From the IMG/VR virus record IMGVR_UViG_2802429224_000016: a DNA stretch of 9,821 nucleotides. The stretch is one strand, 5' to 3'. The stretch is from a virus (Duplodnaviria; Heunggongvirae; Uroviricota; Caudoviricetes). The number at the start of each line of letters is the position of its first letter. Within the stretch, counting starts at the first letter, position 1. Of the stretch, positions 1 to 9,821 are shown piece after piece. The position numbers and the translations under genes are program-made. The notes beneath the pieces are model-generated. The model was not told the origin of the DNA and did no database searches. It was given only the letters and a program-made list of their open reading frames with translations.

Positions 1-1047
1 GTCGCGGGATTTGATGTATTGCTGGTTTCTTTCCCGTTCATCCAGCAGTGCCAGCACGGTTTCTGGTCCGGCCAGAAATTTGAAGGCGTTGAGCGCATCA
101 ATATCCACACCGTAATCTTTAAGTTCCTGTTCACTTAACAAATCATCATCAGATGGCAACATTAACAGGCGTTCCATTGCTGGAATTGCACGTTCCGCCA
201 CCTCACGCAGTGCCTGGTAATTAATTTCGCTCACTGGTTGCCTCCTTTGCGAATCTGTTCCTCTGCGAATCTGTTCCTCCCATTCTTCAAGGGATTTCTC
301 CGCATATTCACCGGACAGGCCATCAATCGGGTACGGTTCATTAGCCAACTCTTCTTTCGCTGACAGAATCATGCGCGTAACGTCGAAAACTTCACGCAAA
401 GACTTATTGATAAATCCGTGATTGAACGCAGCAGCAAGACGGCTGGCGGTATAGTTAATCCCCTCGTTGCGTGCTTCCGCCCGAACTTCAGCCAGGAAAG
501 CGTCGGTGGCTGGGGTTTCGACATTAGGTCGAAGCTCATAATCACAAACTCTTTCAATCCATGGTGATACTCTGTCGCATTTCCTCTTCTTGCGTTCACC
601 GACCTTGGTTGCCTGCTGAATAATTACCCCCCAGCAAATGCTTTCGACCTCTTCGCTCCATCCATCGCAAGCATCGCCTCTATAGTCGTCAATTGCAGCC
701 TCAGCAGCAGCGATAGCCTCCTCAGCAGTTTTGTGACACTCGAAACTAAATTCAGAGCCATATGAGAAATACATAGCCCCGGCCTTAAGCCCCGCATTCT
801 CCGCCGCCAGCGCCGAAAACTTCTCGTGTGCCAACTTAACAGCCGAATCAGCCTGCTTAATTGACTCAATCGCTTTCTGCTGGTCTTCGGCCAGCGCATT
901 AGCACGCACCAGTTGCACTTCCAGTTGCGTTGCCAAATCGCTGATCAGCTTTGCCACACTACGCATATCAACGGCACCACATTCTGCTTTCAGTTCCGAA
1001 GCCATCTCATGCCCGGCGGAAACTAACCCTTTGATATTACTTTCCAT
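1..1047 (-). CDS. Long ORF (349 codons in window, no stop before the left edge): unknown N-terminal part fused in frame to an Ea22-like module
   Basis: Manual translation of the minus strand from ATG 1047-1045 (GAGGG RBS 7 nt upstream) is open through position 1: MESNIKGLVSAGHEMASELKAE...EWEEQIRRGTDSQRRQPVSEINYQALREVAERAIP...PETVLALLDERERNQQYIKSRD. It is absent from the supplied ORF track, presumably because no stop lies in the window. The segment after internal GTG 234-232 (perfect AGGAGG 246-241, 6-nt spacer) matches the N-terminal signature I recall for prophage Ead/Ea22-like proteins (YQALRE...A, then ...TVLALLDER...). Track ORFs 369..599(-) and 624..905(-) are other frames inside this ORF. 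Confidence 0.6.
   Translation of the reverse strand, partial: MESNIKGLVSAGHEMASELKAECGAVDMRSVAKLISDLATQLEVQLVRANALAEDQQKAIESIKQADSAVKLAHEKFSALAAENAGLKAGAMYFSYGSEFSFECHKTAEEAIAAAEAAIDDYRGDACDGWSEEVESICWGVIIQQATKVGERKKRKCDRVSPWIERVCDYELRPNVETPATDAFLAEVRAEARNEGINYTASRLAAAFNHGFINKSLREVFDVTRMILSAKEELANEPYPIDGLSGEYAEKSLEEWEEQIRRGTDSQRRQPVSEINYQALREVAERAIPAMERLLMLPSDDDLLSEQELKDYGVDIDALNAFKFLAGPETVLALLDERERNQQYIKSRD
248..279. repeat. Perfect 16-bp tandem direct duplication (TGCGAATCTGTTCCTC x2, plus strand) inside the long ORF
   Basis: Positions 248-263 and 264-279 are identical. The unit is not a multiple of 3, so it alters the frame relative to a single-copy state. Confidence 0.9.
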
Positions 1048-1108
1048 CTTTACCCTCGCTTATCCACATAACTTATTGATTACATTGATAACTAAAAAGA
1101 TCGTCGAT

Positions 1109-1453
1109 TCAGAACTCTTCGATGTTCCAGCCACCACCTGCTTTCTTTGGCTTAACCGTTACCCCGATGATTCGGAACGGATACTGATCTGCGGCGACTT
1201 TGGTTTTCACCCTGGCGTCGTCGGTCCAGAAACCTTTCACTTCGTGCAGTTCCATCTCGCCGGTGGCGAGCATCACAGCAAAATCGGGCGTATAGAACGT
1301 GTTGTCAGCTAACCGCAGCTTGATACCCTCGAATCGATACCAGGCGATTTCCCCTGCACGTTTACGCTGCTCAAGGTGCTGGCAATACGCAGATTCTGTT
1401 TTGTTCATCTGGCCTGTTTTGAGTCGACCAAGAGCCTGTATCTGTTTTCTCAT
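1109..1453 (-). CDS. DUF1064-like predicted PD-(D/E)xK nuclease (Holliday-junction-resolvase-like fold), 114 aa
   Basis: ORF with ATG 1453 preceded by AGAGGT (5-nt spacer). The protein carries a PD...ExK-type arrangement (YTPDF ... ELHEVKG) and the AGEI...L.L...YTPDF.V pattern I associate with phage DUF1064 proteins. Family call is from memory. Confidence 0.65.
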   Translation of the reverse strand: MRKQIQALGRLKTGQMNKTESAYCQHLEQRKRAGEIAWYRFEGIKLRLADNTFYTPDFAVMLATGEMELHEVKGFWTDDARVKTKVAADQYPFRIIGVTVKPKKAGGGWNIEEF

Positions 1454-1456
1454 GAT

Positions 1457-1533
1457 TTACCTCTAAGGTAATTAAAAACCACATAAGACACGAAATCAAT
1501 AGAGTTTAGAATGTTTTGTTACCTGATAGGTAA
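1457..1533. promoter_or_regulatory. Two operator-like palindromes TTACC-N5-GGTAA (1457-1471 TTACCTCTAAGGTAA; 1519-1533 TTACCTGATAGGTAA)
   Basis: Perfect 5-bp inverted half-sites with a 5-bp spacer, the same motif as in the oR/oL-like regions. Site 1457-1471 overlaps the RBS/5' UTR of the DUF1064-like gene. Confidence 0.5.
1471..1499 (-). promoter_or_regulatory. Candidate sigma70 promoter for the DUF1064-like/Ea22-like unit
   Basis: On the minus strand: -35 TTGATT (plus 1499-1494), 17-bp spacer, -10 TTTAAT (plus 1476-1471). The -10 lacks the conserved A at position 2, so this is weak. The 1457-1471 operator lies immediately downstream of the -10. Confidence 0.3.
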
Positions 1534-1545
1534 TTATTGAGACGT

Positions 1546-1566
1546 AAAAAAATGCGCTATCGCGCT
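1546..1566 (-). terminator. Weak intrinsic-terminator-like element after the P-like gene
   Basis: On the minus strand GCGC-GAUA-GCGC (plus 1554-1565) is followed by a 7-U run (plus A-run 1546-1552). The stem is only 4 bp. Confidence 0.2.
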
Positions 1567-1570
1567 GGTA

Positions 1571-2356
1571 TTACTTGATAAATCCTGCCGCCTTTCCCCG
1601 CCTGTATTCCTCCATCAGCCACTGCGCCGGTGTTATTCCCCCAAGGGTGGCGGCGTTAGGCATGCACCCGAAACTTCGCCCTGGTGGATGGTAAACGTCT
1701 CTCCCTGTGTCCGGAGGTGTACTCATGGGCTCTGGCTTTGCCTGTATGCTGATCACCGGATCGGGTATCTGCTGTCCGGAAGCCACCTTTTTCGCCCAAT
1801 CATCGAGCAGCCTGCGCGCGTGTTTCTCAACCTCAATCTCGCTAAGCTGGCGCTGATACATTGCACGGCGGGTATCACATACGACCCAGTACATAACCGG
1901 ATGTCGCCACGGGAATCTTTCGGGACCACCAGGATATAAACTTTTTTCCTTGCTGTACCGATGAAACTCCGCCATCACATCGTCAATGGTGACGCCAAGA
2001 ACCATCTTGCTGTCTTTACACCACTTGATGAATTGCCCTGGCGACGGCCAGAACGGAGATTCACTGGCGCGGGCGTGGCGCATACCAGCAGAAACCTGTT
2101 CACGGGTTCGGATCCCACTTTCAGCAAACGCAGCAATCCACTGCTGTTTTGCAGCGACTTCCTGCTCTGGCGTCTTCAGGTTGGTTACCACTGCCGCCGG
2201 AAACAGTTGTTTCAGCTGTTTGAAAAGGGCATCAACAAGCCTCTCTGCTGACATGTTCACCACATTGTCATTGTTGACGTACTGATGCTCATAACCTGAC
2301 ATGCGAGAAAGGGCTTCTCCGTCACGGTTTTGTATCGCGGTAAAAACGTTGTTCAC
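1571..2356 (-). CDS. Lambda P-like replication protein (replicative helicase loader)
   Basis: Conserved block WIAAFAESGIRTREQVSAGMRHARASESPFWPSPGQFIKWC resembles lambda P (recalled as RRQWVLAFRENGITTMEQVNAGMRVARRQNRPFLPSPGQFVAWC). Preferred start is GTG 2356-2354, with GGAGGA 6 nt upstream and a GTGA overlap with the O-like stop. The track's ATG 2371 is an in-frame alternative without an RBS. Confidence 0.85.
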   Translation of the reverse strand: MNNVFTAIQNRDGEALSRMSGYEHQYVNNDNVVNMSAERLVDALFKQLKQLFPAAVVTNLKTPEQEVAAKQQWIAAFAESGIRTREQVSAGMRHARASESPFWPSPGQFIKWCKDSKMVLGVTIDDVMAEFHRYSKEKSLYPGGPERFPWRHPVMYWVVCDTRRAMYQRQLSEIEVEKHARRLLDDWAKKVASGQQIPDPVISIQAKPEPMSTPPDTGRDVYHPPGRSFGCMPNAATLGGITPAQWLMEEYRRGKAAGFIK

Positions 2357-3168
2357 AAGAAATCCTCCCATGCTTCAGGGCTGTTCCAGTGCGGAACGTT
2401 GTTATCAGGTAATGTTGATTGCTTCTGTCTGCTAATCTGCAGCCGCCTTGCCAGCTTCTGCTCCCACTGTGCCTGATGGTATGCCTTACCCTCAGCCATC
2501 CAGTAAATTCTGAACTCTGCAAGTTCCTGTGCCGTTGGCAGACTGTCCAGGTAGATCCCCTGCAATGAGCTTTTCCGAAGAAAGTCATCTGATGGCTGCC
2601 ATTGTTCATGCATGACAAATTTGCCTAATTGCCCTGGCCCACGAGGAGGAACAAAGTTATTCATCACGGCGTTGTTTGCGCCGGGGTCATGAGGCACAGA
2701 ATCCCCGCTTTTTGTCCTGCTCTCCCTCTCTTGGTTAAATGACTGGTTATATGACTGGTTCTGGATCCCGTTTTTGGGATCATTCAACATCCCGTTTTTG
2801 GGATCATTCAACATCCCGTTTTTGGGTATATTCCCGTTTTCGGTAACATTACCGTTTTCGGGTTCATTACCCCCCTCCCGGTTGCCTTTAATGTTCCCGT
2901 TTTTGGTTATATTAAGAGAGAAAACCCGTACTCTTTTCGTCGCCCCCTTTCTCTCTCCGGTATCTGAAATAAGCCCCATTTTCATGAGCGATATAAGCCC
3001 GGCCTGCACGGTTTTTTTATTCAGGCAAGTGTCTTTAACGAGGCGTTCTATGCTGGGGTAGCAGAGGTTATATTCATCGGCTCTGTCAGCCATCGAGAGC
3101 AGTATGAGCTTTAATGACGAGCTACCTGGATCTGTCTCCCAGGCCCAATCTGTTGCATGTCTGCTCAT
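2353..3168 (-). CDS. Lambda O-like replication initiator (N-terminal HTH, iteron-encoded low-complexity linker, DnaT/O-like C-terminal domain)
   Basis: 271-aa ORF with ATG 3168 and GGAG RBS. The central peptide repeats (NDPKNGML x2, NG periodicity) are encoded by the iteron array. The C-terminal block QWQPSDDFLRKSSLQGIYLDSLPTAQELAEFRIYWMAEGKAYHQAQWEQKLARRLQ resembles the C-terminal domain of lambdoid O/DnaT-like proteins. Immediately upstream of the P-like gene. Confidence 0.8.
   Translation of the reverse strand: MSRHATDWAWETDPGSSSLKLILLSMADRADEYNLCYPSIERLVKDTCLNKKTVQAGLISLMKMGLISDTGERKGATKRVRVFSLNITKNGNIKGNREGGNEPENGNVTENGNIPKNGMLNDPKNGMLNDPKNGIQNQSYNQSFNQERESRTKSGDSVPHDPGANNAVMNNFVPPRGPGQLGKFVMHEQWQPSDDFLRKSSLQGIYLDSLPTAQELAEFRIYWMAEGKAYHQAQWEQKLARRLQISRQKQSTLPDNNVPHWNSPEAWEDFL
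2765..2910. repeat. Origin-of-replication iteron array inside the O-like gene
   Basis: Two identical 24-bp units ATCCCGTTTTTGGGATCATTCAAC (2765-2788, 2789-2812), a third variant (2813-2836) and degenerate copies with core CCCGTTTT(T)NGG (about 2833, 2852, 2896). The core ATCCC-N6-GGGAT has internal dyad symmetry, as lambda iterons do. Confidence 0.7.
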
Positions 3169-3183
3169 GATTAATCTCCGCTA

Positions 3184-3384
3184 TCAGCTTGAATGTTGTG
3201 GGGTGGAATTAATCATGATCTGCTTAATCTCTGCCCTGATGCGACGGTTTGATTCCATGGTGCACTCAACACAGTGTCCGTTGTAAACCCAGCGTTCACT
3301 GTCATGTCCGTGCTTACATGGTTTTCCGGTGTAGTAGCGTTTAAGTCCGCGCTTTGCGGCATCAATACGTGTAATGATTTCCAT
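3184..3384 (-). CDS. Small Cys/His-rich (putative zinc-binding) protein, 66 aa, at the cII-equivalent position
   Basis: ATG 3384 gives MEIITRIDAAKRGLKRYYTGKPCKHGHDSERWVYNGHCVECTMESNRR... with a C-x-H-x-H...H-C-x2-C arrangement. The track ORF extends to 3447, but that start is a TTG and the added N-terminus is a hydrophobic run. No family recognised. Confidence 0.45.
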   Translation of the reverse strand: MEIITRIDAAKRGLKRYYTGKPCKHGHDSERWVYNGHCVECTMESNRRIRAEIKQIMINSTPQHSS

Positions 3385-3464
3385 GGTAAGCCCTGTTATT
3401 AGTATTGGGATTACGGTTATTTTGTGCTGACACAAAAAAAAGATCAACCAGATTTGGTTTTTTA

Positions 3465-3479
3465 TTACCTTTGAGGTAC
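3465..3479. promoter_or_regulatory. Operator-like site TTACCTTTGAGGTAC (14 of 15 match to TTACC-N5-GGTAA)
   Basis: Lies between the post-cro terminator and the Cys/His-rich gene. Followed on the minus strand by a possible weak promoter (TTGATC-N17-CAAAAT). Confidence 0.35.
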
Positions 3480-3480
3480 G

Positions 3481-3513
3481 AATAGATATGAAAAGACCGC
3501 CACCCGGCGGTCT
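3481..3513 (-). terminator. Rho-independent terminator downstream of the Cro-like gene (tR1-like position)
   Basis: Minus-strand RNA AGACCGCC-GGGU-GGCGGUCU (plus 3494-3513; 8-bp GC-rich stem, 4-nt loop) followed by UUUUCAUAUCUAUU. On the plus strand it is preceded by A's rather than followed by T's, so it is unidirectional. Confidence 0.6.
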
Positions 3514-3534
3514 ACAGAGGGTTGTAGCTGGATA

Positions 3535-3765
3535 TCATGAGTAGAAGAAGTATGCCAGTTCTGCTTTTGAGCGCAGCCATTGTCTTGTTTTACAGGCTTT
3601 AAAAAGCCCATTCATCAATACTTTACCTGGCATTTTGCGCTTACCTGTTAAGTGAGTCTGGATATAGTGACTCGTCGTTCCGGCTTCCTGTGCGAAGGCT
3701 TCACGCTCATCCGGAGTAAGTGCAAGCCAGTGCTTTTTGAAATCGAAATGTCCGTTATCGCTCAT
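3535..3765 (-). CDS. Cro-like small HTH regulator (76 aa)
   Basis: Divergent from the repressor gene. The segment AGTTSHYIQTHLTGKRKMPGKVL resembles the lambda Cro recognition region (recalled as GVYQSAINKAIHAGRKIFL). Position and orientation match cro in a lambdoid immunity region. Confidence 0.65.
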   Translation of the reverse strand: MSDNGHFDFKKHWLALTPDEREAFAQEAGTTSHYIQTHLTGKRKMPGKVLMNGLFKACKTRQWLRSKAELAYFFYS

Positions 3766-3790
3766 AGCTATTGCCTGATATTTATTTCAG

Positions 3791-3819
3791 ATAATAAATA
3801 TTCACCCATAAGGTAACAA
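3791..3819 (-). promoter_or_regulatory. pR-like promoter driving the Cro-like gene
   Basis: On the minus strand: -35 TTGTTA (plus 3819-3814), 17-bp spacer, -10 TATTAT (plus 3796-3791). Operator site 3802-3816 sits inside the spacer/-35. Confidence 0.45.
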
Positions 3820-3864
3820 AAATCAAGGATAGTTACCTATGAGGTGCATTTACCTGTTGGGTAA
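3802..3864. promoter_or_regulatory. oR-like tripartite operator (3802-3816 TCACCCATAAGGTAA; 3833-3847 TTACCTATGAGGTGC; 3850-3864 TTACCTGTTGGGTAA)
   Basis: Three 15-bp palindromic sites in the divergent intergenic region between the Cro-like and repressor genes, centre spacings 31 and 17 bp. One perfect, two with 1-2 mismatches. Confidence 0.55.
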
Positions 3865-3919
3865 TATTGCTTTAAATTGAATCATCTACTGATTCATATA
3901 TGAGGCGATTTTCCAGAAA

Positions 3920-4504
3920 ATGAAAAGTATCCAGGACGTCCGCAGGCAAAATCTCAACGACTTGATCGACCGTGAATTCAATGGTGTTCAGACGCGGATG
4001 GCAGAAAAACTTGGAACTCAGGCAAATCTGGTAAACCGCTGGGCTCTTGGCAAGAAGGTTATCGGCGACCAGGTTGCGCGAAAAATTGAAGCTGCCGCCA
4101 ATAAACCCCGTAACTGGCTTGATATCGATCGCTCGCTTTCTCAGGAAGGTTTTCAGCCTGTCGGCCCGAGTGATATAGGTCAGCTGGCTGCTCACAACCT
4201 GGAACGCTGGATGAGCGAAAGCCGCGACCTTTCAACGCAGGGAAAACTACACCGCGCATCCGGCGTCGCCCAGGTGACAATCAGCCGCCTGTTAAACAAT
4301 GAGGTCAGCGTTTCCATTTCCACCCTGGAGAATGTTGCATCTGCATTCGGGCGTCATGGCTATGAATTACTGATTCACCCGCACGACCCTGCGACTATCA
4401 ACTATGACCGCTCGCGCTACGCATTGTTACCCGAAACCGAGAAAGCAAAGATCGAAAGTTACATTGAATTTGTCATCAACCAGAACGAAAAAAACAAACA
4501 ATAA
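3920..4504 (+). CDS. Putative prophage repressor with tandem HTH_XRE-like domains, no S24/LexA-type peptidase domain (194 aa)
   Basis: First HTH around QTRMAEKLGTQANLVNRWALGKKVIGDQVARKIEAA, second around LHRASGVAQVTISRLLNNEVSVSISTLENVASAFG. No Ser/Lys autocleavage motif seen in the C-terminus. cI-equivalent position: divergent from cro, flanked by both operator clusters. No SD upstream of ATG 3920, so a leaderless transcript is possible. Confidence 0.7.
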   Translation: MKSIQDVRRQNLNDLIDREFNGVQTRMAEKLGTQANLVNRWALGKKVIGDQVARKIEAAANKPRNWLDIDRSLSQEGFQPVGPSDIGQLAAHNLERWMSESRDLSTQGKLHRASGVAQVTISRLLNNEVSVSISTLENVASAFGRHGYELLIHPHDPATINYDRSRYALLPETEKAKIESYIEFVINQNEKNKQ

Positions 4505-4524
4505 AACTATAGTTTTCAGCAAGT

Positions 4525-4550
4525 AAGCCGCCATGAGGCGGCTTTTTTAT
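4525..4550 (+). terminator. Rho-independent terminator after the repressor gene
   Basis: AAGCCGCC-ATGA-GGCGGCTT (4525-4544) followed by TTTTTTATT. Confidence 0.7.
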
Positions 4551-4561
4551 TGCCTGTTAGA

Positions 4562-4638
4562 TTACCTGTTGGGTAATTTTTTTAACTCATATCTATTGAC
4601 ATCAAACCAGATACGCATAATTATTACCTAAACGGTAA
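4562..4638. promoter_or_regulatory. oL-like operator pair (4562-4576 TTACCTGTTGGGTAA; 4624-4638 TTACCTAAACGGTAA)
   Basis: Two perfect palindromes flanking a candidate promoter. The 16-mer TTACCTGTTGGGTAAT is identical to the site at 3850-3865. Confidence 0.55.
4596..4624 (+). promoter_or_regulatory. pL-like promoter for the rightward early operon
   Basis: Perfect -35 TTGACA (4596-4601). The -10 is either AATTAT at 17-bp spacing (4619-4624) or CATAAT at 14-bp spacing (4616-4621). The -10 region abuts or overlaps operator 4624-4638. Confidence 0.35.
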
Positions 4639-4657
4639 CAGACCGAGGTAACAAGTT

Positions 4658-4810
4658 ATGCAGTGGAAAATCATCAACGGTTGGTACTGCGTTACTGCAT
4701 GCGGATTCATGAGCTGGAAGTTCCGCACCTTACAGGAAGGCATCAAGTGGGCTTTCGTCAGCAAAGAAGCTCGCGATGTGGCCAACGATAACGAGATATG
4801 GGAGGGCTGA
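4658..4810 (+). CDS. Small hypothetical protein (50 aa, Trp-rich), first gene of the rightward operon
   Basis: ATG 4658 with GAGGT 8 nt upstream: MQWKIINGWYCVTACGFMSWKFRTLQEGIKWAFVSKEARDVANDNEIWEG, stop TGA 4808-4810. Below the length cutoff of the supplied ORF track. No family recognised. Confidence 0.4.
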   Translation: MQWKIINGWYCVTACGFMSWKFRTLQEGIKWAFVSKEARDVANDNEIWEG

Positions 4811-4812
4811 TA

Positions 4813-5112
4813 ATGAACGTTAATCAGCAGAAAAATCTTCAAAAAATCATGCTGGCATTCGACAAGGACTACCGCCTGTCAGAACAGCTATATGACCGAC
4901 AAGTTGAACTGATTGAGAGCATCCGACTTCATCAACTGTCCTCAACTTTCGACGTTGTAACAGGCAAAGGCGTTCGTCAGGAAGTACTGGAGGCTGCTAA
5001 AGACAGCCCTGAGTTCGAAGAACTGATGGATGCCTATCGGCGAGAGGCAATGGCAATTATCGCCCGCTGGGATCTGGCGGATCAGCTTGATGGACAGAGG
5101 GACGCGGCATGA
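4813..5112 (+). CDS. Hypothetical protein (99 aa), translationally coupled to the downstream exonuclease gene
   Basis: ATG 4813 with GGAGGG (4801-4806) 6 nt upstream; the track's ATG 4798 lacks an RBS. Stop overlaps the exonuclease start (ATGA at 5109-5112). No family recognised. Confidence 0.55.
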   Translation: MNVNQQKNLQKIMLAFDKDYRLSEQLYDRQVELIESIRLHQLSSTFDVVTGKGVRQEVLEAAKDSPEFEELMDAYRREAMAIIARWDLADQLDGQRDAA

Positions 5113-6008
5113 TGCGGAACGCTGGAATCATGGATAGAACAAAATACATCGGAGGAAGCGATGTTGCAGGGATTCTTGGAATTAGCCCATGGCGCACCCC
5201 GCTTGAGGTTTATCTGGATAAGGTCCAGCCACGTGTCAAACCAGTAGACCCAAGCAAGCAGAAAGTTTTCACGCGTGGCCAGCGTATGGAGCCATACGTA
5301 ATAGACCTGCTTTCTGAGGAAACAGGGATGGAAATCGTTCATCGCGGAAACCGCTATATCCACCGTGATTACGATTTTATTGCAGCTGAGATCGATGCAG
5401 AAGCAGCGTCAGGCGAGAACATTGAGATCAAAACAGTTAGTCCGTTCAAAGCCAAAGAATGGGGAGAAATCCAGACAGATGCAATTCCTGTGCATTACAC
5501 GGCCCAGGCCATGCACGGGTTGATGGTTACAAACAAACAGGTATGCGTTTTCGGTGTGCTTATCGGTGGCGACGACTTCCGAATCTATCGGGTTGAGCGT
5601 GATGAAGAAACTATCCAGGCGATCTTAGAAAAAGAAATCGCTTTCTGGGACCGAGTGAAAAATCTTAACCCGCCGGAAGCTACCAGCGTAAGCGATGTAT
5701 CGCTGATGTTTGAGAAAGATGCCGGGACAAGTATCGAGGCTGACGGAAAGGCACTCGCACTATTCAACGATCTACGAGACATGAAGTCACGCAGAAAATC
5801 ACTGGAAGAAGAAATAGCTATATCAGAAGAGAAGCTGAAGATGTACATGCAAGAGCACTCAGTCCTGACCCTGGACGGAAAGCCGCTCTGCACATGGAAA
5901 TCTCAGATCAGCAACAGATTCGACCAGAAGCTATTCCAGTCAGTACACCCTGAGTTATTCGAAAAATTCAAAACAACAACGACACAACGCGTCTTCAGAA
6001 TGAAGTAA
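5109..6008 (+). CDS. YqaJ-type viral recombinase-associated exonuclease (lambda-Exo superfamily, PD-(D/E)xK)
   Basis: N-terminal motif IGGSDVAGILGISPWRTPLEVY is typical of YqaJ-family phage exonucleases. Sits immediately upstream of recT. GAGGG RBS before ATG 5109. Confidence 0.85.
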   Translation: MMRNAGIMDRTKYIGGSDVAGILGISPWRTPLEVYLDKVQPRVKPVDPSKQKVFTRGQRMEPYVIDLLSEETGMEIVHRGNRYIHRDYDFIAAEIDAEAASGENIEIKTVSPFKAKEWGEIQTDAIPVHYTAQAMHGLMVTNKQVCVFGVLIGGDDFRIYRVERDEETIQAILEKEIAFWDRVKNLNPPEATSVSDVSLMFEKDAGTSIEADGKALALFNDLRDMKSRRKSLEEEIAISEEKLKMYMQEHSVLTLDGKPLCTWKSQISNRFDQKLFQSVHPELFEKFKTTTTQRVFRMK

Positions 6009-6017
6009 GGAGAAAAA

Positions 6018-7040
6018 ATGTCTATCAATGCACTTAAGGCAGCGGCTACCGGTAACCAAGTTGCACATCATAATGAGAAACCAACAACTCTGGCCGGACT
6101 TCTGGCAGACCCAAAAATTAAAGCTCAGATGGCTTTGGCACTTCCAAAGCACATGACAGCAGACCGTCTGGCGCGCATAGCAACCACAGAGATCCGAAAG
6201 GTTCCAAAACTTGCATCATGCGACCAAGCCAGCTTCCTGGGGGCAATTATGCAATGTGCCCAATTGGGTCTTGAACCAGGCGGAGCTCTTGGACACGCTT
6301 ACCTGATACCGTTCGACAAACGCCAGAAAGTAAATGGAAGATGGGAAACCGTATCTACAGAAGCACAGCTGATTATCGGCTATCGCGGAATGATTGACCT
6401 TGCCCGCCGCTCTGGGCAGATCCTGAGTATCTCGGCTCGTACCGTACATACAAACGACAAATTCAGCTACTCATACGGCCTGGAAGAAACGCTCGAGCAT
6501 TTACCTTGCGAAACAGGTGACCGCGGAGAATTAACGCACGTTTACGCCGTTGCACGACTGAAAGATGGCGGAGTCCAATTTGAAGTTATGAGCCGGGCAG
6601 ACGTTGAGAAAGTTCGTGCACTGAGCAAAGCCGGTAGCAGTGGCCCATGGGTTGATCACTTCGATGAGATGGCTAAAAAAACAGTAATTCGCCGACTGTT
6701 CAAATATCTTCCTGTTTCTATTGAAATGCAGAAGGCTGTTGTTATGGATGAGCGCGCTGAAGCTGGACTTAGCCAAGATAACGCAGCTGTTATCACTGGT
6801 GAATATTCCGTAGTTGACGATGAGCGTCAACACCTGTCGCCAATTTCAGATTCAGAACGAGAAGAAGCTCGAGAATATATCATCGCGATACTTAATAGCC
6901 TGGATCCATCTGCTGAAGATGCAAAAACGATGTTCAAGCGCGCTGAAAATGAAATTAACACCATGGCTGACAAGCTCGGTGATGAATATCACCAAAAATT
7001 CATGATGACGCTTAACGATATGCGTCCAGAATTCGAGTAA
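6018..7040 (+). CDS. recT: RecT-family single-strand annealing recombinase
   Basis: Strong resemblance to Rac-prophage RecT as recalled: MTADRLARIATTEIRKVP, LIIGYRGMIDLARRSGQI, THVYAVARLKDGGVQFEVM, GPWVDHFDEMAKKTVIRRLFKYLPVSIE. AAGGAG RBS before ATG 6018. Confidence 0.9.
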   Translation: MSINALKAAATGNQVAHHNEKPTTLAGLLADPKIKAQMALALPKHMTADRLARIATTEIRKVPKLASCDQASFLGAIMQCAQLGLEPGGALGHAYLIPFDKRQKVNGRWETVSTEAQLIIGYRGMIDLARRSGQILSISARTVHTNDKFSYSYGLEETLEHLPCETGDRGELTHVYAVARLKDGGVQFEVMSRADVEKVRALSKAGSSGPWVDHFDEMAKKTVIRRLFKYLPVSIEMQKAVVMDERAEAGLSQDNAAVITGEYSVVDDERQHLSPISDSEREEAREYIIAILNSLDPSAEDAKTMFKRAENEINTMADKLGDEYHQKFMMTLNDMRPEFE

Positions 7041-7089
7041 CCACCACCGCGGCGCCACACGCGCCGCACTGCAACCAAGAGAGGTATTT

Positions 7090-7338
7090 ATGAAAGGTGC
7101 ATTAGGTAAGAAGGAACTCCTGGCGGTGGTGCCACTGTCATGGAGCACTATCGACCGTATGGAGCGCGCAGGGGAATTTCCTAAACGCTGGTATATCACC
7201 GATAAACGCTGCGCATGGAACCGTGATGAAGTTGAGCGTTGGCTTGATGAACGTCAGGCAGCAAGCCCGGCAGAGTTCCAGGGTAAAAAGCCTCCGGTTC
7301 AGCAACGTGTATATCGTCCTGTGAGCAACGCTGCATGA
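7090..7338 (+). CDS. AlpA/Xis-like small winged-HTH protein (putative excisionase or regulator), 82 aa
   Basis: Motif LLAVVPLSWSTIDRMERAGEFPKRWYITDKRCAWNRDEVERWLDER fits the AlpA/Vis/TorI excisionase-type fold as I recall it. AGAGAGG RBS. Lies between recT and int. Confidence 0.7.
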   Translation: MKGALGKKELLAVVPLSWSTIDRMERAGEFPKRWYITDKRCAWNRDEVERWLDERQAASPAEFQGKKPPVQQRVYRPVSNAA

Positions 7339-7433
7339 GTGTGCTGCAAATGGTCAGGATGGTACTTATTCCTGGCCTCTGTTTCAGCATGGCTTTATCT
7401 GCTGGCATTAATTTTAAGAGAGGGTTGGATTAA

Positions 7434-7733
7434 GTGAGAAAGTTAAGCCGACTTGAAAAATATCACATGAATAAGGTTTCAATGCGCAGTCCGTCAAAGA
7501 TTGTCGCCGTTACTCCTGCGGCGATAGAGATCGAAAAACGCGCGATTGAACGAGAGAAAAAAGGGCAGTTCCGCATTGCCGCCCACCTTTGGCTTCAGTG
7601 TATGGATGTTGCTTCTGGTGATGTTGAGCGTGCAAGGATCGCGGTTCGCAGGGACCAATGTATCACAAAAGGTAACGGCCTTCGCCGTGGCGACTATAGC
7701 GGCATAGGATGTTGCGGGGTGGTTTATGACTAA
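7434..7733 (+). CDS. Hypothetical small protein (99 aa)
   Basis: Coordinates taken from the supplied ORF track; my own reading of the first two codons from the sequence text did not reproduce the track's start, so the start is uncertain (ATG 7467 is an in-frame alternative). Stop TAA 7731-7733 overlaps the methyltransferase start (ATGACTAA). Confidence 0.45.
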   Translation: MRKLSRLEKYHMNKVSMRSPSKIVAVTPAAIEIEKRAIEREKKGQFRIAAHLWLQCMDVASGDVERARIAVRRDQCITKGNGLRRGDYSGIGCCGVVYD

Positions 7734-8376
7734 GAAATACACACTAATCTATGCAGATCCACCCTGGGTATACCGGGACAAAGCCGCAGATGGTAATCGC
7801 GGTGCCGGTTTTAAATATCCAGTTATGAGTGTGCTGGATATCTGCCGCCTTCCTGTGTGGGATTTGGCCGCTGAAAACTGTCTGTTGGCCATGTGGTGGG
7901 TGCCAACACAACCACTCGAAGCACTAAAAGTTGTTGAAGCCTGGGGATTTCGTCTTATGACCATGAAGGGCTTCACGTGGATAAAATGTGGTAGTCGACA
8001 ACCAGATAAACTGGTTATGGGTATGGGACACATGACCCGCGCCAATAGTGAAGATTGCCTGTTTGCGGTAAAGGGAAAACTACCTCCGCGCATTAATGCA
8101 GGGATCGTTCAGTCATTTACCGCACCGCGGCTTGAGCACTCAAGAAAACCAGATGTCGTTCGTGAAAAACTTGTGCAATTGTTAGGCGATGTTTCTCGCA
8201 TTGAACTGTTCGCCCGCCAGTCGTCTCATGACTTCGATGTTTGGGGTAATCAGTGCGAAAACTCGGCAGTGCAACTACACCCTGGATACGCGTTGGATAT
8301 TGGCGGATTAACAAATGCATTCAGCAATTCTCCGCTGTCACCAACAGACAACCAGGGGCGGGAGCGTGCTGCATGA
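7726..8376 (+). CDS. MT-A70-family N6-adenine DNA methyltransferase (DPPW motif), 216 aa
   Basis: N-terminal YTLIYADPPWVY contains the DPPW catalytic motif of MT-A70-type amino-methyltransferases. No adjacent restriction endonuclease gene in the window. Confidence 0.8.
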   Translation: MTKKYTLIYADPPWVYRDKAADGNRGAGFKYPVMSVLDICRLPVWDLAAENCLLAMWWVPTQPLEALKVVEAWGFRLMTMKGFTWIKCGSRQPDKLVMGMGHMTRANSEDCLFAVKGKLPPRINAGIVQSFTAPRLEHSRKPDVVREKLVQLLGDVSRIELFARQSSHDFDVWGNQCENSAVQLHPGYALDIGGLTNAFSNSPLSPTDNQGRERAA

Positions 8377-8567
8377 ACAGGGCATCACCAGCAGATTTAA
8401 GAAAATGCCTTGAAACTGCAAACATGCTTGCACACAGCGGGATCAGGTTTGTTCCAATTCCCGCTGTCACTGATGCTGAATTTGCAACACTGTCAGCAAT
8501 ATTCGAAAACAAAATTGAATCACTGGCAGCAGAAGCAGAGATGGAAGAAAATCAGCAGAACTATTAA
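8373..8567 (+). CDS. Hypothetical protein (64 aa), translationally coupled to the methyltransferase
   Basis: ATG 8373 overlaps the methyltransferase stop (ATGA); GGGAG 8 nt upstream. The longer track ORF from 8253 overlaps the methyltransferase in another frame and is rejected. Product MNRASPADLRKCLETANMLAHSGIRFVPIPAVTDAEFATLSAIFENKIESLAAEAEMEENQQNY. Confidence 0.45.
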   Translation: MNRASPADLRKCLETANMLAHSGIRFVPIPAVTDAEFATLSAIFENKIESLAAEAEMEENQQNY

Positions 8568-8570
8568 ACG

Positions 8571-9821
8571 TTATTCCCCCGCCATCCACTTCTCAAACTT
8601 CGACGGGGAGAACGGAATCAGATCCGTATGCTCCCCGTTAATCCAGGAATCAATCATATCGGCCCACTGCTGCAACATGTAGGCGCGCTGTCTGGCGTAT
8701 TCCGCTTTGTTATATACGGCGCGCACACCTTTCTGCTCATGTGCCAGAGCCTTTTCAATCCAGTCTGAAGGATAACCAGCCTCATGCAACAACGTACTGG
8801 CTGTACGGCGCATATCGTGTACGGTGAAGCCCTGAATATGCTCACCATCTTCATTTATTATTTTCACCGTTCTGTCGATCAGAGAGTTCAGCGCGGCATT
8901 AGATAATGGCTTCCGGAAATTGTAACGACCAGGAACCAGATATTCACTTCCACCAGCGCACATCTGCAACCCAACCAATATATCCTGTGCCTGTTTAGGC
9001 AGGTAAATAACGTGCGCCCGGCTTCCCTTCATGCGGTCTGAAGGAATTGTCCATGTCCATTTTTTAAAATCTATTTCATCCCACGTTGCATTGGTGAATT
9101 CGCCTTTACGAACCATAGTGATAAGCACCAGCTTTAAAGCAATTTTCATAGTGCCCATAGCACCAATGGCATCCAGCGTGCGGAAGAACAGGCCAATTTC
9201 TTCTGGTGTCAGTGTTCGCTCTCGTGGTTTAAATATGGCGATAGACGAAGGTTTAATGTCAGCCGCAGGATTAAACAAACCATGACCACGGTCATTGGCG
9301 TGACGGTATACGCTGCTGATGATCTCCCTGGCCTGTACTGCTGTTGCCCGACCACCACGTTCGACAATGCGGTCACACAAATCACGAACCATCGATGTGG
9401 TAATTTCAGCCATCATTTTGTTGCCAAGAACCGGAAGTATGTCACGGTCGATCACCGCCTGCTTCATTGCGCGGGTACTGTCAGCCAGGATGACGTGTTT
9501 CATATAACTGTCGGTATGTACCGCAAACGTCTCGGCACCACGAATCTTTTTGATACCGTCACGTTTAGCCGCAGCCGGTGACTGGCCTGCTTTAAGCAGC
9601 TTCTTTGCAGCAATCAGTTCTTCTCGCGCTTCTGCCAGGCTGATACCGTCACGCCCATACTGCCCGATTACCAGTGTTTCGCGGCGACCGTTGATACGGT
9701 AGTCATAGCGAAACGAGACCGTGCCTGACGTAAGAACAGCTACATACAGCCCGTCACGATCGGAGACCTTGTACAGTTTGTCCTGCGGCTTGAGGTTTTT
9801 TAATTTTGTATCGGTAAGCAC
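8571..9821 (-). CDS. int: Tyrosine recombinase / phage integrase (P4-type N-terminus), 5' end truncated by the window edge
   Basis: 416 codons open to the window end. N-terminal LTDTKLKNLKPQDKLYKVSDRDGLYV is a P4-like integrase signature; the C-terminus carries HxxR (HDMRRT) and the catalytic-Tyr region (VRAVYNKAEY). The first in-window codon is GTG, so the true start probably lies just beyond 9821. Confidence 0.9.
   Translation of the reverse strand: MLTDTKLKNLKPQDKLYKVSDRDGLYVAVLTSGTVSFRYDYRINGRRETLVIGQYGRDGISLAEAREELIAAKKLLKAGQSPAAAKRDGIKKIRGAETFAVHTDSYMKHVILADSTRAMKQAVIDRDILPVLGNKMMAEITTSMVRDLCDRIVERGGRATAVQAREIISSVYRHANDRGHGLFNPAADIKPSSIAIFKPRERTLTPEEIGLFFRTLDAIGAMGTMKIALKLVLITMVRKGEFTNATWDEIDFKKWTWTIPSDRMKGSRAHVIYLPKQAQDILVGLQMCAGGSEYLVPGRYNFRKPLSNAALNSLIDRTVKIINEDGEHIQGFTVHDMRRTASTLLHEAGYPSDWIEKALAHEQKGVRAVYNKAEYARQRAYMLQQWADMIDSWINGEHTDLIPFSPSKFEKWMAGE

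Follow-up and report, generated by a model that had tools for sequence, protein, structure and literature searches.

The 16-bp sequence TGCGAATCTGTTCCTC occurs twice, head to tail, on the plus strand (248-263 and 264-279) of the stretch of 9,821 nt analysed here (the window), and the extra copy is probably the product of a recent tandem duplication, private to the isolate, in the conserved linker with which a prophage accessory gene ends. With both copies in place, the minus-strand frame of this accessory gene (the upstream gene) runs on into that of the Ead/Ea22-like gene that follows it. A first-pass annotation, made from the sequence of the window, had drawn attention to the two back-to-back copies at 248-279, which a direct check of the sequence and Tandem Repeats Finder both bear out. 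It had also proposed that, through the duplication, the upstream ORF becomes fused in frame with an Ea22-like gene, a reading supported by the frame itself and by the one-copy homologues.

Genomic setting and layout of the duplicated junction

The window is the first 9,821 nt of contig PTST01000018.1 (98,237 bp) of the draft assembly GCA_002965365.1 of Escherichia marmotae MOD1-EC5948, an isolate from duck faeces collected in Alaska in 2008 (PMC11546641), and it covers the early region of a phiV10-like (Uetakevirus) prophage. The integrase gene (8571-9821), whose start codon coincides with the far end of the window, is followed in the gene order by those of a methyltransferase, RecT and a YqaJ-type exonuclease, by the repressor gene (3920-4504) and a cro-like gene, by the gene of a DnaT/O-like initiator (2353-3168, minus strand) and a lambda P-like gene, and by a DUF1064 gene (1109-1453), after which come the upstream gene and the Ea22-like gene. 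The operon starts at cro and continues through O and P, with the last two genes at its distal end; given this gene order, both should be silent in the lysogen.

Three adjoining tandem arrays are found at 2732-2871, inside the initiator gene (12 nt x 2.4, 24 nt x 2.6, the latter perfect, and 18 nt x 3.1), where they encode a repeated ..NGN..PKNGMLNDPKNG.. stretch of the DnaT/O-like protein; they resemble the iterons of an origin located inside its initiator gene, as is the case for lambda O. The closest relative among complete genomes, E. coli EC21 (H101, NZ_CM169480.1), is homologous to window positions 259-9821 and is approximately 1.1 kb longer there; the genes listed for the match include that of a DGQHR domain-containing protein, possibly an additional cargo gene that the window lacks. 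In E. coli NADC1036 the same prophage region has identical matches in the chromosome (NZ_CP076264.1) and in a separate 38.7-kb circular record (locus L005, NZ_CP076267.1, 'pNADC1036guaAphage'), which, from its name and size, looks like an excised phage genome.

Tandem Repeats Finder, run on the window, reports the duplicated region as an array at 243-279 with a period of 16 and 2.3 copies. A script listing the perfect tandem repeats with a unit of at least 8 nt in the window returned the 16-mer as the only one besides the 24-nt origin-region repeats that start at 2765, and the chance expectation of a perfect 16+16 tandem in 9.8 kb is approximately 2e-6. On the coding (minus) strand, the first (5') copy, GAGGAACAGATTCGCA (264-279), encodes ..E-E-Q-I-R in the native frame of the upstream protein, while the second (248-263) is read in a shifted frame (..GTDSQ..) and corresponds to a 16-nt insertion with respect to the relatives, none of which has it. 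The AGGAGG ribosome-binding site (RBS) of the downstream gene (246-241) is left intact by the duplication, six nt 5' of the GTG start (234-232), which overlaps, in a GTGA motif (231-234), the TGA stop of the upstream gene (233-231), now out of frame. The junction thus reads, on the minus strand, ...GAA TGG GAG GAA CAG ATT CGC AGA GGA ACA GAT TCG CAA AGG AGG CAA CCA GTG AGC GAA ATT..., with CGCAGAGGAAC as the new copy-copy junction made by the tandem duplication. The frame that opens at ATG 1047 meets no stop through 349 codons, down to window position 1, with the translation ...EEWEEQIRRGTDSQRRQPVSEINYQALREV...; the ORF reading through the junction, the GTG and the AGGAGG are all present as first annotated. 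Deletion of one 16-mer in silico yields an 801-nt gene that ends EEQIRKGGNQ-TGA and overlaps the GTG.

The fused ORF (1-1047, minus strand) consists of 261 native residues of the upstream protein, a new 10-residue linker (RGTDSQRRQP), a Val that replaces the former start and the Ea22-like sequence, so that, by translation, the upstream protein loses only its five C-terminal residues (KGGNQ) and gains RGTDSQRRQPV plus the Ea22-like protein. If the downstream gene is like its 207-aa copy in E. coli PapM-32-1, the fusion is predicted to total approximately 478 aa, its true end lying beyond the contig.

The upstream gene (231-1047, minus strand; 801 nt in the one-copy form) is homologous to genes of 266-aa proteins named 'ead/Ea22-like family protein' or 'Eae' by NCBI. 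Its product is 96-97% identical to the closest proteins (P0001-P0005, 266 aa), all of which end in ..EQI[RS]KG plus three residues, and these last three vary among the homologues (GNQ, VQS, VQL, SSQ and GDK). A search with the 266-aa P0001 gave no match in Pfam or NCBIfam, and the 'ead/Ea22-like' name of the upstream protein is that of the source annotation only; the protein matches several PHROG families of unknown function and has modules in common with true Ea22-like proteins (P0018). The downstream gene, of which the 5' part is present (1-234, minus strand), does belong to the Ead/Ea22-like family, as the first-pass annotation had labelled it: residues 273-349 of the fusion match PF13935 with E = 2e-20 and 74.1 bits (gathering cut-off, 27), and the full-length homologue in PapM-32-1 reaches 104.5 bits. 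This gene is cut off at window position 1, which is the very end of contig PTST01000018.1, and its truncation is thus a matter of assembly rather than of biology. Annotation pipelines would see here an odd, truncated 'Ea22-like' protein at a contig end. Searches for solved structures by sequence gave nothing useful for either protein.

Copy number at homologous junctions

The first-pass annotation held that the window alone does not tell which state is ancestral, and proposed counting single-copy and double-copy junctions at homologous loci. The count settles the matter: among 204 loci drawn from phage, metagenome and E. coli records, a single copy of the 16-mer was found in all 201 homologous junctions that were scored, and two copies are present only in the window's own contig. 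In 200 of the 201 one-copy junctions the stop lies three codons after GGA and overlaps the start of the next gene, as GTGA in 180 cases and ATGA in 20. The gene end of the relatives has the form ...GAA TGG GCG GAA CAG ATT CGC AAA GGA NNN NNN NNN TGA, with a single 16-mer, and their upstream gene is annotated as 801 nt long with a 4-nt overlap with the next gene. As a DNA pattern, the one-copy form was matched in at least 120 viral contigs, 75 metagenome contigs and one genome contig.

Two of the loci deserve separate mention. L166, on the minus strand near 2422 of a human gut metagenome contig with approximately 1.4x coverage, stands alone among the 201 in having no overlapping stop, and its frame continues for some 40 codons past ..EQIRKG into another downstream sequence (..VLYMILPV..); it is either another junction type or a low-coverage error. 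L129 (JAFAFN010000164.1, 3,228 bp), labelled 'MAG: Actinomycetes bacterium', has the enterobacterial phage gene end exactly, and is probably a case of contamination or mis-binning in a metagenome-assembled genome.

E. coli PapM-32-1 (NZ_CP049204.1) has the same gene end and the same Ea22-like gene, including the rare GAG (Glu) variant, and its annotation gives separate genes of 204 and 207 aa that overlap by 4 nt. It provides a real example of the GTGA-coupled pair, ending in EEQIRKGGNQ, that the first-pass annotation had derived as the one-copy form. In the 215-nt alignment A1, the window differs from PapM-32-1 by the 16-nt insert and by one base near the 3' end, and all six aligned relatives have a 16-nt gap with respect to the window. 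The loci compared contain the Ea22 N-terminal motif 112 times; going upstream from the motif, an in-frame stop is reached within 50 codons at every occurrence but that in the window, where the distance is 278 codons. One copy with two genes is, on the evidence of the homologous junctions, the ancestral state. A recent, duplication-driven fusion, one of the alternatives originally put forward, is thus supported by the single copy in the 201 junctions together with the near-identical PapM-32-1 flanks. The opposite pattern, namely two copies in all homologues and conservation of the long protein, had been named as what would make the locus an ordinary gene; the fusion was found instead to be a singleton.

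The 16-mer is part of a conserved linker of approximately 30 nt, CAG MTY CGY AAA GGA GGC AAC CAG TGA (…[AE]Q[IL]RKGGNQ*), which holds the stop of one gene and the RBS and start of the next. Near-identical DNA over the last nine or so codons and the stop closes at least six unrelated upstream genes before the same Ea22-like gene, with homology to window positions 231-262 (for example, L005, L011, L025, L032, L041 and L110), and 35 different downstream sequences follow the gene end that bears the 16-mer. BLAST matches to the window break at 255-265. At this linker, many different gene modules meet in a mosaic boundary.

The two-copy junction was also sought directly. As a DNA pattern, it had no match in viral, genome or metagenome contigs. 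An 84-nt query across the junction was covered by 48% at most anywhere in 5,426 complete E. coli genomes, with the exception of the one-copy locus of PapM-32-1. In a protein database of 5.8 billion clusters, none of the matches listed spanned the junction, whether the query was the full fusion, a 174-aa junction piece or a 67-aa one; the best single alignments among the matches listed covered 76%, 52% and 55% of the query, and the 67-aa search, with 70 candidates retrieved, was the weakest of the three. By tblastn against phage records, every listed match (the best 40 of 92 high-coverage records) fell into two or more pieces, with no single continuous match. The long protein was not met as one ORF in independent genomes by protein searches, tblastn or the motif scan, and the same junction was not found in an independent assembly or a sister isolate, so that the two-copy state rests on a single record.

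Origin and consequences of the extra copy

The ancestral pair encodes a 266-aa protein ending in ...EEQIRKGGNQ, with its TGA overlapping the GTG of the Ead/Ea22-like gene and the AGGAGG lying within the last upstream codons, a layout typical of translationally coupled genes. The extra copy would then shift ribosomes coming from the upstream gene into the downstream frame five codons ahead of the old stop; with the TGA missed, translation would go on into the Ea22-like gene and give a fusion product. That the fusion is in frame follows from the length of the insert (16 = 3n+1) and from the position of the downstream start, one base before the upstream stop. A free Ea22-like protein can probably still be made, since its own RBS and GTG are unchanged. 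While the prophage is repressed, the effect is expected to be neutral or mildly deleterious.

The simplest origin of the duplication would be replication slippage or misalignment. The unit is bordered on either side by AGGA, with the two tetramers out of register by one base, and no microhomology is seen at the junction itself (…CGCA|GAGG…). Slippage between these tetramers and nothing else was considered and rejected, as it predicts an A at the copy junction, where a G is observed. Programmed ribosomal frameshifting was rejected as well, because inspection of the linker (GAA CAG ATT CGC AAA GGA GGC AAC CAG TGA) revealed no X XXY YYZ slippery heptamer in the zero frame and because the fusion in the window needs no frameshift. 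A structural RNA role for the repeat was likewise rejected, the folding energies of the junction being no better than those of shuffled sequences with either one or two copies.

It is rather unlikely that the extra 16 nt were introduced during library preparation, consensus calling or assembly near the contig end, and that the genome itself carries a single 16-mer with the two genes coupled. The position of the repeat (248-279), approximately 250 nt from the end of a 98-kb draft contig and in a region that is repetitive among prophages, makes such an artefact of sequencing, library or assembly somewhat more relevant. The contig breaks inside the Ea22-like gene, whose family is found at up to seven places per E. 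coli genome, so that reads from paralogous prophage copies may mix, and the two-copy junction is present in no other record of any collection searched. However, the copy-copy junction CGCAGAGGAAC is contained in no homologue, and mixing of paralogous reads cannot therefore create it. De Bruijn graph assemblers output only k-mers that are present in the reads. Furthermore, the window's remaining genes show neither disruption nor abnormal length, which argues against a generally error-ridden sequence, and small tandem duplications are a common class of real mutation.

A recent duplication in this one isolate thus remains the preferred reading, and it also has to be set against two explanations that would give the extra copy a function. 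The first, already raised in the first-pass annotation and now very improbable, is a slippage-prone switch (phase variation) in which gain and loss of the 16-nt unit would alternate the coupled two-gene state with the fusion. A perfect repeat of two units can in principle revert by slippage or by recombination between the copies and, given the frames, any 3n+1 insertion in the linker would yield a fusion. However, no copy-number polymorphism was detected: the 201 scored junctions all have one copy, and no second two-copy case emerged from three contig collections and the 5,426 E. coli genomes. In known contingency loci the tracts are longer, are made of short units and differ from strain to strain, unlike the two units found here; apart from the 4-nt AGGA, nothing repeated in the one-copy state would promote switching in the forward direction, and no significant structure is predicted for the junction RNA with one copy or with two.

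The second, for which there is hardly any probability, is that of a genuine, selected fusion gene, i.e. a multi-module member of the Ea22 family retained for the usefulness of its product. The proteins of this family are of a highly modular build, and the same C-terminal module is found behind an Ea22 N-terminal domain in proteins of 241-292 aa (P0018, P0121 and others). Moreover, the profile phrog_14548 (378 positions) aligns with the upstream C-terminus over positions 110-199 and, directly after it, with the Ea22-like N-terminus over 200-275, which hints at a colinear fusion of both modules in some phage record of PHROGs; no example of a fusion of this type was found in the 204 loci or in the searches. 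Against selection, the two copies are identical and the flanks are those of the two-gene relative bar the insert and one base, which leaves no time for it to have acted; no other record has the fusion, and the RBS and start of the downstream gene are kept unchanged.

With regard to the linker itself, it is already known in principle that modules swap at such a sequence and that a one-base change of frame inside it fuses the neighbours. A broader idea is that the linker with its GTGA overlap could be a ready-made, reversible fusion point, at which any 3n+1 insertion joins whichever modules adjoin, the window being either an intermediate in the building of multi-module Ea22-family proteins or a reversible two-state locus; we regard this as very improbable. 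If the duplication is real, its outcome is one E. marmotae isolate in which two prophage accessory genes of unknown function are read as one protein of approximately 478 aa. For accessory prophage genes of this sort, without known function, such a mutation is nothing unusual, and it has little meaning beyond annotation.

Comparison with known systems

The Ea22 protein of phage lambda favours lysogeny and is made of N-terminal, coiled-coil and C-terminal domains (PMC7093339, PMC10834534). The downstream gene resembles lambda Ea22 and the other PF13935 proteins in its N-terminus, which matches the family, and NCBI gives the name 'ead/Ea22-like family protein' to both genes of the pair. They differ from the lambda system in that the genes are found here downstream of phiV10-like replication genes rather than in the exo-xis region and, unlike PF13935 proteins, the 266-aa upstream protein has no Pfam or NCBIfam match.

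With the phase-variable contingency loci based on simple-sequence repeats, the junction shares a tandem repeat within coding sequence whose copy number sets the frame. In contrast to them, it has only two units of 16 nt, with no strain-to-strain variation, and these are placed at the 3' end of the gene rather than at its 5' end or in the promoter.

The coupled genes with ATGA or GTGA overlaps in the early operons of lambdoid and P22-like phages have exactly the form of the ancestral state here, with the RBS inside the upstream gene end. The difference is that the upstream frame of the window bypasses its former stop, so that coupling by termination and reinitiation would be replaced by read-through plus possible independent initiation at the downstream start.

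Conserved linker or boundary sequences are reportedly found at mosaic junctions of lambdoid genomes, in HK620 and its relatives (Clark et al. 2001, J Mol Biol 311:657). The sequence described here is similar in being a conserved linker between unrelated modules; it is unlike them in that the duplication is a small insertion inside the linker, with no exchange of modules.

The closest parallel is offered by small, frameshifting tandem duplications, which are ordinary spontaneous mutations. As in these, the copies are identical and head to tail, their length is not divisible by three, homologues lack the insert, and a stop is taken out of frame with the consequent joining of neighbouring ORFs. 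Nothing essential sets the present case apart from them, and what is particular to it is that the GTGA overlap places the downstream gene precisely in the 3n+1 frame.

Follow-up and report, generated by a model that had tools for sequence, protein, structure and literature searches.

Among the described systems close to the locus analysed here is the Rep-Ant lysis-lysogeny switch of Salmonella phage SPC32H, which was reportedly set out by Kim & Ryu in 2013 and by Kim et al. in 2016, with structures under PDB 5D4Z/5D50. According to two papers, SPC32H Rep binds DNA with its N-terminal domain, dimerises through the middle one and forms tetramers through the C-terminal one, and is not cleaved in the SOS response; its tetramer is disassembled by the antirepressor Ant, which is LexA-controlled (PMC9638917, PMC9986798). 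The first of these papers also states that Rep binds palindromic DNA as a tetramer and that one tetramer is enough for repression (PMC9638917). Crystal packing hints at octamers and the C-terminal tetramerisation domain resembles looping domains; the mechanism of repression "has not been extensively characterized" (PMC9986798). The published work, as cited in these papers, concerns the structure of Rep and its disassembly by Ant, and the texts searched describe no post-replication promoter.

A second point of reference is the type phage epsilon15, a Salmonella phage whose RefSeq record (NC_004775.2) carries seven sites annotated as protein_bind "repressor / lysogeny". One of these, at 35906-35922, contains the palindrome TTACC-N5-GGTAA and lies after the last replication gene and a T-run terminator, ahead of the resolvase gene. 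A second site is found 62 bp downstream and overlaps the Shine-Dalgarno sequence. The record, whose annotation is a prediction, marks the upstream site only and gives no promoter.

The window, by which we mean the whole stretch of 9,821 nucleotides analysed (IMG/VR record IMGVR_UViG_2802429224_000016), is 97-98% identical to the early region of phiv142-3 and phiV10 (Uetakevirus, epsilon15-like podophages), and its sequence identifies it as the early region of a phiV10/epsilon15-like (Uetakevirus) prophage. The features that matter for what follows are:

1-1048, minus strand: long reading frame of the Eae/Ea22-like region, after the DUF1064 gene; Met at about 1048, open to position 1
1109-1453, minus strand: DUF1064 gene (Pfam DUF1064, E 3e-7; PHROG 190 "Holliday junction resolvase", E 6e-43)
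1571-2371, minus strand: lambda-P-like replication gene (Pfam Phage_lambda_P, E 6e-57), with its stop codon at 1571-1573
2353-3168, minus strand: O-like gene, DnaT/HTH (HTH_36)
3535-3765: gene of a Cro-like protein, which matches a transcriptional-repressor PHROG
3802-3816 (one mismatch), 3833-3847 (two mismatches) and 3850-3864 (perfect): OR, between the cro-like gene and rep
3920-4504, plus strand: repressor gene rep, 194 aa, homologue of SPC32H Rep (PDB 5D50_A, E 4e-42, residues 1-190)
4525-4544: rep terminator, just before the OL/PL cassette
4562-4638, plus strand: OL/PL cassette, with operators at 4562-4576 and 4624-4638, 62 bp apart
4596-4601 and 4619-4624, plus strand: PL hexamers TTGACA and AATTAT, separated by 17 nt

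The gap at 1454-1570 thus has the neighbours that the earlier note had given it, a P-like gene on one side and a DUF1064 gene on the other. The P-like gene is the last gene of the PR-side unit and lies upstream of the gap; the DUF1064 protein, judged by its profile matches, is likely a Holliday-junction resolvase. In phiv142-3 and phiV10, the post-replication unit runs on to a gp49-like transcriptional regulator just before terS. The long frame at 1-1048 encodes at least 349 aa up to the left end of the window, and the matching gene of phiv142-3 encodes 266 aa. Similarity to phiv142-3 and phiV10 breaks near 259, inside this frame, a pattern suggestive of a deletion, a fusion or a mosaic junction within the Eae/Ea22-like region. 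Within the O-like gene, positions 2732-2917 hold six direct repeats of 18-24 bp (ATCCCGTTTTTGGGATCATTCAAC and variants) and one 12-bp tandem pair. The array is probably the set of replication-origin iterons, as in lambda O; two of its repeats showed up as false "terminators" in the terminator scan.

Five perfect copies of TTACC-N5-GGTAA are present in the window, starting at 1457, 1519, 3850, 4562 and 4624, where 200 dinucleotide-preserving shuffles of the window give an expectation of 0.00. When up to two mismatches are allowed, ten copies are observed against 3.0 expected, and the imperfect ones include those starting at 3802, 3833 and 3465. Two of the perfect copies fall in the 1454-1570 gap, exactly where the earlier note had located them. 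Their half-sites are those of the three perfect copies near rep and the cro-like gene (3850, 4562 and 4624), and because the latter flank these two genes as OR and OL, the palindrome is taken to be the immunity operator. We refer to the pair in the gap as O3 and to the candidate promoter between its two sites as P3. Read along the minus strand, the gap is organised as follows:

1546-1565, minus strand: terminator-like element, GCGC-GATA-GCGC, A, T7, directly 3' of the P-like stop codon
1519-1533: upstream operator TTACCTGATAGGTAA, centred at about -62 from the predicted start site
1494-1499, minus strand: candidate -35 TTGATT, within an invariant CTATTGA motif common to PL
1471-1476, minus strand: candidate -10 TTTAAT, 17 nt past the -35, with a final T that doubles as the first base of the downstream operator
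about 1464, minus strand: predicted start site, about 11 nt before the DUF1064 ATG
1457-1471: downstream operator TTACCTCTAAGGTAA, with the predicted start site at its centre; contains the DUF1064 Shine-Dalgarno sequence GAGG (1460-1463)
1453, minus strand: ATG of the DUF1064 gene

Both the overlap of the 1457-1471 palindrome with the ribosome binding site and the candidate -10 that adjoins it had been pointed out before and are borne out here. A search against Rfam gave no meaningful RNA family: its sole match, a snoRNA on the palindromes, stayed below threshold at 24 bits (gathering score 39; E 0.78) and was treated as chance.

The element at 1546-1565 folds as RNA with -8.4 kcal/mol (z -2.2). 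Its GC stem of 4 bp is shorter than the 5 bp or more that, together with a T-run, define an intrinsic terminator, and a scan for stems of at least 5 pairs does not list it. The arrangement GCGC-N4-GCGC-A-T7 is, nevertheless, kept in seven of eight diverged phages, and its equivalent is annotated as a putative rho-independent terminator in the phiV10 record. Because of this conserved position and annotation, the element may work as a weak terminator.

The candidate promoter matches the sigma-70 consensus at four of six positions in the -35 and at five of six in the -10, with the 17-nt spacing. Position 2 of its -10 is a T. The consensus A at this position, which is the most conserved base of the hexamer, is absent from both TTTAAT and TTAAAT. 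For this reason TTGATT-17-TTTAAT is not called by the promoter scan, and for the same reason the promoter may be weak or dependent on an activator. Other -10 registers and an extended -10 were considered, and in no register do all relatives combine an A at position 2 with a T at position 6. A plus-strand hit of the promoter scan (AAGACA-16-TAGAAT, 1485-1512), which as an antisense promoter would face the P-like gene, was rejected, as it is not conserved in SPN1S, epsilon15 and BUCT554.

The two hexamers stand in register with those of PL. The O3 cassette on the minus strand can be aligned without gaps to OL/PL, and both have the order operator, 19 nt, -35, 17 nt, and a -10 fused to the next operator; the 19 nt from the upstream operator to TTGATT equal the distance from operator to TTGACA at PL. 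The junction of -10 and operator is common to PL (AATTAT/TACC) and the late promoter of the relatives (TAnTAT/TACC). The operators of the O3 pair are 62 bp apart, or about 5.9 helical turns. Outside the functional elements the resemblance is marginal, with 20/47 identities in the inter-operator stretches of O3 and OL (shuffle p about 0.05). O3 as a recent duplicate of OL was considered and set aside: the geometry is common to both, and paralogy is unsupported by this degree of identity.

The three-site layout of OR is found in SPN1S and epsilon15 also. Next to the immunity region, a strong terminator 3' of the cro-like gene (3494-3513, minus strand) is followed by an operator with one mismatch at 3465-3479 (GTACCTCAAAGGTAA, minus strand), and past it by TTGATC, 17 nt and CAAAAT, ahead of an epsilon15-gp40-like gene. 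phiV10 shares this site, and a one-mismatch site lies nearby in BUCT554 and in a Raoultella prophage (L088); no equivalent with one mismatch or fewer was found at that place in SPN1S or TL-2011b. The 3465-3513 locus may be a half-cassette or a weak fourth promoter.

The protein expected to occupy these sites is a full-length homologue of SPC32H Rep. Pfam detects only HTH domains in the 3920-4504 product, with no S24 peptidase domain, and by homology it has an HTH DNA-binding domain at its N-terminus, a dimerisation domain in the middle and, at its C-terminus, a domain for tetramerisation and Ant binding. The close relative phiV10 encodes an Ant homologue, p24 (PDB 5D50_E, E 2.9e-46). These matches point not to a lambda-CI-like repressor but to a tetramer of the SPC32H-Rep type, inactivated by Ant. 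The recognition-helix residues N36, L37, R40 and W41 are invariant over homologues that are 42-100% identical. In a search for covariation of O3 with OR and OL, no changed operator specificity was found among the Rep homologues, all of which, down to 42% identity, use TTACC/GGTAA.

The O3 pair is strongly conserved. With invariant half-sites and exactly 62 bp of spacing, it is present in phiV10, TL-2011b, BUCT554, epsilon15 and SPN1S, the last a near-twin of SPC32H, as well as in two prophages, one of Raoultella and one of E. coli, with Rep identities of just 54-59%. Among 80 IMG/VR prophages with identical Rep, 76 have the pair and the other four are rearranged. In eight diverged phages, invariance is confined to the T-run, the ATG, all four half-sites and the motifs CTATTGA and TT(T/A)AAT. 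Neither the half-sites nor the two hexamers show any change in 59 distinct O3 cassettes from the identical-Rep prophages, and the operator spacers have the highest entropy. Most variable are the N5 of the upstream operator and about 10 nt before it; the N5 of the downstream operator shows less variation, which fits its additional use as a Shine-Dalgarno sequence. The cassette persists although its flanking genes differ among phages, with a P-like or DnaT-like gene upstream and DUF1064 or RuvC downstream. In epsilon15, for instance, the flanks are DnaT-like and RuvC, and the RuvC-type resolvase occupies the slot of DUF1064. Prophages with identical Rep differ in how far O3 lies from rep, whereas their local 62-bp spacing is fixed.

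Two variations were noted in this comparison. In the identical-Rep prophages (L006-L085), the central 5 bp of the promoter-distal operator vary far above the surrounding intergenic DNA, and about 10 nt between the terminator and this operator are likewise hypervariable (59 distinct cassettes at O3, 53 at OL). This variability could come from a loosening of constraint, from adjustment of operator affinity or from recombination where modules meet. In a metagenome-derived phage contig and a Serratia prophage (L086, 4642-4674; L087, 4285-4317), both with a Rep about 54-55% identical, the post-replication operators are 18 bp apart, one perfect and one with a mismatch. These two thus have an arrangement of the terS/OR type at this locus instead of the 62-bp pair, and a clamp over 62 bp is accordingly not obligatory.

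The earlier note had also proposed scanning the motif more widely and had presented the gap as a third repressor locus, apart from the immunity region. The scan places it in a larger set. The phiV10 genome has eight perfect sites and six with one mismatch. Twelve of these 14 lie outside annotated coding sequence in a genome that is 93.5% coding (P = 4.5e-13), and the remaining two are within the 5' end of terS, which is probably mis-called. In epsilon15, 11 perfect and four one-mismatch sites are found at orthologous places. The loci in epsilon15 lie upstream of terS, gp3 and int, in the ant/tail-fibre and conversion/lysis gaps, and at OL, OR and O3. The gap is therefore not a singular third locus, but one of about nine conserved intergenic loci with Rep sites, one of which precedes terS. 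Since 35906-35922 of epsilon15 is the orthologue of the upstream O3 site at 1519-1533, the site is already recognised in the type phage, as an annotation, and its existence is not new.

Upstream of terS, all relatives have a terminator, an extended -10 (TGnTAnTAT) and two adjacent operators 18 bp apart, joined to the -10 as at O3 and PL and immediately before the terS ATG. The coordinates of this late-operon cassette, by record, are:

phiV10 (L091), 60-125: late-operon cassette
epsilon15 (L090), 1-46: late-operon cassette
L086-L089, upstream of terS: late-operon cassette

The arrangement suggests direct repression of the late operon by Rep. In phiV10, the terS start is annotated at 41, upstream of the late-operon terminator; it is probably mis-called, and the likely start is near 121-124.

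Further features were seen around the other dispersed sites. A palindrome of the GTGACATGTCAC type is conserved where the gene for the gp49-like regulator ends, just ahead of the late terminator and promoter (39100-39104 joined to 1-12 in phiV10, and the same place in L086, L087, L092 and epsilon15); it might be the target of a late-gene regulator or a site related to packaging. The ant homologue of phiV10 (20543-20800, minus strand) is bracketed by copies of the operator motif at 20484-20524 and 20877-20891. At the first of these, a 41-bp perfect palindrome (20484-20524) just past the ant stop codon encloses a perfect site at 20497. The second is a one-mismatch site in the ant/tail-fibre gap, and its epsilon15 orthologue at 19895-19911 is perfect and carries a repressor-site annotation. 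Every relative checked has a conserved one-mismatch copy, TTACC-N5-GGTAT, some 40-60 bp ahead of the integrase gene (883-897 in epsilon15 record L005, 26870-26884 in phiV10, 12724 in L086, 13073 in L088 and 13783 in L089). The corresponding position is just beyond the right end of the window. This site may serve Rep control of int, or be part of attP.

On balance, we consider that 1454-1570 is probably a secondary early promoter on the minus strand that is repressed by Rep. Rep binding to O3, the promoter activity, the start site and the bridging by one tetramer are all features that we infer. Two strictly conserved operators downstream of a terminator imply that something between them needs repressing in the lysogen. 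Transcription that starts at PR and crosses the cro-like, O-like and P-like genes would mostly end at the weak terminator at 1546-1565. A sigma-70-type promoter (TTGATT, 17 nt, TTTAAT) would restart transcription about 11 nt before the DUF1064 ATG, and drive both the resolvase-like and the Eae/Ea22-like genes. The P3 unit of complete relatives would end with the gp49-like regulator, just before the late genes. In the lysogen, a Rep tetramer of the SPC32H type would bind both operators, at about +1 and about -62, and keep the P3 unit silent. Because the tetramer has two DNA-binding units, a single one could clamp both sites and so enclose the promoter. Upon SOS induction, the LexA-controlled Ant would break the tetramer, and P3 would open together with PL and PR. 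Read-through from PR may still supply much of the downstream expression, since the stem of the terminator is only 4 bp.

That the repressor gates a separate downstream unit had been the main suggestion of the earlier note. The idea is well backed by comparison: the terminator, the invariance of operators and hexamers, the geometry shared with OL/PL, the persistence of the cassette between differing flanking genes and the epsilon15 annotation all argue for it; the non-consensus -10 argues against. The weakness of the terminator and the missing consensus A of the uncalled -10 have led us to consider a locus with no promoter of its own. Here a roadblock or insulator would be formed, in which bound Rep or Cro-like protein backs the terminator and blocks read-through from PR, and the resolvase and Eae/Ea22 genes would be expressed only by read-through once the sites are vacated. 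There is a precedent in mycobacteriophage L5, where dispersed repressor sites known as stoperators stop elongation. The L5 sites are asymmetric and dependent on orientation, lie inside transcribed regions and have no associated promoter, whereas the O3 sites are palindromic and flank a promoter-like core. A roadblock would, moreover, add little in the lysogen, because PR is already repressed at OR. It also leaves unexplained the invariance of CTATTGA-N17-TT(T/A)AAT in the diverged phages and in the 59 variants, and the exact register with PL. We regard this explanation as unlikely.

It is more doubtful still that the palindromes serve mainly a protein other than Rep, be it the Cro-like protein alone, the gp49-like regulator or a host factor. 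The Cro-like protein, with its match to a repressor PHROG, is expected to share operators with Rep, and an operator shared by the two would not contradict a promoter repressed by Rep. The motif, however, clusters at the divergent region between rep and the cro-like gene and again after rep, which is the classical layout of OR and OL, and the curators of epsilon15 assign it to the repressor. The recognition helix of Rep and the half-sites are, in addition, both invariant across the family.

The octamers and the looping-type domain mentioned above, together with the odd number of sites at OR, would fit an anchor for long-range looping, a possibility raised in the earlier note, in which Rep oligomers pair O3 with OR (2.3 kb away) and OL (3.1 kb) and stabilise repression of the immunity region as OL-OR looping does in lambda; this is the least probable of the alternatives, and a very improbable one, since looping over kilobases is unnecessary when local pairs (62 bp or 17-18 bp) can saturate the two DNA-binding units of one tetramer, one tetramer is reported to suffice for SPC32H repression (PMC9638917), and the O3-rep distance varies with identical Rep while the 62-bp spacing does not. 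Local promoter control is also the better fit to about nine dispersed loci that each stand upstream of a gene block. In a lambda-type loop, cooperative oligomerisation of the CI type bridges distant operator clusters, with a measurable effect on repression; Rep is without a C-terminal domain of the CI type or S24 type.

A Rep-repressed P3 can be placed in a wider scheme, which we put forward tentatively. In epsilon15-like podophages, a single tetrameric, non-cleavable repressor might hold every lytic operon shut directly, through a reiterated cassette of terminator, operator, promoter and operator. If so, the units shut by Rep would be those of PR, PL, the post-replication region and the terS/late operon, and probably also the gp3, ant/tail-fibre, conversion/lysis and int regions. 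Each cassette would take one tetramer, either in a 62-bp micro-loop around the promoter or on an adjacent pair 17-18 bp apart. Disassembly driven by Ant would then open all units together and take the place of the lambda antitermination cascade, with timing left to promoter strength and the gp49-like regulator at the end of the P3 unit. The existence of about nine conserved loci suggests that lytic control in the phiV10/epsilon15 group relies on direct repression of multiple promoters, with no antitermination cascade.

Full-text literature searches for the operator sequences and for Uetakevirus operators gave no match, and no experiments on binding or start sites at an O3-type locus were found for any phage in a search that did not extend to the primary papers on SPC32H and epsilon15. 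The paper on vB_EcoP_ZX5 gives four predicted promoters, whose positions are not in its text. The novelty of the locus is low, because its epsilon15 orthologue is already annotated and phage repressors with multiple operators are well known. Its value is as a clean test bed for how a structurally solved Rep tetramer engages paired operators: the fixed 62-bp pair around a promoter, repeated at PL, predicts a promoter clamp formed by a single tetramer. Phages of the phiV10 type serve as reporter phages for E. coli O157, and those of the SPC32H/SPN1S type are used in Salmonella work, so that knowing which units Rep silences is of practical value.

The locus can be compared with several known systems. 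The tetrameric SPC32H Rep on palindromic DNA, as reported, fits the paired sites of the window. In lambda, the palindromic operators of OL/PL and OR/PR lie across the core promoter, from which the repressor keeps RNA polymerase away, as would be the case at O3. The O3 cassette follows a terminator, much as lambda tR2 follows P. Expression downstream of P in lambda relies on N antitermination, and lambda is not known to have an operator after P. Whereas lambda has three adjacent sites, the cassette has two that are 62 bp apart, and its repressor is a non-cleavable tetramer without the CI-type C-terminal domain.

Repressors with dispersed operators include C1 of P1, CI of coliphage 186, which acts at the late-activator promoter pB, and CB of N15, which acts at repA. 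In these phages, too, one immunity repressor directly controls several operons, some of them outside the immunity region. The repressor families are unrelated to Rep, and the P1 operators are asymmetric. What is specific to the epsilon15-like group, compared with P1, 186 and N15, is the reiterated cassette of terminator, operator, promoter and operator with its fixed 62-bp spacing. Parallels are also found in the auxiliary-operator repression loops of tetrameric repressors, lac O1/O3 and gal OE/OI, where two operators likewise flank a promoter at a near-integral number of turns (62 bp being about 5.9 here) and the repressor has two DNA-binding units. The proteins are unrelated, and the loop proposed for the window follows from the operator spacing and the reported tetramer only.

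What the first reader, a model, noticed from the sequence alone, without database searches (positions are those of the whole stretch)
2765..2910. Replication origin embedded in the O-like gene, encoding the protein's own linker
About six iterons with core CCCGTTTT(T)NGG, two of them identical 24-mers, each carrying the internal dyad ATCCC-N6-GGGAT, lie in the middle of the initiator gene. They are translated as an Asn/Gly/Pro-rich repeat (NDPKNGML x2) linking the DNA-binding and C-terminal domains. This matches the lambda ori-within-O arrangement but with a different iteron sequence, implying a distinct initiator specificity. No clear AT-rich unwinding element flanks the array.
Basis: partly seen in the sequence, partly recalled or inferred. 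Interest (0 to 1): 0.4.

Follow-up and report, generated by a model that had tools for sequence, protein, structure and literature searches.

The report
Phage replication origin inside initiator gene
The repeats are real and are very probably the replication origin of a phiV10-like E. coli prophage, sitting inside the gene for its own initiator protein as in phages lambda and phi80; this is a new example of a well-known arrangement, not a new kind of system.

Summary
Six copies of CCGTTTTYGG lie at 2768-2906 and nowhere else in the window (0 of 200 shuffles reach the count). They sit in the linker of a 271-aa initiator gene (2353-3168, minus strand).

The window is a phiV10/epsilon15-like prophage found in 424 of 5,426 complete E. 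coli genomes. The initiator is not a Pfam lambda-O protein. It has an HTH_36 winged-helix N-domain and a DnaT-like C-domain, and a lambda-P-like loader gene follows.

In 80 diverse genomes retrieved with the N-domain alone, the window-derived motif CCRAAAACGG is about 390-fold enriched in the same linker. It is always on the sense strand and is read in all three frames, so selection acts on the DNA. The motif follows the N-domain, not the C-domain. The same 10-mer occurs in phage phi80 only twice, both inside its annotated gp15-binding origin sites.

A second conserved element follows the last iteron: three 12/13-mers with a GAAYC core (window 2725-2761), then a purine tract. This is the position of lambda's AT-rich region, but it is only 61% AT here.

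Verdict: origin interpretation supported by comparison, not by experiment. It is a new member of a known kind, of modest interest.

The parts
2353..3168 (-). Replication initiator gene (271 aa): HTH_36 winged-helix N-domain, iteron-encoded linker, DnaT-like C-domain
   Evidence: ORF. Pfam HTH_36 E=1.8e-10 at aa 18-67 and DnaT E=1.1e-15 at aa 184-252. phrog_1032 'replication initiation protein' E=1.5e-108. 97-99% identical to the phiV10 p43 gene.
2914..3168 (-). Coding region of the N-terminal winged-helix domain (aa 1-85), the inferred iteron-binding domain
   Evidence: The conserved block up to GERKG-x6-V-x2-L aligns across Vibrio, Edwardsiella, Acinetobacter and enteric homologues. All 72 family members match HTH_36.
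2894..2909 (-). Iteron 1 (gene sense TAACCAAAAACGGGAA), distal, separated from the rest by a 45-nt step
2849..2864 (-). Iteron 2 (sense AACCCGAAAACGGTAA); its core is identical to the phi80 ori sites
2831..2846 (-). Iteron 3 (sense TTACCGAAAACGGGAA); differs at one position from the phi80 site TTCCCGAAAACGGGAA
2813..2828 (-). Iteron 4 (sense TACCCAAAAACGGGAT)
2789..2804 (-). Iteron 5 (sense ATCCCAAAAACGGGAT), perfect 5+5 dyad arms, part of the identical 24-mer
2765..2780 (-). Iteron 6 (sense ATCCCAAAAACGGGAT), perfect dyad arms, proximal to the second element
   Evidence: Across the family the terminal iteron is the most symmetric: 44 of 72 are perfect, against 25 of 205 for the other iterons.
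2725..2761 (-). Second conserved element: three tandem 12/13-mers (sense GAACCAGTCATAT / AACCAGTCATTT / AACCAAGAGAGG). Candidate DNA-unwinding or single-strand-binding element
   Evidence: TRF 12-mer x2.4 at 2732-2760. Unit coordinates. 45 of 63 distinct family sequences have 3 [GT]AAYC units at 10-13 nt spacing, against about 0.8% of control sites; 51 of 103 spacings are not multiples of 3. phiV10 has one extra unit.
2702..2732 (-). Purine tract (sense AAGAGAGGGAGAGCAGGACAAAAAGCGGGGA, 90% purine), overlapping the end of the second element
   Evidence: Strong strand asymmetry in the composition profile. It occupies the position of the A-rich tracts in relatives and in lambda.
2374..2631 (-). 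Coding region of the DnaT-like C-terminal domain (aa 180-265)
   Evidence: phmmer against PDB: E. coli/Klebsiella DnaT C-domain (9ZBT, 6AEP, 4OU6, 4OU7, 2RU8), E down to 6.7e-21.
1571..2356 (-). Lambda-P-like helicase-loader gene. It probably starts at GTG 2356, overlapping the initiator stop as GTGA and preceded by GGGAGGA. The longest ORF starts at ATG 2371
   Evidence: Pfam Phage_lambda_P E=6.2e-57. phrog_109 'P-like helicase loader' E=3.5e-92. Junction sequence. phiV10 annotation shows a 4-nt overlap.
3791..3819 (-). Promoter-like site upstream of the cro-like gene; a possible pR equivalent that would transcribe towards the initiator gene (weak evidence)
   Evidence: Consensus scan, 9 of 12 matches; the number of such sites in the region is not above the shuffle expectation. 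Gene order is repressor / cro-like / cII-position gene / initiator / P.

Best explanation
Positions 2702-2909 are the vegetative replication origin of a phiV10-like (Uetakevirus) temperate phage, built inside the coding sequence of its own initiator.

Proposed mechanism, by analogy with lambda and phi80:
1. Dimers of the initiator bind the six 16-bp iterons through the N-terminal winged-helix domain and form an O-some-like complex. The two perfectly symmetric iterons at 2765-2804 lie next to the site of opening.
2. The duplex opens in the adjacent element of three 12/13-mers and the purine tract (2702-2761).
3. The DnaT-like C-domain holds the single strand and/or docks the P-like loader carrying host DnaB.
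4. The helicase is loaded and theta replication starts.

Shown here:
- The repeats are real and non-random.
- They are conserved at the DNA level, independent of reading frame.
- They always accompany the N-domain family.
- Their core is identical to that of the phi80 origin sites.
- A second element is conserved beside them.
- The domain and neighbour identities are as stated.

Inferred: binding, opening at the second element, the role of the C-domain, and origin activity itself.
For: Non-randomness: 6 exact core hits, all in the array, and 0 of 200 shuffles reach the count. TRF scores are 124 and 70.

Context: the order repressor / cro-like / initiator / P-like loader is the lambdoid replication operon.

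Independent comparative test: 80 loci were retrieved from one-genome-per-species contigs with the 87-aa N-domain only, at 40-87% identity. They span Enterobacterales, Vibrio, Pseudoalteromonas, Acinetobacter, Burkholderiales, Sphingomonadales and Desulfovibrio.
- The window-derived CCRAAAACGG gives 124 sense-strand hits in the linker zone (28 kb in total).
- It gives 7 hits elsewhere on both strands (624 kb), about 390-fold enrichment.
- It is read in all three frames, 89/25/10. Examples are PKNG, TQKR and DPKT.

Module swap: all 72 full-length proteins have HTH_36. Only 7 have the DnaT C-domain; 5 have Phg_2220_C, 2 have DnaA_N, and GF-2 has a lambda-O-like C-terminal region plus P. SPN1S has the DnaT C-domain with another N-domain; it has no such motif and instead carries GTCCGC/GCGGAC clusters.

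phi80: the only two CCRAAAACGG matches in its 46-kb genome lie in the annotated gp15-binding origin sites.

Architecture:
- The last iteron is the most symmetric.
- It is followed by three GAAYC 12/13-mers, half of them at spacings that are not multiples of 3.
- An AT peak 0.17 above each locus mean follows at +20 to +39 nt.
- This order matches lambda's: iterons, then the AT-rich region, in the direction of transcription (PMC3349717; PMC7466680).

Linker tolerance: 5-9 iterons in 78 close relatives, all in frame.

C-domain: about 50% identical to the structurally solved ssDNA-binding DnaT C-domain.
Against: There are no experimental data for phiV10-type phages. No paper in the searchable library mentions an origin or iterons for phiV10 or epsilon15.

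The candidate unwinding region is only 61% AT, and it is not the least stable stretch even locally. The other flank, 2906-2925, is less stable (z = 2.5).

The N-domain cannot be shown to be homologous to lambda O beyond the generic winged-helix fold. hhalign gives 18% probability, and Phage_rep_O hits are weak in 7 of 72 members. Transfer of the lambda mechanism is therefore by analogy.

The basis of the phi80 'gp15' site annotation could not be checked.

The single-sequence structure model was unusable, with pLDDT 38.
Confidence: 0.8

Rival explanations
1. The array is an initiator-binding site cluster used for regulation (autorepression, titration or handcuffing, or exclusion of related phages) rather than the place where replication starts. 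The true origin or opening site lies elsewhere.
For: The comparative evidence shows DNA-level selection and linkage to the N-domain but cannot separate 'origin' from 'binding array'. Lambda's cloned iterons themselves cause a replication-inhibition phenotype (PMC3349717). No strong AT-rich DUE is adjacent.
Against: No other iteron copies or arrays are found in the 9.8-kb window, which includes the whole early region. The conserved 12/13-mer triplet and A-rich tract sit directly next to the most symmetric iteron, which is classical origin architecture. The homologous position in lambda and phi80 is the origin. A regulatory role could also coexist with origin function.
Confidence: 0.1
2. The repeats are only a slippage-generated, low-complexity Asn/Gly/Pro/Lys protein linker with no function as DNA.
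For: The array is in frame, and its copy number varies by whole repeat units among close relatives. The peptide is low in complexity.
Against: The same 10-mer is conserved across orders and classes of Proteobacteria while being translated in three different frames. It is strictly strand-specific and about 390-fold enriched. It has dyad symmetry that a peptide does not need. In GF-2 the peptide changes from PKNG to PKIG while the dyad is kept. It matches the phi80 origin sites, where the reading frame gives FPKTGK, a different peptide.
Confidence: 0.03
3. The conserved DNA between the N- and C-modules persists mainly as a recombination 'linker' sequence that lets phages swap initiator modules (boundary homology in mosaic genomes), not as an origin.
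For: The N-domain and array are joined to at least four different C-terminal domains, with the junction just after the conserved second element.
Against: Boundary homology explains why exchange happens there, not why the motif is repeated 4-11 times with dyad symmetry. It also does not explain why it is maintained at 40% protein identity, or why the repeat unit equals a known initiator-binding site.
Confidence: 0.05

Closest known systems
Phage phi80 origin within gene 15 (the O analogue), with gene 14 (the P analogue) downstream
   Same: - The origin lies inside the initiator gene, between the N- and C-terminal parts, and a P-like gene follows.
- The iterons are 15-16 bp with the same core: phi80 TTCCCGAAAACGGGAA and TTCCCGAAAACGGTAG, against window TTACCGAAAACGGGAA and AACCCGAAAACGGTAA.
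- The window-derived 10-mer hits phi80 only at its annotated sites.
- AT content after the last iteron is similarly modest (66% against 61%).
   Different: - The phi80 gp15 N-domain is Pfam Phage_rep_O (E=6e-25); the window protein is HTH_36 and does not match it.
- The phi80 C-terminus is lambda-O-like; here it is DnaT-like.
- phi80 has 4 sites at 20-21 bp spacing; here there are 6 at 18, 24 and 45 bp.
- phi80 lacks the three GAAYC 12/13-mers. It has GAAC x2 at 6-nt spacing.
Phage lambda ori (ITN1-4 plus a 38-bp AT-rich region inside gene O) and the O/P initiation pathway
   Same: - The arrangement and orientation are the same: iterons, then an A-rich or asymmetric region, in the direction of transcription.
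- The array is translated as the interdomain linker.
- The half-site arms ATCCC/GGGAT are identical.
- A P-family loader gene follows.
- The iterons nearest the unwinding side are the best sites (PMC3349717; PMC7466680).
   Different: - Lambda iterons are 18-19 bp (ATCCCTCAAAACGAGGGA), with the arms 3 bp further apart.
- Lambda's AT-rich region is 79% AT, against 61% here.
- The initiator domains belong to different Pfam families.
Shiga-toxin phage origins (933W, P27) with six iterons
   Same: Both have six iterons inside the initiator gene. Extra iterons add extra residues to the protein linker. Iteron number varies among relatives (PMC7466680).
   Different: Those are true lambda-O proteins and lambda-type 18-bp iterons.
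E. coli DnaT (primosomal protein I, replication restart)
   Same: Residues 180-265 are about 50% identical to the solved ssDNA-binding C-domain of DnaT. This is why the gene is annotated 'primosomal protein I' or 'DnaT-like'.
   Different: The first 180 residues are unrelated to DnaT's N-terminal part. The phage protein has a sequence-specific winged-helix domain and an iteron-encoded linker. It is an origin initiator, not a DnaT orthologue.
Iteron plasmid origins (RK2, F, R6K, pPS10) with Rep-bound iterons next to a DUE containing 13-mer repeats
   Same: Direct repeats bound by a winged-helix initiator lie next to a short block of about 13-nt repeats that are opened and, in those plasmids, bound as single strands by Rep (PMC4081077, listed; not read in detail).
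   Different: There is no Rep_3 domain. The origin is inside the initiator ORF rather than upstream of it. The 12/13-mers here are GAAYC-based and not very AT-rich.

Membership tests
Lambdoid 'origin inside the initiator gene' (ori-lambda / ori-phi80 type) | Four or more direct repeats with internal dyad symmetry inside the initiator ORF, between its N- and C-terminal domains | tested here: met
   Six 16-bp repeats at 2765-2909 lie between HTH_36 (aa 18-67) and DnaT (aa 184-252). Two have perfect 5+5 arms.
Lambdoid 'origin inside the initiator gene' (ori-lambda / ori-phi80 type) | AT-rich unwinding region directly after the last iteron in the direction of transcription | tested here: inconclusive
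   The region is 61% AT here, against 79% in lambda and 66% in phi80. Its stability z-score is only about 2. A conserved triplet of 12/13-mers plus a purine or A-rich tract does occupy this position family-wide, with AT 0.17 above each locus mean.
Lambdoid 'origin inside the initiator gene' (ori-lambda / ori-phi80 type) | P-type helicase loader gene immediately downstream, in a cro/cII/O/P-like operon | tested here: met
   Phage_lambda_P E=6.2e-57, with the start overlapping the initiator stop. Gene order as in the phiV10 annotation.
Lambdoid 'origin inside the initiator gene' (ori-lambda / ori-phi80 type) | The initiator N-domain binds the iterons, and the fragment replicates autonomously when O and P are supplied | not testable with these tools
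   Support is indirect only. The motif accompanies the N-domain across 72 proteins with different C-domains and is absent where the N-domain differs.
Lambda O protein family (Pfam PF04492 Phage_rep_O) | N-terminal domain matches the Phage_rep_O profile | tested here: not met
   No hit at E<=0.01 for the window protein, and none even at E<=5. Seven of 72 relatives give weak hits (best 0.018), no better than generic winged-helix families. hhalign against lambda+phi80 gives 18% probability over 27 columns.
Lambda O protein family (Pfam PF04492 Phage_rep_O) | Lambda-O-type C-terminal (P-binding) domain | tested here: not met
   The C-terminus is DnaT-like. GF-2, a relative with the same N-domain, has a C-terminal sequence that visibly resembles lambda O's on inspection of the translations; no alignment score was computed.
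HTH_36-type phage replication initiators (Pfam PF13730; phrog_1032) | N-terminal HTH_36 winged helix, with a whole-length match to the PHROG 'replication initiation protein' family | tested here: met
   HTH_36 E=1.8e-10, above the curated cut-off. phrog_1032 E=1.5e-108 over aa 1-269.
DnaT / primosomal protein I | DnaT C-terminal ssDNA-binding domain | tested here: met
   PF17948 E=1.1e-15. PDB DnaT chains, E down to 6.7e-21 over aa 180-265.
DnaT / primosomal protein I | DnaT N-terminal half, giving full-length orthology | tested here: not met
   PDB alignments cover only aa 180-265 of the query and residues 85-170 of DnaT. The N-terminus is HTH_36.
Iteron plasmid Rep (Rep_3: RepA/RepE/pi) replicons | Rep_3 WH1-WH2 initiator with iterons outside the rep ORF | tested here: not met
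   No Rep_3 hit in any of the 72 members at E<=0.001, and none among the 25 most frequent families at E<=5. The iterons lie inside the ORF.

The most novel reading that the evidence does not exclude
HTH_36-type initiators across Proteobacteria may share one ancient two-part origin written into their own coding sequence. The first part is CCNAAAACGG iterons ending in a symmetric site. The second is three sequence-specific GAAYC 12/13-mers that would act as a recognised single-strand or unwinding element rather than a merely AT-rich one.

The iteron code is shared with phi80, whose initiator belongs to a different Pfam family. Origin specificity classes might therefore cross initiator families, for example by cross-binding or cross-interference between phiV10-like and phi80-like replicons.
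Probability: 0.3. Interest if true: 0.5.

Novelty: new member of a known kind. Interest (0 to 1): 0.3.

Why it matters
- **Annotation.** It gives a concrete, testable origin (2702-2909) for phiV10-like prophages, which are present in about 8% of complete E. coli genomes. In those genomes the gene is annotated only as 'DnaT-like' or 'primosomal protein I', and no origin is annotated.
- **Origin prediction.** A simple DNA signature marks origins in many unannotated prophages from Enterobacterales to Acinetobacter. The signature is sense-strand CCRAAAACGG repeats after an HTH_36 domain, followed by three GAAYC 12/13-mers.
- **Dual coding.** It is a clean natural example of one DNA motif read in three frames.
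- **Limits.** It does not change the picture of how lambdoid phages replicate.

Tried and rejected
1. **Per-site diversity among equal-length alleles.** Rejected, because alleles of equal length differ by compensating repeat gains and losses and are out of register.
2. **AlphaFold single-sequence model.** Mean pLDDT was 38, so it was unusable and no fold search was run. An alignment-based model was not possible with the GTDB sequences, and I ran no further search on it.
3. **Diversifying the Phage_rep_O set.** The viral-contig scan returned only 99-100% lambda copies, so the profile comparison rests on lambda plus phi80 only.
4. **Rac prophage oriJ/YdaU as a possible characterised relative.** K-12 YdaU is DUF1376, not this family.
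5. **Small 'plasmids' with the gene as possible proof of autonomous replication.** The 8.6-kb Klebsiella record is linear and looks like a prophage fragment. The 41-kb E. coli records look like excised phage. Neither is informative.
6. **DnaA boxes.** There is one perfect box at 1060-1068, which is at chance expectation.
7. **Residue-to-iteron covariation.** Considered and not pursued. The variant core (CCAACAAYGG) is confined to one Acinetobacter clade, so any correlation would be phylogenetic.
8. **Literature.** Searches on the phiV10/epsilon15 origin and on the motif itself found nothing. The phi80 genome paper is not held.
9. **Programmed frameshifting at CCCAAAA.** Considered and dismissed. 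The motif's phase differs between loci and is not the X XXY YYZ phase here.
Full report
**What is there**

The window is the early region of a phiV10/epsilon15-like (Uetakevirus) temperate phage of E. coli.
- The 816-nt gene at 2353-3168 (minus strand) is 97-99% identical to phiV10, EC.W1-9, phiv142-3 and related phages.
- It occurs in 424 of 5,426 complete E. coli genomes, almost always once and on the chromosome.
- Gene order, read on the minus strand, is: cro-like gene (3535-3765), small gene (3184-3447), initiator (2353-3168), lambda-P-like loader (1571-2356), DUF1064 gene. The repressor gene (3920-4504, plus strand) is transcribed divergently from it.
- The phiV10 GenBank records annotate the gene as 'putative primosomal protein' or 'replication initiation protein'. 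They mark no origin.

**The observation**

- Six copies start at 2765, 2789, 2813, 2831, 2849 and 2894. The first two are identical 24-mers.
- The core CCGTTTTYGG occurs six times exactly, only in the array. With one mismatch allowed there are 7 hits against 1.28 expected, and no shuffle out of 200 reaches 7.
- The dyad ATCCC-N6-GGGAT is perfect in the two 24-mers and degenerate in the other four copies.
- On the coding strand the array reads ITKNGN...EPENGNVTENGNIPKNGMLNDPKNGMLNDPKNGIQ, aa 87-136.
- It lies between Pfam HTH_36 (aa 18-67) and the DnaT DNA-binding domain (aa 184-252).

**What the protein is**

It is an initiator by function and position, but not a member of the lambda O family.
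- Neither the window protein nor its relatives match Phage_rep_O convincingly.
- A profile comparison with lambda O plus phi80 gp15 aligns only the helix-turn-helix helices, at 18% probability.
- The C-terminal 85 residues are about 50% identical to the solved ssDNA-binding C-domain of host DnaT (PDB 4OU6, 6AEP, 9ZBT; E down to 6.7e-21). This explains the misleading 'primosomal protein I' annotations.
- The next gene is a clear lambda-P homologue (E=6.2e-57; phrog_109).

**Is the repeat a DNA element or just a repetitive peptide?**

This was the key question, and related sequences answer it.

tblastn showed that the N-domain plus linker recurs in Vibrio phage H20, Edwardsiella phage GF-2, Acinetobacter phage AP22 and the PPompW prophages. 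Each carries the same motif directly after the winged helix.
- H20 has CCGAAAACGGTACTTTGAATAGGC x4.6.
- GF-2 has AATGATCCCAAAATTGGGATTTTG x2.8.

I then retrieved 80 loci from one-genome-per-species contigs, using only the 87-residue N-domain as query, so the linker played no part in retrieval. In these loci:
- The window-derived 10-mer CCRAAAACGG occurs 124 times on the sense strand in the linker zone (28 kb summed).
- It occurs 7 times elsewhere on either strand (624 kb), about 390-fold enrichment.
- It is read in all three frames, 89/25/10.
- A slightly looser pattern gives 190 against 14.

The same DNA is translated as PKNG, TQKR or DPKT in different phages. In GF-2 the peptide changes to PKIG while the dyad is kept. 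Selection is therefore on the DNA.

**Which part of the protein goes with the repeat?**

All 72 distinct full-length proteins have HTH_36. Only 7 have the DnaT C-domain; others have Phg_2220_C, DnaA_N or unassigned C-termini. GF-2 has a lambda-O-like C-terminal region followed by a P gene, and AP22 is followed by a DnaB-like helicase gene.

Conversely, Salmonella phage SPN1S has the DnaT-like C-domain with a different N-domain. It has no CCRAAAACGG at all and instead carries two clusters of GTCCGC/GCGGAC. The motif thus follows the N-terminal winged helix, as expected of its binding site.

**Link to characterised origins**

The phi80 GenBank record annotates four gp15-binding sites inside gene 15.
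- Their sequences are TTCCCGAAAACGGGAA and TTCCCGAAAACGGTAG, plus two variants.
- These differ from window iterons 3 and 2 (TTACCGAAAACGGGAA, AACCCGAAAACGGTAA) only in flanking bases.
- The window-derived 10-mer matches the 46-kb phi80 genome exactly twice, both times in those sites.

Lambda's iterons share the ATCCC/GGGAT arms and the AAAACG centre but are 3 bp longer. I could not check the experimental basis of the phi80 annotation. [quoted passage not shown]

Directly after the last iteron, in the direction of transcription, the window has GAACCAGTCATAT / AACCAGTCATTT / AACCAAGAGAGG (2725-2761). A 90%-purine tract follows (2702-2732).

The same feature is present across the family.
- 45 of 63 distinct sequences have three [GT]AAYC units at 10-13 nt spacing, against about 0.8% of control sites.
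- 51 of 103 spacings are not multiples of three, so this too is a DNA repeat and not a peptide repeat.
- In Acinetobacter it runs into TAAAAATAAAAA.
- Averaged over 70 loci, AT content peaks 0.17 above each locus mean at +20 to +39 nt.
- The iteron next to it is the most symmetric of each array: 44 of 72 perfect, against 25 of 205 for the others.

This fits lambda, where the iterons nearest the AT-rich region suffice for unwinding (cited in PMC7466680).

In the window itself the region is only 61% AT (lambda 79%, phi80 66%, window mean 52%) and only mildly unstable (z about 2). The opposite flank at 2906-2925 is slightly less stable. I therefore assign the unwinding role to 2702-2761 by position and conservation, with moderate confidence.

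**Variation**

Among 78 close relatives (99-100% N-domain identity) iteron number is 5-9, and 6 in 59 of them. The range arises through in-frame gain and loss of 24-mer units (1-5 copies) and 18-mer units. phiV10 has an extra 12-mer, and the copy in the BP9 record lacks one 24-mer. The linker peptide tolerates these changes, as in Stx phages where two extra iterons add 13 residues (PMC7466680).

**Mechanism and confidence**

Most likely (0.8) this is the phage's theta origin:
1. N-domain dimers bind the six iterons.
2. The duplex opens in the adjacent 12/13-mer and purine region.
3. The DnaT-like domain engages single-stranded DNA and/or the P-DnaB complex.
4. The helicase is loaded.

Binding, opening, the role of the C-domain and origin activity are inferred, not shown.

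Rivals:
- A purely regulatory binding array with the origin elsewhere (0.1).
- A recombination boundary sequence (0.05).
- A mere repetitive peptide (0.03), which the frame analysis contradicts.

**Novelty**

The arrangement is textbook for lambdoid phages. What is new is modest.
- No origin is annotated in the records examined, nor described in the literature I could search, for a common E. coli prophage type.
- It is carried by a non-O initiator with a DnaT-like domain.
- A two-part origin signature is shared by HTH_36 initiators across Proteobacteria, and its iteron core is shared with phi80.

I rate it a new member of a known kind, with interest 0.3.

Noticed in passing
L007 (Salmonella phage SPN1S) 1048-1863: The epsilon15-type initiator has the same DnaT-like C-domain but a different N-domain. 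It carries two clusters of GTCCGC/GCGGAC hexamers (gene nt 55-106 and 334-375). This is probably a different origin, also embedded in its own initiator gene.
   Followed up: partly
alignment A3 (loci L090-L169): Of 72 HTH_36-plus-iteron initiators, 2 carry a DnaA_N domain (DnaA domain I) and 5 carry Phg_2220_C at the C-terminus, instead of the DnaT-like domain. This suggests alternative ways of recruiting the helicase.
   Followed up: no
window 2353-3168, compared with NZ_CP079771.1 and NZ_CP079768.1: Two 41,027-bp records deposited as E. coli plasmids (strains HL15 and SF10) carry the same gene. The same strains also have it on the chromosome. These are probably excised circular phage genomes rather than plasmids.
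   Followed up: no
L002 (Escherichia phage BP9, 133437-137228) and PP350014.1: A 138-kb Vequintavirus record and a 115-kb 'phage PH444' record contain this phiV10-like replication module. The records may be chimeric assemblies.
   Followed up: no
window 1060-1068: There is a perfect DnaA box, TTATCCACA, downstream of the DUF1064 gene. One match is what chance predicts (1.05 expected).
   Followed up: partly
window 243-279: Tandem 16-mer TCCTCTGCGAATCTGT x2.3, 95% match. Its context was not examined.
   Followed up: no
window 3494-3513 and 3791-3819 (minus strand): A strong terminator-like hairpin (8 pairs, 6 of them G-C) lies between the cro-like gene and the next gene. A promoter-like site lies upstream of the cro-like gene. 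Transcription reaching the initiator gene may therefore need read-through or antitermination. phiV10 annotates a terminator at the corresponding place.
   Followed up: no
window 2775-2794 and 2799-2818 (plus strand): The scan reports 'terminator-like' hairpins here. They are formed by GGGAT of one iteron and ATCCC of the next, followed by the T-run of the iteron. They are antisense to the gene and a by-product of the dyads.
   Followed up: partly
window 5109-7040, compared with L001 5769-6828: The RecE-like exonuclease (5109-6008) and RecT (6018-7040) are separate ORFs here. phiV10 annotates a single RecE-RecT fusion protein, p37.
   Followed up: no

Follow-up and report, generated by a model that had tools for sequence, protein, structure and literature searches.

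What kind of protein is made from the position that cII occupies in lambda when the gene found there does not resemble cII? The question is raised by a short reading frame in the window (the whole stretch of 9,821 nucleotides analysed here), which is a phiV10/epsilon15-type (Uetakevirus) prophage of E. coli. An earlier note had pointed to this frame, between the terminator that follows a cro-like gene and an O-like gene, and had suggested a zinc-ribbon regulator of lysis and lysogeny or a host-takeover factor. The frame is present, on the minus strand, which the note had not given, and all the neighbours that it named are correct. The genes and sites of the region are the following:

3184..3384, minus strand: ORF of 66 aa with a predicted CHCC zinc finger (ATG at 3384-3382, TGA stop at 3186-3184)
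3391..3394, minus strand: Shine-Dalgarno-like AGGG, 6 nt ahead of the ATG, read from the sequence
1571..2371, minus strand: lambda-P-like helicase loader, with which the operon ends (PF06992, E 6.2e-57; PHROG 109)
2353..3168, minus strand: O-like replication initiator (HTH_36 and DnaT domain, PHROG 1032)
2765..2917, strand not given: six iterons, ATCCCGTTTTTGGGAT-like, within the O-like gene (repeat search)
3494..3513, minus strand: intrinsic terminator after the cro-like gene (8-bp stem, 6 GC pairs, T-run)
3535..3765, minus strand: cro-like small regulator (PhiV10p41 / epsilon15 gp39; PHROG 35 "transcriptional repressor", E 5.6e-13)
3920..4504, plus strand: prophage repressor with two HTH domains (PhiV10p40; HTH_3, E 1.2e-9; PHROG 8)

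The repressor is 100% identical to that of phiV10, and the terminator is listed in the phiV10 record as putative rho-independent. The iterons probably mark the replication origin; in lambda, ori lies inside gene O.

A program-made ORF list gives a longer form of the gene, starting with TTG at 3447 and coding for 87 aa. This start was rejected, since the homologues and the phiV10 annotation begin with MEIITR or MKIITR and the stretch upstream of the ATG at 3384 is conserved non-coding DNA that contains the putative promoter. The relatives carry a purine-rich Shine-Dalgarno sequence at an equal distance from the start with other letters, for example GAGG in epsilon15 and GGGG in ZX5. Comparison with phage Tyrion over 47 codons gives 19 synonymous and 4 non-synonymous differences (dN/dS 0.02), and dN/dS against ZX5 is 0.19. 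These values indicate that the ORF is translated and under purifying selection, and answer the reservation that it might be untranslated. The product (MEIITRIDAAKRGLKRYYTGKPCKHGHDSERWVYNGHCVECTMESNRRIRAEIKQIMINSTPQHSS) is a basic protein of 7.7 kDa with a charge of +4.8 and a pI of 9.45, and it contains the Cys/His-rich stretch PCKHGHDSERWVYNGHCVEC.

By sequence comparison, the gene is the orthologue of PhiV10p42 and epsilon15 gp40, members of PHROG 1081 (HMM match with E 2.3e-42, in which all 66 residues align to positions 1-66 of the 67-position profile). It is the same gene, of the same length and in the same post-cro position, and no difference was seen. Identity is 97% to PhiV10p42, 97-98% when relatives are included, and 54% over the module to epsilon15 gp40. 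The protein, which the earlier note could not assign to a family, therefore belongs to PHROG 1081 and also to a larger, nuclease-fused module family described below. PHROG 1081 is annotated only as "hypothetical" or "unknown function", and the ORF is unannotated in the records of ZX5, TL-2011b and VB_ST_E15. The slot in which it lies, the first of the early-right genes behind the cro-like gene, is common to phiV10, Tyrion, ZX5, epsilon15 and Samsonia, and is kept regardless of the next gene. Moreover, a constant gap of about 530 bp separates the gene from the repressor gene across phage records whose repressors are 42-100% identical. The gene is common: 539 of the 5,426 complete E. coli genomes searched, about 1 in 10, contain a close match. 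A word-indexed protein search recovered close relatives only, a scan of genome contigs only five loci, and scans against Pfam (E<=0.1), NCBIfam and PADLOC gave no match. Literature searches on phiV10/epsilon15 lysogeny, SPC32H, homing-endonuclease zinc fingers and Uetakevirus/zinc/cII turned up nothing on the gene or the module, and no experiment with the protein, or with other members of its module family, came to light.

Among 23 aligned orthologues, C23, H27, C38 and C41 are invariant. H25 is variable, being R or Y in orthologues and His in 29% of cases across the wider module family, and H37 is replaced by T, E or G in ZX5, epsilon15 and Samsonia. The variability of these two positions defines the ligand motif as C23-x3-H27-x10-C38-x2-C41. 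The string C-x-H-x-H...H-C-x2-C proposed earlier is thus present, with four of its six Cys/His conserved, but H25 and H37 vary and the real set is CHCC; conservation at the ligand positions themselves, on which the proposal depended, was confirmed. The four residues are predicted to hold one zinc ion. An AlphaFold (AF2) model of the protein (pLDDT 92.3) has helix 6-11, strands 16-18 and 30-32 and helix 39-60, giving a predicted layout of a short helix, two short strands about a C-x3-H knuckle and a long basic helix. In the model the C38/C41 pair is supplied by the first turn of helix 39-60. Because the second ligand pair lies at the N-terminus of this long helix, the model does not resemble a zinc ribbon, the fold that had been suggested. 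It looks treble-clef-like, and the order of secondary structure elements fits. Foldseek against the PDB with the AF2 model gave no match at E<1, and neither the single protein nor the module profile matched a PDB sequence better than E 1.5, so that the treble-clef label derives solely from the predicted secondary structure. Structural matches in BFVD include a group I intron endonuclease, endonuclease VII and HNH proteins.

The wider family gives the clearest indication of what such a module may do. An HMMER profile search found 16,712 clusters with E<=1e-3, of which 3,680 reach E<=1e-10, and the top matches have two to five matched stretches. In the majority of these, 2-5 tandem module copies are followed by an HNH or endonuclease VII domain; such architecture figures refer to the best ~150 of the 16,712 clusters, a top list biased to multi-copy proteins. 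Pfam assigned HNH to 35, HNH_5 to 33 and Endonuclease_7 to 18 of the best 149 of the 16,712 and no other genuine domain, and HNH-type tails of at least four subtypes were recognised by motif in 84 of these 149 top matches. PADLOC models match only the HNH tails of the fused relatives (PtuB-, REase- or Cas9-type HNH models). A9, G20, G26 and R31 are conserved at 90% or more in 149 distant multi-domain proteins, and the 66-aa protein conforms to the shared frame A..G..[YF][FY]TG.PC..GH...R derived from position frequencies in 348 module copies. Outside the genus, the nearest relatives (63% identity) are found in Vibrio phages, as the N-terminal parts of HNH proteins with a single module. On these profile matches, the 66-aa protein is a stand-alone, nuclease-less copy of a widespread module for which Pfam has no family; elsewhere, one to five copies of it precede HNH or endonuclease VII domains in phage and bacterial proteins. 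Pfam scans of ten multi-copy relatives and 60 single modules returned chance cysteine-rich matches only (for example NCD3G), and the Ogr/Delta, TraR/DksA and NUMOD models neither match the 66-aa protein (E<=0.1) nor recur among the 60 diverse modules. Other stand-alone single-module genes occur in a mobilisable element with a relaxase, in a phage early region and at a locus beside an HTH_3 gene, settings that offered no shared functional clue.

The closest named counterparts are the PHROG 1035 nucleases (for example Vibrio phage 1.074.O gp42), whose N-terminal module is a homologue (identity up to 63%) with equal CHCC spacing and the same flanking A9, G13, Y17, F/Y18, T19, G20, P22, G26 and R31. 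In contrast to them, the window protein ends after one module and the helix, with neither linker repeats nor a nuclease domain, and therefore cannot cut DNA. A place among the HNH / His-Me finger nucleases, with their catalytic beta-beta-alpha-metal motif, was discarded, as no HNH-type Pfam model matches at E<=0.1, the protein ends 25 residues past the finger, and H25, N35 and H37 are not conserved in the wider family. The lack of conservation of these residues also led to the rejection of an active mini-HNH (H-x-H...N-G-H). The HNH enzyme I-TevIII depends on its tandem zinc fingers to bind DNA and to dimerise (PMC1865063). These fingers (CX2CX12-13HX3C) are, as the module is, Cys3His and of similar size; they bind zinc and are joined to an HNH nuclease (PMC1865063), whereas their ligand order is reversed (CCHC against CHCC here), they lie C-terminal to the nuclease and no sequence relation is seen. 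They are the best experimental precedent for the way in which the module may act. The concept of small modules paired, singly or in tandem, with HNH, endonuclease VII and GIY-YIG nucleases has been described (PMC5714182) and is the same as here. No Pfam NUMOD model matches the window module, though. NUMOD1, NUMOD3 and NUMOD4 are mostly helical and bind no metal. Within nucleases the module most plausibly supplies recognition of the DNA target, and from the fusion partners, the ligand pattern and the model we infer that the 66-aa protein binds DNA.

When and how the gene would be expressed is suggested by three sites upstream of it:

3419..3447, minus strand: candidate sigma-70 promoter of the operon of the finger, O-like and P-like genes (TTGATC at 3447-3442, 17-nt spacer, CAAAAT at 3424-3419)
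3446..3459, minus strand: palindrome AACCAAATCTGGTT, which abuts or overlaps the -35 hexamer
3464..3480, no strand: repressor-operator-like site ATTACCTTTGAGGTACG, with 2 mismatches to ATTACC-N5-GGTAAT

The candidate promoter scores 8 of 12 and lies under the threshold of the scan, which missed it. Both hexamers and their spacing are nevertheless kept in phiV10, Tyrion, ZX5, epsilon15 and four enterobacterial prophages, while the flanks diverge, and the layout equals that of PL and of the DUF1064-gene promoter in the window. The operator consensus was derived from the sites annotated in the epsilon15 record; a pattern search of the window gave 11 matches against 3.2 expected, and the order operator, -35, 17 nt, -10 is conserved at the 66-aa gene. 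It thus seems that a repressor-controlled promoter of its own drives the gene, which would be the first cistron of the replication operon. The palindrome belongs to a class, AWCCA-N4-TGGTT, with 9 matches in phiV10 against 1.5 expected, located at five promoter regions and retained in epsilon15. Its binder could equally be the cro-like protein, the PHROG 536 regulator or a host factor. Two further palindromes, CTACA-N6-TGTAG and TTTTGTG-N4-CACAAAA, were rejected as conserved sites since both are absent from Tyrion and epsilon15.

Taken together, these data make it probable, if by no means certain, that the 66-aa protein is a nuclease-less DNA-binding module which the Uetakevirus prophage uses early on, either as a small regulator or to occlude a site. 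Its gene would head the replication operon under the repressor-controlled promoter, so that, early after infection or induction, the protein would appear along with the O- and P-like proteins. The hairpin and the basic helix would then bind a specific double-stranded DNA site without cutting it, and the bound protein would act as regulator or occluder of that site. A far more specific version, which we hold to be quite unlikely, makes the protein a domesticated homing-endonuclease targeting domain turned core early transcription factor, dimerising on AWCCA-N4-TGGTT at its own, head, tail-fibre and lysis promoters and timing the lytic programme or the choice between lysis and lysogeny.

The position of the gene invites comparison with lambda CII and P22 C1, and map position (first gene past cro and the terminator, before the replication genes) is all that they share. 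The earlier note was right to call the protein unlike CII: neither Pfam, Phage_CII included, nor NCBIfam gives a match, and a zinc knuckle and helix, not an HTH, is predicted, whereas CII and C1 are HTH tetramers with no homology to it. The notion of a cII slot holds for the map position but is weakened as an analogy by the apparent promoter and operator past the terminator; the window gene, unlike cII and c1, is probably served by an operator-controlled promoter of its own, and antitermination consequently need not reach it. That the protein is nonetheless a functional analogue of CII, an unstable early activator acting at a leftward establishment promoter in the gap between its gene and the cro-like gene, and perhaps also close to int, so as to switch on repressor synthesis and thereby set lysogenisation frequency, we regard as unlikely. 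In its favour, beside the gene order, all Uetakevirus-type immunity regions examined contain the gene, equally far from the repressor and whichever replication gene follows, and a plus-strand promoter-like site (TCTACA-16-TATCAT, 3511-3538) is oriented as PRE is, pointing to the repressor across the cro-like gene in antisense. This site, however, has a poor -35 and occurs at chance frequency (3 matches against 2.7 expected), the CTACA-N6-TGTAG palindrome over its -35 is lost in Tyrion and epsilon15, and no conserved CII-type repeats were found there. Furthermore, neither sequence nor fold is related to CII, the gene is grouped with the replication genes behind its apparent operator-bearing promoter, and the module family is associated with nucleases and is no known activator family. 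A study of lysogeny-gene overexpression in ZX5, in whose record the ORF is unannotated, covered the repressor, antirepressor and integrase only. The place of the gene ahead of the initiator and the P-like loader could instead suggest an accessory replication factor, binding near the iterons or to the initiator or loader and aiding origin opening, loading or the coupling of transcription to the origin. The O-like gene, with its own GGAG, starts 15 nt past the stop of the 66-aa ORF, start and stop codons of the gene and the next one overlap in Tyrion, Samsonia and epsilon15, and the iterons lie 270-420 bp downstream. Yet among the relatives the orthologue precedes three unrelated genes (two initiator types and one cytosine methyltransferase), and mosaic junctions on either side of the gene separate finger from initiator, which argues against a partnership specific to one initiator or origin. 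The same junctions led us to reject a co-variation of the finger with the initiator type; in Tyrion, DNA similarity stops within the 3' end of the finger gene itself. Lambda-type replication is not known to require such a factor, and we rate this role as improbable.

An alternative that dispenses with DNA binding, and which we consider very doubtful, is a zinc-stabilised adaptor for a host or phage protein (RNA polymerase, replication or defence), in line with the host-takeover role raised in the earlier note, or an anti-defence function. Small early phage proteins often target host proteins, and a finger need not bind DNA, as that of I-TevI, which sets distance instead. The Ogr/Delta proteins of P2/P4 (PF04606) are likewise small stand-alone phage zinc fingers, of about 70 aa, act via RNA polymerase and are a possible functional model. 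Their motif, C-x2-C-x22-C-x4-C, is unlike the CHCC of the window protein, and Uetakeviruses already have a candidate late regulator, PHROG 536, which ends the early-right operon; because this regulator already occupies the Q-like position, a late-gene activator was not retained as the default reading. Against an adaptor, tandem modules ahead of nucleases are more in keeping with reading along DNA than with binding a protein, the 66-aa product is strongly basic, and its very low dN/dS and fixed core position are unlike those of typical anti-defence genes, which evolve fast and are variable. The absence of a PADLOC match weighs little here, since that library consists of defence genes and not of anti-defence genes. 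Finally, the gene could be decaying and without function, left over from a free-standing HNH homing endonuclease gene whose nuclease domain was lost. The closest extra-genus relatives are indeed N-termini of HNH nucleases, the site is of the intergenic type flanked by mosaic junctions, as for free-standing homing endonuclease genes, and truncated, frameshifted or chimeric variants occur (P0021, P0038, P0042). Decay is nevertheless extremely improbable in view of the strong purifying selection, the frequency among complete E. coli genomes and the lack of HNH-domain traces downstream of the ORF. In addition, length, start, Shine-Dalgarno sequence and ligands are kept in epsilon15, phiV10, ZX5, Tyrion and Klebsiella and Samsonia prophages at 50-60% protein identity.

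Reading the protein as a nuclease-less DNA-binding module has consequences beyond this prophage. The link to the nuclease modules predicts that the product binds one zinc ion and specific DNA sequences without cleaving them. The gene lies in the control region of a group of phages that serves in the detection and typing of O157. The domain family is very large and absent from Pfam, and a family model would help to annotate thousands of "hypothetical" phage and bacterial proteins. Should the protein prove to be a domesticated transcription factor, it would provide the first function for a module family of more than 16,000 sequence clusters without a Pfam entry, and if tandem copies read DNA modularly, the module could also attract interest as a small programmable unit for DNA binding. 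The gene is also a possible case of a homing-endonuclease targeting domain retained by selection after loss of the nuclease. In JD001 and vB_VchM-138, module-bearing ORFs are placed between head genes, as free-standing homing endonucleases are.

The window comes from a temperate podovirus prophage of phiV10/epsilon15 type, in the genus Uetakevirus, and represents an early/immunity region. The DNA at window positions 3100-3560 is 97-98.5% identical to PAS61, phiV10 and the O157 typing phages 9 and 10, and a match to it is present in 539 of 5,426 complete E. coli genomes. The 66-aa ORF, orthologous to PhiV10p42 and epsilon15 gp40 and hereafter called the finger gene, is thus placed:

3920-4504, plus strand: repressor gene with two HTH, divergently transcribed
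3535-3765, minus strand: cro-like gene
3513-3494, minus strand: terminator, hairpin and T-run
3384-3184, minus strand: 66-aa ORF (finger gene)
2353-3168, minus strand: O-like initiator gene, HTH_36 and DnaT domains
1571-2371, minus strand: lambda-P-like loader gene
Past the loader in minus-strand order: second terminator region, then a DUF1064 resolvase-like gene

The coordinates, length and peptide that the earlier note gave for the ORF are correct, with the minus strand to be added. Read mechanically, the frame extends back to a TTG at 3447; the real start is the ATG at 3384, because homologues start there, phiV10 annotates the same 201-bp CDS and the stretch upstream is conserved non-coding DNA. 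An AGGG lies 6 nt ahead of this ATG. Over the first 47 codons, 19 synonymous and 4 non-synonymous differences separate the gene from that of Tyrion (dN/dS 0.02); dN/dS is 0.19 against ZX5, and in the comparisons with epsilon15 and a Samsonia prophage synonymous change has reached saturation, with the protein still 50-60% identical. The low dN/dS and the retained protein identity indicate a translated and constrained ORF, a genuine gene as had been supposed. Homologues of the gene or of its module are unannotated in several deposited genomes (ZX5, TL-2011b, VB_ST_E15 and JD001), and the ZX5 copy (L003, the ZX5 record, 2233-2445) seemingly starts with TTG.

The encoded protein (7.7 kDa, pI 9.45, net charge about +5) had been described by a six-residue Cys/His pattern and labelled a possible zinc ribbon. 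C23, G26, H27, S29, E30, R31, C38 and C41 are invariant in 23 orthologues, so that C23, H27, C38 and C41 of the pattern stand; some orthologues have R or Y in place of H25, and ZX5, epsilon15 and Samsonia have T, E or G at position 37. The metal ligands, as read from this conservation, are predicted to be C-x3-H-x10-C-x2-C, a four-residue set in place of the earlier six. The AlphaFold2 model is compact and of high confidence (mean pLDDT 92.3): a short helix at 6-11 comes first, the C-x3-H knuckle is flanked by strands at 16-18 and 30-32, and C38 and C41 stand in the first turn of a long helix at 39-60. This predicted order of elements would be that of a treble-clef finger, which argues against the zinc ribbon.

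Scans of Pfam, NCBIfam and PADLOC gave no match, and no PDB relative was found by sequence or by Foldseek; the protein fell outside CII, HNH nucleases, zinc ribbons, Ogr/Delta and NUMOD. The family that the earlier note could not name is PHROG 1081 (unknown function; full-length match, E 2.3e-42), together with a nuclease-associated module family; a weak match to PHROG 1035 "endonuclease VII" was also obtained. A full HMMER search of 1.84 billion representative proteins with an orthologue profile matched 16,712 clusters at E<=1e-3, of which 3,680 reached E<=1e-10. Two to five matched stretches occur in nearly every one of the best 150 of the 16,712 clusters, one copy per 55-75 residues in the best-matching proteins, with the consensus [IV][IV][ST]R.EA...GL.RY[FY]TG.PC..GH[VIL][AS]ER..... 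C[VIL].C and a basic stretch after it. HNH-type nuclease ends of at least four subtypes were recognised by motif in 84 of 149 best matches; on the same 149, Pfam identified HNH (35), HNH_5 (33), Endonuclease_7 (18) and HNH_4 (11), and no genuine domain beyond these types. Among the structural neighbours in BFVD are proteins that bear the names group I intron endonuclease, endonuclease VII and HNH nuclease. Outside the Uetakeviruses the closest relatives, at 63% identity, are the N-terminal parts of Vibrio phage proteins of 229 aa, each built from a single module, a repetitive basic linker and an HNH domain at the C-terminus. Among the best matches the module goes near-exclusively with nucleases of the HNH and endonuclease VII types, in many cases as tandem copies, and from the profile, Pfam and Vibrio phage matches the 66-aa protein is thus a single-copy, nuclease-less form of a very common module accompanying HNH-superfamily nucleases. 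ORFs with the module lie between head genes in Klebsiella phage JD001 and Vibrio phage vB_VchM-138, a placement like that of free-standing homing endonuclease genes. The finger gene is already in databases as a hypothetical protein; no Pfam family and no paper were found describing the module family or its nuclease link. In addition, a metagenomic contig (L016, 1436-2069) carries a second, uncalled single-module ORF in the 436 nt upstream of the called one (1872-2069), and both adjoin a divergently transcribed HTH_3 regulator.

Across the genus, the 110-nt stretch that separates terminator and ATG is more strongly conserved than the coding sequence. They contain the first four of these elements:

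3464-3480: operator-like site ATTACCTTTGAGGTACG
3459-3446: palindrome AACCAAATCTGGTT
3447-3442: TTGATC, candidate -35
3424-3419: CAAAAT, candidate -10, 17 nt after TTGATC
1456-1534, 3464-3480, 3801-3865 and 4561-4639: repressor-operator-like 17-mers

The 17-mers follow the consensus ATTACC-N5-GGTAAT, taken from sites annotated in the epsilon15 record, and 11 of them occur in the window where 3.2 would be expected. The layout (terminator, operator, -35, 17 nt, and a -10 that a second operator overlaps) recurs at PL (4561-4639) and ahead of the DUF1064 gene (1534-1456), and four more enterobacterial prophages keep it at the finger gene. This conserved layout suggests that the finger gene heads an operon shared with the replication genes, with a promoter of its own under repressor control; unlike lambda cII, it would not be reached by antitermination. 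The hexamers score only 8 of 12. With three early promoters flanked by operators in one layout, the early-right region thus seems to be divided into several units, each repressed separately, and not to form a single antiterminated operon.

The finger gene lies about 530 bp from the two-HTH repressor gene, beyond the cro-like gene, in every such phage record examined (at least 28 of 36 repressor-bearing phage records among the matches listed), for repressors 42% to 100% identical to that of the window. It is followed by a DnaT-type initiator in the window and phiV10, a different initiator in ZX5 and Samsonia, and a cytosine methyltransferase in epsilon15. DNA similarity to ZX5 ends just upstream of the gene, and that to Tyrion inside its 3' end. 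The varied neighbour and these breakpoints mark the gene as an independent mosaic unit. It is a common, conserved gene of the control region. The epsilon15 cytosine-5 DNA methyltransferase gene (L004/L018, the epsilon15 records, 34020-35189) is inserted between finger gene and initiator, where it overlaps the stop codon of the former; it is absent from the window and from phiV10.

The palindrome belongs to a class, AWCCA-N4-TGGTT, with 9 matches in phiV10 (<=1 mismatch; 1.5 expected; 0 of 100 shuffles reach 9), five of them in the promoter regions of the head operon, near gp24, the tail-fibre gene, the lysis cassette and the finger gene:

phiV10 (L017), 3305-3318, 20539-20552, 20918-20931, 24736-24749 and 33132-33145: AWCCA-N4-TGGTT sites
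Window, 3446-3459: AWCCA-N4-TGGTT site

In epsilon15 the class is kept ahead of gp3 and gp40, and looser copies precede the tail-fibre and lysis genes. The palindrome core, ACC-N6-GGT, is like the repressor operator lengthened by one spacer base, so that the cro-like protein is no worse a candidate for binding it than the finger protein; a third candidate is the PHROG 536 regulator, whose gene closes the early-right operon.

We favour, with some confidence, a stand-alone finger protein that binds a DNA site as a small early regulator or occluder. The module would bind one zinc ion and recognise DNA; made early after infection or induction, the protein would sit on a specific site without cutting. 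The best experimental precedent for the module is I-TevIII, whose two Cys3His fingers, arranged in tandem, bind zinc and are required for the enzyme to bind DNA and to dimerise (PMC1865063). The I-TevI finger calls for caution, because it acts as a spacer and not as a DNA binder (PMC1865063).

Map position would also suit a CII-like establishment activator, as would one promoter-like site, TCTACA-16-TATCAT (3511-3538, plus strand), directed antisense through the cro-like gene toward the repressor, where lambda PRE would lie; this site occurs at chance frequency and the palindrome flanking it is not conserved, and such an activator is unlikely. The operon shared with replication genes would fit a replication accessory, but the partner gene differs between phages, making this role rather improbable. 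We give still less credence to a protein-binding adaptor, and selection speaks against a functionless remnant, which the gene can hardly be.

Within the O-like initiator gene, six iterons of ~18-24 nt with the inverted core ATCCCGTTTTTGGGAT (window 2765-2917) encode the NGN/PKNGMLND repeats of the initiator and, by analogy with lambda, where the arrangement is the same, are probably the replication origin. The exonuclease (5109-6008) and RecT (6018-7040) are separate genes here and in epsilon15; the phiV10 record annotates one 1,761-bp RecE-RecT fusion (PhiV10p37). Finally, a 99-aa ORF at 7434-7733 is the positional counterpart of the PerC-like activator PhiV10p34 and matches the NCBIfam ANR regulator family below threshold (23.6 bits, cutoff 32).

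Follow-up and report, generated by a model that had tools for sequence, protein, structure and literature searches.

The lambda terminator tR1 depends on Rho, and N overcomes it through nutR. It follows cro immediately and precedes the replication genes, in the order cro-tR1-cII-O-P, and a terminator has the same placement in the DNA analyzed here, a stretch of 9,821 nucleotides from a virus (IMGVR_UViG_2802429224_000016) that we refer to as the window. In both, the repressor and cro genes diverge around a three-site operator region, and an O-like gene with internal iterons is followed by a gene of the P family. Unlike lambda, the window has a hairpin with a short U-tract after cro, shows no N or nut, and carries a conserved candidate promoter between the terminator and the next gene.

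Closer relatives provide further points of reference. Salmonella phage SPC32H has a Rep/Ant immunity system, and its repressor (PDB 5d50) is homologous to the window Rep (E 4e-42, residues 1–190); as summarized in PMC9638917, SPC32H Rep is a repressor with a non-canonical binding mode. In the epsilon15 GenBank record (AY150271), palindromes with the same TTACC/GGTAA half-sites as the window operators are annotated as repressor-binding sites, while the site in the gap between cro and gp40 is not annotated. The phiV10 record (DQ126339) places a "putative rho-independent terminator" at 33078–33100, between p41 and p42; this is the same element, in the same position, as the hairpin that follows cro in the window, and the region around it is 97% identical.

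The window represents the early region of a prophage of the phiV10/epsilon15-type temperate podoviruses (genus Uetakevirus). Positions 3100–4700 are 97–98% identical to phages phiv142-3, PAS61 and phiV10 and up to 99% identical to E. coli prophages, with matches in 562 of 5,426 complete E. coli genomes; the immunity region is present in about 10% of these genomes. The rep gene (3920–4504, plus strand) encodes a protein with two helix-turn-helix domains (Pfam HTH_3; PDB 5d50). To its right, on the same strand, are two small ORFs and genes for an exonuclease, RecT, an AlpA-like protein, a PerC-like protein (7434–7733, a PerC-family activator inside the PL operon) and an adenine methylase (7726–8376), and the integrase gene occupies the right end of the window on the minus strand. 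The cro-like gene (3535–3765, minus strand; 76 amino acids) is the first gene read from the PR-like promoter (TTGTTA, 17 nt, TATTAT). This promoter lies in the OR region (3802–3864), between rep and cro, together with operators at 3802–3816 and 3850–3864 and a two-mismatch site at 3833–3847. The cro-like gene corresponds to phiV10 p41 and epsilon15 gp39, and its product matches phrog_35, "transcriptional repressor", in PHROGs (E 5.6e-13), with no match in Pfam and no sequence match in PDB.

The replication operon, also on the minus strand, opens with a Cys/His-rich ORF of 66 amino acids (3184–3384; phrog_1081, E 2e-42) equivalent to phiV10 p42 and epsilon15 gp40, and continues with a DnaT/O-like gene (2353–3168) and a lambda-P-family gene (1571–2371); a DUF1064 gene follows at 1109–1453 on the same strand. 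The Cys/His-rich protein has weak similarity to the zinc-binding N-terminus of endonuclease VII, and at least three diverged versions occupy its position in relatives. An 87-amino-acid ORF starting from TTG 3447 was rejected as an over-extension of this gene because relatives carry upstream indels whose lengths are not divisible by three, and the true start is ATG 3384. Within the DnaT/O-like gene, positions 2760–2900 contain direct repeats of CCCGTTTTTGGGATCATTCAACAT along with shorter CCGTTTTCGG-type units. These are probably origin iterons, as in lambda O, and they also give rise to false terminator calls on the plus strand.

Read in the cro sense, the 150-bp gap between the cro-like and Cys/His-rich genes consists of the hairpin, TTTCATATCTATTC, the operator-like site GTACCTCAAAGGTAA, 17 nt, TTGATC, another 17 nt opening with T8, CAAAAT, AACC, and 28 nt with a weak ribosome-binding site leading to ATG 3384. 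Homologous gaps were gathered by searching with the cro-like protein, not with a DNA motif, and were drawn from three sets of 80 IMG/VR loci, 8 genomes from other enterobacterial genera and 7 named phages. The large set comprises 234 loci with 168 unique gap sequences, 165 of which were analyzed in detail. The diverse alignment contains 16 sequences whose cro proteins are 57–100% identical to that of the window. The prophages sampled come from Escherichia, Salmonella, Enterobacter, Klebsiella, Citrobacter, Kluyvera, Buttiauxella, Scandinavium, Pseudocitrobacter and Erwinia.

The hairpin after cro, which we designate t_cro (3484–3513, minus strand), combines a stem-loop at 3513→3494, AGACCGCC-GGGT-GGCGGTCT, with the short, interrupted U-tract TTTCATATCT at 3493→3484. 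It starts 21 nt past the cro stop codon and its stem has 8 pairs, 6 of them G-C. A terminator pattern scan flags the element, and its folding energy of −15 kcal/mol (z = −3.2) was equaled by 1 of 200 shuffles. A GC-stem terminator acting on minus-strand transcripts had been placed at 3494–3513 in a preliminary description made from the window sequence alone, and the scan, the folding and the retention of the stem in relatives all bear this out. It is not new, as that description had taken it to be: t_cro is a moderately strong terminator hairpin that the phiV10 record already annotates. The U-tract itself is short, reading UUUU (UUU if the closing A-U pair forms) and then C. Its tail, UUU(U)CAUAUCU, has 5 U in 8, which passes the pattern-scan rule, with just 3–4 consecutive, and it is weaker than that of the rep terminator (4525–4544), which has six U in a row.

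The hairpin was seen in all 165 unique gaps analyzed, with energies of −9.8 to −15.4 kcal/mol, and is recognizable by eye in the three remaining gaps, which are exceptions to the layout described below. Its loops occur in more than 25 variants of 3–8 nt. Among the 16 diverse relatives, at least 9 have G·U pairs in the stem that are valid only on the cro-sense strand, and in Scandinavium, with one G-C to A-U double change, the stem is likewise kept on that strand only. Pairing kept solely on the cro-sense strand indicates that the hairpin acts as RNA in PR transcripts. The U-tract is confined to the phiV10, Tyrion, BUCT554, Pseudocitrobacter, Buttiauxella and Scandinavium types; the epsilon15, SPN1S, Citrobacter and Klebsiella types have none, and carry C-rich tails (UCCUUCCU or UCCUGCCU). 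The hairpin in these four types is unlikely to terminate efficiently as an intrinsic element, and the downstream genes could be transcribed chiefly by read-through from PR. Because only some types have a U-tract, efficient intrinsic termination is not the conserved property; partial termination, protection of the 3′ end of the cro message and Rho-dependent release are possible roles. For the window itself, the stem and its tail make t_cro a likely partial intrinsic terminator of PR transcripts.

The window loop deserves separate mention. GGGT (3502–3505, minus strand) is the reverse complement of ACCC, one of two common loops, the other being ATCC. It occurs in none of the 233 other loci and is absent from all 239 complete E. 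coli genomes that match the 59-nt segment, which differ from the window at four positions (93.2% identity). The change resembles a flip between perfect inverted repeats, of the kind left by template switching or by an assembly artefact.

A second hairpin, made up of A8, a stem and a T-run at 3434–3463, had been proposed as a terminator able to work in either direction. The letters exist, but the fold is no better than that of shuffled sequence on either strand (minus, −4.1 kcal/mol, z = +0.11; plus, −5.8 kcal/mol, z = −1.3), and the pairing is not conserved. Only two G-C pairs are present in the stem, which is lost in the Klebsiella, Tyrion and BUCT554 types (ATCC...GGTT), and the T-run is substituted in relatives with an alternative replication module. 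We reject this element as a terminator; positions 3434–3463 are the upstream part of a promoter-like module, P2, and not a hairpin.

P2 has a putative −35 hexamer, TTGATC (3442–3447), and a putative −10 hexamer, CAAAAT (3419–3424), separated on the minus strand by a 17-nt spacer (3425–3441) that opens with T8, the A8 of the plus strand. The −35 contains a GATC site and the −10 is without its first T. Directly upstream of the −35 is a conserved CC-N6-GG element (3448–3457, minus strand), which takes the forms CCAAATCTGG, CCATATACGG, CCAAATACGG, CCGAATATGG and CCATATATGG in different lineages, without keeping the hairpin pairing; a search for repeated motifs in the window gave no other copy. The TTGATC-N17-CAAAAT candidate was already pointed out in the preliminary description and it does exist, matching consensus at 8 of 12 positions, under the threshold of the scan tool. 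With a rough sigma-70 weight matrix, of use as a ranking aid only, P2 scores 9.2 bits compared with 12.4–12.6 for PR, PL and P3, and 27% of shuffled gaps equal it. In one sequence alone, P2 is not statistically significant.

The comparative data bear on P2 more directly. TTGAT(C/A) paired with CAAAAT (AAAAAT in Tyrion) is the top sense-strand promoter candidate of the weight-matrix scan in 14 of 16 relatives. In the diverse alignment (n = 16), the sole invariant runs of five or more columns are GGTAA (3469–3465), GGTTGAT (3449–3443) and AAAAT (3423–3419), and an invariant run of at least seven columns arose in 0.03% of column permutations (P = 0.0003). Mean column identity is 0.99 across GGTTGATC and 0.98 across the −10, compared with 0.54–0.78 in the rest of the gap. 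The layout GGTAA-N15-19-TTGAnn-N14-19-nAAAAT fits 165 of the 168 unique gaps found among the 234 loci, and 161 of those 165 have a spacer of 16 or 17 nt; the three exceptions keep GGTTGATC and have CAGATT or GAATAT as the −10. Of 165 unique gaps, 155 have TTGATC as the −35 in place of TTGACA, and the GATC adenine-methylation site is thus preserved. Among close relatives (L003–L082) the T-run in the spacer has 5 to 9 residues, so that the distance between −35 and −10 ranges from 15 to 18 nt.

The key positions for sigma-70 are the TTG of the −35 and A−11 and T−7 of the −10. These bases and the spacing between them are what the diverged relatives keep, and this is the pattern predicted by a functional sigma-70 promoter. 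P2 thus appears weak yet highly conserved, and from this pattern we infer that transcription initiates there. It is not annotated in the records examined, and the ZX5 paper gives predicted promoters only, with no mapping in the gap between cro and the replication genes. Other readings of the conserved block were considered and set aside: a plus-strand promoter beside the operator, antisense to cro, has no −35 (AAAAAG stands at the appropriate distance) and leaves the invariance of AAAAT unexplained, and matches to IHF sites and DnaA boxes, judged by eye, are partial and not conserved.

P2 also straddles a boundary between exchangeable modules. About 20 phiV10-like relatives, including TL-2011b and ZX5, have a different replication module; homology to the window ends right after TTGATC, and CAAAAT is found again 16 nt downstream. 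Position 3441/3442 is a mosaic junction: rightward from 3442, the window is matched almost exactly by TL-2011b, ZX5, HEMP4 and about 20 relatives from IMG/VR, which have another small gene and replication module on the left. The invariant GGTTGATC block at this junction may be a recombination linker between the immunity and replication modules.

To locate repressor sites we used the motif TTACC-N5-GGTAA, allowing at most one mismatch. The window contains 7 matches compared with 0.23 expected, a number reached by none of 200 shuffles. One of these is the site at 3465–3479 (TTACCTTTGAGGTAC; GTACC-TCAAA-GGTAA on the minus strand), with a single mismatch, and the operator-like site of 14 matches in 15 reported earlier is therefore a member of a strongly enriched set. 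The other six are at 3802 and 3850 (between rep and cro), 4562 and 4624 (PL), and 1457 and 1519 (between the P-like and DUF1064 genes). The promoter-proximal half of the gap site, GGTAA, is invariant in the 16 diverse relatives. Only one of 165 unique gaps has TTACC as the distal half; the other 164 depart from consensus, with variants that include ACACC, GTACC, GCACC, ATACC and AGTCC. On the other side of the promoter, a degenerate half-site, TAACC (3415–3419, minus strand), overlaps the last −10 base, as at PL and P3; across the 165 unique gaps this proximal half-site is TTACC in 82, TAACC in 29 and TGACC in 17, and its partner half has been lost. The TTACC/GGTAA half-sites are common to all relatives found, which leaves no variation in repressor specificity to compare with the gap site. 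The 3802–3816 operator, in the PR spacer, always has one non-consensus half in relatives (TCACC/GGTGA). At some promoters, then, sub-optimal half-sites look like a conserved part of the design.

Two other early promoters in the window offer a direct comparison. The PL module (4562–4638, plus strand) consists of an operator, 19 nt, TTGACA, 17 nt, and AATTAT running into a TACC operator. The P3 module (1457–1565, minus strand), which sits after the P-like gene, consists of a terminator followed by an operator, 19 nt, TTGATT, 17 nt, and TTTAAT running into a TACC operator, with operators and promoter at 1533–1457. The P3 terminator is annotated in phiV10, and the epsilon15 record marks the upstream P3 operator as a repressor site. 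Both PL and P3 are placed after a terminator, and in both the operator centers are 62 bp apart. This distance is exact in most of 14 diverse relatives, whatever separates the modules, and the operators themselves are perfect in most of the diverse relatives compared, which suggests that one repressor oligomer contacts both members of each pair (1457–1533 and 4562–4638). By its order of elements, the gap looks like a third copy of this unit, a terminator and then an operator-flanked promoter, with degraded operators. It differs in that the gap site is sub-consensus in nearly all relatives and is without the perfect partner found 62 bp away at PL and P3, a half-site standing in its place, and in that the inner half-sites are 43–45 nt apart at P2 vs 47 nt at PL and P3, a distance shorter by 2–4 bp. 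Within the PL operator pair there is also a mirror-image promoter-like site on the minus strand (4571–4606; TTGATG, 18 nt, AAAAAT, then the 4562–4576 operator). Its −35 overlaps that of PL (TTGACATCAA), and transcription from it would run into the rep terminator and antisense to rep; about 60 relatives have this site, which has a low score of 7.6 bits.

These comparisons divide an earlier suggestion, that the gap holds a separate operator-controlled promoter, into two parts. The promoter is favored by the hexamers, which are the most conserved bases of the gap, and by the PL/P3-like layout; control by Rep is the uncertain part. The operator adjoins P2 on the upstream side of the −35, not where a repressor would classically occlude a promoter, and because of this location, the degenerate distal half, the half-site partner and the shorter spacing, Rep control of P2 is uncertain, though plausible, and would be weaker than at the other promoters. 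An unrepressed replication promoter would be harmful in a prophage.

The preliminary description had further held that expression of the replication genes needs either antitermination, by a factor or RNA element hidden from view, or a promoter within the gap. Searches with Pfam and PHROGs detected no N, Q or other family of antiterminators in the window, and neither the first PL product (50 amino acids) nor the cro-like protein matches an Arg-rich N-like family; the statement that no N-like protein is encoded holds as far as these two collections can see. The search for N/Q-like functions beyond the window gave the same answer, with no antiterminator detected by Pfam or PHROGs in phiV10 rightward genes p46 to p55 and none mentioned among product names in the rest of the phiV10 annotation. 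The gene phiV10 p55 (3767–4105 of locus L098), the last before the terminase genes, matches the phrog_536 transcriptional regulators (E 1.5e-54) and is a candidate late-gene regulator in a phage group without a recognizable Q.

At the RNA level, a scan of the whole window (E ≤ 1) against Rfam, which may include no put model, returned only a chance match to snoR12 overlying the two P3 operators. We found no boxA/boxB-like element with a conserved loop downstream of both early promoters, the loop after cro being hypervariable, and no two-stem RNA of the HK022 put type (~70 nt) downstream of PL and PR; after cro there is just a single hairpin. Neither a second copy of that hairpin nor any nut/put-like element was found downstream of PL. 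PL and the post-PR region share nothing more than the operators, one 11-mer (TCATATCTATT) and one 25-mer around the −35 and operator. The PL leader extends ~25 nt before the first ORF and shares no hairpin with the post-cro region, and it has no room for a put-type RNA. With no N, Q, nut or put found and with P2 lying beyond the terminator, the supposed need for antitermination falls away, since a promoter in that position would make it unnecessary.

On balance, we consider it probable, with some reserve, that the 150-bp gap divides two early transcription units under separate control, the second served by P2 together with some read-through. PR transcripts would read cro and meet the hairpin at 3513→3494, where some, perhaps most, would end. 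About 45 bp past the hairpin, P2 (TTGATC at 3447–3442, 17 nt, CAAAAT at 3424–3419) would act as a weak sigma-70-type promoter with a predicted start near 3412, driving the Cys/His-rich gene and the DnaT/O-like and P-like replication genes. It is flanked by the sub-consensus operator at 3479–3465, centered near −60, and by a remnant half-site over the −10. Rep would bind at 3465–3479, and termination at the hairpin would be partial. In the prophage, Rep would most likely keep P2 silent or at a low level; once Rep is inactivated, all four promoters (PR, P2, P3 and PL) would become active, and read-through of the leaky terminator would probably add to replication-gene expression. The early region would then comprise three separately repressed units, each insulated by a terminator, with no call for antitermination.

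The same observations can be read in other ways. If the replication genes were expressed solely from PR, by transcripts passing the leaky hairpin, GGTAA...GGTTGATC...AAAAT would be no promoter, and the conserved block could be a protein-binding or recombination-linker sequence. The U-tract, short in the window and absent from the epsilon15 and Klebsiella types, is in keeping with such a scheme, as are the failure of P2 to rise above chance in a single sequence and the coincidence of the exchangeable-module junction with the conserved block. We nevertheless think it unlikely, while giving it appreciable weight: the invariant bases are the key ones for sigma-70, spaced at 16–17 nt in 161 of 165 unique gaps, the −10 is kept beyond the recombination junction, a ribosome-binding site and start codon follow about 28 nt on, and PL and P3 share the order of elements. 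Far less probable, to the point where we give it very little credence, is processive antitermination, in which an N/nut-like or put-like factor would let PR transcripts pass the terminator. A terminator between cro and the replication genes recalls lambda tR1, and several small early proteins are without known function. Against this stand the empty Rfam result and the absence of antiterminator families from the window and the scanned phiV10 genes; the post-PR region and the ~25-nt PL leader have only operators and the 11-mer in common; and a recognition loop like that of boxB would not vary among more than 25 forms of 3–8 nt.

A further reading accepts P2 as a promoter and makes it activator-dependent and delayed-early, with the cro-like protein, the PerC-like protein (7434–7733) or Rep bound near −60 acting through GGTAA or CC-N6-GG, such that an activation cascade replaces antitermination. 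It would account for hexamers that are conserved yet sub-optimal, for an invariant GGTAA centered near −60 with the conserved CC-N6-GG abutting the −35, and for a distal operator half that is systematically non-consensus where the PL and P3 operators are perfect; a PerC-family activator gene is at hand in the PL operon. We regard this as doubtful, however, as CC-N6-GG is not repeated elsewhere in the window and GGTAA is a Rep operator half-site, Rep being a repressor in SPC32H according to the summary in PMC9638917. A broader version, which we put forward as an improbable conjecture, is that P2 is deliberately weak and specially regulated, with looping by Rep, adenine methylation state or an activator setting replication-gene expression. 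A single Rep tetramer could span the invariant half-sites, GGTAA near −60 and TTACC at the −10, which would fit the non-canonical mode outlined for SPC32H in PMC9638917; the GATC within the near-invariant TTGATC and the T-run of 5 to 9 may also bear on the question. If true, such regulation would be a cascade doing the job that N antitermination does in lambda.

Returning to the boundary between two units that we favor, much of what it is built from is already known, the terminator from phiV10 and the operator motif from epsilon15, and the arrangement is ordinary. The early region has at least four promoters with repressor sites, and terminators after rep, cro and the replication genes. The sole mildly unusual point is that almost all relatives retain a sub-optimal operator beside the replication promoter. 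These findings are of use for the annotation of such prophages and for the engineering of phiV10/epsilon15-type phages, and leave the general picture unchanged. What the locus shows is a layout for early transcription without lambda-style antitermination in a common group of enterobacterial prophages.

What the first reader, a model, noticed from the sequence alone, without database searches (positions are those of the whole stretch)
3791..3919. Lambda-like oR logic with a different operator alphabet, and a possibly leaderless repressor mRNA
Three TTACC-N5-GGTAA-type sites (3802-3816, 3833-3847, 3850-3864) lie between divergent Cro-like and repressor genes. The cro-proximal site sits inside the spacer/-35 of a good minus-strand promoter (TTGTTA-N17-TATTAT). 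The repressor ORF has no Shine-Dalgarno before ATG 3920, which would fit a leaderless pRM-type transcript as in lambda cI. The operator half-sites do not resemble lambda, 434 or P22 operators as I recall them, suggesting a distinct immunity specificity.
Basis: partly seen in the sequence, partly recalled or inferred. Interest (0 to 1): 0.45.

Follow-up and report, generated by a model that had tools for sequence, protein, structure and literature searches.

The report
Known phiV10-type prophage repressor operators
This is the on/off control region of a common, already described E. coli prophage of the phiV10/epsilon15 group; its repressor binding sites are real and conserved but already known, and the idea that the repressor mRNA has no leader is not supported.

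Summary
Three TTACC-N5-GGTAA sites, the minus-strand promoter TTGTTA-N17-TATTAT and a repressor start with no well-placed Shine-Dalgarno are all at the stated coordinates, and the motif is far above chance (5 perfect copies, 0 expected).

The window is the early region of a phiV10-type Uetakevirus prophage, 97% identical to phiV10 and present in 562 of 5426 complete E. coli genomes. The repressor is 100% identical to phiV10 gp40 and ZX5 ORF21. It is a full-length homologue of the SPC32H Rep (PDB 5D50), a tetramer that is induced by an antirepressor and has no self-cleavage domain.

The same palindrome is annotated as the repressor binding site in the epsilon15 GenBank record. It sits at the same positions in all 13 relatives examined.

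The layout is only partly lambda-like. The window holds at least four more sites, including two promoter-flanking pairs exactly 62 bp apart, and phiV10 carries 14 sites genome-wide.

No -10 element lies where a leaderless transcript needs one. The only promoter candidate conserved in position implies a leader of about 35 nt. The operator alphabet differs from lambda, 434 and P22 (recalled sequences) but is shared by the whole genus. Verdict: ordinary and already known.

The parts
3802..3816 (.). Operator site 1 (Cro-proximal), TCACCCATAAGGTAA, 1 mismatch. It lies in the spacer/-35 of the leftward promoter.
   Evidence: Its centre is at -111/-108 relative to the rep ATG in all 13 relatives, and it is always imperfect.
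3833..3847 (.). Operator site 2, TTACCTATGAGGTGC, 2 mismatches.
   Evidence: The position (-80/-78) is conserved. The GGTGC defect is shared by five of the six phiV10-clade sequences (Erwinia has GGTAC) and by Scandinavium. The site is perfect in the epsilon15-type and Klebsiella phages and prophages.
3850..3864 (.). Operator site 3 (rep-proximal), TTACCTGTTGGGTAA, perfect. It is identical to the site at 4562-4576.
   Evidence: It is perfect in all 13 relatives, with its centre at -63/-61.
3791..3819 (-).
   Evidence: 9 of 12 matches. It is present only in the window, phiV10 and Tyrion.
3798..3826 (-). Alternative leftward promoter, TTGATT-N17-GAATAT. Its -35 lies in the invariant AAAAATCAA block.
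   Evidence: A promoter of this form, TTGATT-N16-18-(G)AATAT or AATAAT, is found at the same place in all 13 relatives. The block is invariant in alignment A1.
3849..3878 (+). Candidate rep promoter, TTTACC-N18-TAAATT. Its -35 overlaps site 3. It implies a start near 3885 and a leader of about 35 nt.
   Evidence: It is the only plus-strand promoter-like element conserved in position in all 13 relatives. TT.AATT.A is invariant. It is a weak match and the start site is not mapped.
3902..3905 (+). GAGG, the only Shine-Dalgarno-like element, 13-14 nt before the ATG.
   Evidence: dG -5.6 kcal/mol, spacing outside the usual range. The G at 3902 is invariant in A1.
3920..4504 (+). Repressor (Rep), 194 aa. 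It has an N-terminal helix-turn-helix DNA-binding domain, a middle helix-turn-helix-like dimerisation domain and a C-terminal tetramerisation/antirepressor-binding domain.
   Evidence: 100% identical to phiV10 gp40 and ZX5 ORF21. PDB 5D50 matches at E 4e-42 over residues 1-190. Pfam HTH_3 matches residues 106-147 and there is no peptidase S24. Domain roles come from PMC9986798.
3535..3765 (-). Cro-like small helix-turn-helix protein (phiV10 gp41 homologue), 76 aa.
   Evidence: phrog_35 'transcriptional repressor', E 5.6e-13. The helix-turn-helix AGTTSHYIQ.HLT is invariant across clades. No Pfam or PDB match.
3494..3513 (-). Intrinsic terminator after the Cro-like gene.
   Evidence: Annotated as a terminator in phiV10.
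3465..3479 (.). Single operator, TTACCTTTGAGGTAC (1 mismatch), between the cro terminator and gp42.
   Evidence: It keeps its position in the window, phiV10, Tyrion and BUCT711 (centre -448), and in the Superficieibacter prophage (-437).
4525..4544 (+). Intrinsic terminator after rep.
   Evidence: Annotated in phiV10.
4562..4576 (.). Distal operator of the rightward (pL-like) promoter, perfect.
   Evidence: It lies 62 bp centre-to-centre from the site at 4624 in 10 of 13 relatives; the exceptions are 63 bp in both Klebsiella sequences and 61 bp in Scandinavium.
4596..4624 (+). Rightward early promoter, TTGACA-N17-AATTAT. It drives gp39, gp38, exo and recT.
   Evidence: 10 of 12 matches. CTATTGAC is conserved in all relatives.
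4624..4638 (.). Proximal operator of the rightward promoter, perfect. It starts at the last base of the -10.
1519..1533 (.). Distal operator of the leftward promoter in front of the DUF1064 gene, perfect.
   Evidence: The 62-bp pair is present in the 12 relatives where both sites were found.
1471..1499 (-). Candidate promoter, TTGATT-N17-TTTAAT, between the two operators.
   Evidence: Read from the sequence. CTATTGA is conserved. It is not picked up by the strict consensus scan.
1457..1471 (.). Proximal operator, perfect. It overlaps the Shine-Dalgarno sequence (GAGG) of the DUF1064 gene, which starts at 1453.

Best explanation
Region 3791-3919 is the divergent-promoter control region of a phiV10-type Uetakevirus prophage integrated next to guaA.

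**The repressor.** The gene at 3920-4504 encodes an SPC32H-type Rep. By homology, paired N-terminal helix-turn-helix domains recognise the palindrome (A)TTACC-N5-GGTAA(T). A middle domain dimerises the protein. A C-terminal domain makes tetramers and is the target of an antirepressor. There is no RecA-dependent self-cleavage.

**Proposed action in the lysogen (inferred, not shown).**
- Rep on site 1 sits inside the core of the leftward promoter. This shuts off the Cro-like gene and the replication genes behind it.
- Rep on sites 2 and 3 sits on and next to the -35 of the weak rep promoter and autoregulates it.
- The same protein closes two other early promoters in the window. Each is flanked by an operator at about -62 and one at about +1, in helical phase. 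One tetramer probably bridges each pair.

**Induction.** In the closest relative, phiV10, induction would come from a LexA-controlled antirepressor encoded outside this window.

**The rep mRNA.** It most likely carries a short, unstructured leader of about 35 nt with no properly placed Shine-Dalgarno sequence. It is probably not leaderless.
For: **Identity of the element.**
- 97% DNA identity to phiV10, phiv142-3 and ZX5.
- The prophage lies beside guaA in a 99%-identical E. coli genome.

**The repressor.**
- 100% identical to phiV10 gp40 and ZX5 ORF21.
- Overexpressing ZX5 ORF21 cut endolysin and holin transcripts by more than 99.9% and abolished free phage (PMC9782041).
- It is a full-length homologue of SPC32H Rep, PDB 5D50/5D4Z, E 4e-42.
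- Tetramer formation, DNA binding across dimers and release by the antirepressor are described in PMC9638917 and PMC9986798.

**The motif.**
- 5 perfect sites against 0 expected.
- All good sites are intergenic and next to promoters.
- ATTACC-N5-GGTAAT is annotated 'protein_bind, repressor, lysogeny' in epsilon15.
- Half-sites stay fixed while spacers vary across 13 relatives whose repressors are only 41-78% identical to this one.
- The recognition-helix stretch NLVNRW is invariant.

**Layout.**
- Site centres hold at -111, -80 and -63 relative to the rep ATG.
- The 62-bp operator pairs are conserved.

**Induction.**
- phiV10 has a Bro-N antirepressor operon preceded by a perfect LexA box.

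**The leader.**
- A positionally conserved TTTACC-N17/18-TAAATT or TTTAAT is present, and no -10 lies near the ATG.
- The region from -35 to +41 folds less well than shuffles, z = +2.15.
Against: - No binding or transcription experiment exists for these exact sites in anything I could read.
- The primary SPC32H papers (PMC3807360, PMC4983836) and the epsilon15 genome paper (PMC2698709) are not held. What was mapped there is unknown to me.
- The rep promoter candidate is a poor consensus match. In Tyrion, BUCT554 and the Erwinia prophage its -10 lacks the conserved A at position 2.
- If site 3, the best site, overlaps the rep promoter, rep would be strongly self-repressed. That is possible but untested.
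- Bridging of the 62-bp pairs by one tetramer is inference from spacing alone.
- Whether the Cro-like protein uses the same sites is unknown.
Confidence: 0.82

Rival explanations
1. One reading: the repressor is made from a pRM-type promoter whose transcript starts at the A of ATG 3920, as a leaderless mRNA like lambda cI.
For: - No Shine-Dalgarno sequence lies at the usual distance. GAGG is 13-14 nt upstream.
- This lack is shared by all relatives.
- Epsilon15-type relatives have TACAAT ending 5 nt before the ATG.
- A distant N-terminal-domain homologue in Paraburkholderia (L013) shows textbook leaderless geometry, TTTACC-N17-TATACT-N6-ATG.
Against: - In the window, positions -12 to -7 are ATTTTC.
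- The nearest promoter-like hexamer pair has a -10 (GAAAAT) that overlaps the ATG itself, which would start transcription downstream of the start codon.
- Nothing like the epsilon15 TACAAT is present in the phiV10 clade or in Klebsiella phages.
- Other genes in the window (Cro-like, gp42, perC) also have weak Shine-Dalgarno sequences, so a weak one does not imply a leaderless mRNA.
Confidence: 0.1
2. The Cro-like protein (3535-3765) binds the same three sites with a different order of preference, giving a true lambda-style bistable switch. The sites would then serve two proteins, not Rep alone.
For: - The gene's position is divergent from rep, and its family is annotated as a transcriptional repressor.
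- Its helix-turn-helix is invariant across clades, as expected if it reads a DNA sequence that is also invariant across clades. The TTACC/GGTAA half-sites are such a sequence.
- The three sites differ in quality in a conserved way.
Against: - There is no experimental or structural information on this protein.
- Its recognition helix (SHYIQTHL) is unlike that of Rep (ANLVNRW).
- A different conserved element is repeated in promoter spacers, for example CCATATATGG in Tyrion. That element could be its target instead.
Confidence: 0.3
3. The palindromes are chance matches in AT-rich intergenic DNA and have no function.
For: At two mismatches the pattern is expected about 3 times per window. The hits at 624 and 3641 are probably of this kind.
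Against: - 5 perfect copies against 0 in 200 shuffles.
- Positions are conserved to within 3 bp in 13 relatives, while spacers and flanks diverge.
- The motif is annotated as a repressor site in epsilon15.
Confidence: 0.01

Closest known systems
Salmonella phage SPC32H Rep-Ant system (PDB 5D50, 5D4Z; Kim & Ryu 2013, Kim et al. 2016) and the epsilon15 gp38 repressor with its annotated ATTACC-N5-GGTAAT sites
   Same: - Full-length homologous repressor with the same three-domain layout.
- Same operator palindrome at the same positions.
- Same gene order: Cro-like gene, rep, terminator, rightward promoter.
- Same genus and the same guaA integration site.
   Different: - Only 42% protein identity overall, with the N-terminal domain more conserved.
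- Spacers here contain G and C (TGTTG, TAAAC), while those of epsilon15 are A/T-rich.
- Site 2 is degenerate here and perfect there. The defective half of site 1 is on the opposite side.
- Epsilon15 has a third rightward-promoter site that is absent here.
Phage lambda OR/OL with CI and Cro (from established knowledge)
   Same: - Divergent repressor and Cro-position genes separated by three related palindromes of unequal quality.
- One site lies inside the lytic promoter.
- A second operator set controls the opposite early operon, which holds the recombination genes.
   Different: - The repressor has no S24 self-cleavage domain and is induced by an antirepressor.
- It acts as a tetramer with two DNA-binding units, not as dimers cooperating side by side.
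- The best site is the repressor-proximal one.
- Operators occur at many more promoters (14 in phiV10).
- Each early operon is bounded by a terminator and has its own repressor-controlled promoter.
- Half-site and spacing differ: ACC-N5-GGT here, against ACC-N3-GGT in lambda as I recall it.
- There is no sign of a leaderless pRM.
Dispersed-operator repressors such as P1 C1 and mycobacteriophage L5 gp71 (from established knowledge)
   Same: One repressor has many operators scattered over the genome. They lie at early, late, lysis, integrase and antirepressor control regions.
   Different: - The sites here are symmetric palindromes, while P1 and L5 sites are asymmetric.
- The proteins are unrelated.
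- A lambda-like triple site at the divergent promoters is retained.
Gifsy-type LexA-controlled antirepressor induction (Lemire et al. 2011, PMC3121763; listed, not read)
   Same: The repressor has no cleavage domain. In phiV10 a LexA box lies in front of the antirepressor operon.
   Different: The repressor family is different. The antirepressor gene is outside this window and was not examined in this prophage.

Membership tests
SPC32H/epsilon15-type Uetakevirus repressor and its operators | Full-length homology to Rep: N-terminal DNA-binding domain, middle dimerisation domain and C-terminal tetramerisation/antirepressor-binding domain | tested here: met
   phmmer against PDB 5D50_A gives E 4e-42, with query residues 1-190 aligned to chain residues 2-197. 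C-terminal residues are conserved in alignment A2.
SPC32H/epsilon15-type Uetakevirus repressor and its operators | No LexA/CI-type peptidase S24 self-cleavage domain | tested here: met
   Pfam finds only helix-turn-helix families.
SPC32H/epsilon15-type Uetakevirus repressor and its operators | Operators of the form (A)TTACC-N5-GGTAA(T) at early promoters | tested here: met
   in the window. The epsilon15 annotation gives the same motif. Positions agree in 13 relatives.
SPC32H/epsilon15-type Uetakevirus repressor and its operators | Partner antirepressor under LexA control | not testable with these tools
   The gene lies outside the window. In phiV10 a Bro-N 'anti-immunity' gene (p23) sits in an operon preceded by a perfect LexA box, CTGTATAAATACACAG. 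ZX5 ORF4 acts as an antirepressor.
SPC32H/epsilon15-type Uetakevirus repressor and its operators | Tetramer that binds DNA with N-terminal domains paired across dimers | not testable with these tools
   Known only for SPC32H, through secondary sources. The 62-bp phased operator pairs here are compatible with it.
Lambda-type CI/Cro OR switch | Divergent repressor and cro genes with a tripartite operator overlapping both promoters | tested here: inconclusive
   The three sites and the overlap with the leftward promoter are present. The rep promoter is only a weak candidate, and binding by the Cro-like protein is unknown.
Lambda-type CI/Cro OR switch | Repressor with a C-terminal S24 domain, cleaved with the help of RecA | tested here: not met
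Lambda-type CI/Cro OR switch | Operators confined to the OR and OL clusters | tested here: not met
   Further sites lie at 3465 and at 1457/1519 in the window. phiV10 has 14 sites, including at late, lysis, integrase and antirepressor regions.
Leaderless mRNA (lambda cI pRM type) | A -10 hexamer ending about 6-7 nt before the A of the start codon | tested here: not met
   Positions -12 to -7 are ATTTTC. No promoter-like pair ends between -10 and -4 in the window or its clade. Such geometry was detected in L013, so the scan can find it when it is present.
Leaderless mRNA (lambda cI pRM type) | Mapped 5' end at the start codon | not testable with these tools
   I found no transcript-mapping data for this phage group in the held literature.

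The most novel reading that the evidence does not exclude
The whole genus uses one operator alphabet although the repressors have diverged to about 42% identity. If so, immunity specificity would not be set by operator recognition as it is in lambdoid phages. It would be set by the pairing of the repressor's C-terminal domain with its antirepressor, perhaps together with spacer-dependent affinity. In addition, the strictly conserved 62-bp pairs, in helical phase at about -62 and +1 of two early promoters, would be bridged by a single Rep tetramer. Repression would then work by a small protein-DNA loop rather than by side-by-side dimers. Neither point is stated in the papers I could read.
Probability: 0.3. 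Interest if true: 0.4.

Novelty: already known. Interest (0 to 1): 0.15.

Why it matters
It matters little as a discovery. The phage group, the repressor structure, the antirepressor route of induction and the operator palindrome are all on record, and this window is 97% identical to a sequenced phage.

The re-analysis has three modest uses:
- It corrects the lambda analogy. The repressor is a tetramer induced by an antirepressor, and it has many dispersed operators.
- It shows that the leaderless idea does not fit this sequence.
- It documents a conserved layout that is easy to test: three graded sites at fixed distances from the rep ATG, and 62-bp operator pairs around two early promoters. 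A secondary source states that how this repressor family represses genes 'has not been extensively characterized' (PMC9986798).

Tried and rejected
- **Primary literature.** The epsilon15 genome paper (DOI lookup and PMC2698709), Kim & Ryu 2013 (PMC3807360) and Kim et al. 2016 (PMC4983836) are not held. I relied on secondary descriptions and GenBank annotation. Five literature searches found no operator or transcription-start mapping for this group.
- **Leaderless promoter.** I scanned 13 orthologous regions with a simple sigma-70 weight matrix. No -10 lies near the ATG in the phiV10 clade.
- **Upstream ORF.** A 7-codon ORF (ATG 3900 to TGA 3921-3923) overlaps the rep ATG as ATGA. Tyrion lacks it, and in epsilon15 the equivalent is in another frame (read). 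I rejected it as a conserved coupling device.
- **Hairpin hypothesis.** I looked for a hairpin that would bring GAGG closer to the ATG. The region is instead unusually unstructured.
- **Plus-strand promoter-like site at 3511-3538**. It is not conserved in Tyrion.
- **Rfam scan of the window.** Nothing found.
- **Cro-like protein.** Pfam and PDB sequence searches found nothing. Only a PHROG family matched.
- **Distant N-terminal-domain homologues** (Hydrogenovibrio, Thiomicrospira, Paraburkholderia). Their recognition helices differ. They have no perfect TTACC-N5-GGTAA sites, and only one isolated 1-mismatch hit about 2.5 kb from the gene in L017. This is weakly consistent with helix and operator changing together, but there are too few sequences to count as a test.
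- **Information content of the site.** The calculation is circular for the ten core positions, because sites were selected on them. It is used only for spacer and flank positions.

Full report
**1. The observation**

- Site 1, 3802-3816: TCACCCATAAGGTAA.
- Site 2, 3833-3847: TTACCTATGAGGTGC.
- Site 3, 3850-3864: TTACCTGTTGGGTAA.

Against TTACC-N5-GGTAA they carry 1, 2 and 0 mismatches.

The pattern is far above chance. There are 5 perfect copies in 9821 bp against 0.00 in 200 dinucleotide-preserving shuffles. With up to 1 mismatch there are 7 copies against 0.23. With up to 2 mismatches there are 10 against 3.0. Two-mismatch hits can therefore be chance, and the ones at 624 and 3641 probably are. 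Site 2 is real because of conservation, not because of its score.

The minus-strand promoter TTGTTA-N17-TATTAT (3819 to 3791) is found by the consensus scan and overlaps site 1. ATG 3920 is the first start codon after an in-frame stop at 3890. The only Shine-Dalgarno-like element is GAGG at 3902-3905, 13-14 nt upstream.

Perfect copies lie at 1457, 1519, 4562 and 4624, and a one-mismatch copy lies at 3465.

**2. What the window is**

The stretch 3300-4800 is 97-98% identical to Escherichia phages phiV10, phiv142-3, vB_EcoP_ZX5 and others of the genus Uetakevirus, the epsilon15-like podoviruses. It occurs in 562 of 5426 complete E. coli genomes. In a genome that is 99% identical over this stretch, the prophage lies next to guaA. 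That is the attachment site reported for ZX5, phiV10 and epsilon15 (PMC9782041).

Gene content is the phiV10 early region:
- integrase, methylase, PerC-like and AlpA-like genes;
- recT, exonuclease and two small genes;
- rep and the Cro-position gene;
- gp42, a DnaT-like initiator, lambda-P-like and DUF1064 genes.

**3. The repressor**

The 194-aa product of 3920-4504 is 100% identical to phiV10 gp40 and ZX5 ORF21. Pfam sees helix-turn-helix domains only, with no peptidase S24.

It aligns over its full length (residues 1-190) with the repressor of Salmonella phage SPC32H, PDB 5D50, at E 4e-42.

I could not read the primary papers. Two later papers summarise them.
- Rep has an N-terminal DNA-binding domain, a middle dimerisation domain and a C-terminal tetramerisation domain that also binds the antirepressor Ant (PMC9986798).
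- Rep binds DNA as a tetramer. The domain pairs that read a palindrome come from different dimers. A tetrameric Ant splits the tetramer. One tetramer suffices for repression (PMC9638917).

For ZX5, overexpression of ORF21 reduced endolysin and holin transcripts by 99.99% and 99.97% and abolished free phage. ORF4 behaved as an antirepressor (PMC9782041).

**4. The motif is already on record and is shared by the genus**

The epsilon15 GenBank record annotates ATTACC-N5-GGTAAT sites as 'protein_bind, repressor, lysogeny'.

I compared 13 elements:
- the window, phiV10, Tyrion, BUCT554, Klebsiella BUCT711, epsilon15 and SPC32H;
- prophages of Superficieibacter, 'Ca. Erwinia dacicola', Klebsiella, two Citrobacter species and Scandinavium.

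Their repressors are 41-78% identical to this one where they differ.

In all 13 the three sites lie with their centres at -111/-108, -80/-78 and -63/-61 relative to the rep ATG. Half-sites are fixed while the five spacer bases vary.

The quality pattern is conserved too.
- Site 3 is always perfect.
- Site 1 is always imperfect.
- Site 2 is imperfect throughout the phiV10 clade and in Scandinavium. It reads GGTGC in all of these except Erwinia, which has GGTAC. It is perfect in the epsilon15-type and Klebsiella sequences.

The N-terminal domain is the best conserved part of Rep, and the likely recognition helix NLVNRW is invariant.

So the operator alphabet is distinct from lambda, 434 and P22, whose operators I recall from memory and did not compute. 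It is not distinct within the group.

**5. The layout is only partly lambda-like**

*Promoter modules outside the stated interval.* Behind rep there is a terminator (4525-4544). Then comes a strong rightward promoter, TTGACA-N17-AATTAT (4596-4624). It is flanked by a perfect operator at 4562-4576 and one at 4624-4638 that begins at the last base of the -10.

The same module occurs on the minus strand in front of the DUF1064 gene. Its order is terminator, operator 1519-1533, TTGATT-N17-TTTAAT, then operator 1457-1471, which overlaps the gene's Shine-Dalgarno sequence.

In both modules the two operators are 62 bp apart centre to centre. For the pair before the DUF1064 gene this holds in all 12 relatives where both sites were found. 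For the rightward pair it holds in 10 of 13; the two Klebsiella sequences have 63 bp and Scandinavium 61 bp. The spacing holds even though the intervening sequence has diverged without insertions or deletions. Sixty-two bp is about six helical turns. It places the sites near -62 and +1 of the promoter. A repressor with two DNA-binding units could bridge them. This is inference from spacing only.

*Other sites.* A single site at 3465-3479 follows the terminator of the Cro-like gene. Over the whole phiV10 genome there are 14 sites with at most one mismatch. Apart from two at the start of the small terminase gene, they are intergenic:
- before the structural genes;
- on both sides of the p24-p23 antirepressor operon;
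- before the lysis cassette;
- before the integrase gene.

A perfect LexA box, CTGTATAAATACACAG, lies just upstream of p24.

*Overall picture.* One repressor directly closes many separately terminated operons and is induced through an SOS-controlled antirepressor. This is not a two-operator switch feeding an antitermination cascade.

**6. Promoters in the stated interval**

TTGATT-N16-18-(G)AATAT or AATAAT is present at the same place in all 13. Its -35 is the invariant AAAAATCAA block of the alignment.

*Rightward (rep).* The only promoter-like element conserved in position is TTTACC or TTACCT, then N17/18, then TAAATT (TTTAAT in some). Its -10 ends 40-43 nt before the ATG. It is a weak match, as maintenance promoters often are. 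It overlaps site 3 and places site 2 near -45. This implies a leader of about 35 nt.

**7. The leaderless hypothesis**

A transcript starting at the A of the ATG needs a -10 hexamer ending about 6-7 nt upstream.

In the window that stretch reads ATTTTC. The nearest promoter-like pair, TTCATA-N17-GAAAAT, overlaps the ATG itself and would start transcription downstream of it. Epsilon15-type phages do have TACAAT ending 5 nt before the ATG, but the phiV10 clade and the Klebsiella phages have nothing comparable.

The scan can detect such geometry when it exists. A distant N-terminal-domain homologue in a Paraburkholderia contig has TTTACC-N17-TATACT-N6-ATG.

A weak or misplaced Shine-Dalgarno sequence is not special to rep in this window. 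The Cro-like gene, gp42 and perC are similar.

The region from -35 to +41 is less structured than 199 of 200 shuffles (z = +2.15). My own dinucleotide shuffles gave z between +1.5 and +2.5 for the five phiV10-clade sequences tested, and no such excess in the four epsilon15-type, Klebsiella and Scandinavium sequences. An open, A/U-rich start region can support initiation without a good Shine-Dalgarno sequence (established knowledge).

I therefore rate leaderless expression at about 0.1 for this phage. Only 5'-end mapping can settle it.

**8. The Cro-like gene**

The 76-aa product of 3535-3765 has no Pfam or PDB match. It does match PHROG 35, 'transcriptional repressor', at E 5.6e-13.

It is 76-84% identical between the phiV10, Enterobacter and epsilon15-type clades and 58% to the Klebsiella phage. 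Its helix-turn-helix AGTTSHYIQ.HLT is invariant. It is thus better conserved than Rep. Whether it reads the same palindromes is unknown.

**9. Verdict**

It is wrong or unsupported on the lambda-type repressor logic and the leaderless mRNA. The claim of a distinct specificity is overstated.

The feature is the known immunity region of a common, sequenced phage type. Interest is low. The residual novelty lies in the conserved graded triple site and the 62-bp operator pairs, which were not described in anything I could read.

Noticed in passing
window 4562-4638 and 1457-1533: Two early promoters are each flanked by two perfect operators 62 bp apart centre to centre, at about -62 and +1. For the 1457/1519 pair this spacing is kept in all 12 relatives where both sites were found. 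For the 4562/4624 pair it is kept in 10 of 13 (63 bp in both Klebsiella sequences, 61 bp in Scandinavium). The sequence between the operators has diverged. This suggests bridging by one repressor tetramer.
   Followed up: partly
window 3437-3491: The single operator at 3465-3479 is embedded in a 25-nt copy of the spacer/-10 part of the rightward promoter (3446-3470 against 4605-4629; nearly identical in Tyrion, by eye). It is followed by an inverted copy of TCATATCTATT, which precedes the -35 at 4587-4597. This could be a recombination scar between promoter modules. It could also be a plus-strand promoter with no -35, pointing through the Cro-like gene towards rep, as an establishment promoter would.
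   Followed up: partly
window 4603-4616; L002 (Tyrion) 3150-3160 and 4320-4330: The spacers of several Rep-controlled promoters share an AACC..AT..GG element. It is the perfect palindrome CCATATATGG at two places in Tyrion. It may be the target of a second regulator, for example the Cro-like protein.
   Followed up: no
window 2732-2871: Tandem repeats of period 12, 24 and 18 lie inside the DnaT-like/HTH_36 replication gene. They encode an N/G-rich repeat. They resemble origin iterons placed inside the initiator gene, as in the lambda O gene.
   Followed up: no
window 5109-7040: The exonuclease (5109-6008) and RecT (6018-7040) are separate genes here, as in epsilon15. phiV10 annotates a single fused recET gene. 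Only 74-78% of the window aligns to the closest phages, so the region is mosaic.
   Followed up: no
L018 (phiV10 genome) 20822-20837, plus 3252, 20497, 20877, 24692 and 26870: A perfect LexA box lies upstream of the p24-p23 (Bro-N antirepressor) operon. Further Rep-type palindromes lie before the structural genes, the lysis cassette and the integrase gene, and on both sides of the antirepressor operon.
   Followed up: partly
window 3535-3765 compared with 3920-4504: The Cro-like protein is much better conserved between the phiV10 and epsilon15 clades (76%) than the repressor (42%). This is the reverse of what one might expect for an immunity determinant.
   Followed up: partly
window 3900-3923: A seven-codon ORF (ATG AGG CGA TTT TCC AGA AAA TGA) ends in an ATGA overlap with the rep start codon. 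It is present in most of the phiV10 clade but not in Tyrion or epsilon15, so it is probably fortuitous.
   Followed up: yes
L013 (Paraburkholderia MAG contig) 2960-3003: A 238-aa protein shares only the N-terminal domain (40% identity). It is preceded by TTTACC-N17-TATACT-N6-ATG, the geometry expected for a leaderless repressor mRNA.
   Followed up: no

Follow-up and report, generated by a model that had tools for sequence, protein, structure and literature searches.

Probable operators and domain roles of a tandem helix-turn-helix phage repressor related to Rep of Salmonella phage SPC32H

How can a temperate phage be induced if its repressor lacks a domain for self-cleavage, and how does a chain with two helix-turn-helix (HTH) modules face a two-fold symmetric operator? 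Both questions arise from a 194-aa protein, here called Rep, which is encoded on a stretch of viral DNA of 9,821 nucleotides (the window, to which all positions refer). The original prediction, made from the letters of the DNA, had described a tandem-HTH repressor without an S24 domain, a candidate operator TTACC-N5-GGTAA and induction by an antirepressor or another signal. Our analysis points to the following answer: the window is very probably the immunity and early region of a phiV10/epsilon15-like temperate podovirus (Uetakevirus), with an SPC32H-type Rep that acts on TTACC-N5-GGTAA operators and is inactivated by a LexA-controlled antirepressor, Ant.

A nucleotide search with bases 3400-4700 revealed 96-98% identity to phiV10 and a set of Escherichia podoviruses and about 77% identity to Enterobacter phage Tyrion; the whole window is 97% identical to phiV10 and its relatives. 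All phages matched in this search belong to the genus Uetakevirus (epsilon15-like), and the gene order of the window is that of the early region of phiV10 (Table 1). Of 5426 complete E. coli genomes, 65 contain at least 80% of the window, the best match being 98%; in one of these 65 genomes the prophage is flanked by guaA and yfgI. Among the complete E. coli genomes and the phage collection no record was identical to the window, the best one reaching about 98%. Homologues of Rep are spread across the Enterobacteriaceae. The protein in the cro position had no match in Pfam, NCBIfam or PDB; it is likely a second reader of the oR sites, a role assigned from gene position only.

Table 1. Genes, protein domains, operators, promoters and terminators of the window
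Feature	Position	Strand	Remarks
DUF1064 nuclease-like gene	1109-1453	-	
Downstream operator of post-replication pair, perfect	1457-1471		ends 3 nt before the DUF1064 ATG (1453)
Post-replication promoter-like element	TTGATT 1499-1494; weak -10-like TTTAAT 1476-1471	-	
Upstream operator of post-replication pair, perfect	1519-1533		directly after terminator annotated in phiV10
Terminator downstream of P-like gene	before 1533-1519 operator	-	as annotated in phiV10
Lambda-P-like replication gene	1571-2371	-	
DnaT-like replication gene	2353-3168	-	
Small ORF	between cro-position gene and DnaT-like gene		gene-order list
Single operator TTACCTTTGAGGTAC, one mismatch, after terminator of cro-like gene	3465-3479		17 nt before -35-like TTGATC
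Terminator of cro-like gene	3513-3494	-	
Cro-position gene, 76 aa	3535-3765	-	PHROG 35 'transcriptional repressor'; divergent from rep
pR-like promoter, predicted to drive cro-like gene	-35 3819-3814; -10 3796-3791	leftward	promoter scan
oR-region operator TCACCCATAAGGTAA, one mismatch	3802-3816		in spacer of leftward pR-like promoter
oR-region operator TTACCTATGAGGTGC, two mismatches	3833-3847		17 bp centre-to-centre from 3850 site
oR-region operator nearest rep TTACCTGTTGGGTAA, perfect	3850-3864		same position in phiV10, Tyrion, epsilon15, SPC32H, BUCT711
rep, 194-aa immunity repressor	3920-4504	+	ORF, identity to phiV10 p40, SPC32H Rep homology
Rep N-terminal DNA-binding HTH (approximate)	aa 1-70, nt 3920-4129	+	role by homology
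Rep HTH_3-like dimerisation module, after linker (approximate)	aa 84-151, nt 4169-4372	+	role by homology
Rep C-terminal tetramerisation/Ant-binding tail (approximate)	aa 152-194, nt 4373-4501	+	role by homology
rep terminator	4525-4544		directly before oL-type upstream operator
oL-type upstream operator, perfect	4562-4576		19 nt before -35 of pL-like promoter
pL-like promoter, TTGACA-17-AATTAT	4596-4624 (-10 at 4619-4624)	+	10/12 match; consensus match only
oL-type downstream operator, perfect	4624-4638		overlaps -10 end and expected start site
Two small ORFs 3' of rep	4658-4810; 4798-5112		PHROGs of unknown function only
YqaJ-type exonuclease	5109-6008		
RecT	6018-7040		
DUF1382 protein, MT-A70 methylase, PerC-like and AlpA-like genes	between integrase and RecT		gene-order list
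Integrase	8571-9821	-	gene-order match to phiV10

The window was scanned with the motif TTACCNNNNNGGTAA (TTACC-N5-GGTAA), and the result agreed exactly with the predicted eight palindromes at four loci: five copies are perfect, two carry one mismatch and one carries two. First-order Markov simulations gave an expectation of 0.003 perfect sites, compared with the 5 observed, and of 0.13 sites with at most one mismatch, compared with 7. All eight sites are located within the intergenic 7.5% of bases 1101-9821, for which random placement gives a p of about 1e-9. The coding sequences contain no match with one mismatch or fewer, and the claim of an exclusively intergenic location also held. The densest operator clusters flank rep: three sites lie between it and the cro-like gene, and two follow it. 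Two further matches with two mismatches, at 624 and at 3641 (the latter inside the cro-like ORF), were rejected as chance occurrences, as about three are expected at this stringency.

The sites are arranged in a regular way relative to the predicted transcription signals. Three units of the window share the order terminator, operator, promoter-like element. The pL-like promoter lies in front of the recombination, excision and methylase operon. In the post-replication unit the downstream operator abuts the weak -10-like TTTAAT, and the unit after the cro-like gene has a lone half-site only at the place where a second operator would be expected. Both full pairs (1457/1519 and 4562/4624) are 62 bp apart centre to centre. 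This spacing was found in 13 of 14 such pairs across seven genomes, the exception being 63 bp, and since 62 bp corresponds to about six helical turns, both sites of a pair should be exposed on one face of the helix. The layout of the oR region (17 and 30/31 bp) is conserved in epsilon15 and SPC32H, and the 17-bp pair at the place of the 3833 and 3850 sites is perfect in epsilon15, SPC32H and BUCT711. For rep itself no acceptable -35/-10 pair was recognised by eye in 3865-3919, and the promoter scan lists none there.

Counting sites with at most one mismatch in related genomes yielded 14 for phiV10 (0.78 expected), 18 for SPC32H (0.65 expected), 15 each for epsilon15 and Tyrion, and 13 each for Klebsiella phage BUCT711 and the E. 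coli guaA prophage. The loci correspond across these genomes. They comprise a cluster in the intergenic region shared by rep and the cro-like gene, two or three sites behind rep, a pair behind the replication genes and, in most cases, a further site behind the cro-like gene. Beyond the range of the window, single or paired sites are located at the terminase gene and before the head module, ant, the lysis cassette and int. The half-sites are constant and the five spacer bases differ even between phages with 97% identity; for example, site 4562 reads TTACCTGTTGGGTAA in the window and its phiV10 counterpart reads TTACCTAACGGGTAA in the same orientation. Symmetrising 44 perfect sites resulted in the motif A-TTACC-w-w-W-w-w-GGTAA-T, with A or T at the centre in 98% of cases. 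Weakened variants are conserved as well, namely TCACC at pR and in front of the lysis unit, GTACC downstream of cro and GGTAT upstream of int. The TCACC variant is kept at the position of the 3802 site in phiV10, Tyrion, epsilon15 and SPC32H, and the GTACC variant of the 3465 site occupies the same locus in phiV10 and Tyrion.

The GenBank record of epsilon15 (AY150271.2) marks seven ATTACC-N5-GGTAAT sites as 'protein_bind: repressor, lysogeny', which are annotations and not footprints; they include three oL sites as well as one site behind the replication genes and one in front of the ant homologue. By this record the assignment of the palindromes to the repressor is already public, as annotation only. 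Together with the recurrence of the same loci in five diverged lineages it strengthens the proposal that the palindrome is an operator, and with high probability the palindromes of the window would be operators of Rep.

A different regulator could nevertheless be the main user of these sites, and the 76-aa cro-position protein, the PerC-like activator and the AlpA-like protein come into question. Such a regulator would fit the genome-wide distribution of the motif, which stands at the start of most operons (those for terminase, head, lysis, int and ant among them), and also the location of many sites upstream of the -35 element at about -60, the classical activator position. The half-site is, moreover, identical in phages whose Reps share only 42% identity. 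This last point is accounted for by the recognition helix of Rep: the sequence NLVNRW (aa 36-41, predicted third helix) in the N-terminal domain is invariant in the Reps of five lineages, and for this reason a common half-site is expected. Further arguments for Rep are the position of the densest clusters on both sides of rep, as in lambdoid oR/oL, the one site inside the pR spacer and the others overlapping -10 and +1, and the assignment of the sites to the repressor by the epsilon15 curators. That a Cro-like protein would share the oR sites is to be expected in any case and is compatible with binding of Rep. We therefore regard it as unlikely that the palindromes belong mainly to another regulator.

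With Rep as the probable reader of the palindromes, the two HTH modules of the protein have to be considered. Rep is 100% identical to phiV10 p40, ZX5 ORF21 and a dozen other phage records, and the GenBank note on phiV10 p40 reads 'putative transcriptional repressor; two helix-turn-helix motifs'. When the identical Rep was overexpressed in ZX5, free phage disappeared and endolysin mRNA fell by 99.99% (PMC9782041). Using phmmer, aa 1-190 of Rep matched PDB entry 5d50_A, 'Repressor', with E=4e-42, and aa 89-190 matched 5d4z_A (SPC32H Rep 92-198) with E=4e-20; 5D50 and 5D4Z are the structures of the Rep-Ant complex and of Rep from Salmonella phage SPC32H. BLASTP gave 42% identity between both Reps over 196 columns. 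In Pfam, HTH_3 was found at aa 106-147 (E=1.2e-9), and aa 21-61 gave only a sub-threshold match to a Cro-like HTH (YdaS_toxin, 3e-4); PHROG repressor families match aa 1-76 separately. The AlphaFold model, for which 23 family members were used (pLDDT 78.6), has an all-alpha fold; its helical segments span about aa 1-70, 83-151 and 164-193 and are joined by low-confidence linkers. A Foldseek search with this model returned 5D50, 'Rep-Ant complex', and 5D4Z first, followed by assorted small HTH regulators. The original description of two HTH-like modules and no S24 domain was confirmed. The NCBI pipeline names Rep 'helix-turn-helix domain-containing protein' and Ant 'hypothetical protein', so that the assignment has value for annotation; NCBIfam contains no model for Rep or for Ant. 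As a side observation, aa 106-192 of Rep showed similarity to the RstR repressor family of CTX phage in NCBIfam, far below the cutoff (E=7.7e-4).

According to papers describing its structure, SPC32H Rep binds DNA with its N-terminal domain, dimerises through its middle domain and uses its C-terminal domain for tetramerisation and Ant binding, and fragment 92-198 is the tetramer core. These papers also state that palindromic DNA is bound by a tetramer in which each DNA-binding pair is drawn from different dimers, and that the dimer alone binds DNA weakly. By analogy with this homologue, the domain roles, the tetramer and the mechanism of Ant can be assigned provisionally to the Rep of the window; because the identity is only 42%, tetramerisation and Ant binding of this Rep are predictions from the homologue.

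The original prediction had assumed that two HTHs of one chain face the symmetric site. Contact of both modules with DNA would mean either that one monomer covers the two half-sites or that the second module recognises a different motif. The second module is indeed the stronger match to HTH_3, and its putative third helix contains two residues, T120 and R123, that do not vary among five Reps. In the solved homologue, however, this middle module is the dimerisation domain and belongs to the tetramer core fragment, and the N-terminal domain binds DNA. The properties of the two parts of Rep differ accordingly in the sequence: the N-terminal 70 residues have a pI of 10.0 and are the most conserved part, with 54-56% identity to Klebsiella and Salmonella Reps, and the middle module has a near-neutral pI of 6.2 and shows the lowest conservation among the folded parts, with 31-41% identity to distant Reps, although the half-site is invariant across lineages. 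An inverted repeat of TTACC and GGTAA also suits two identical readers and not two different domains. Contact of both modules with DNA is consequently improbable, and the puzzle of an unusual geometry disappears, since one HTH would read the DNA and the other would have become a dimer interface.

The third domain bears on the question of induction. Peptidase_S24 gave no Pfam match in Rep at E<=0.1, only about 43 residues follow the second HTH-like module, and neither Ala-Gly nor Cys-Gly occurs anywhere in the protein; the expectation that self-cleavage is unlikely was therefore correct. Rep combines similarity to SPC32H Rep over the full length and in fold with a three-part architecture lacking a protease and with flanking palindromic operators, and the features of the LexA/lambda CI type, a C-terminal S24 domain with a Ser-Lys dyad and a linker site with Ala-Gly or Cys-Gly, are missing. 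RecA-stimulated self-cleavage by a cryptic protease fold, for which we found no other support than the response of phiV10-species prophages to DNA damage, is extremely improbable, as the model is all-alpha, no S24 fold appears among the Foldseek matches listed and a LexA-controlled Ant accounts for SOS inducibility.

Even with two mismatches allowed, no LexA box was detected in the window, and the SOS input must therefore lie outside of it. Nor was an antirepressor recognisable within the window, where the two small ORFs 3' of rep match only PHROGs of unknown function. Extending the search beyond the window, as the original prediction had proposed, led to an 85-aa Ant in genomes carrying an identical Rep. 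In phiV10 this protein is p24 (85 aa), encoded upstream of the tail-fibre gene; it is 88% identical to SPC32H Ant and matches PDB 5d50_E, 'Anti-repressor protein', with E=2.9e-46. Upstream of phiV10 p24, just before the ribosome-binding site, lies the LexA box TACTGTGTATTTATACAGT, and about 50 bp further upstream there is one Rep-type palindrome. The same arrangement of LexA box and palindrome before ant was found in SPC32H, the E. coli guaA prophage and Tyrion, and a LexA-like sequence precedes ant in BUCT711. Ant was present in 35 of 36 phage records with a full-length Rep. The ant gene of the phage in the window is predicted to be located about 24 kb outside the window, adjoining the tailspike gene.

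Induction by an antirepressor, suggested originally as one possibility, gains support from these data, since Rep is homologous to the SPC32H Rep that was solved together with Ant and since genomes with an identical Rep encode Ant behind a LexA box. According to a review and later papers, an antirepressor under LexA control acts on a non-cleavable repressor in the SPC32H system. A DNA-damaging microcin induced prophages of the phiV10 species 21- and 47-fold (bioRxiv 10.64898/2026.05.26.727859).

Taken together, we propose the following mechanism. The basic N-terminal HTH with the helix NLVNRW would read the TTACC half-sites; the second, HTH_3-like module would dimerise Rep without binding DNA, and the C-terminal tail would build the tetramer. 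Such a tetramer would offer two pairs of N-terminal domains and could hold two palindromes of 15-17 bp at once. Rep would shut off four leftward or rightward promoters of the window, the pR-like, the pL-like, the post-replication and the post-cro-like promoter. The pR-like promoter would be controlled by the operator inside its spacer and by the 17-bp pair next to rep, and the pL-like and post-replication promoters would each have an operator on either side, at about -62 and +1, with a spacing of 62 bp. Each unit would be insulated by the terminator just before its operator. After DNA damage, cleavage of LexA would derepress ant (85 aa), and Ant would bind to the C-terminal part of Rep, break the tetramer and remove Rep from the DNA.

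Within this mechanism we infer from the sequence both which promoter is controlled by each site and that the 62-bp pairs are bridged by one tetramer; with its two DNA-binding pairs, such a tetramer would be able to occupy a 17-bp pair or a 62-bp pair. As about -62 is also a typical position for an activator, the upstream operators need not act only in repression. A more tentative extension, which we consider possible but doubtful, is that Rep may gate nearly every transcription unit of the phage via about ten operator loci. Each 62-bp pair might then form a micro-loop of six turns that is closed by one tetramer and clamps the promoter; the weakened variants could order derepression, and the site near -60 of the ant promoter could tie ant to the occupancy by Rep.

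For Uetakevirus a tandem-HTH repressor without a protease, its antirepressor and its palindromic operator are all on record already, and the discovery value is little. Four features were not found stated in the phage records and literature consulted, the primary papers on SPC32H and epsilon15 aside, and are modest leads: the strict 62-bp geometry bracketing the promoters, the modular order of terminator, operator and promoter, the conserved weakened variants and the Rep-type palindrome upstream of ant. The 62-bp pairs and the genome-wide sites provide a testable picture of a tetrameric repressor that would control a whole phage without an antitermination cascade.

The closest known system is the Rep/Ant switch of SPC32H, reportedly described by Kim et al., PNAS 2016, and by Kim and Ryu, J Virol 2013. 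Both phages share a Rep that is homologous over its full length with the same three-part architecture, a rep gene divergent from a cro-like gene and TTACC-N5-GGTAA sites at oR, at oL and after the replication genes, and in sister genomes of the window the same small Ant is encoded beside the tailspike gene and preceded by a LexA box. In contrast, the middle domain of SPC32H Rep is only 31% identical to that of the Rep studied here, oL comprises three sites there and two in the window, and the first spacer base is mostly A there and mostly T here. Phages phiV10 (p40) and ZX5 (ORF21), both Escherichia Uetakevirus, encode the identical protein; about 3% of the bases of the window are different in phiV10, where an exonuclease-RecT fusion is annotated in place of the separate genes of the window. 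The gp38 repressor of epsilon15 has the same palindromes, annotated as repressor-binding in its record, but the oR sites and the second member of the post-replication pair are unmarked.

The repressors of Gifsy-1, Gifsy-3 and Fels-2 and the CI protein of phage 186 are likewise non-cleavable, and the SOS signal is transmitted via LexA to a small antirepressor (Tum in 186); for this logic we refer to Lemire et al. 2011 (PMC3121763). The likeness to these systems is one of logic; an Ant of the SPC32H-type family binds off the DNA-binding surface and dismantles the tetramer. Repressors of the lambda CI/LexA type resemble Rep in the divergent rep/cro layout, the clustered oR/oL operators and the N-terminal HTH DNA-binding domain. 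They differ in that Rep has neither an S24 protease nor a site for RecA-stimulated cleavage, and in that the early operons of the window appear to form separate repressor-gated units behind terminators.

The paired Rep-type palindromes (TTACC-N5-GGTAA) were compared in seven genomes, the window and L002 to L007, which include Salmonella phage SPC32H (L002), phiV10 (L003) and the E. coli guaA prophage (L005). The centre-to-centre spacing of these candidate operators was exactly 62 bp in 13 of 14 pairs, and the sole exception showed a spacing of 63 bp. A promoter-like element is flanked by the two sites of each pair, one of them near -62 and the other over +1. This fixed spacing, together with the bracketing of the promoter, suggests that a single Rep tetramer bridges both sites of a pair across six helical turns. 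The imperfect half-sites are specific for their locus and are kept across lineages (the window, phiV10 and the matching sites in SPC32H and in L004, L006 and L007, three further genomes). Because of this conservation locus by locus, it looks as if graded operator strength is under selection.

Every early unit shows the same order of elements: first a terminator, then, 0 to 17 bp further on, a Rep-type palindrome, and last the promoter-like element. Accordingly, the early region consists of insulated units, which are gated individually. At the DUF1064 gene (ATG at position 1453) the right half of the operator 1457-1471 (AGAGGTAA) is at the same time the Shine-Dalgarno sequence, so that the overlapping sequence would serve the binding of both Rep and the ribosome.

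Further Rep-type palindromes are located at the terminase gene, upstream of the head module, the lysis cassette and int, and on both sides of ant. Judged from these sites, the predicted Rep-type regulon is not confined to the four loci of the window and spans the whole genome. The small-terminase CDS, as annotated, contains the terminase-proximal palindromes in phiV10 and in the E. coli guaA prophage, whereas those of epsilon15 and Tyrion lie upstream of it; for this reason the start codon of the phiV10 small terminase may have been called too early.

Positions of operators, terminators and selected genes
Feature	Genome	Position	Remark
Operator pair	window	1457-1533	palindrome positions
Operator pair	window	4562-4638	palindrome positions
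Terminators of early units	window	1534-1553; 3494-3513; 4525-4544	
TCACC variant	window	3802	pR site; also at lysis site
GTACC variant	window	3465	3' of cro-like gene
GGTAT variant			5' of int
Imperfect sites	phiV10	24692; 26870	
Palindromes beyond window range	phiV10	87; 3252; 20497; 20877; 24692; 26870	
Palindromes at such loci	SPC32H	12; 3175; 20013; 24782; 26960	
BRO-N protein gene	E. coli guaA prophage	35133-35819	(-)
BRO-N protein gene	ZX5 (L008)	1078-1773	(-)
Exonuclease gene	window	5109-6008	separate from RecT
RecT gene	window	6018-7040	separate from exonuclease

No NCBIfam model at cutoff was found for Rep (window 3920-4504) or for the antirepressor Ant (phiV10 20543-20800). Structures of homologues of both proteins have been solved, yet in RefSeq Rep is labelled 'helix-turn-helix domain-containing protein' and Ant 'hypothetical protein'. 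Below the cutoff, a weak match of Rep residues 106-192 to the RstR family (NCBIfam, E=7.7e-4) may indicate that Rep and the CTX-phage repressor are distantly related.

In several phiV10-like phages a gene for a BRO-N protein lies beside ant, and the C-terminal 75 residues of this protein share 42% identity with Ant. It is this BRO-N/Ant-like protein that the ZX5 paper (PMC9782041) tested, under the name 'ORF4 anti-repressor', by overexpressing it. phiV10 itself has only one Ant-like place. The E. coli guaA prophage additionally contains, between the tail genes and ant (32419-34149), a YafO toxin and a P22 immI-like insert, which codes for a large 'phage antirepressor N-terminal domain' protein as well as for one of the Arc family; with this insert it possesses up to three antirepressor-type genes.

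Within the DnaT-like replication gene, three adjoining tandem-repeat arrays with periods of 12, 24 and 18 bp (window 2732-2871) encode a repeated GMLNDPKNG segment of the protein. The 24-bp unit is present in 2.6 copies with 100% identity, and the arrays are probably the origin iterons. At the left end (window 243-279) the 16-bp unit TCCTCTGCGAATCTGT occurs in 2.3 copies with 95% identity.

Concerning the recombination genes, epsilon15 likewise encodes exonuclease and RecT by two genes, whereas phiV10 has one annotated 'recET fusion' in place of the two genes of the window (5109-7040).

Follow-up and report, generated by a model that had tools for sequence, protein, structure and literature searches.

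Inhibitors of the host RecBCD enzyme are central to phage survival in enterobacteria, serve as recombineering tools and render bacteria more sensitive to quinolones. Several defence systems, one of them the retron Ec48, are reported to sense them. The closest described relative of the system considered here is that of phage lambda, in which Gam (GamS, PF06064; PDB 2UUZ, 5MBV) is encoded immediately upstream of the recombinase genes in a repressor-controlled early-left operon, and in which the C-terminal half of GamS forms the dimerisation and DNA-mimic part of the protein. Gam's N-terminal helix enters the channel of RecB that accommodates ssDNA and fills it (PMC5218532), and lambda itself has no Chi sites (PMC12315714). 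A second type of Gam protein, GamL of phage phi80, bears an accepted relation to lambda Gam that involves the N-terminal halves only (Prob 93%, E 2.5e-7) and that serves below as a yardstick. The phi80 record places the gene for Agt/Mog, described there as "anti-toxin for Gam / modifier of Gam", immediately upstream of the gamL-rec-exo genes.

The locus described here consists of two small genes, of 50 and 99 codons, at the head of an early-left operon in a 9,821-nucleotide stretch of viral DNA (IMG/VR record IMGVR_UViG_2802429224_000016; the whole of this stretch is referred to as the window). Comparison with the lambda and phi80 systems indicates that the 99-codon gene is probably a hitherto unrecognised third sequence type in the position occupied by gam and gamL, encoding a divergent protein of Gam type.

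The early operon of an epsilon15-like prophage

The window corresponds to the early region of an Escherichia coli prophage of the phiV10/epsilon15 type (Uetakevirus). Approximately 700 bases around the gene pair are 95-98% identical to phiV10, TL-2011b and other epsilon15-like podoviruses of the genus, and matching prophages are found in 559 of 5,426 complete E. coli genomes (about 10%). The initial annotation had drawn its comparison from lambdoid phages; by these genome matches and the annotation of phiV10, the element is an epsilon15-like podovirus prophage rather than a classical lambdoid one. In RefSeq genomes the element is adjoined by guaA and carries a P4-type integrase gene at its end. 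The leftward genes encode a replication P-like protein, a DnaT-like protein and a small product in the cro position (phrog_35, annotated as hypothetical), while the rightward genes run in the order two-HTH repressor, 50-residue protein, 99-residue protein, YqaJ exonuclease, RecT, AlpA/Xis, PerC, MT-A70 methylase and DUF1382, followed by the leftward integrase gene (Table 1). This arrangement differs from that of lambda, in which bet precedes exo and the N gene holds the position directly after the promoter that is taken here by the 50-codon gene.

The window and phiV10 cease to be homologous precisely at the stop codon of the 99-codon gene. Up to this sharp mosaic joint, at position 5112 where the stop meets the exonuclease start, the window is matched by phiV10 and by most of the relatives from E. 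coli; beyond it they carry a gene for a RecE-RecT fusion, and the window carries separate YqaJ and RecT genes of epsilon15 type. Elsewhere in the window, the DnaT-like replication-initiator gene (2353-3168, minus strand) contains iteron-like tandem repeats at 2732-2871, with periods of 12, 24 and 18 and with 2.6 perfect copies of the 24-mer, and by analogy with the lambda O gene these repeats probably mark the phage origin. An otherwise colinear E. coli prophage in NZ_CM169480.1, the region of which matches positions 259-9821 of the window, is about 1 kb longer. This longer region includes a gene annotated as "DGQHR domain-containing protein", which may reflect the insertion of a defence-type element among the early genes.

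Table 1. Features of the early-left operon and its control region in the window
Feature	Coordinates	Strand	Evidence and remarks
Prophage repressor, 194 aa, two HTH motifs	3920..4504	+	Pfam HTH_3; PHROG transcriptional regulator; ortholog of phiV10 gp40 / epsilon15 gp38
Intrinsic terminator of the repressor transcript	4525..4544	+	G+C-rich stem of 8 bp with a T run after it; terminator annotated in phiV10
Operator palindrome TTACCTGTTGGGTAA, upstream of the -35	4562..4576		TTACC-N5-GGTAA; epsilon15 annotates repressor sites at the equivalent place
Early-left (pL-like) sigma-70 promoter, TTGACA-17-AATTAT	4596..4624	+	10/12 consensus match
Operator palindrome TTACCTAAACGGTAA, which overlaps both the -10 and the start of transcription	4624..4638		TTACC-N5-GGTAA; invariant among aligned relatives
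50-aa protein, phiV10 gp39 / epsilon15 gp37	4658..4810	+	phrog_898; purifying selection; ATG to TGA
99-aa acidic helical protein, phiV10 gp38 / epsilon15 gp36	4813..5112	+	phrog_856; ATG to TGA; probable divergent Gam-type host-nuclease inhibitor
YqaJ-type recombination exonuclease	5109..6008	+	Pfam YqaJ 2.7e-23; phrog_434; translationally coupled to the 99-aa gene
RecT single-strand annealing protein	6018..7040	+	Pfam RecT 4.5e-57

That the two small genes are the first after a pL-like promoter, as originally proposed, is borne out by a repressor-controlled promoter at their head, the -35 and the -10 position of which are kept in Klebsiella and metagenome relatives. Seven sites in the window carry the operator motif TTACC-N5-GGTAA, where 0.23 would be expected, and the region of divergent promoters upstream of the repressor gene is likewise marked by it; the curated epsilon15 record lists repressor sites at places equivalent to the promoter operators of the window. 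Further palindromes of this kind lie far from the immunity region, at 1457-1471 and 1519-1533 between the DUF1064 and replication-P genes and at 3465-3479 downstream of the cro-position gene. The epsilon15 record likewise annotates scattered repressor sites, and the distant palindromes suggest that the control exerted by the repressor extends beyond the two early promoters.

As judged from their substitution patterns, both small ORFs are genuine genes under purifying selection. Each gives dN/dS values of 0.12-0.28 against Klebsiella and metagenomic relatives, in comparisons in which dS is saturated, and over the almost invariant first 22 codons of the 50-codon gene seven synonymous but two non-synonymous changes separate the window from a Klebsiella locus (L003), which places the constraint on the protein. 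A GAGGT Shine-Dalgarno sequence lies 8 nt before the ATG of the 50-codon gene and a GGAGG sequence 7 nt before that of the 99-codon gene, the latter ATG being placed two bases past the preceding stop. For the second gene a mechanical ORF list gives a start at 4798 (104 aa), and the annotations of phiV10, epsilon15 and RefSeq use the start of the 99-residue form. At its far end, the overlap of its stop with the exonuclease start that had been noted from the outset is an ATGA at 5109-5112. The first 60 bases of the 50-codon ORF are strongly conserved as DNA across genera, and one or both ORFs might on that account be untranslated, with an operator, nut-like site or leader as the object of conservation. 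Such a DNA or RNA element is very improbable in light of the excess of synonymous changes, the low dN/dS of both ORFs and their good Shine-Dalgarno sequences, and the gene-pair region matches no Rfam family.

Both products had been described as uncharacterised and as matching no family. The former description stands, as each of the 36 phage records in which both are encoded, the HHpred-curated epsilon15 RefSeq record among them, annotates the genes as hypothetical. The latter requires amendment, in that the two proteins are full-length members of the PHROG families given in Table 1, and holds only to the extent that both families lack an assigned function. Neither protein matches Pfam, NCBIfam or PADLOC, and the profile of the 99-residue protein recovers only 33 cluster representatives among 1.84 billion, all of them from enterobacterial epsilon15-like elements. 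In the literature that was searched, no publication ties either gene to Gam or RecBCD.

Probable relationship of the 99-residue protein to lambda Gam

The 99-residue protein resembles lambda Gam in length (99 compared to 98 residues), in pI (4.7 compared to 5.0), in net charge (-6 compared to -10) and in its helical prediction, and the two genes share their location immediately upstream of the recombinase genes in a repressor-controlled early-left operon. Acidity is a feature of the whole family, the members of which all have a pI of 4.5-4.9. The monomer model (pLDDT 69) is all-helical, with helices at residues 3-50, 56-63 and 66-98, and its breaks at 51-55 and 64-65 coincide with Gly/Asp-rich stretches of Gam in the alignment. 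The C-terminal part of the protein, PEFEELMDAYRREAMAIIARW, resembles lambda Gam by eye, and about 56 residues of this part are colinear with Gam and statistically similar to it.

Profile comparisons carry this likeness beyond visual inspection. With hhalign, the family alignment, from which a true lambda-type Gam (L079) was left out, was compared profile to profile with an alignment of lambda-type GamS; residues 32-87 align with GamS 34-90 over 56 columns at E 1.7e-5, with a Prob of 78% that lies below the usual certainty level of 90-95%. Comparisons of this kind gave a Prob of 77-79% and an E of about 2e-5. The score of 32.9 compares to 14.5 and 12.5 for reversed profiles, and exceeds the maxima of 17.6 from 100 column shuffles and 25.9 from 100 shuffles of seven-column blocks. 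When 15 diverse family members were scanned against Pfam, Gam (PF06064) led the 24,736 families for the top-scoring member, P0087 (E 0.0042; residues 31-94 against 33-96 of the 98 profile positions), at 17.7 bits and hence short of the gathering threshold of 25 bits; the protein of the window has no Pfam match at E<=0.1. Among PHROG families other than its own, P0087 matches "gam-like host nuclease inhibitor" best. A search of 177,635 distinct PDB sequences with the family HMM ranks lambda Gam first and second (5mbv, 2uuz; E 0.09), again colinearly (29-87 against 31-90). Of the two kinds of search that the initial annotation had advised, profile-HMM searching thus returns Gam as the top match, in Pfam for P0087 and among PDB sequences for the family, and structure-based searching, for which the low-confidence monomer model served as query, returned nothing specific.

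The similarity is confined to one half of the molecule. Residues 1-31 share no similarity with the helix at the N-terminus of Gam or GamL, a long N-terminal helix (3-50) being predicted nonetheless, and this segment is thus unrelated to the one that in Gam fills the ssDNA channel of RecB. GamL presents the converse case, since it shares the N-terminal half of Gam whereas the family of the 99-residue protein shares the C-terminal half, and between these two no similarity is detectable (hhalign E 0.13 and 0.2). An evolutionary relationship of the family with Gam is likely.

Gene context provides a separate line of evidence. The 99-codon gene lies directly upstream of the exonuclease gene, joined to it by ATGA coupling, in the window and in every relative examined, and this holds for three types of exonuclease, namely YqaJ, DUF3799 and the RecE-RecT fusion. 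Given this variety and the mosaic joint at its stop codon, the gene appears to travel independently of any one recombinase, which argues against a specific recombinase partner. In more distant relatives (L009, L010 and phiv142-3) a coiled-coil protein of 320-340 residues is encoded between the 50- and 99-codon genes (2980-3993 in L009; 3034-3993 in L010), and it is 45% identical to phi80 Agt/Mog (E 6e-52). The same insertion is seen in 25 IMG/VR loci (L012-L071), and the window itself is without it. Among 80 IMG/VR loci with a Mog homolog, the gene that follows belongs to the 99-residue family in 25, to phi80-type GamL in 20 and to lambda-type Gam in one, with other small ORFs in the remaining 34. 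Since all three follow Mog, the 99-codon gene occupies the slot of recognised Gam proteins. GamL, likewise a small acidic protein, is encoded in the same slot between Mog and the recombinase genes as the 99-residue protein in these relatives of the window prophage, and phiV10 has no other anti-RecBCD gene annotated.

The initial annotation had named gam-like nuclease inhibitors among the functions to be expected at this position, and for the 99-residue protein this guess is supported by the profile matches and by synteny with Mog. The companion suggestion that the protein is a new factor is less apt, as by the same matches it is more probably a divergent representative of an already known kind. 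Taken together, sequence and context favour a Gam-type inhibitor of host RecBCD with a probability of roughly 0.55.

The 34 Mog loci without a recognised Gam type (L020-L091) encode a variety of small ORFs downstream of Mog, among them a 65-67-aa type beginning MNIKCECTDMRTSVG... and several types of 56-63 aa (e.g. L034 3974-4177, L064 4011-4208, L066 4014-4202), and in these the slot could be filled by yet more unrecognised types. A different insertion is seen in L007, where a 57-aa ORF (5147-5320; phrog_6396) lies between the 50- and 99-codon genes. By eye alone it is like phi80 gp43 (L011 7970-8170) in the pattern ...NGK.Y...KL......L..VSNPR..., and would on that resemblance be another early-left gene common to epsilon15-like elements and phi80.

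The 50-residue protein

The 50-residue protein is characterised by the conserved core INGxYCVTxCGxxSW(K/R)F..(Q)E..xWAF. It contains the five Trp residues for which it was first called Trp-rich (W3, W9, W20, W31 and W48), of which W20 and W31 only are conserved family-wide. Its N-terminal half, described at the same time as hydrophobic, is so only mildly, the best 19-residue Kyte-Doolittle mean of 0.54 falling well below transmembrane values. The AF2 model has a pLDDT of 55. On its sequence the protein is a real, conserved and soluble small protein.

Kil of lambda, P22 and phi80 and cIII of lambda or C3 of P22 are of similar size and are likewise encoded upstream of a Gam-type gene in the same operon. 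The suggestion of a kil-like or restriction-alleviation function made for genes in this position finds no counterpart in the comparisons, which returned no Pfam match to Lambda_Kil, P22/phi80 Kil or cIII/C3 (hhalign E 0.14-0.15; HMM scores of at most 1 bit) and no HMM similarity to P22 Arf, Abc1, Abc2, Ral, or lambda Ea10, Orf63 and Orf60a. Several other assignments were considered and set aside. A cIII-like N-terminus (MQYAIAGW compared to MQWKIINGW) is statistically unsupported, and divergent members do not keep the motif; a lipobox, VTAC at residues 12-15, reads VTIC or VTVC in relatives and follows a putative signal region that is too short; a transmembrane helix is incompatible with the low hydropathy and with a Glu in the segment of one relative; and a beta-beta-beta-alpha motif resembling DUF2188 or the RNase H N-terminus finds no match in Pfam.

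The gene always follows the promoter immediately, with translational coupling to whichever gene comes next. It accompanies the 99-codon gene in every one of 36 phage records and 25 IMG/VR loci, all from one phage lineage, and is never found with lambda Gam or GamL. With low confidence, and by analogy with the kil/cIII slot of lambda, the protein may be an early host-directed factor or else a modulator of its Gam-like neighbour. The second of these options, in which it would enter a complex with the 99-residue protein or temper its toxicity, is rather unlikely. The exclusive pairing speaks for it, as does the parallel divergence of both genes in L023, and the two genes are either translationally coupled or parted by Mog alone. 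That same pairing is confounded by the shared ancestry of a single lineage, and in L010 the 99-codon gene is kept with an unrelated 50-residue protein (phrog_20574) encoded in first position; the occasional intervention of Mog also tells against it.

Chi sites, competing functions and meaning for epsilon15-like phages

In the most likely course of events, the repressor would leave both operators that bracket the promoter, and a single transcript would then carry the 50-codon, 99-codon, YqaJ exonuclease and RecT genes in a translationally coupled order. The 50-residue protein, co-inherited with the Gam-like gene, would be made first and might, with low confidence, act as an early host-directed factor. 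The 99-residue protein, as a divergent relative of lambda Gam that has kept the C-terminal half, would most likely bind and inhibit host RecBCD, and with RecBCD blocked, linear replication and recombination intermediates would survive for the exonuclease and RecT of the phage. Because its N-terminal helix is unrelated to the RecB-plugging helix of Gam, it may make a different contact or inhibit with a different strength.

The distribution of Chi sites (GCTGGTGG) fits this picture poorly. There are eight in phiV10 (L093 6746-27791) and six in epsilon15 (L094/L092), in a single orientation in each genome and none of them in the early region, compared to strand-specific expectations of 0.9-4.6 and 0.7-3.2, respectively. 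Part of the strand bias may arise from the G-CTG-GTG-G codon content of the co-oriented structural genes. The window holds one Chi site, at 8950 on the minus strand inside the integrase gene. The scarcity of Chi that is usual in phages with an anti-RecBCD gene is absent from phiV10 and epsilon15, and, in contrast to lambda, these carriers of the 99-codon gene are Chi-rich. Such richness is atypical of RecBCD-inhibiting phages and counts against a plain Gam function.

Two other functions for the 99-residue protein draw on this observation. If RecBCD is active during infection, as the Chi-rich genomes suggest, the protein might instead be a recombination accessory factor that, like P22 Arf or Abc1, acts on the phage exonuclease/RecT or on the ends of DNA; its invariable translational coupling to the exonuclease and the lack of conservation of the RecB-plugging helix would agree with such a role. 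It is nevertheless quite unlikely, as the coupling extends to three unrelated exonuclease architectures and the mosaic joint falls exactly at the stop of the gene, and as the protein is unlike Arf, Abc1 and Abc2, its sole similarity outside the family being to Gam. Alternatively, a protein derived from Gam may have been weakened or retargeted, either to another host nuclease or sensor such as SbcCD, with which lambda Gam is reported to interact (PMC5218532), or to a modulation of RecBCD that leaves Chi usable. A Gam-like C-terminal half joined to a new N-terminal helix would suit this possibility, as would the abundance of Chi sites, their common orientation and their absence from the early region, and it too is unlikely.

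An elaborated form of the latter, in which the 99-residue protein has swapped the RecB-plugging helix and, together with the 50-residue protein, modulates RecBCD or strikes another host nuclease or defence sensor, is improbable. Were it true, epsilon15-like phages would have RecET-type recombination of their own and could still make Chi-dependent use of RecBCD, a pairing that lambdoid phages mostly avoid.

The reading of the 99-residue protein as a Gam-type inhibitor amounts to a useful re-annotation with a small paradox attached rather than to a new kind of system. The 50-residue protein offers a clean and conserved target for a screen of small-protein function, and the Chi-richness of genomes that also encode a putative RecBCD inhibitor constitutes a testable paradox. 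Prophages of the epsilon15/phiV10 type have so far been scored as lacking an anti-RecBCD function, a gap that a third type of protein in the Gam slot would fill, and the two halves of Gam would then be seen to evolve separately, with the N-terminal half retained in GamL and the C-terminal half in the family of the 99-residue protein.

Follow-up and report, generated by a model that had tools for sequence, protein, structure and literature searches.

Gene content and setting of the locus

The window, that is the whole stretch of DNA analysed, comprises 9,821 nucleotides. It derives from a prophage of the phiV10/epsilon15 type (Uetakevirus), a temperate podovirus, and the window is fully syntenic with the annotated genomes of phiV10 and epsilon15. 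The locus of interest occupies the integrase-proximal (far) end of the early-left (PL-type) operon; among 5426 complete E. coli genomes, an intact copy is present in 534-565 (~10%). The relevant features are as follows.

4596..4624, + strand: promoter-like site, TTGACA-17-AATTAT, directly past the terminator of the repressor gene (4525-4544)
7467..7733, + strand: PerC/ANR-like small transcriptional regulator (Pfam PerC, E 6e-7; NCBIfam ANR, E 3e-5; PHROG 868, E 1e-54)
7726..8376, + strand: orphan MT-A70 family (class beta) N6-adenine methyltransferase, 216 aa, orthologue of phiV10 gp33 (Pfam, PHROG, PADLOC, fold)
7756..7767, + strand: catalytic motif IV, DPPW, aa 11-14 of the methylase (codons gat cca ccc tgg)
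8302..8373, + strand: methylase aa 193-216, the C-terminal tail specific to this allele; the ribosome-binding site of the next gene falls within its final codons
8360..8364, + strand: Shine-Dalgarno-like GGGAG, 8 nt 5′ of the start codon of the orf63-like gene (read from the sequence)
8373..8567, + strand: DUF1382 protein, 64 aa, homologue of lambda Orf63 (PF07131, PDB 8DSB, PHROG 292)
8571..9821, − strand: P4-type tyrosine integrase (Pfam Arm-DNA-bind_3, Phage_int_M and Phage_integrase; 99% identity to the phiV10 integrase)

The site at 4596-4624 is the likely early promoter, of the PL type, for the operon whose last two genes are the methylase and orf63-like genes; annotated repressor operators are found at the matching position in epsilon15. 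No terminator-like site was found on the + strand between this site and position 8567. Besides the methylase, the operon carries the PerC-like, AlpA/Xis, Exo, RecT and Orf63-like genes. The PerC-like reading frame probably begins at the ATG at 7467, which would give a protein of 88 aa, as in phiV10p34. The 64-aa gene is a small stand-alone gene, the last of the operon, and abuts int, which is convergent with the operon and whose stop codon lies 3 nt from that of the orf63-like gene. Antisense ORFs at 7749-8093, 8117-8320 and 8321-8512 showed nothing of note, and searches for Rfam families and repeats within 7000-9000 found none.

An orphan MT-A70 methylase

The methylase matched the Pfam MT-A70 family (PF05063) with an E value of 2.7e-21 and a score of 76.7 bits (cutoff 23.9), residues 5-176 aligning with the entire profile (1-172/172). 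It also matched PHROG 359, "DNA methyltransferase" (E 1e-118), and the PADLOC MTase_II model, a REBASE-derived type II methyltransferase model (E 3e-77). Across 35 homologues, the DPPW residues P12 and W14 never vary, and conservation of D11 and P13 is 90% or higher. Its position close to the N-terminus, ahead of the SAM-binding motifs, corresponds to the beta order. The segments HSRKPD (138-143), IELFAR (159-164) and WGNQ (173-176) align with their counterparts in MTA1. An AF2 model of the protein (pTM 0.74) gave the catalytic domains of METTL3 and MTA1 as top PDB matches (Foldseek E 1e-12), indicating the MT-A70 Rossmann-like fold. By sequence, the nearest of the solved relatives is Tetrahymena MTA1, a DNA m6A enzyme (E 2.6e-13), followed by METTL3, which methylates RNA (E 1.5e-5). 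The full-length Pfam match and the motif at aa 11-14 thus bear out, at the sequence level, the initial annotation of an MT-A70-type adenine methyltransferase with a DPPW motif. Homologues occur in 512 phage records, 188 of them from Vibrio phages, and the core is under purifying selection (dN/dS 0.04-0.08 against distant homologues). The protein is already known by sequence, as phiV10 gp33.

The description of this methylase as an orphan held up as well: a cognate endonuclease nearby was looked for and is absent from the window. Pfam and PADLOC scans gave no restriction endonuclease match among the sizeable ORFs of the window, and the annotation of the inspected 16.7 kb of phiV10 lists no endonuclease either. 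The neighbours are the PerC-like, DUF1382 and integrase genes, and no nuclease family match flanks the methylase. A DUF1064 gene (1109-1453), nuclease-like, was considered as a hidden restriction partner and discarded, as it lies more than 6 kb away in the replication operon. A Type II restriction-modification system was likewise rejected, the methylase having no paired endonuclease gene in the window.

The 64-aa protein belongs to the lambda Orf63 family

The small protein encoded downstream had been described as being of unknown function. It proved to be a member of the DUF1382/lambda Orf63 family, matching all 60 profile positions of PF07131 (E 1.8e-30, 105 bits, cutoff 27) and, over residues 2-62, lambda Orf63 itself (PDB 8DSB, E 8.5e-13); tblastn gave 51% identity to lambda orf63. 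A longer reading of the ORF, from GTG 8253, was rejected: its 40 extra residues all fall outside the Pfam match.

Lambda Orf63 is a dimeric, pro-lytic protein of the exo-xis region; its dimeric alpha-beta-alpha fold and pro-lytic effect are known only for lambda and Phi24B (PMC10869804, PMC5575149). The lambda protein did not bind the single 32-bp palindromic double-stranded DNA tested, and its cleft takes an amphipathic helix; the K54E substitution abolished the pro-lytic effect in a survival assay (PMC10869804). In the homologue from the window, E36 and K47 are conserved and the position of lambda K54 is occupied by Glu. Because this is the residue found in the inactive K54E mutant, the lambda phenotype may not carry over to the window protein, and it is with this proviso that we infer a similar role.

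Gene overlaps and the C-terminal tail of the methylase

The stop codon of the PerC-like gene overlaps the methylase start by 8 nt (ATGACTAA, 7726-7733), and the methylase and 64-aa genes overlap by 4 nt (ATGA, 8373-8376). The overlaps on which the initial annotation based translational coupling at both ends are therefore present. Their special meaning for this gene pair did not stand, as overlaps occur at four of the eight gene junctions of the operon (5109, 7335, 7726 and 8373); moreover, ATGA overlaps are also seen where homologues adjoin unrelated genes. Folding of 8330-8400 against shuffled sequences revealed nothing unusual by way of RNA structure hiding the orf63-like start (z = 0.79). 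Since this start has its own GGGAG and no unusual RNA structure around it, coupling of the 64-aa gene is possible but not required, and true coupling through a hidden start codon was dismissed as unsupported.

A C-terminal tail of about 35 aa had also been noted. The extension exists, but its length needed correction: the methylase continues for 40 aa past the Pfam match, of which residues 177-192 are conserved in all homologues and only the last 24 (193-216) are allele-specific. Residues 200-216 are predicted to be disordered (pLDDT <50 in the AF2 model). Outside the window, the 193-216 tail occurs only in phiV10, Salmonella P0007, Enterobacter P0080 and L049; epsilon15 and most homologues lack it. 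Blastn comparisons placed a homology breakpoint at ~8255-8287, breakpoints coinciding exactly with cassette borders. In Enterobacter kobei the tail is followed by a 124-aa gene, in Salmonella by one for a coiled-coil protein of 59 aa. The idea that it serves as a docking element for the 64-aa protein was given up on account of these unrelated neighbours and of the predicted disorder. Overlap and tail are generic features of this methylase allele.

Is the Orf63-like protein a partner of the methylase?

The initial annotation had suggested that the 64-aa protein might be a specificity or regulatory subunit of the methylase. The comparative data did not support this. No DUF1382 gene was found within 4 kb of the methylase in any of 43 species-level loci of the subfamily. 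In syntenic prophages, the slot between methylase and integrase holds zero to two unrelated small ORFs, and other genes fill it in epsilon15 and in Salmonella, Klebsiella and Citrobacter relatives, DUF1382 being absent from epsilon15 and the Salmonella relative. Conversely, DUF1382 occurs without an adjacent MT-A70 gene in lambda, 933W, Erwinia, Sasha and Sf11 phages; the lambda order is orf60a-orf63-orf61, with no methylase. In Enterobacter kobei prophages the order is reversed, DUF1382 preceding the methylase. A fusion search that covered 1.84 billion representatives showed no MT-A70/DUF1382 fusion among the best 150 of 514 family clusters, the fusions seen being to HTH domains; DUF1382 proteins nearly always stand alone, at a length of 55-90 aa. 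A scan of DUF1382 neighbourhoods in IMG/VR returned nearly exclusively near-identical phiV10-like contigs, so that it afforded no unbiased count. A subunit of the HsdS, METTL14/MTA9 or p1/p2 kind was rejected, being neither co-conserved with the methylase nor seen fused to it in those best 150 clusters. Most likely, the methylase and DUF1382 genes are two independent cassettes, with DUF1382 an independently shuffled neighbour.

We nevertheless weighed a looser form of cooperation, in which an Orf63-like dimer would bind the methylase, for example through its hydrophobic helix-binding cleft, and act as an activator, an inhibitor or a targeting adaptor akin to the accessory subunits of eukaryotic MT-A70 enzymes. 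The two genes adjoin in three arrangements (the phiV10 type, the ArgO145/phi315/P27 type of Stx phages and the reversed order of E. kobei), which is more than a single inherited accident, and they do so with overlapping stop and start codons in three types of junction. In the Stx-phage pair, the methylases are 82% identical to that of the window while the DUF1382 proteins are only ~51% identical and the junction differs; about 110 Stx2a phage records appear in the match lists of both families with adjacent coordinates. Also in favour is that the Orf63 cleft binds an amphipathic helix (PMC10869804). Moreover, the solved MT-A70 enzymes are all multi-subunit (METTL14; MTA9 with p1 and p2), and for that reason the stand-alone state of the phage methylase is itself an assumption. 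Against cooperation stand the 43 loci lacking DUF1382, the other occupants of the slot, the DUF1382 genes lacking a methylase neighbour and the missing fusions, as well as the tail, which precedes DUF1382 here and unrelated genes elsewhere. One Stx2a group retains DUF1382 beside a 5′-truncated methylase remnant. Furthermore, all three arrangements fall in one small, highly recombining accessory slot, where chance adjacency is expected fairly often. On balance, we regard a partnership as quite improbable.

Proposed function of the two cassettes

The reading we favour, with a probability of roughly 0.6, is that the locus combines a stand-alone anti-restriction m6A DNA methylase with a separate developmental modulator of the Orf63 type. 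For the methylase we infer a DNA substrate, a protective role, homodimerization and low specificity. Its expression, along with that of Exo, RecT and Xis, would be limited to the time after infection or induction, with the cI-like repressor inactive. The target adenine would be flipped into the DPPW pocket and replicating phage DNA would become methylated, so that genomes, once packaged, would withstand adenine-sensitive restriction systems of the host infected next. The size of the protein, about that of the bare METTL3 catalytic domain, and its lack of an added target-recognition domain suggest that it is probably a homodimer acting on a short or degenerate site. Independently of the methylase, the Orf63-family protein would act as a dimeric adaptor that tunes the lysis-lysogeny programme via protein contacts. 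The orphan methylase lies in a phage early operon with no endonuclease gene nearby. Either an anti-restriction or a regulatory role is a reasonable reading, as originally suggested.

A regulatory role taken as the main one would make the methylase an epigenetic regulator of the phage programme, affecting lysis-lysogeny, control of replication and recombination, or a packaging mark. The gene does sit amid regulatory and recombination genes (PerC-like activator, AlpA/Xis, Exo, RecT, Orf63-like), some sources label its homologues [quoted passage not shown], and regulatory roles of m6A are established in phage and bacterial biology (PMC4738411). However, literature searches covering phiV10, epsilon15, prophage MT-A70/SMRT and the C227-11 methylome found no biochemistry, methylome data or measured target motif for this subfamily, and the missing motif tells against a regulator. 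So does the apparent dispensability of the methylase, insofar as many related prophage loci vary around it. The presence of the subfamily in very different phage backgrounds, the Vibrio phages among them, fits general protection better than a circuit-specific role, and we consider primary regulation rather unlikely.

Modification of RNA or single-stranded DNA instead of duplex phage DNA, the targets being host or phage RNA or Exo/RecT intermediates, is suggested by the closeness of the fold to the METTL3 catalytic domain and by the operon shared with Exo and RecT. METTL3-METTL14 favours single-stranded DNA over single-stranded RNA in vitro (PMC7544214), and JGI labels the homologues "N6-adenosine-specific RNA methylase IME4". 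This label, though, is an automatic COG name; the nearest solved relative by sequence is the DNA methylase MTA1 and not METTL3, the match to REBASE-derived type II DNA methyltransferase models is strong, and the protein has no RNA-binding domain, all of which makes such substrates quite improbable. Least credible is a view of the two genes as prophage cargo in decay that no longer serves a function. Some Stx2a phages do keep only a methylase remnant (aa 94-187), and lysogens often do not express their prophage methylases (PMC5778455, PMC4659465). Yet the reading frames are intact, the catalytic motifs invariant and the dN/dS values low, and the genes are carried by functional, plaque-forming phages such as phiV10, epsilon15 and ZX5.

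Both genes were already known, as phiV10 gp33 and gp32 and from hundreds of E. coli genomes, and their identification amounts to routine annotation. The wider interest of the locus lies in how common the minimal MT-A70 core of ~190 aa is, being present in ~10% of complete E. coli genomes and in many Stx2a and many Vibrio phages. An enzyme this small, related to METTL3 and MTA1 yet stand-alone, could prove useful as a model or tool. The repeated adjacency of Orf63 and methylase also provides a cheap hypothesis for the molecular partner of Orf63. A functional partnership between DUF1382 dimers and small phage MT-A70 methylases, with the dimer serving for instance as an on/off switch or a targeting adaptor, is quite improbable; if true, it would connect adenine methylation of DNA with the "developmental" exo-xis genes found in lambdoid and Stx phages.

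Comparison with known systems

The closest counterpart is phiV10, from which the locus shows essentially no difference: gp33 (YP_512288.1, "DNA methyltransferase") is 96% identical, has 216 aa including the tail and is followed by a DUF1382 gene, as in the window. The epsilon15 adenine methylase (NP_848237.1) is 77% identical and has the same DPPW motif. In both phages the gene is placed after a PerC-like gene and before a convergent P4-type integrase, as here. The epsilon15 enzyme differs in having 192 aa and no tail, and the next small gene is annotated as "transacetylase repressor". In Stx phages (ArgO145 gp05/gp04; phi315; P27; O104:H4 P13353/P13368), the related methylase gene directly precedes and overlaps a DUF1382 gene close to xis and int; the methylase C-terminus differs, as do the junction and the DUF1382 sequence. 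Stx phages with the MT-A70/DUF1382 pair often possess, within the exo-xis block, an additional orf63 of the canonical kind (PMC8614690).

Lambda Orf63 (PDB 8DSB; ~50% identity) is likewise encoded by a small gene of a PL-type operon, between the recombination genes and int, but it differs in its neighbours, orf60a and orf61, and in the residue at position 54. M.EcoGII and M.EcoGI are orphan, prophage-borne, class-beta adenine methylases, like that of the window, and are thought to be made only upon induction and to protect phage DNA (PMC5778455). Identity with these enzymes was rejected: they belong to another family, not MT-A70, with 349 aa, DPPY and FxGxG motifs and a target-recognition domain of normal size. 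Tetrahymena MTA1 (7F4L, 7YI8) and human METTL3 (5IL1 and others) are alike in fold (Foldseek E 1e-12, TM ~0.64) and have in common with the phage methylase the DPPW, S-x-K-P, ELF(A/G)R and GNQ motifs in class-beta order. They require an inactive paralogue, MTA9 or METTL14, and MTA1 also the DNA-binding subunits p1 and p2, whereas the phage genome encodes no paralogue of its methylase, a bare core of ~190 aa that is, for this reason, presumably a homodimer.

Genomic setting of the methylase gene

The window (9.8 kb) comes from a temperate podovirus of the phiV10/epsilon15 type (genus Uetakevirus) integrated in E. coli, and covers its immunity, replication and early-left region. The order of every gene is collinear with the annotated phiV10 and epsilon15 genomes:

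3920-4504, +, cI-like repressor
between the cI-like repressor and the YqaJ-type exonuclease, +, two small genes
5109-6008, +, YqaJ-type exonuclease
6018-7040, +, RecT
7090-7338, +, AlpA-type excisionase/regulator
7335-7433, +, 32-aa ORF
7467-7733, +, PerC-like regulator
7726-8376, +, methylase
8373-8567, +, 64-aa gene (DUF1382)
8571-9821, -, P4-type integrase, convergent with the operon

As in epsilon15, the exonuclease and RecT are encoded by separate genes (5109-7040), whereas the phiV10 record (5744-7504) is annotated with a single fused RecE/RecT product. Of 5426 complete E. coli genomes, 565 have a match to the segment 7000-8700, in most cases with 95-99% identity; the RefSeq gene names there are 'PerC family regulator', 'MT-A70 family methyltransferase', 'DUF1382 family protein' and 'integrase'. 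Among phages, the segment is 97% identical to phiV10, about 95-97% to about a dozen other named phages and about 80% to epsilon15. Both the methylase and the 64-aa gene are already known and annotated.

A minimal MT-A70 methylase

The match of the 216-aa ORF to Pfam MT-A70 spans the entire profile (E 2.7e-21), and DPPW is found at residues 11-14, in agreement with the initial annotation. A sequence search of solved structures returned the Tetrahymena DNA m6A methylase MTA1 on top (E 2.6e-13), followed by METTL3 (E 1.5e-5). In these alignments the S-x-K-P and ELFAR-type motifs line up. An AlphaFold2 model (pTM 0.74) superposes on the catalytic domains of METTL3 and MTA1 (Foldseek E 1e-12, TM about 0.64). 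The phage enzyme is roughly as large as such a catalytic domain alone and has no extra target-recognition domain. With a cutoff of E <= 1e-5 the family comprises 2279 database clusters, most of them 188-200 aa long and from Enterobacterales prophages. Homologues occur in 512 phage records, of which 188 are from Vibrio phages and about 120 from Stx2 phages. Identity is 96% with phiV10 gp33, 82% with the methylase of Stx phage ArgO145 and 77% with that of epsilon15. The catalytic residues are invariant across 35 homologues, and dN/dS in the core is 0.04-0.08, values that are approximate because synonymous sites are saturated. No published report of a recognition site or activity was found in the literature searched. 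Membership of the M.EcoGI/GII family, whose proteins have 349 aa and DPPY/FxGxG motifs, was rejected. One database cluster (P0001; three members, 99% identity) combines PerC and MT-A70 domains in a 297-aa product, probably because a frameshift or the gene calling has joined the two genes across their 8-nt overlap.

The C-terminal tail of about 35 aa described in the initial annotation is present, but its extent needs revision. Forty residues follow the Pfam match; of these, 177-192 are conserved in all homologues and form a beta-hairpin in the AlphaFold2 model. Only residues 193-216 are allele-specific, with 200-216 predicted to be disordered.

Neither Pfam nor PADLOC detected a restriction endonuclease-like ORF in the window; together with the MT-A70 match, this supports the reading of the gene as an orphan methylase. 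A DUF1064 protein encoded at 1109-1453 (-; Pfam E 3.4e-7) has a PD...E-V-K pattern (YTPDF...ELHEVKG) resembling the PD-(D/E)XK nuclease motif; its gene is part of the rightward replication operon and does not adjoin the methylase gene.

The 64-aa protein is an Orf63 homologue

The neighbouring protein, previously listed as of unknown function, matches DUF1382 over its full length (E 1.8e-30) and the NMR structure of lambda Orf63 (PDB 8DSB; E 8.5e-13). Searching 1.84 billion representatives with a profile yielded 514 DUF1382 clusters, and among the best 150 nearly all members are stand-alone proteins of 55-90 aa. Two of ten longer proteins checked are fused to HTH domains (P0179, 195 aa; P0212, 175 aa), one arrangement having HTH_31 C-terminal and the other an RsaL-like HTH N-terminal to DUF1382. 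The Orf63 structure paper states that the fold is never found as a domain within a larger protein. These fusions hint that DUF1382 serves transcription regulators as a dimerisation/adaptor module, although gene-calling errors could also account for them. DUF1382 genes also occur outside the lambdoid group, in Sasha-like (Salmonella) and Sf11-like (Shigella) phages; the published view is that the family is confined to temperate phages.

Adjacency of the two genes probably does not reflect partnership

The overlaps flanking the methylase gene can be read in the sequence: ATGACTAA with the PerC-like gene (7726-7733) and ATGA with the 64-aa gene (8373-8376). Translational coupling as a mark of this pair was not supported, since four of the eight junctions in the operon overlap and a separate GGGAG stands eight bases before the start of the 64-aa gene. 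No unusual RNA structure was found at this junction. Homologous methylases (many among loci L006-L048) very often end in '...AA*' and are followed, through an identical ATGA overlap, by genes that are quite unrelated (RusA-like, coiled-coil 58-63-aa genes and others). The ATGA overlaps are not distinctive of the methylase/DUF1382 pair; '...AA'/ATGA suggests a conserved short junction, maybe a recombination boundary for cassette exchange.

The initial annotation proposed that the 64-aa protein could be a specificity or regulatory subunit of the methylase. The two genes are indeed adjacent in three junction types (phiV10, Stx phages and E. kobei), but with one genome taken per species, none of 43 loci carrying the methylase subfamily (56-91% identity) had DUF1382 within 4 kb, even when the HMMER filters were disabled. 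In syntenic prophages (AlpA-PerC-...-methylase-...-integrase) of Superficieibacter, Pseudescherichia, Kluyvera, Scandinavium, Citrobacter and Klebsiella, between zero and two small, unrelated ORFs occupy the methylase-integrase slot; in epsilon15 this place is taken by a different gene, and a Salmonella relative (L135) reads orf60a-methylase-59-aa coiled-coil. The order is reversed in E. kobei prophages (L049-L052, 3846-4836), which read (orf60a)-DUF1382-methylase-(124 aa), a block of exo-xis-type genes, orf60a(DUF1317)-orf63(DUF1382)-MT-A70. Lambda has orf60a-orf63-orf61 without any methylase, and the DUF1382 genes of Erwinia, Sasha-like and Sf11-like phages are set among other small early genes. 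The methylase seems to have been inserted at differing points of a lambda-like orf60a-orf63 block.

The long methylase tail is also found in the E. kobei and Salmonella enzymes, where other genes come next. By blastn, each cassette is its own homology block:

ending at 7733, PerC-like gene
7735 to about 8258, methylase core
to 8377, methylase tail
8368-8541, DUF1382
from 8582, integrase

None of the ten longer DUF1382 proteins is fused to MT-A70 either, and a real partnership appears very improbable. The observation itself and the orphan-methylase reading stand, while the subunit reading is not supported; we read the triple adjacency as common use of one small, highly recombining accessory slot.

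In a large group of Stx2a-converting phages (LC6160xx, e.g. LC616045.1, 2116-2593), an intact DUF1382 gene lies beside what is left of a methylase gene, which matches residues 94-187 alone and appears 5'-truncated.

Proposed roles and comparison with lambda Orf63

A promoter-like site (4596-4624) follows the terminator of the repressor gene, where epsilon15 has annotated operators, and no terminator-like site was found between it and 8567. Early expression of both genes is therefore probable: silent in the lysogen, they would be made after infection or induction with the recombination and excision functions. Most likely, the methylase would modify adenines of replicating phage DNA and thereby keep progeny genomes safe from restriction once they reach the next host. 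An enzyme of such minimal size probably works as a homodimer and recognises a short or relaxed site, by analogy with the 'division of labour' within dimers that has been proposed for enzymes of class beta (PMC7544214). The stops of the 64-aa and integrase genes, on opposite strands, are 3 nt apart (TAAACGTTA, 8565-8573); given this spacing and the lack of a plus-strand terminator-like site, the early transcript is expected to run antisense into int and could lower integrase during lytic growth.

The points that retain interest are the specificity of this very common minimal enzyme and the partner of Orf63. The 64-aa protein would most likely act separately from the methylase, as a small dimeric adaptor in early regulation, a role that the HTH fusions of its family fit. 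Lambda Orf63 is an early, non-essential, dimeric exo-xis protein that accelerates lytic development and prophage induction; it did not bind the single dsDNA assayed, its hydrophobic cleft takes an amphipathic helix, and its partner candidates come from yeast two-hybrid only (PMC10869804, PMC5575149, PMC8614690). E36 and K47 of lambda Orf63 are conserved in the 64-aa protein, in which position 54 is Glu (8532-8534). Since K54E abolished the pro-lytic effect in the lambda assay (PMC10869804), the protein may differ in behaviour from lambda Orf63.
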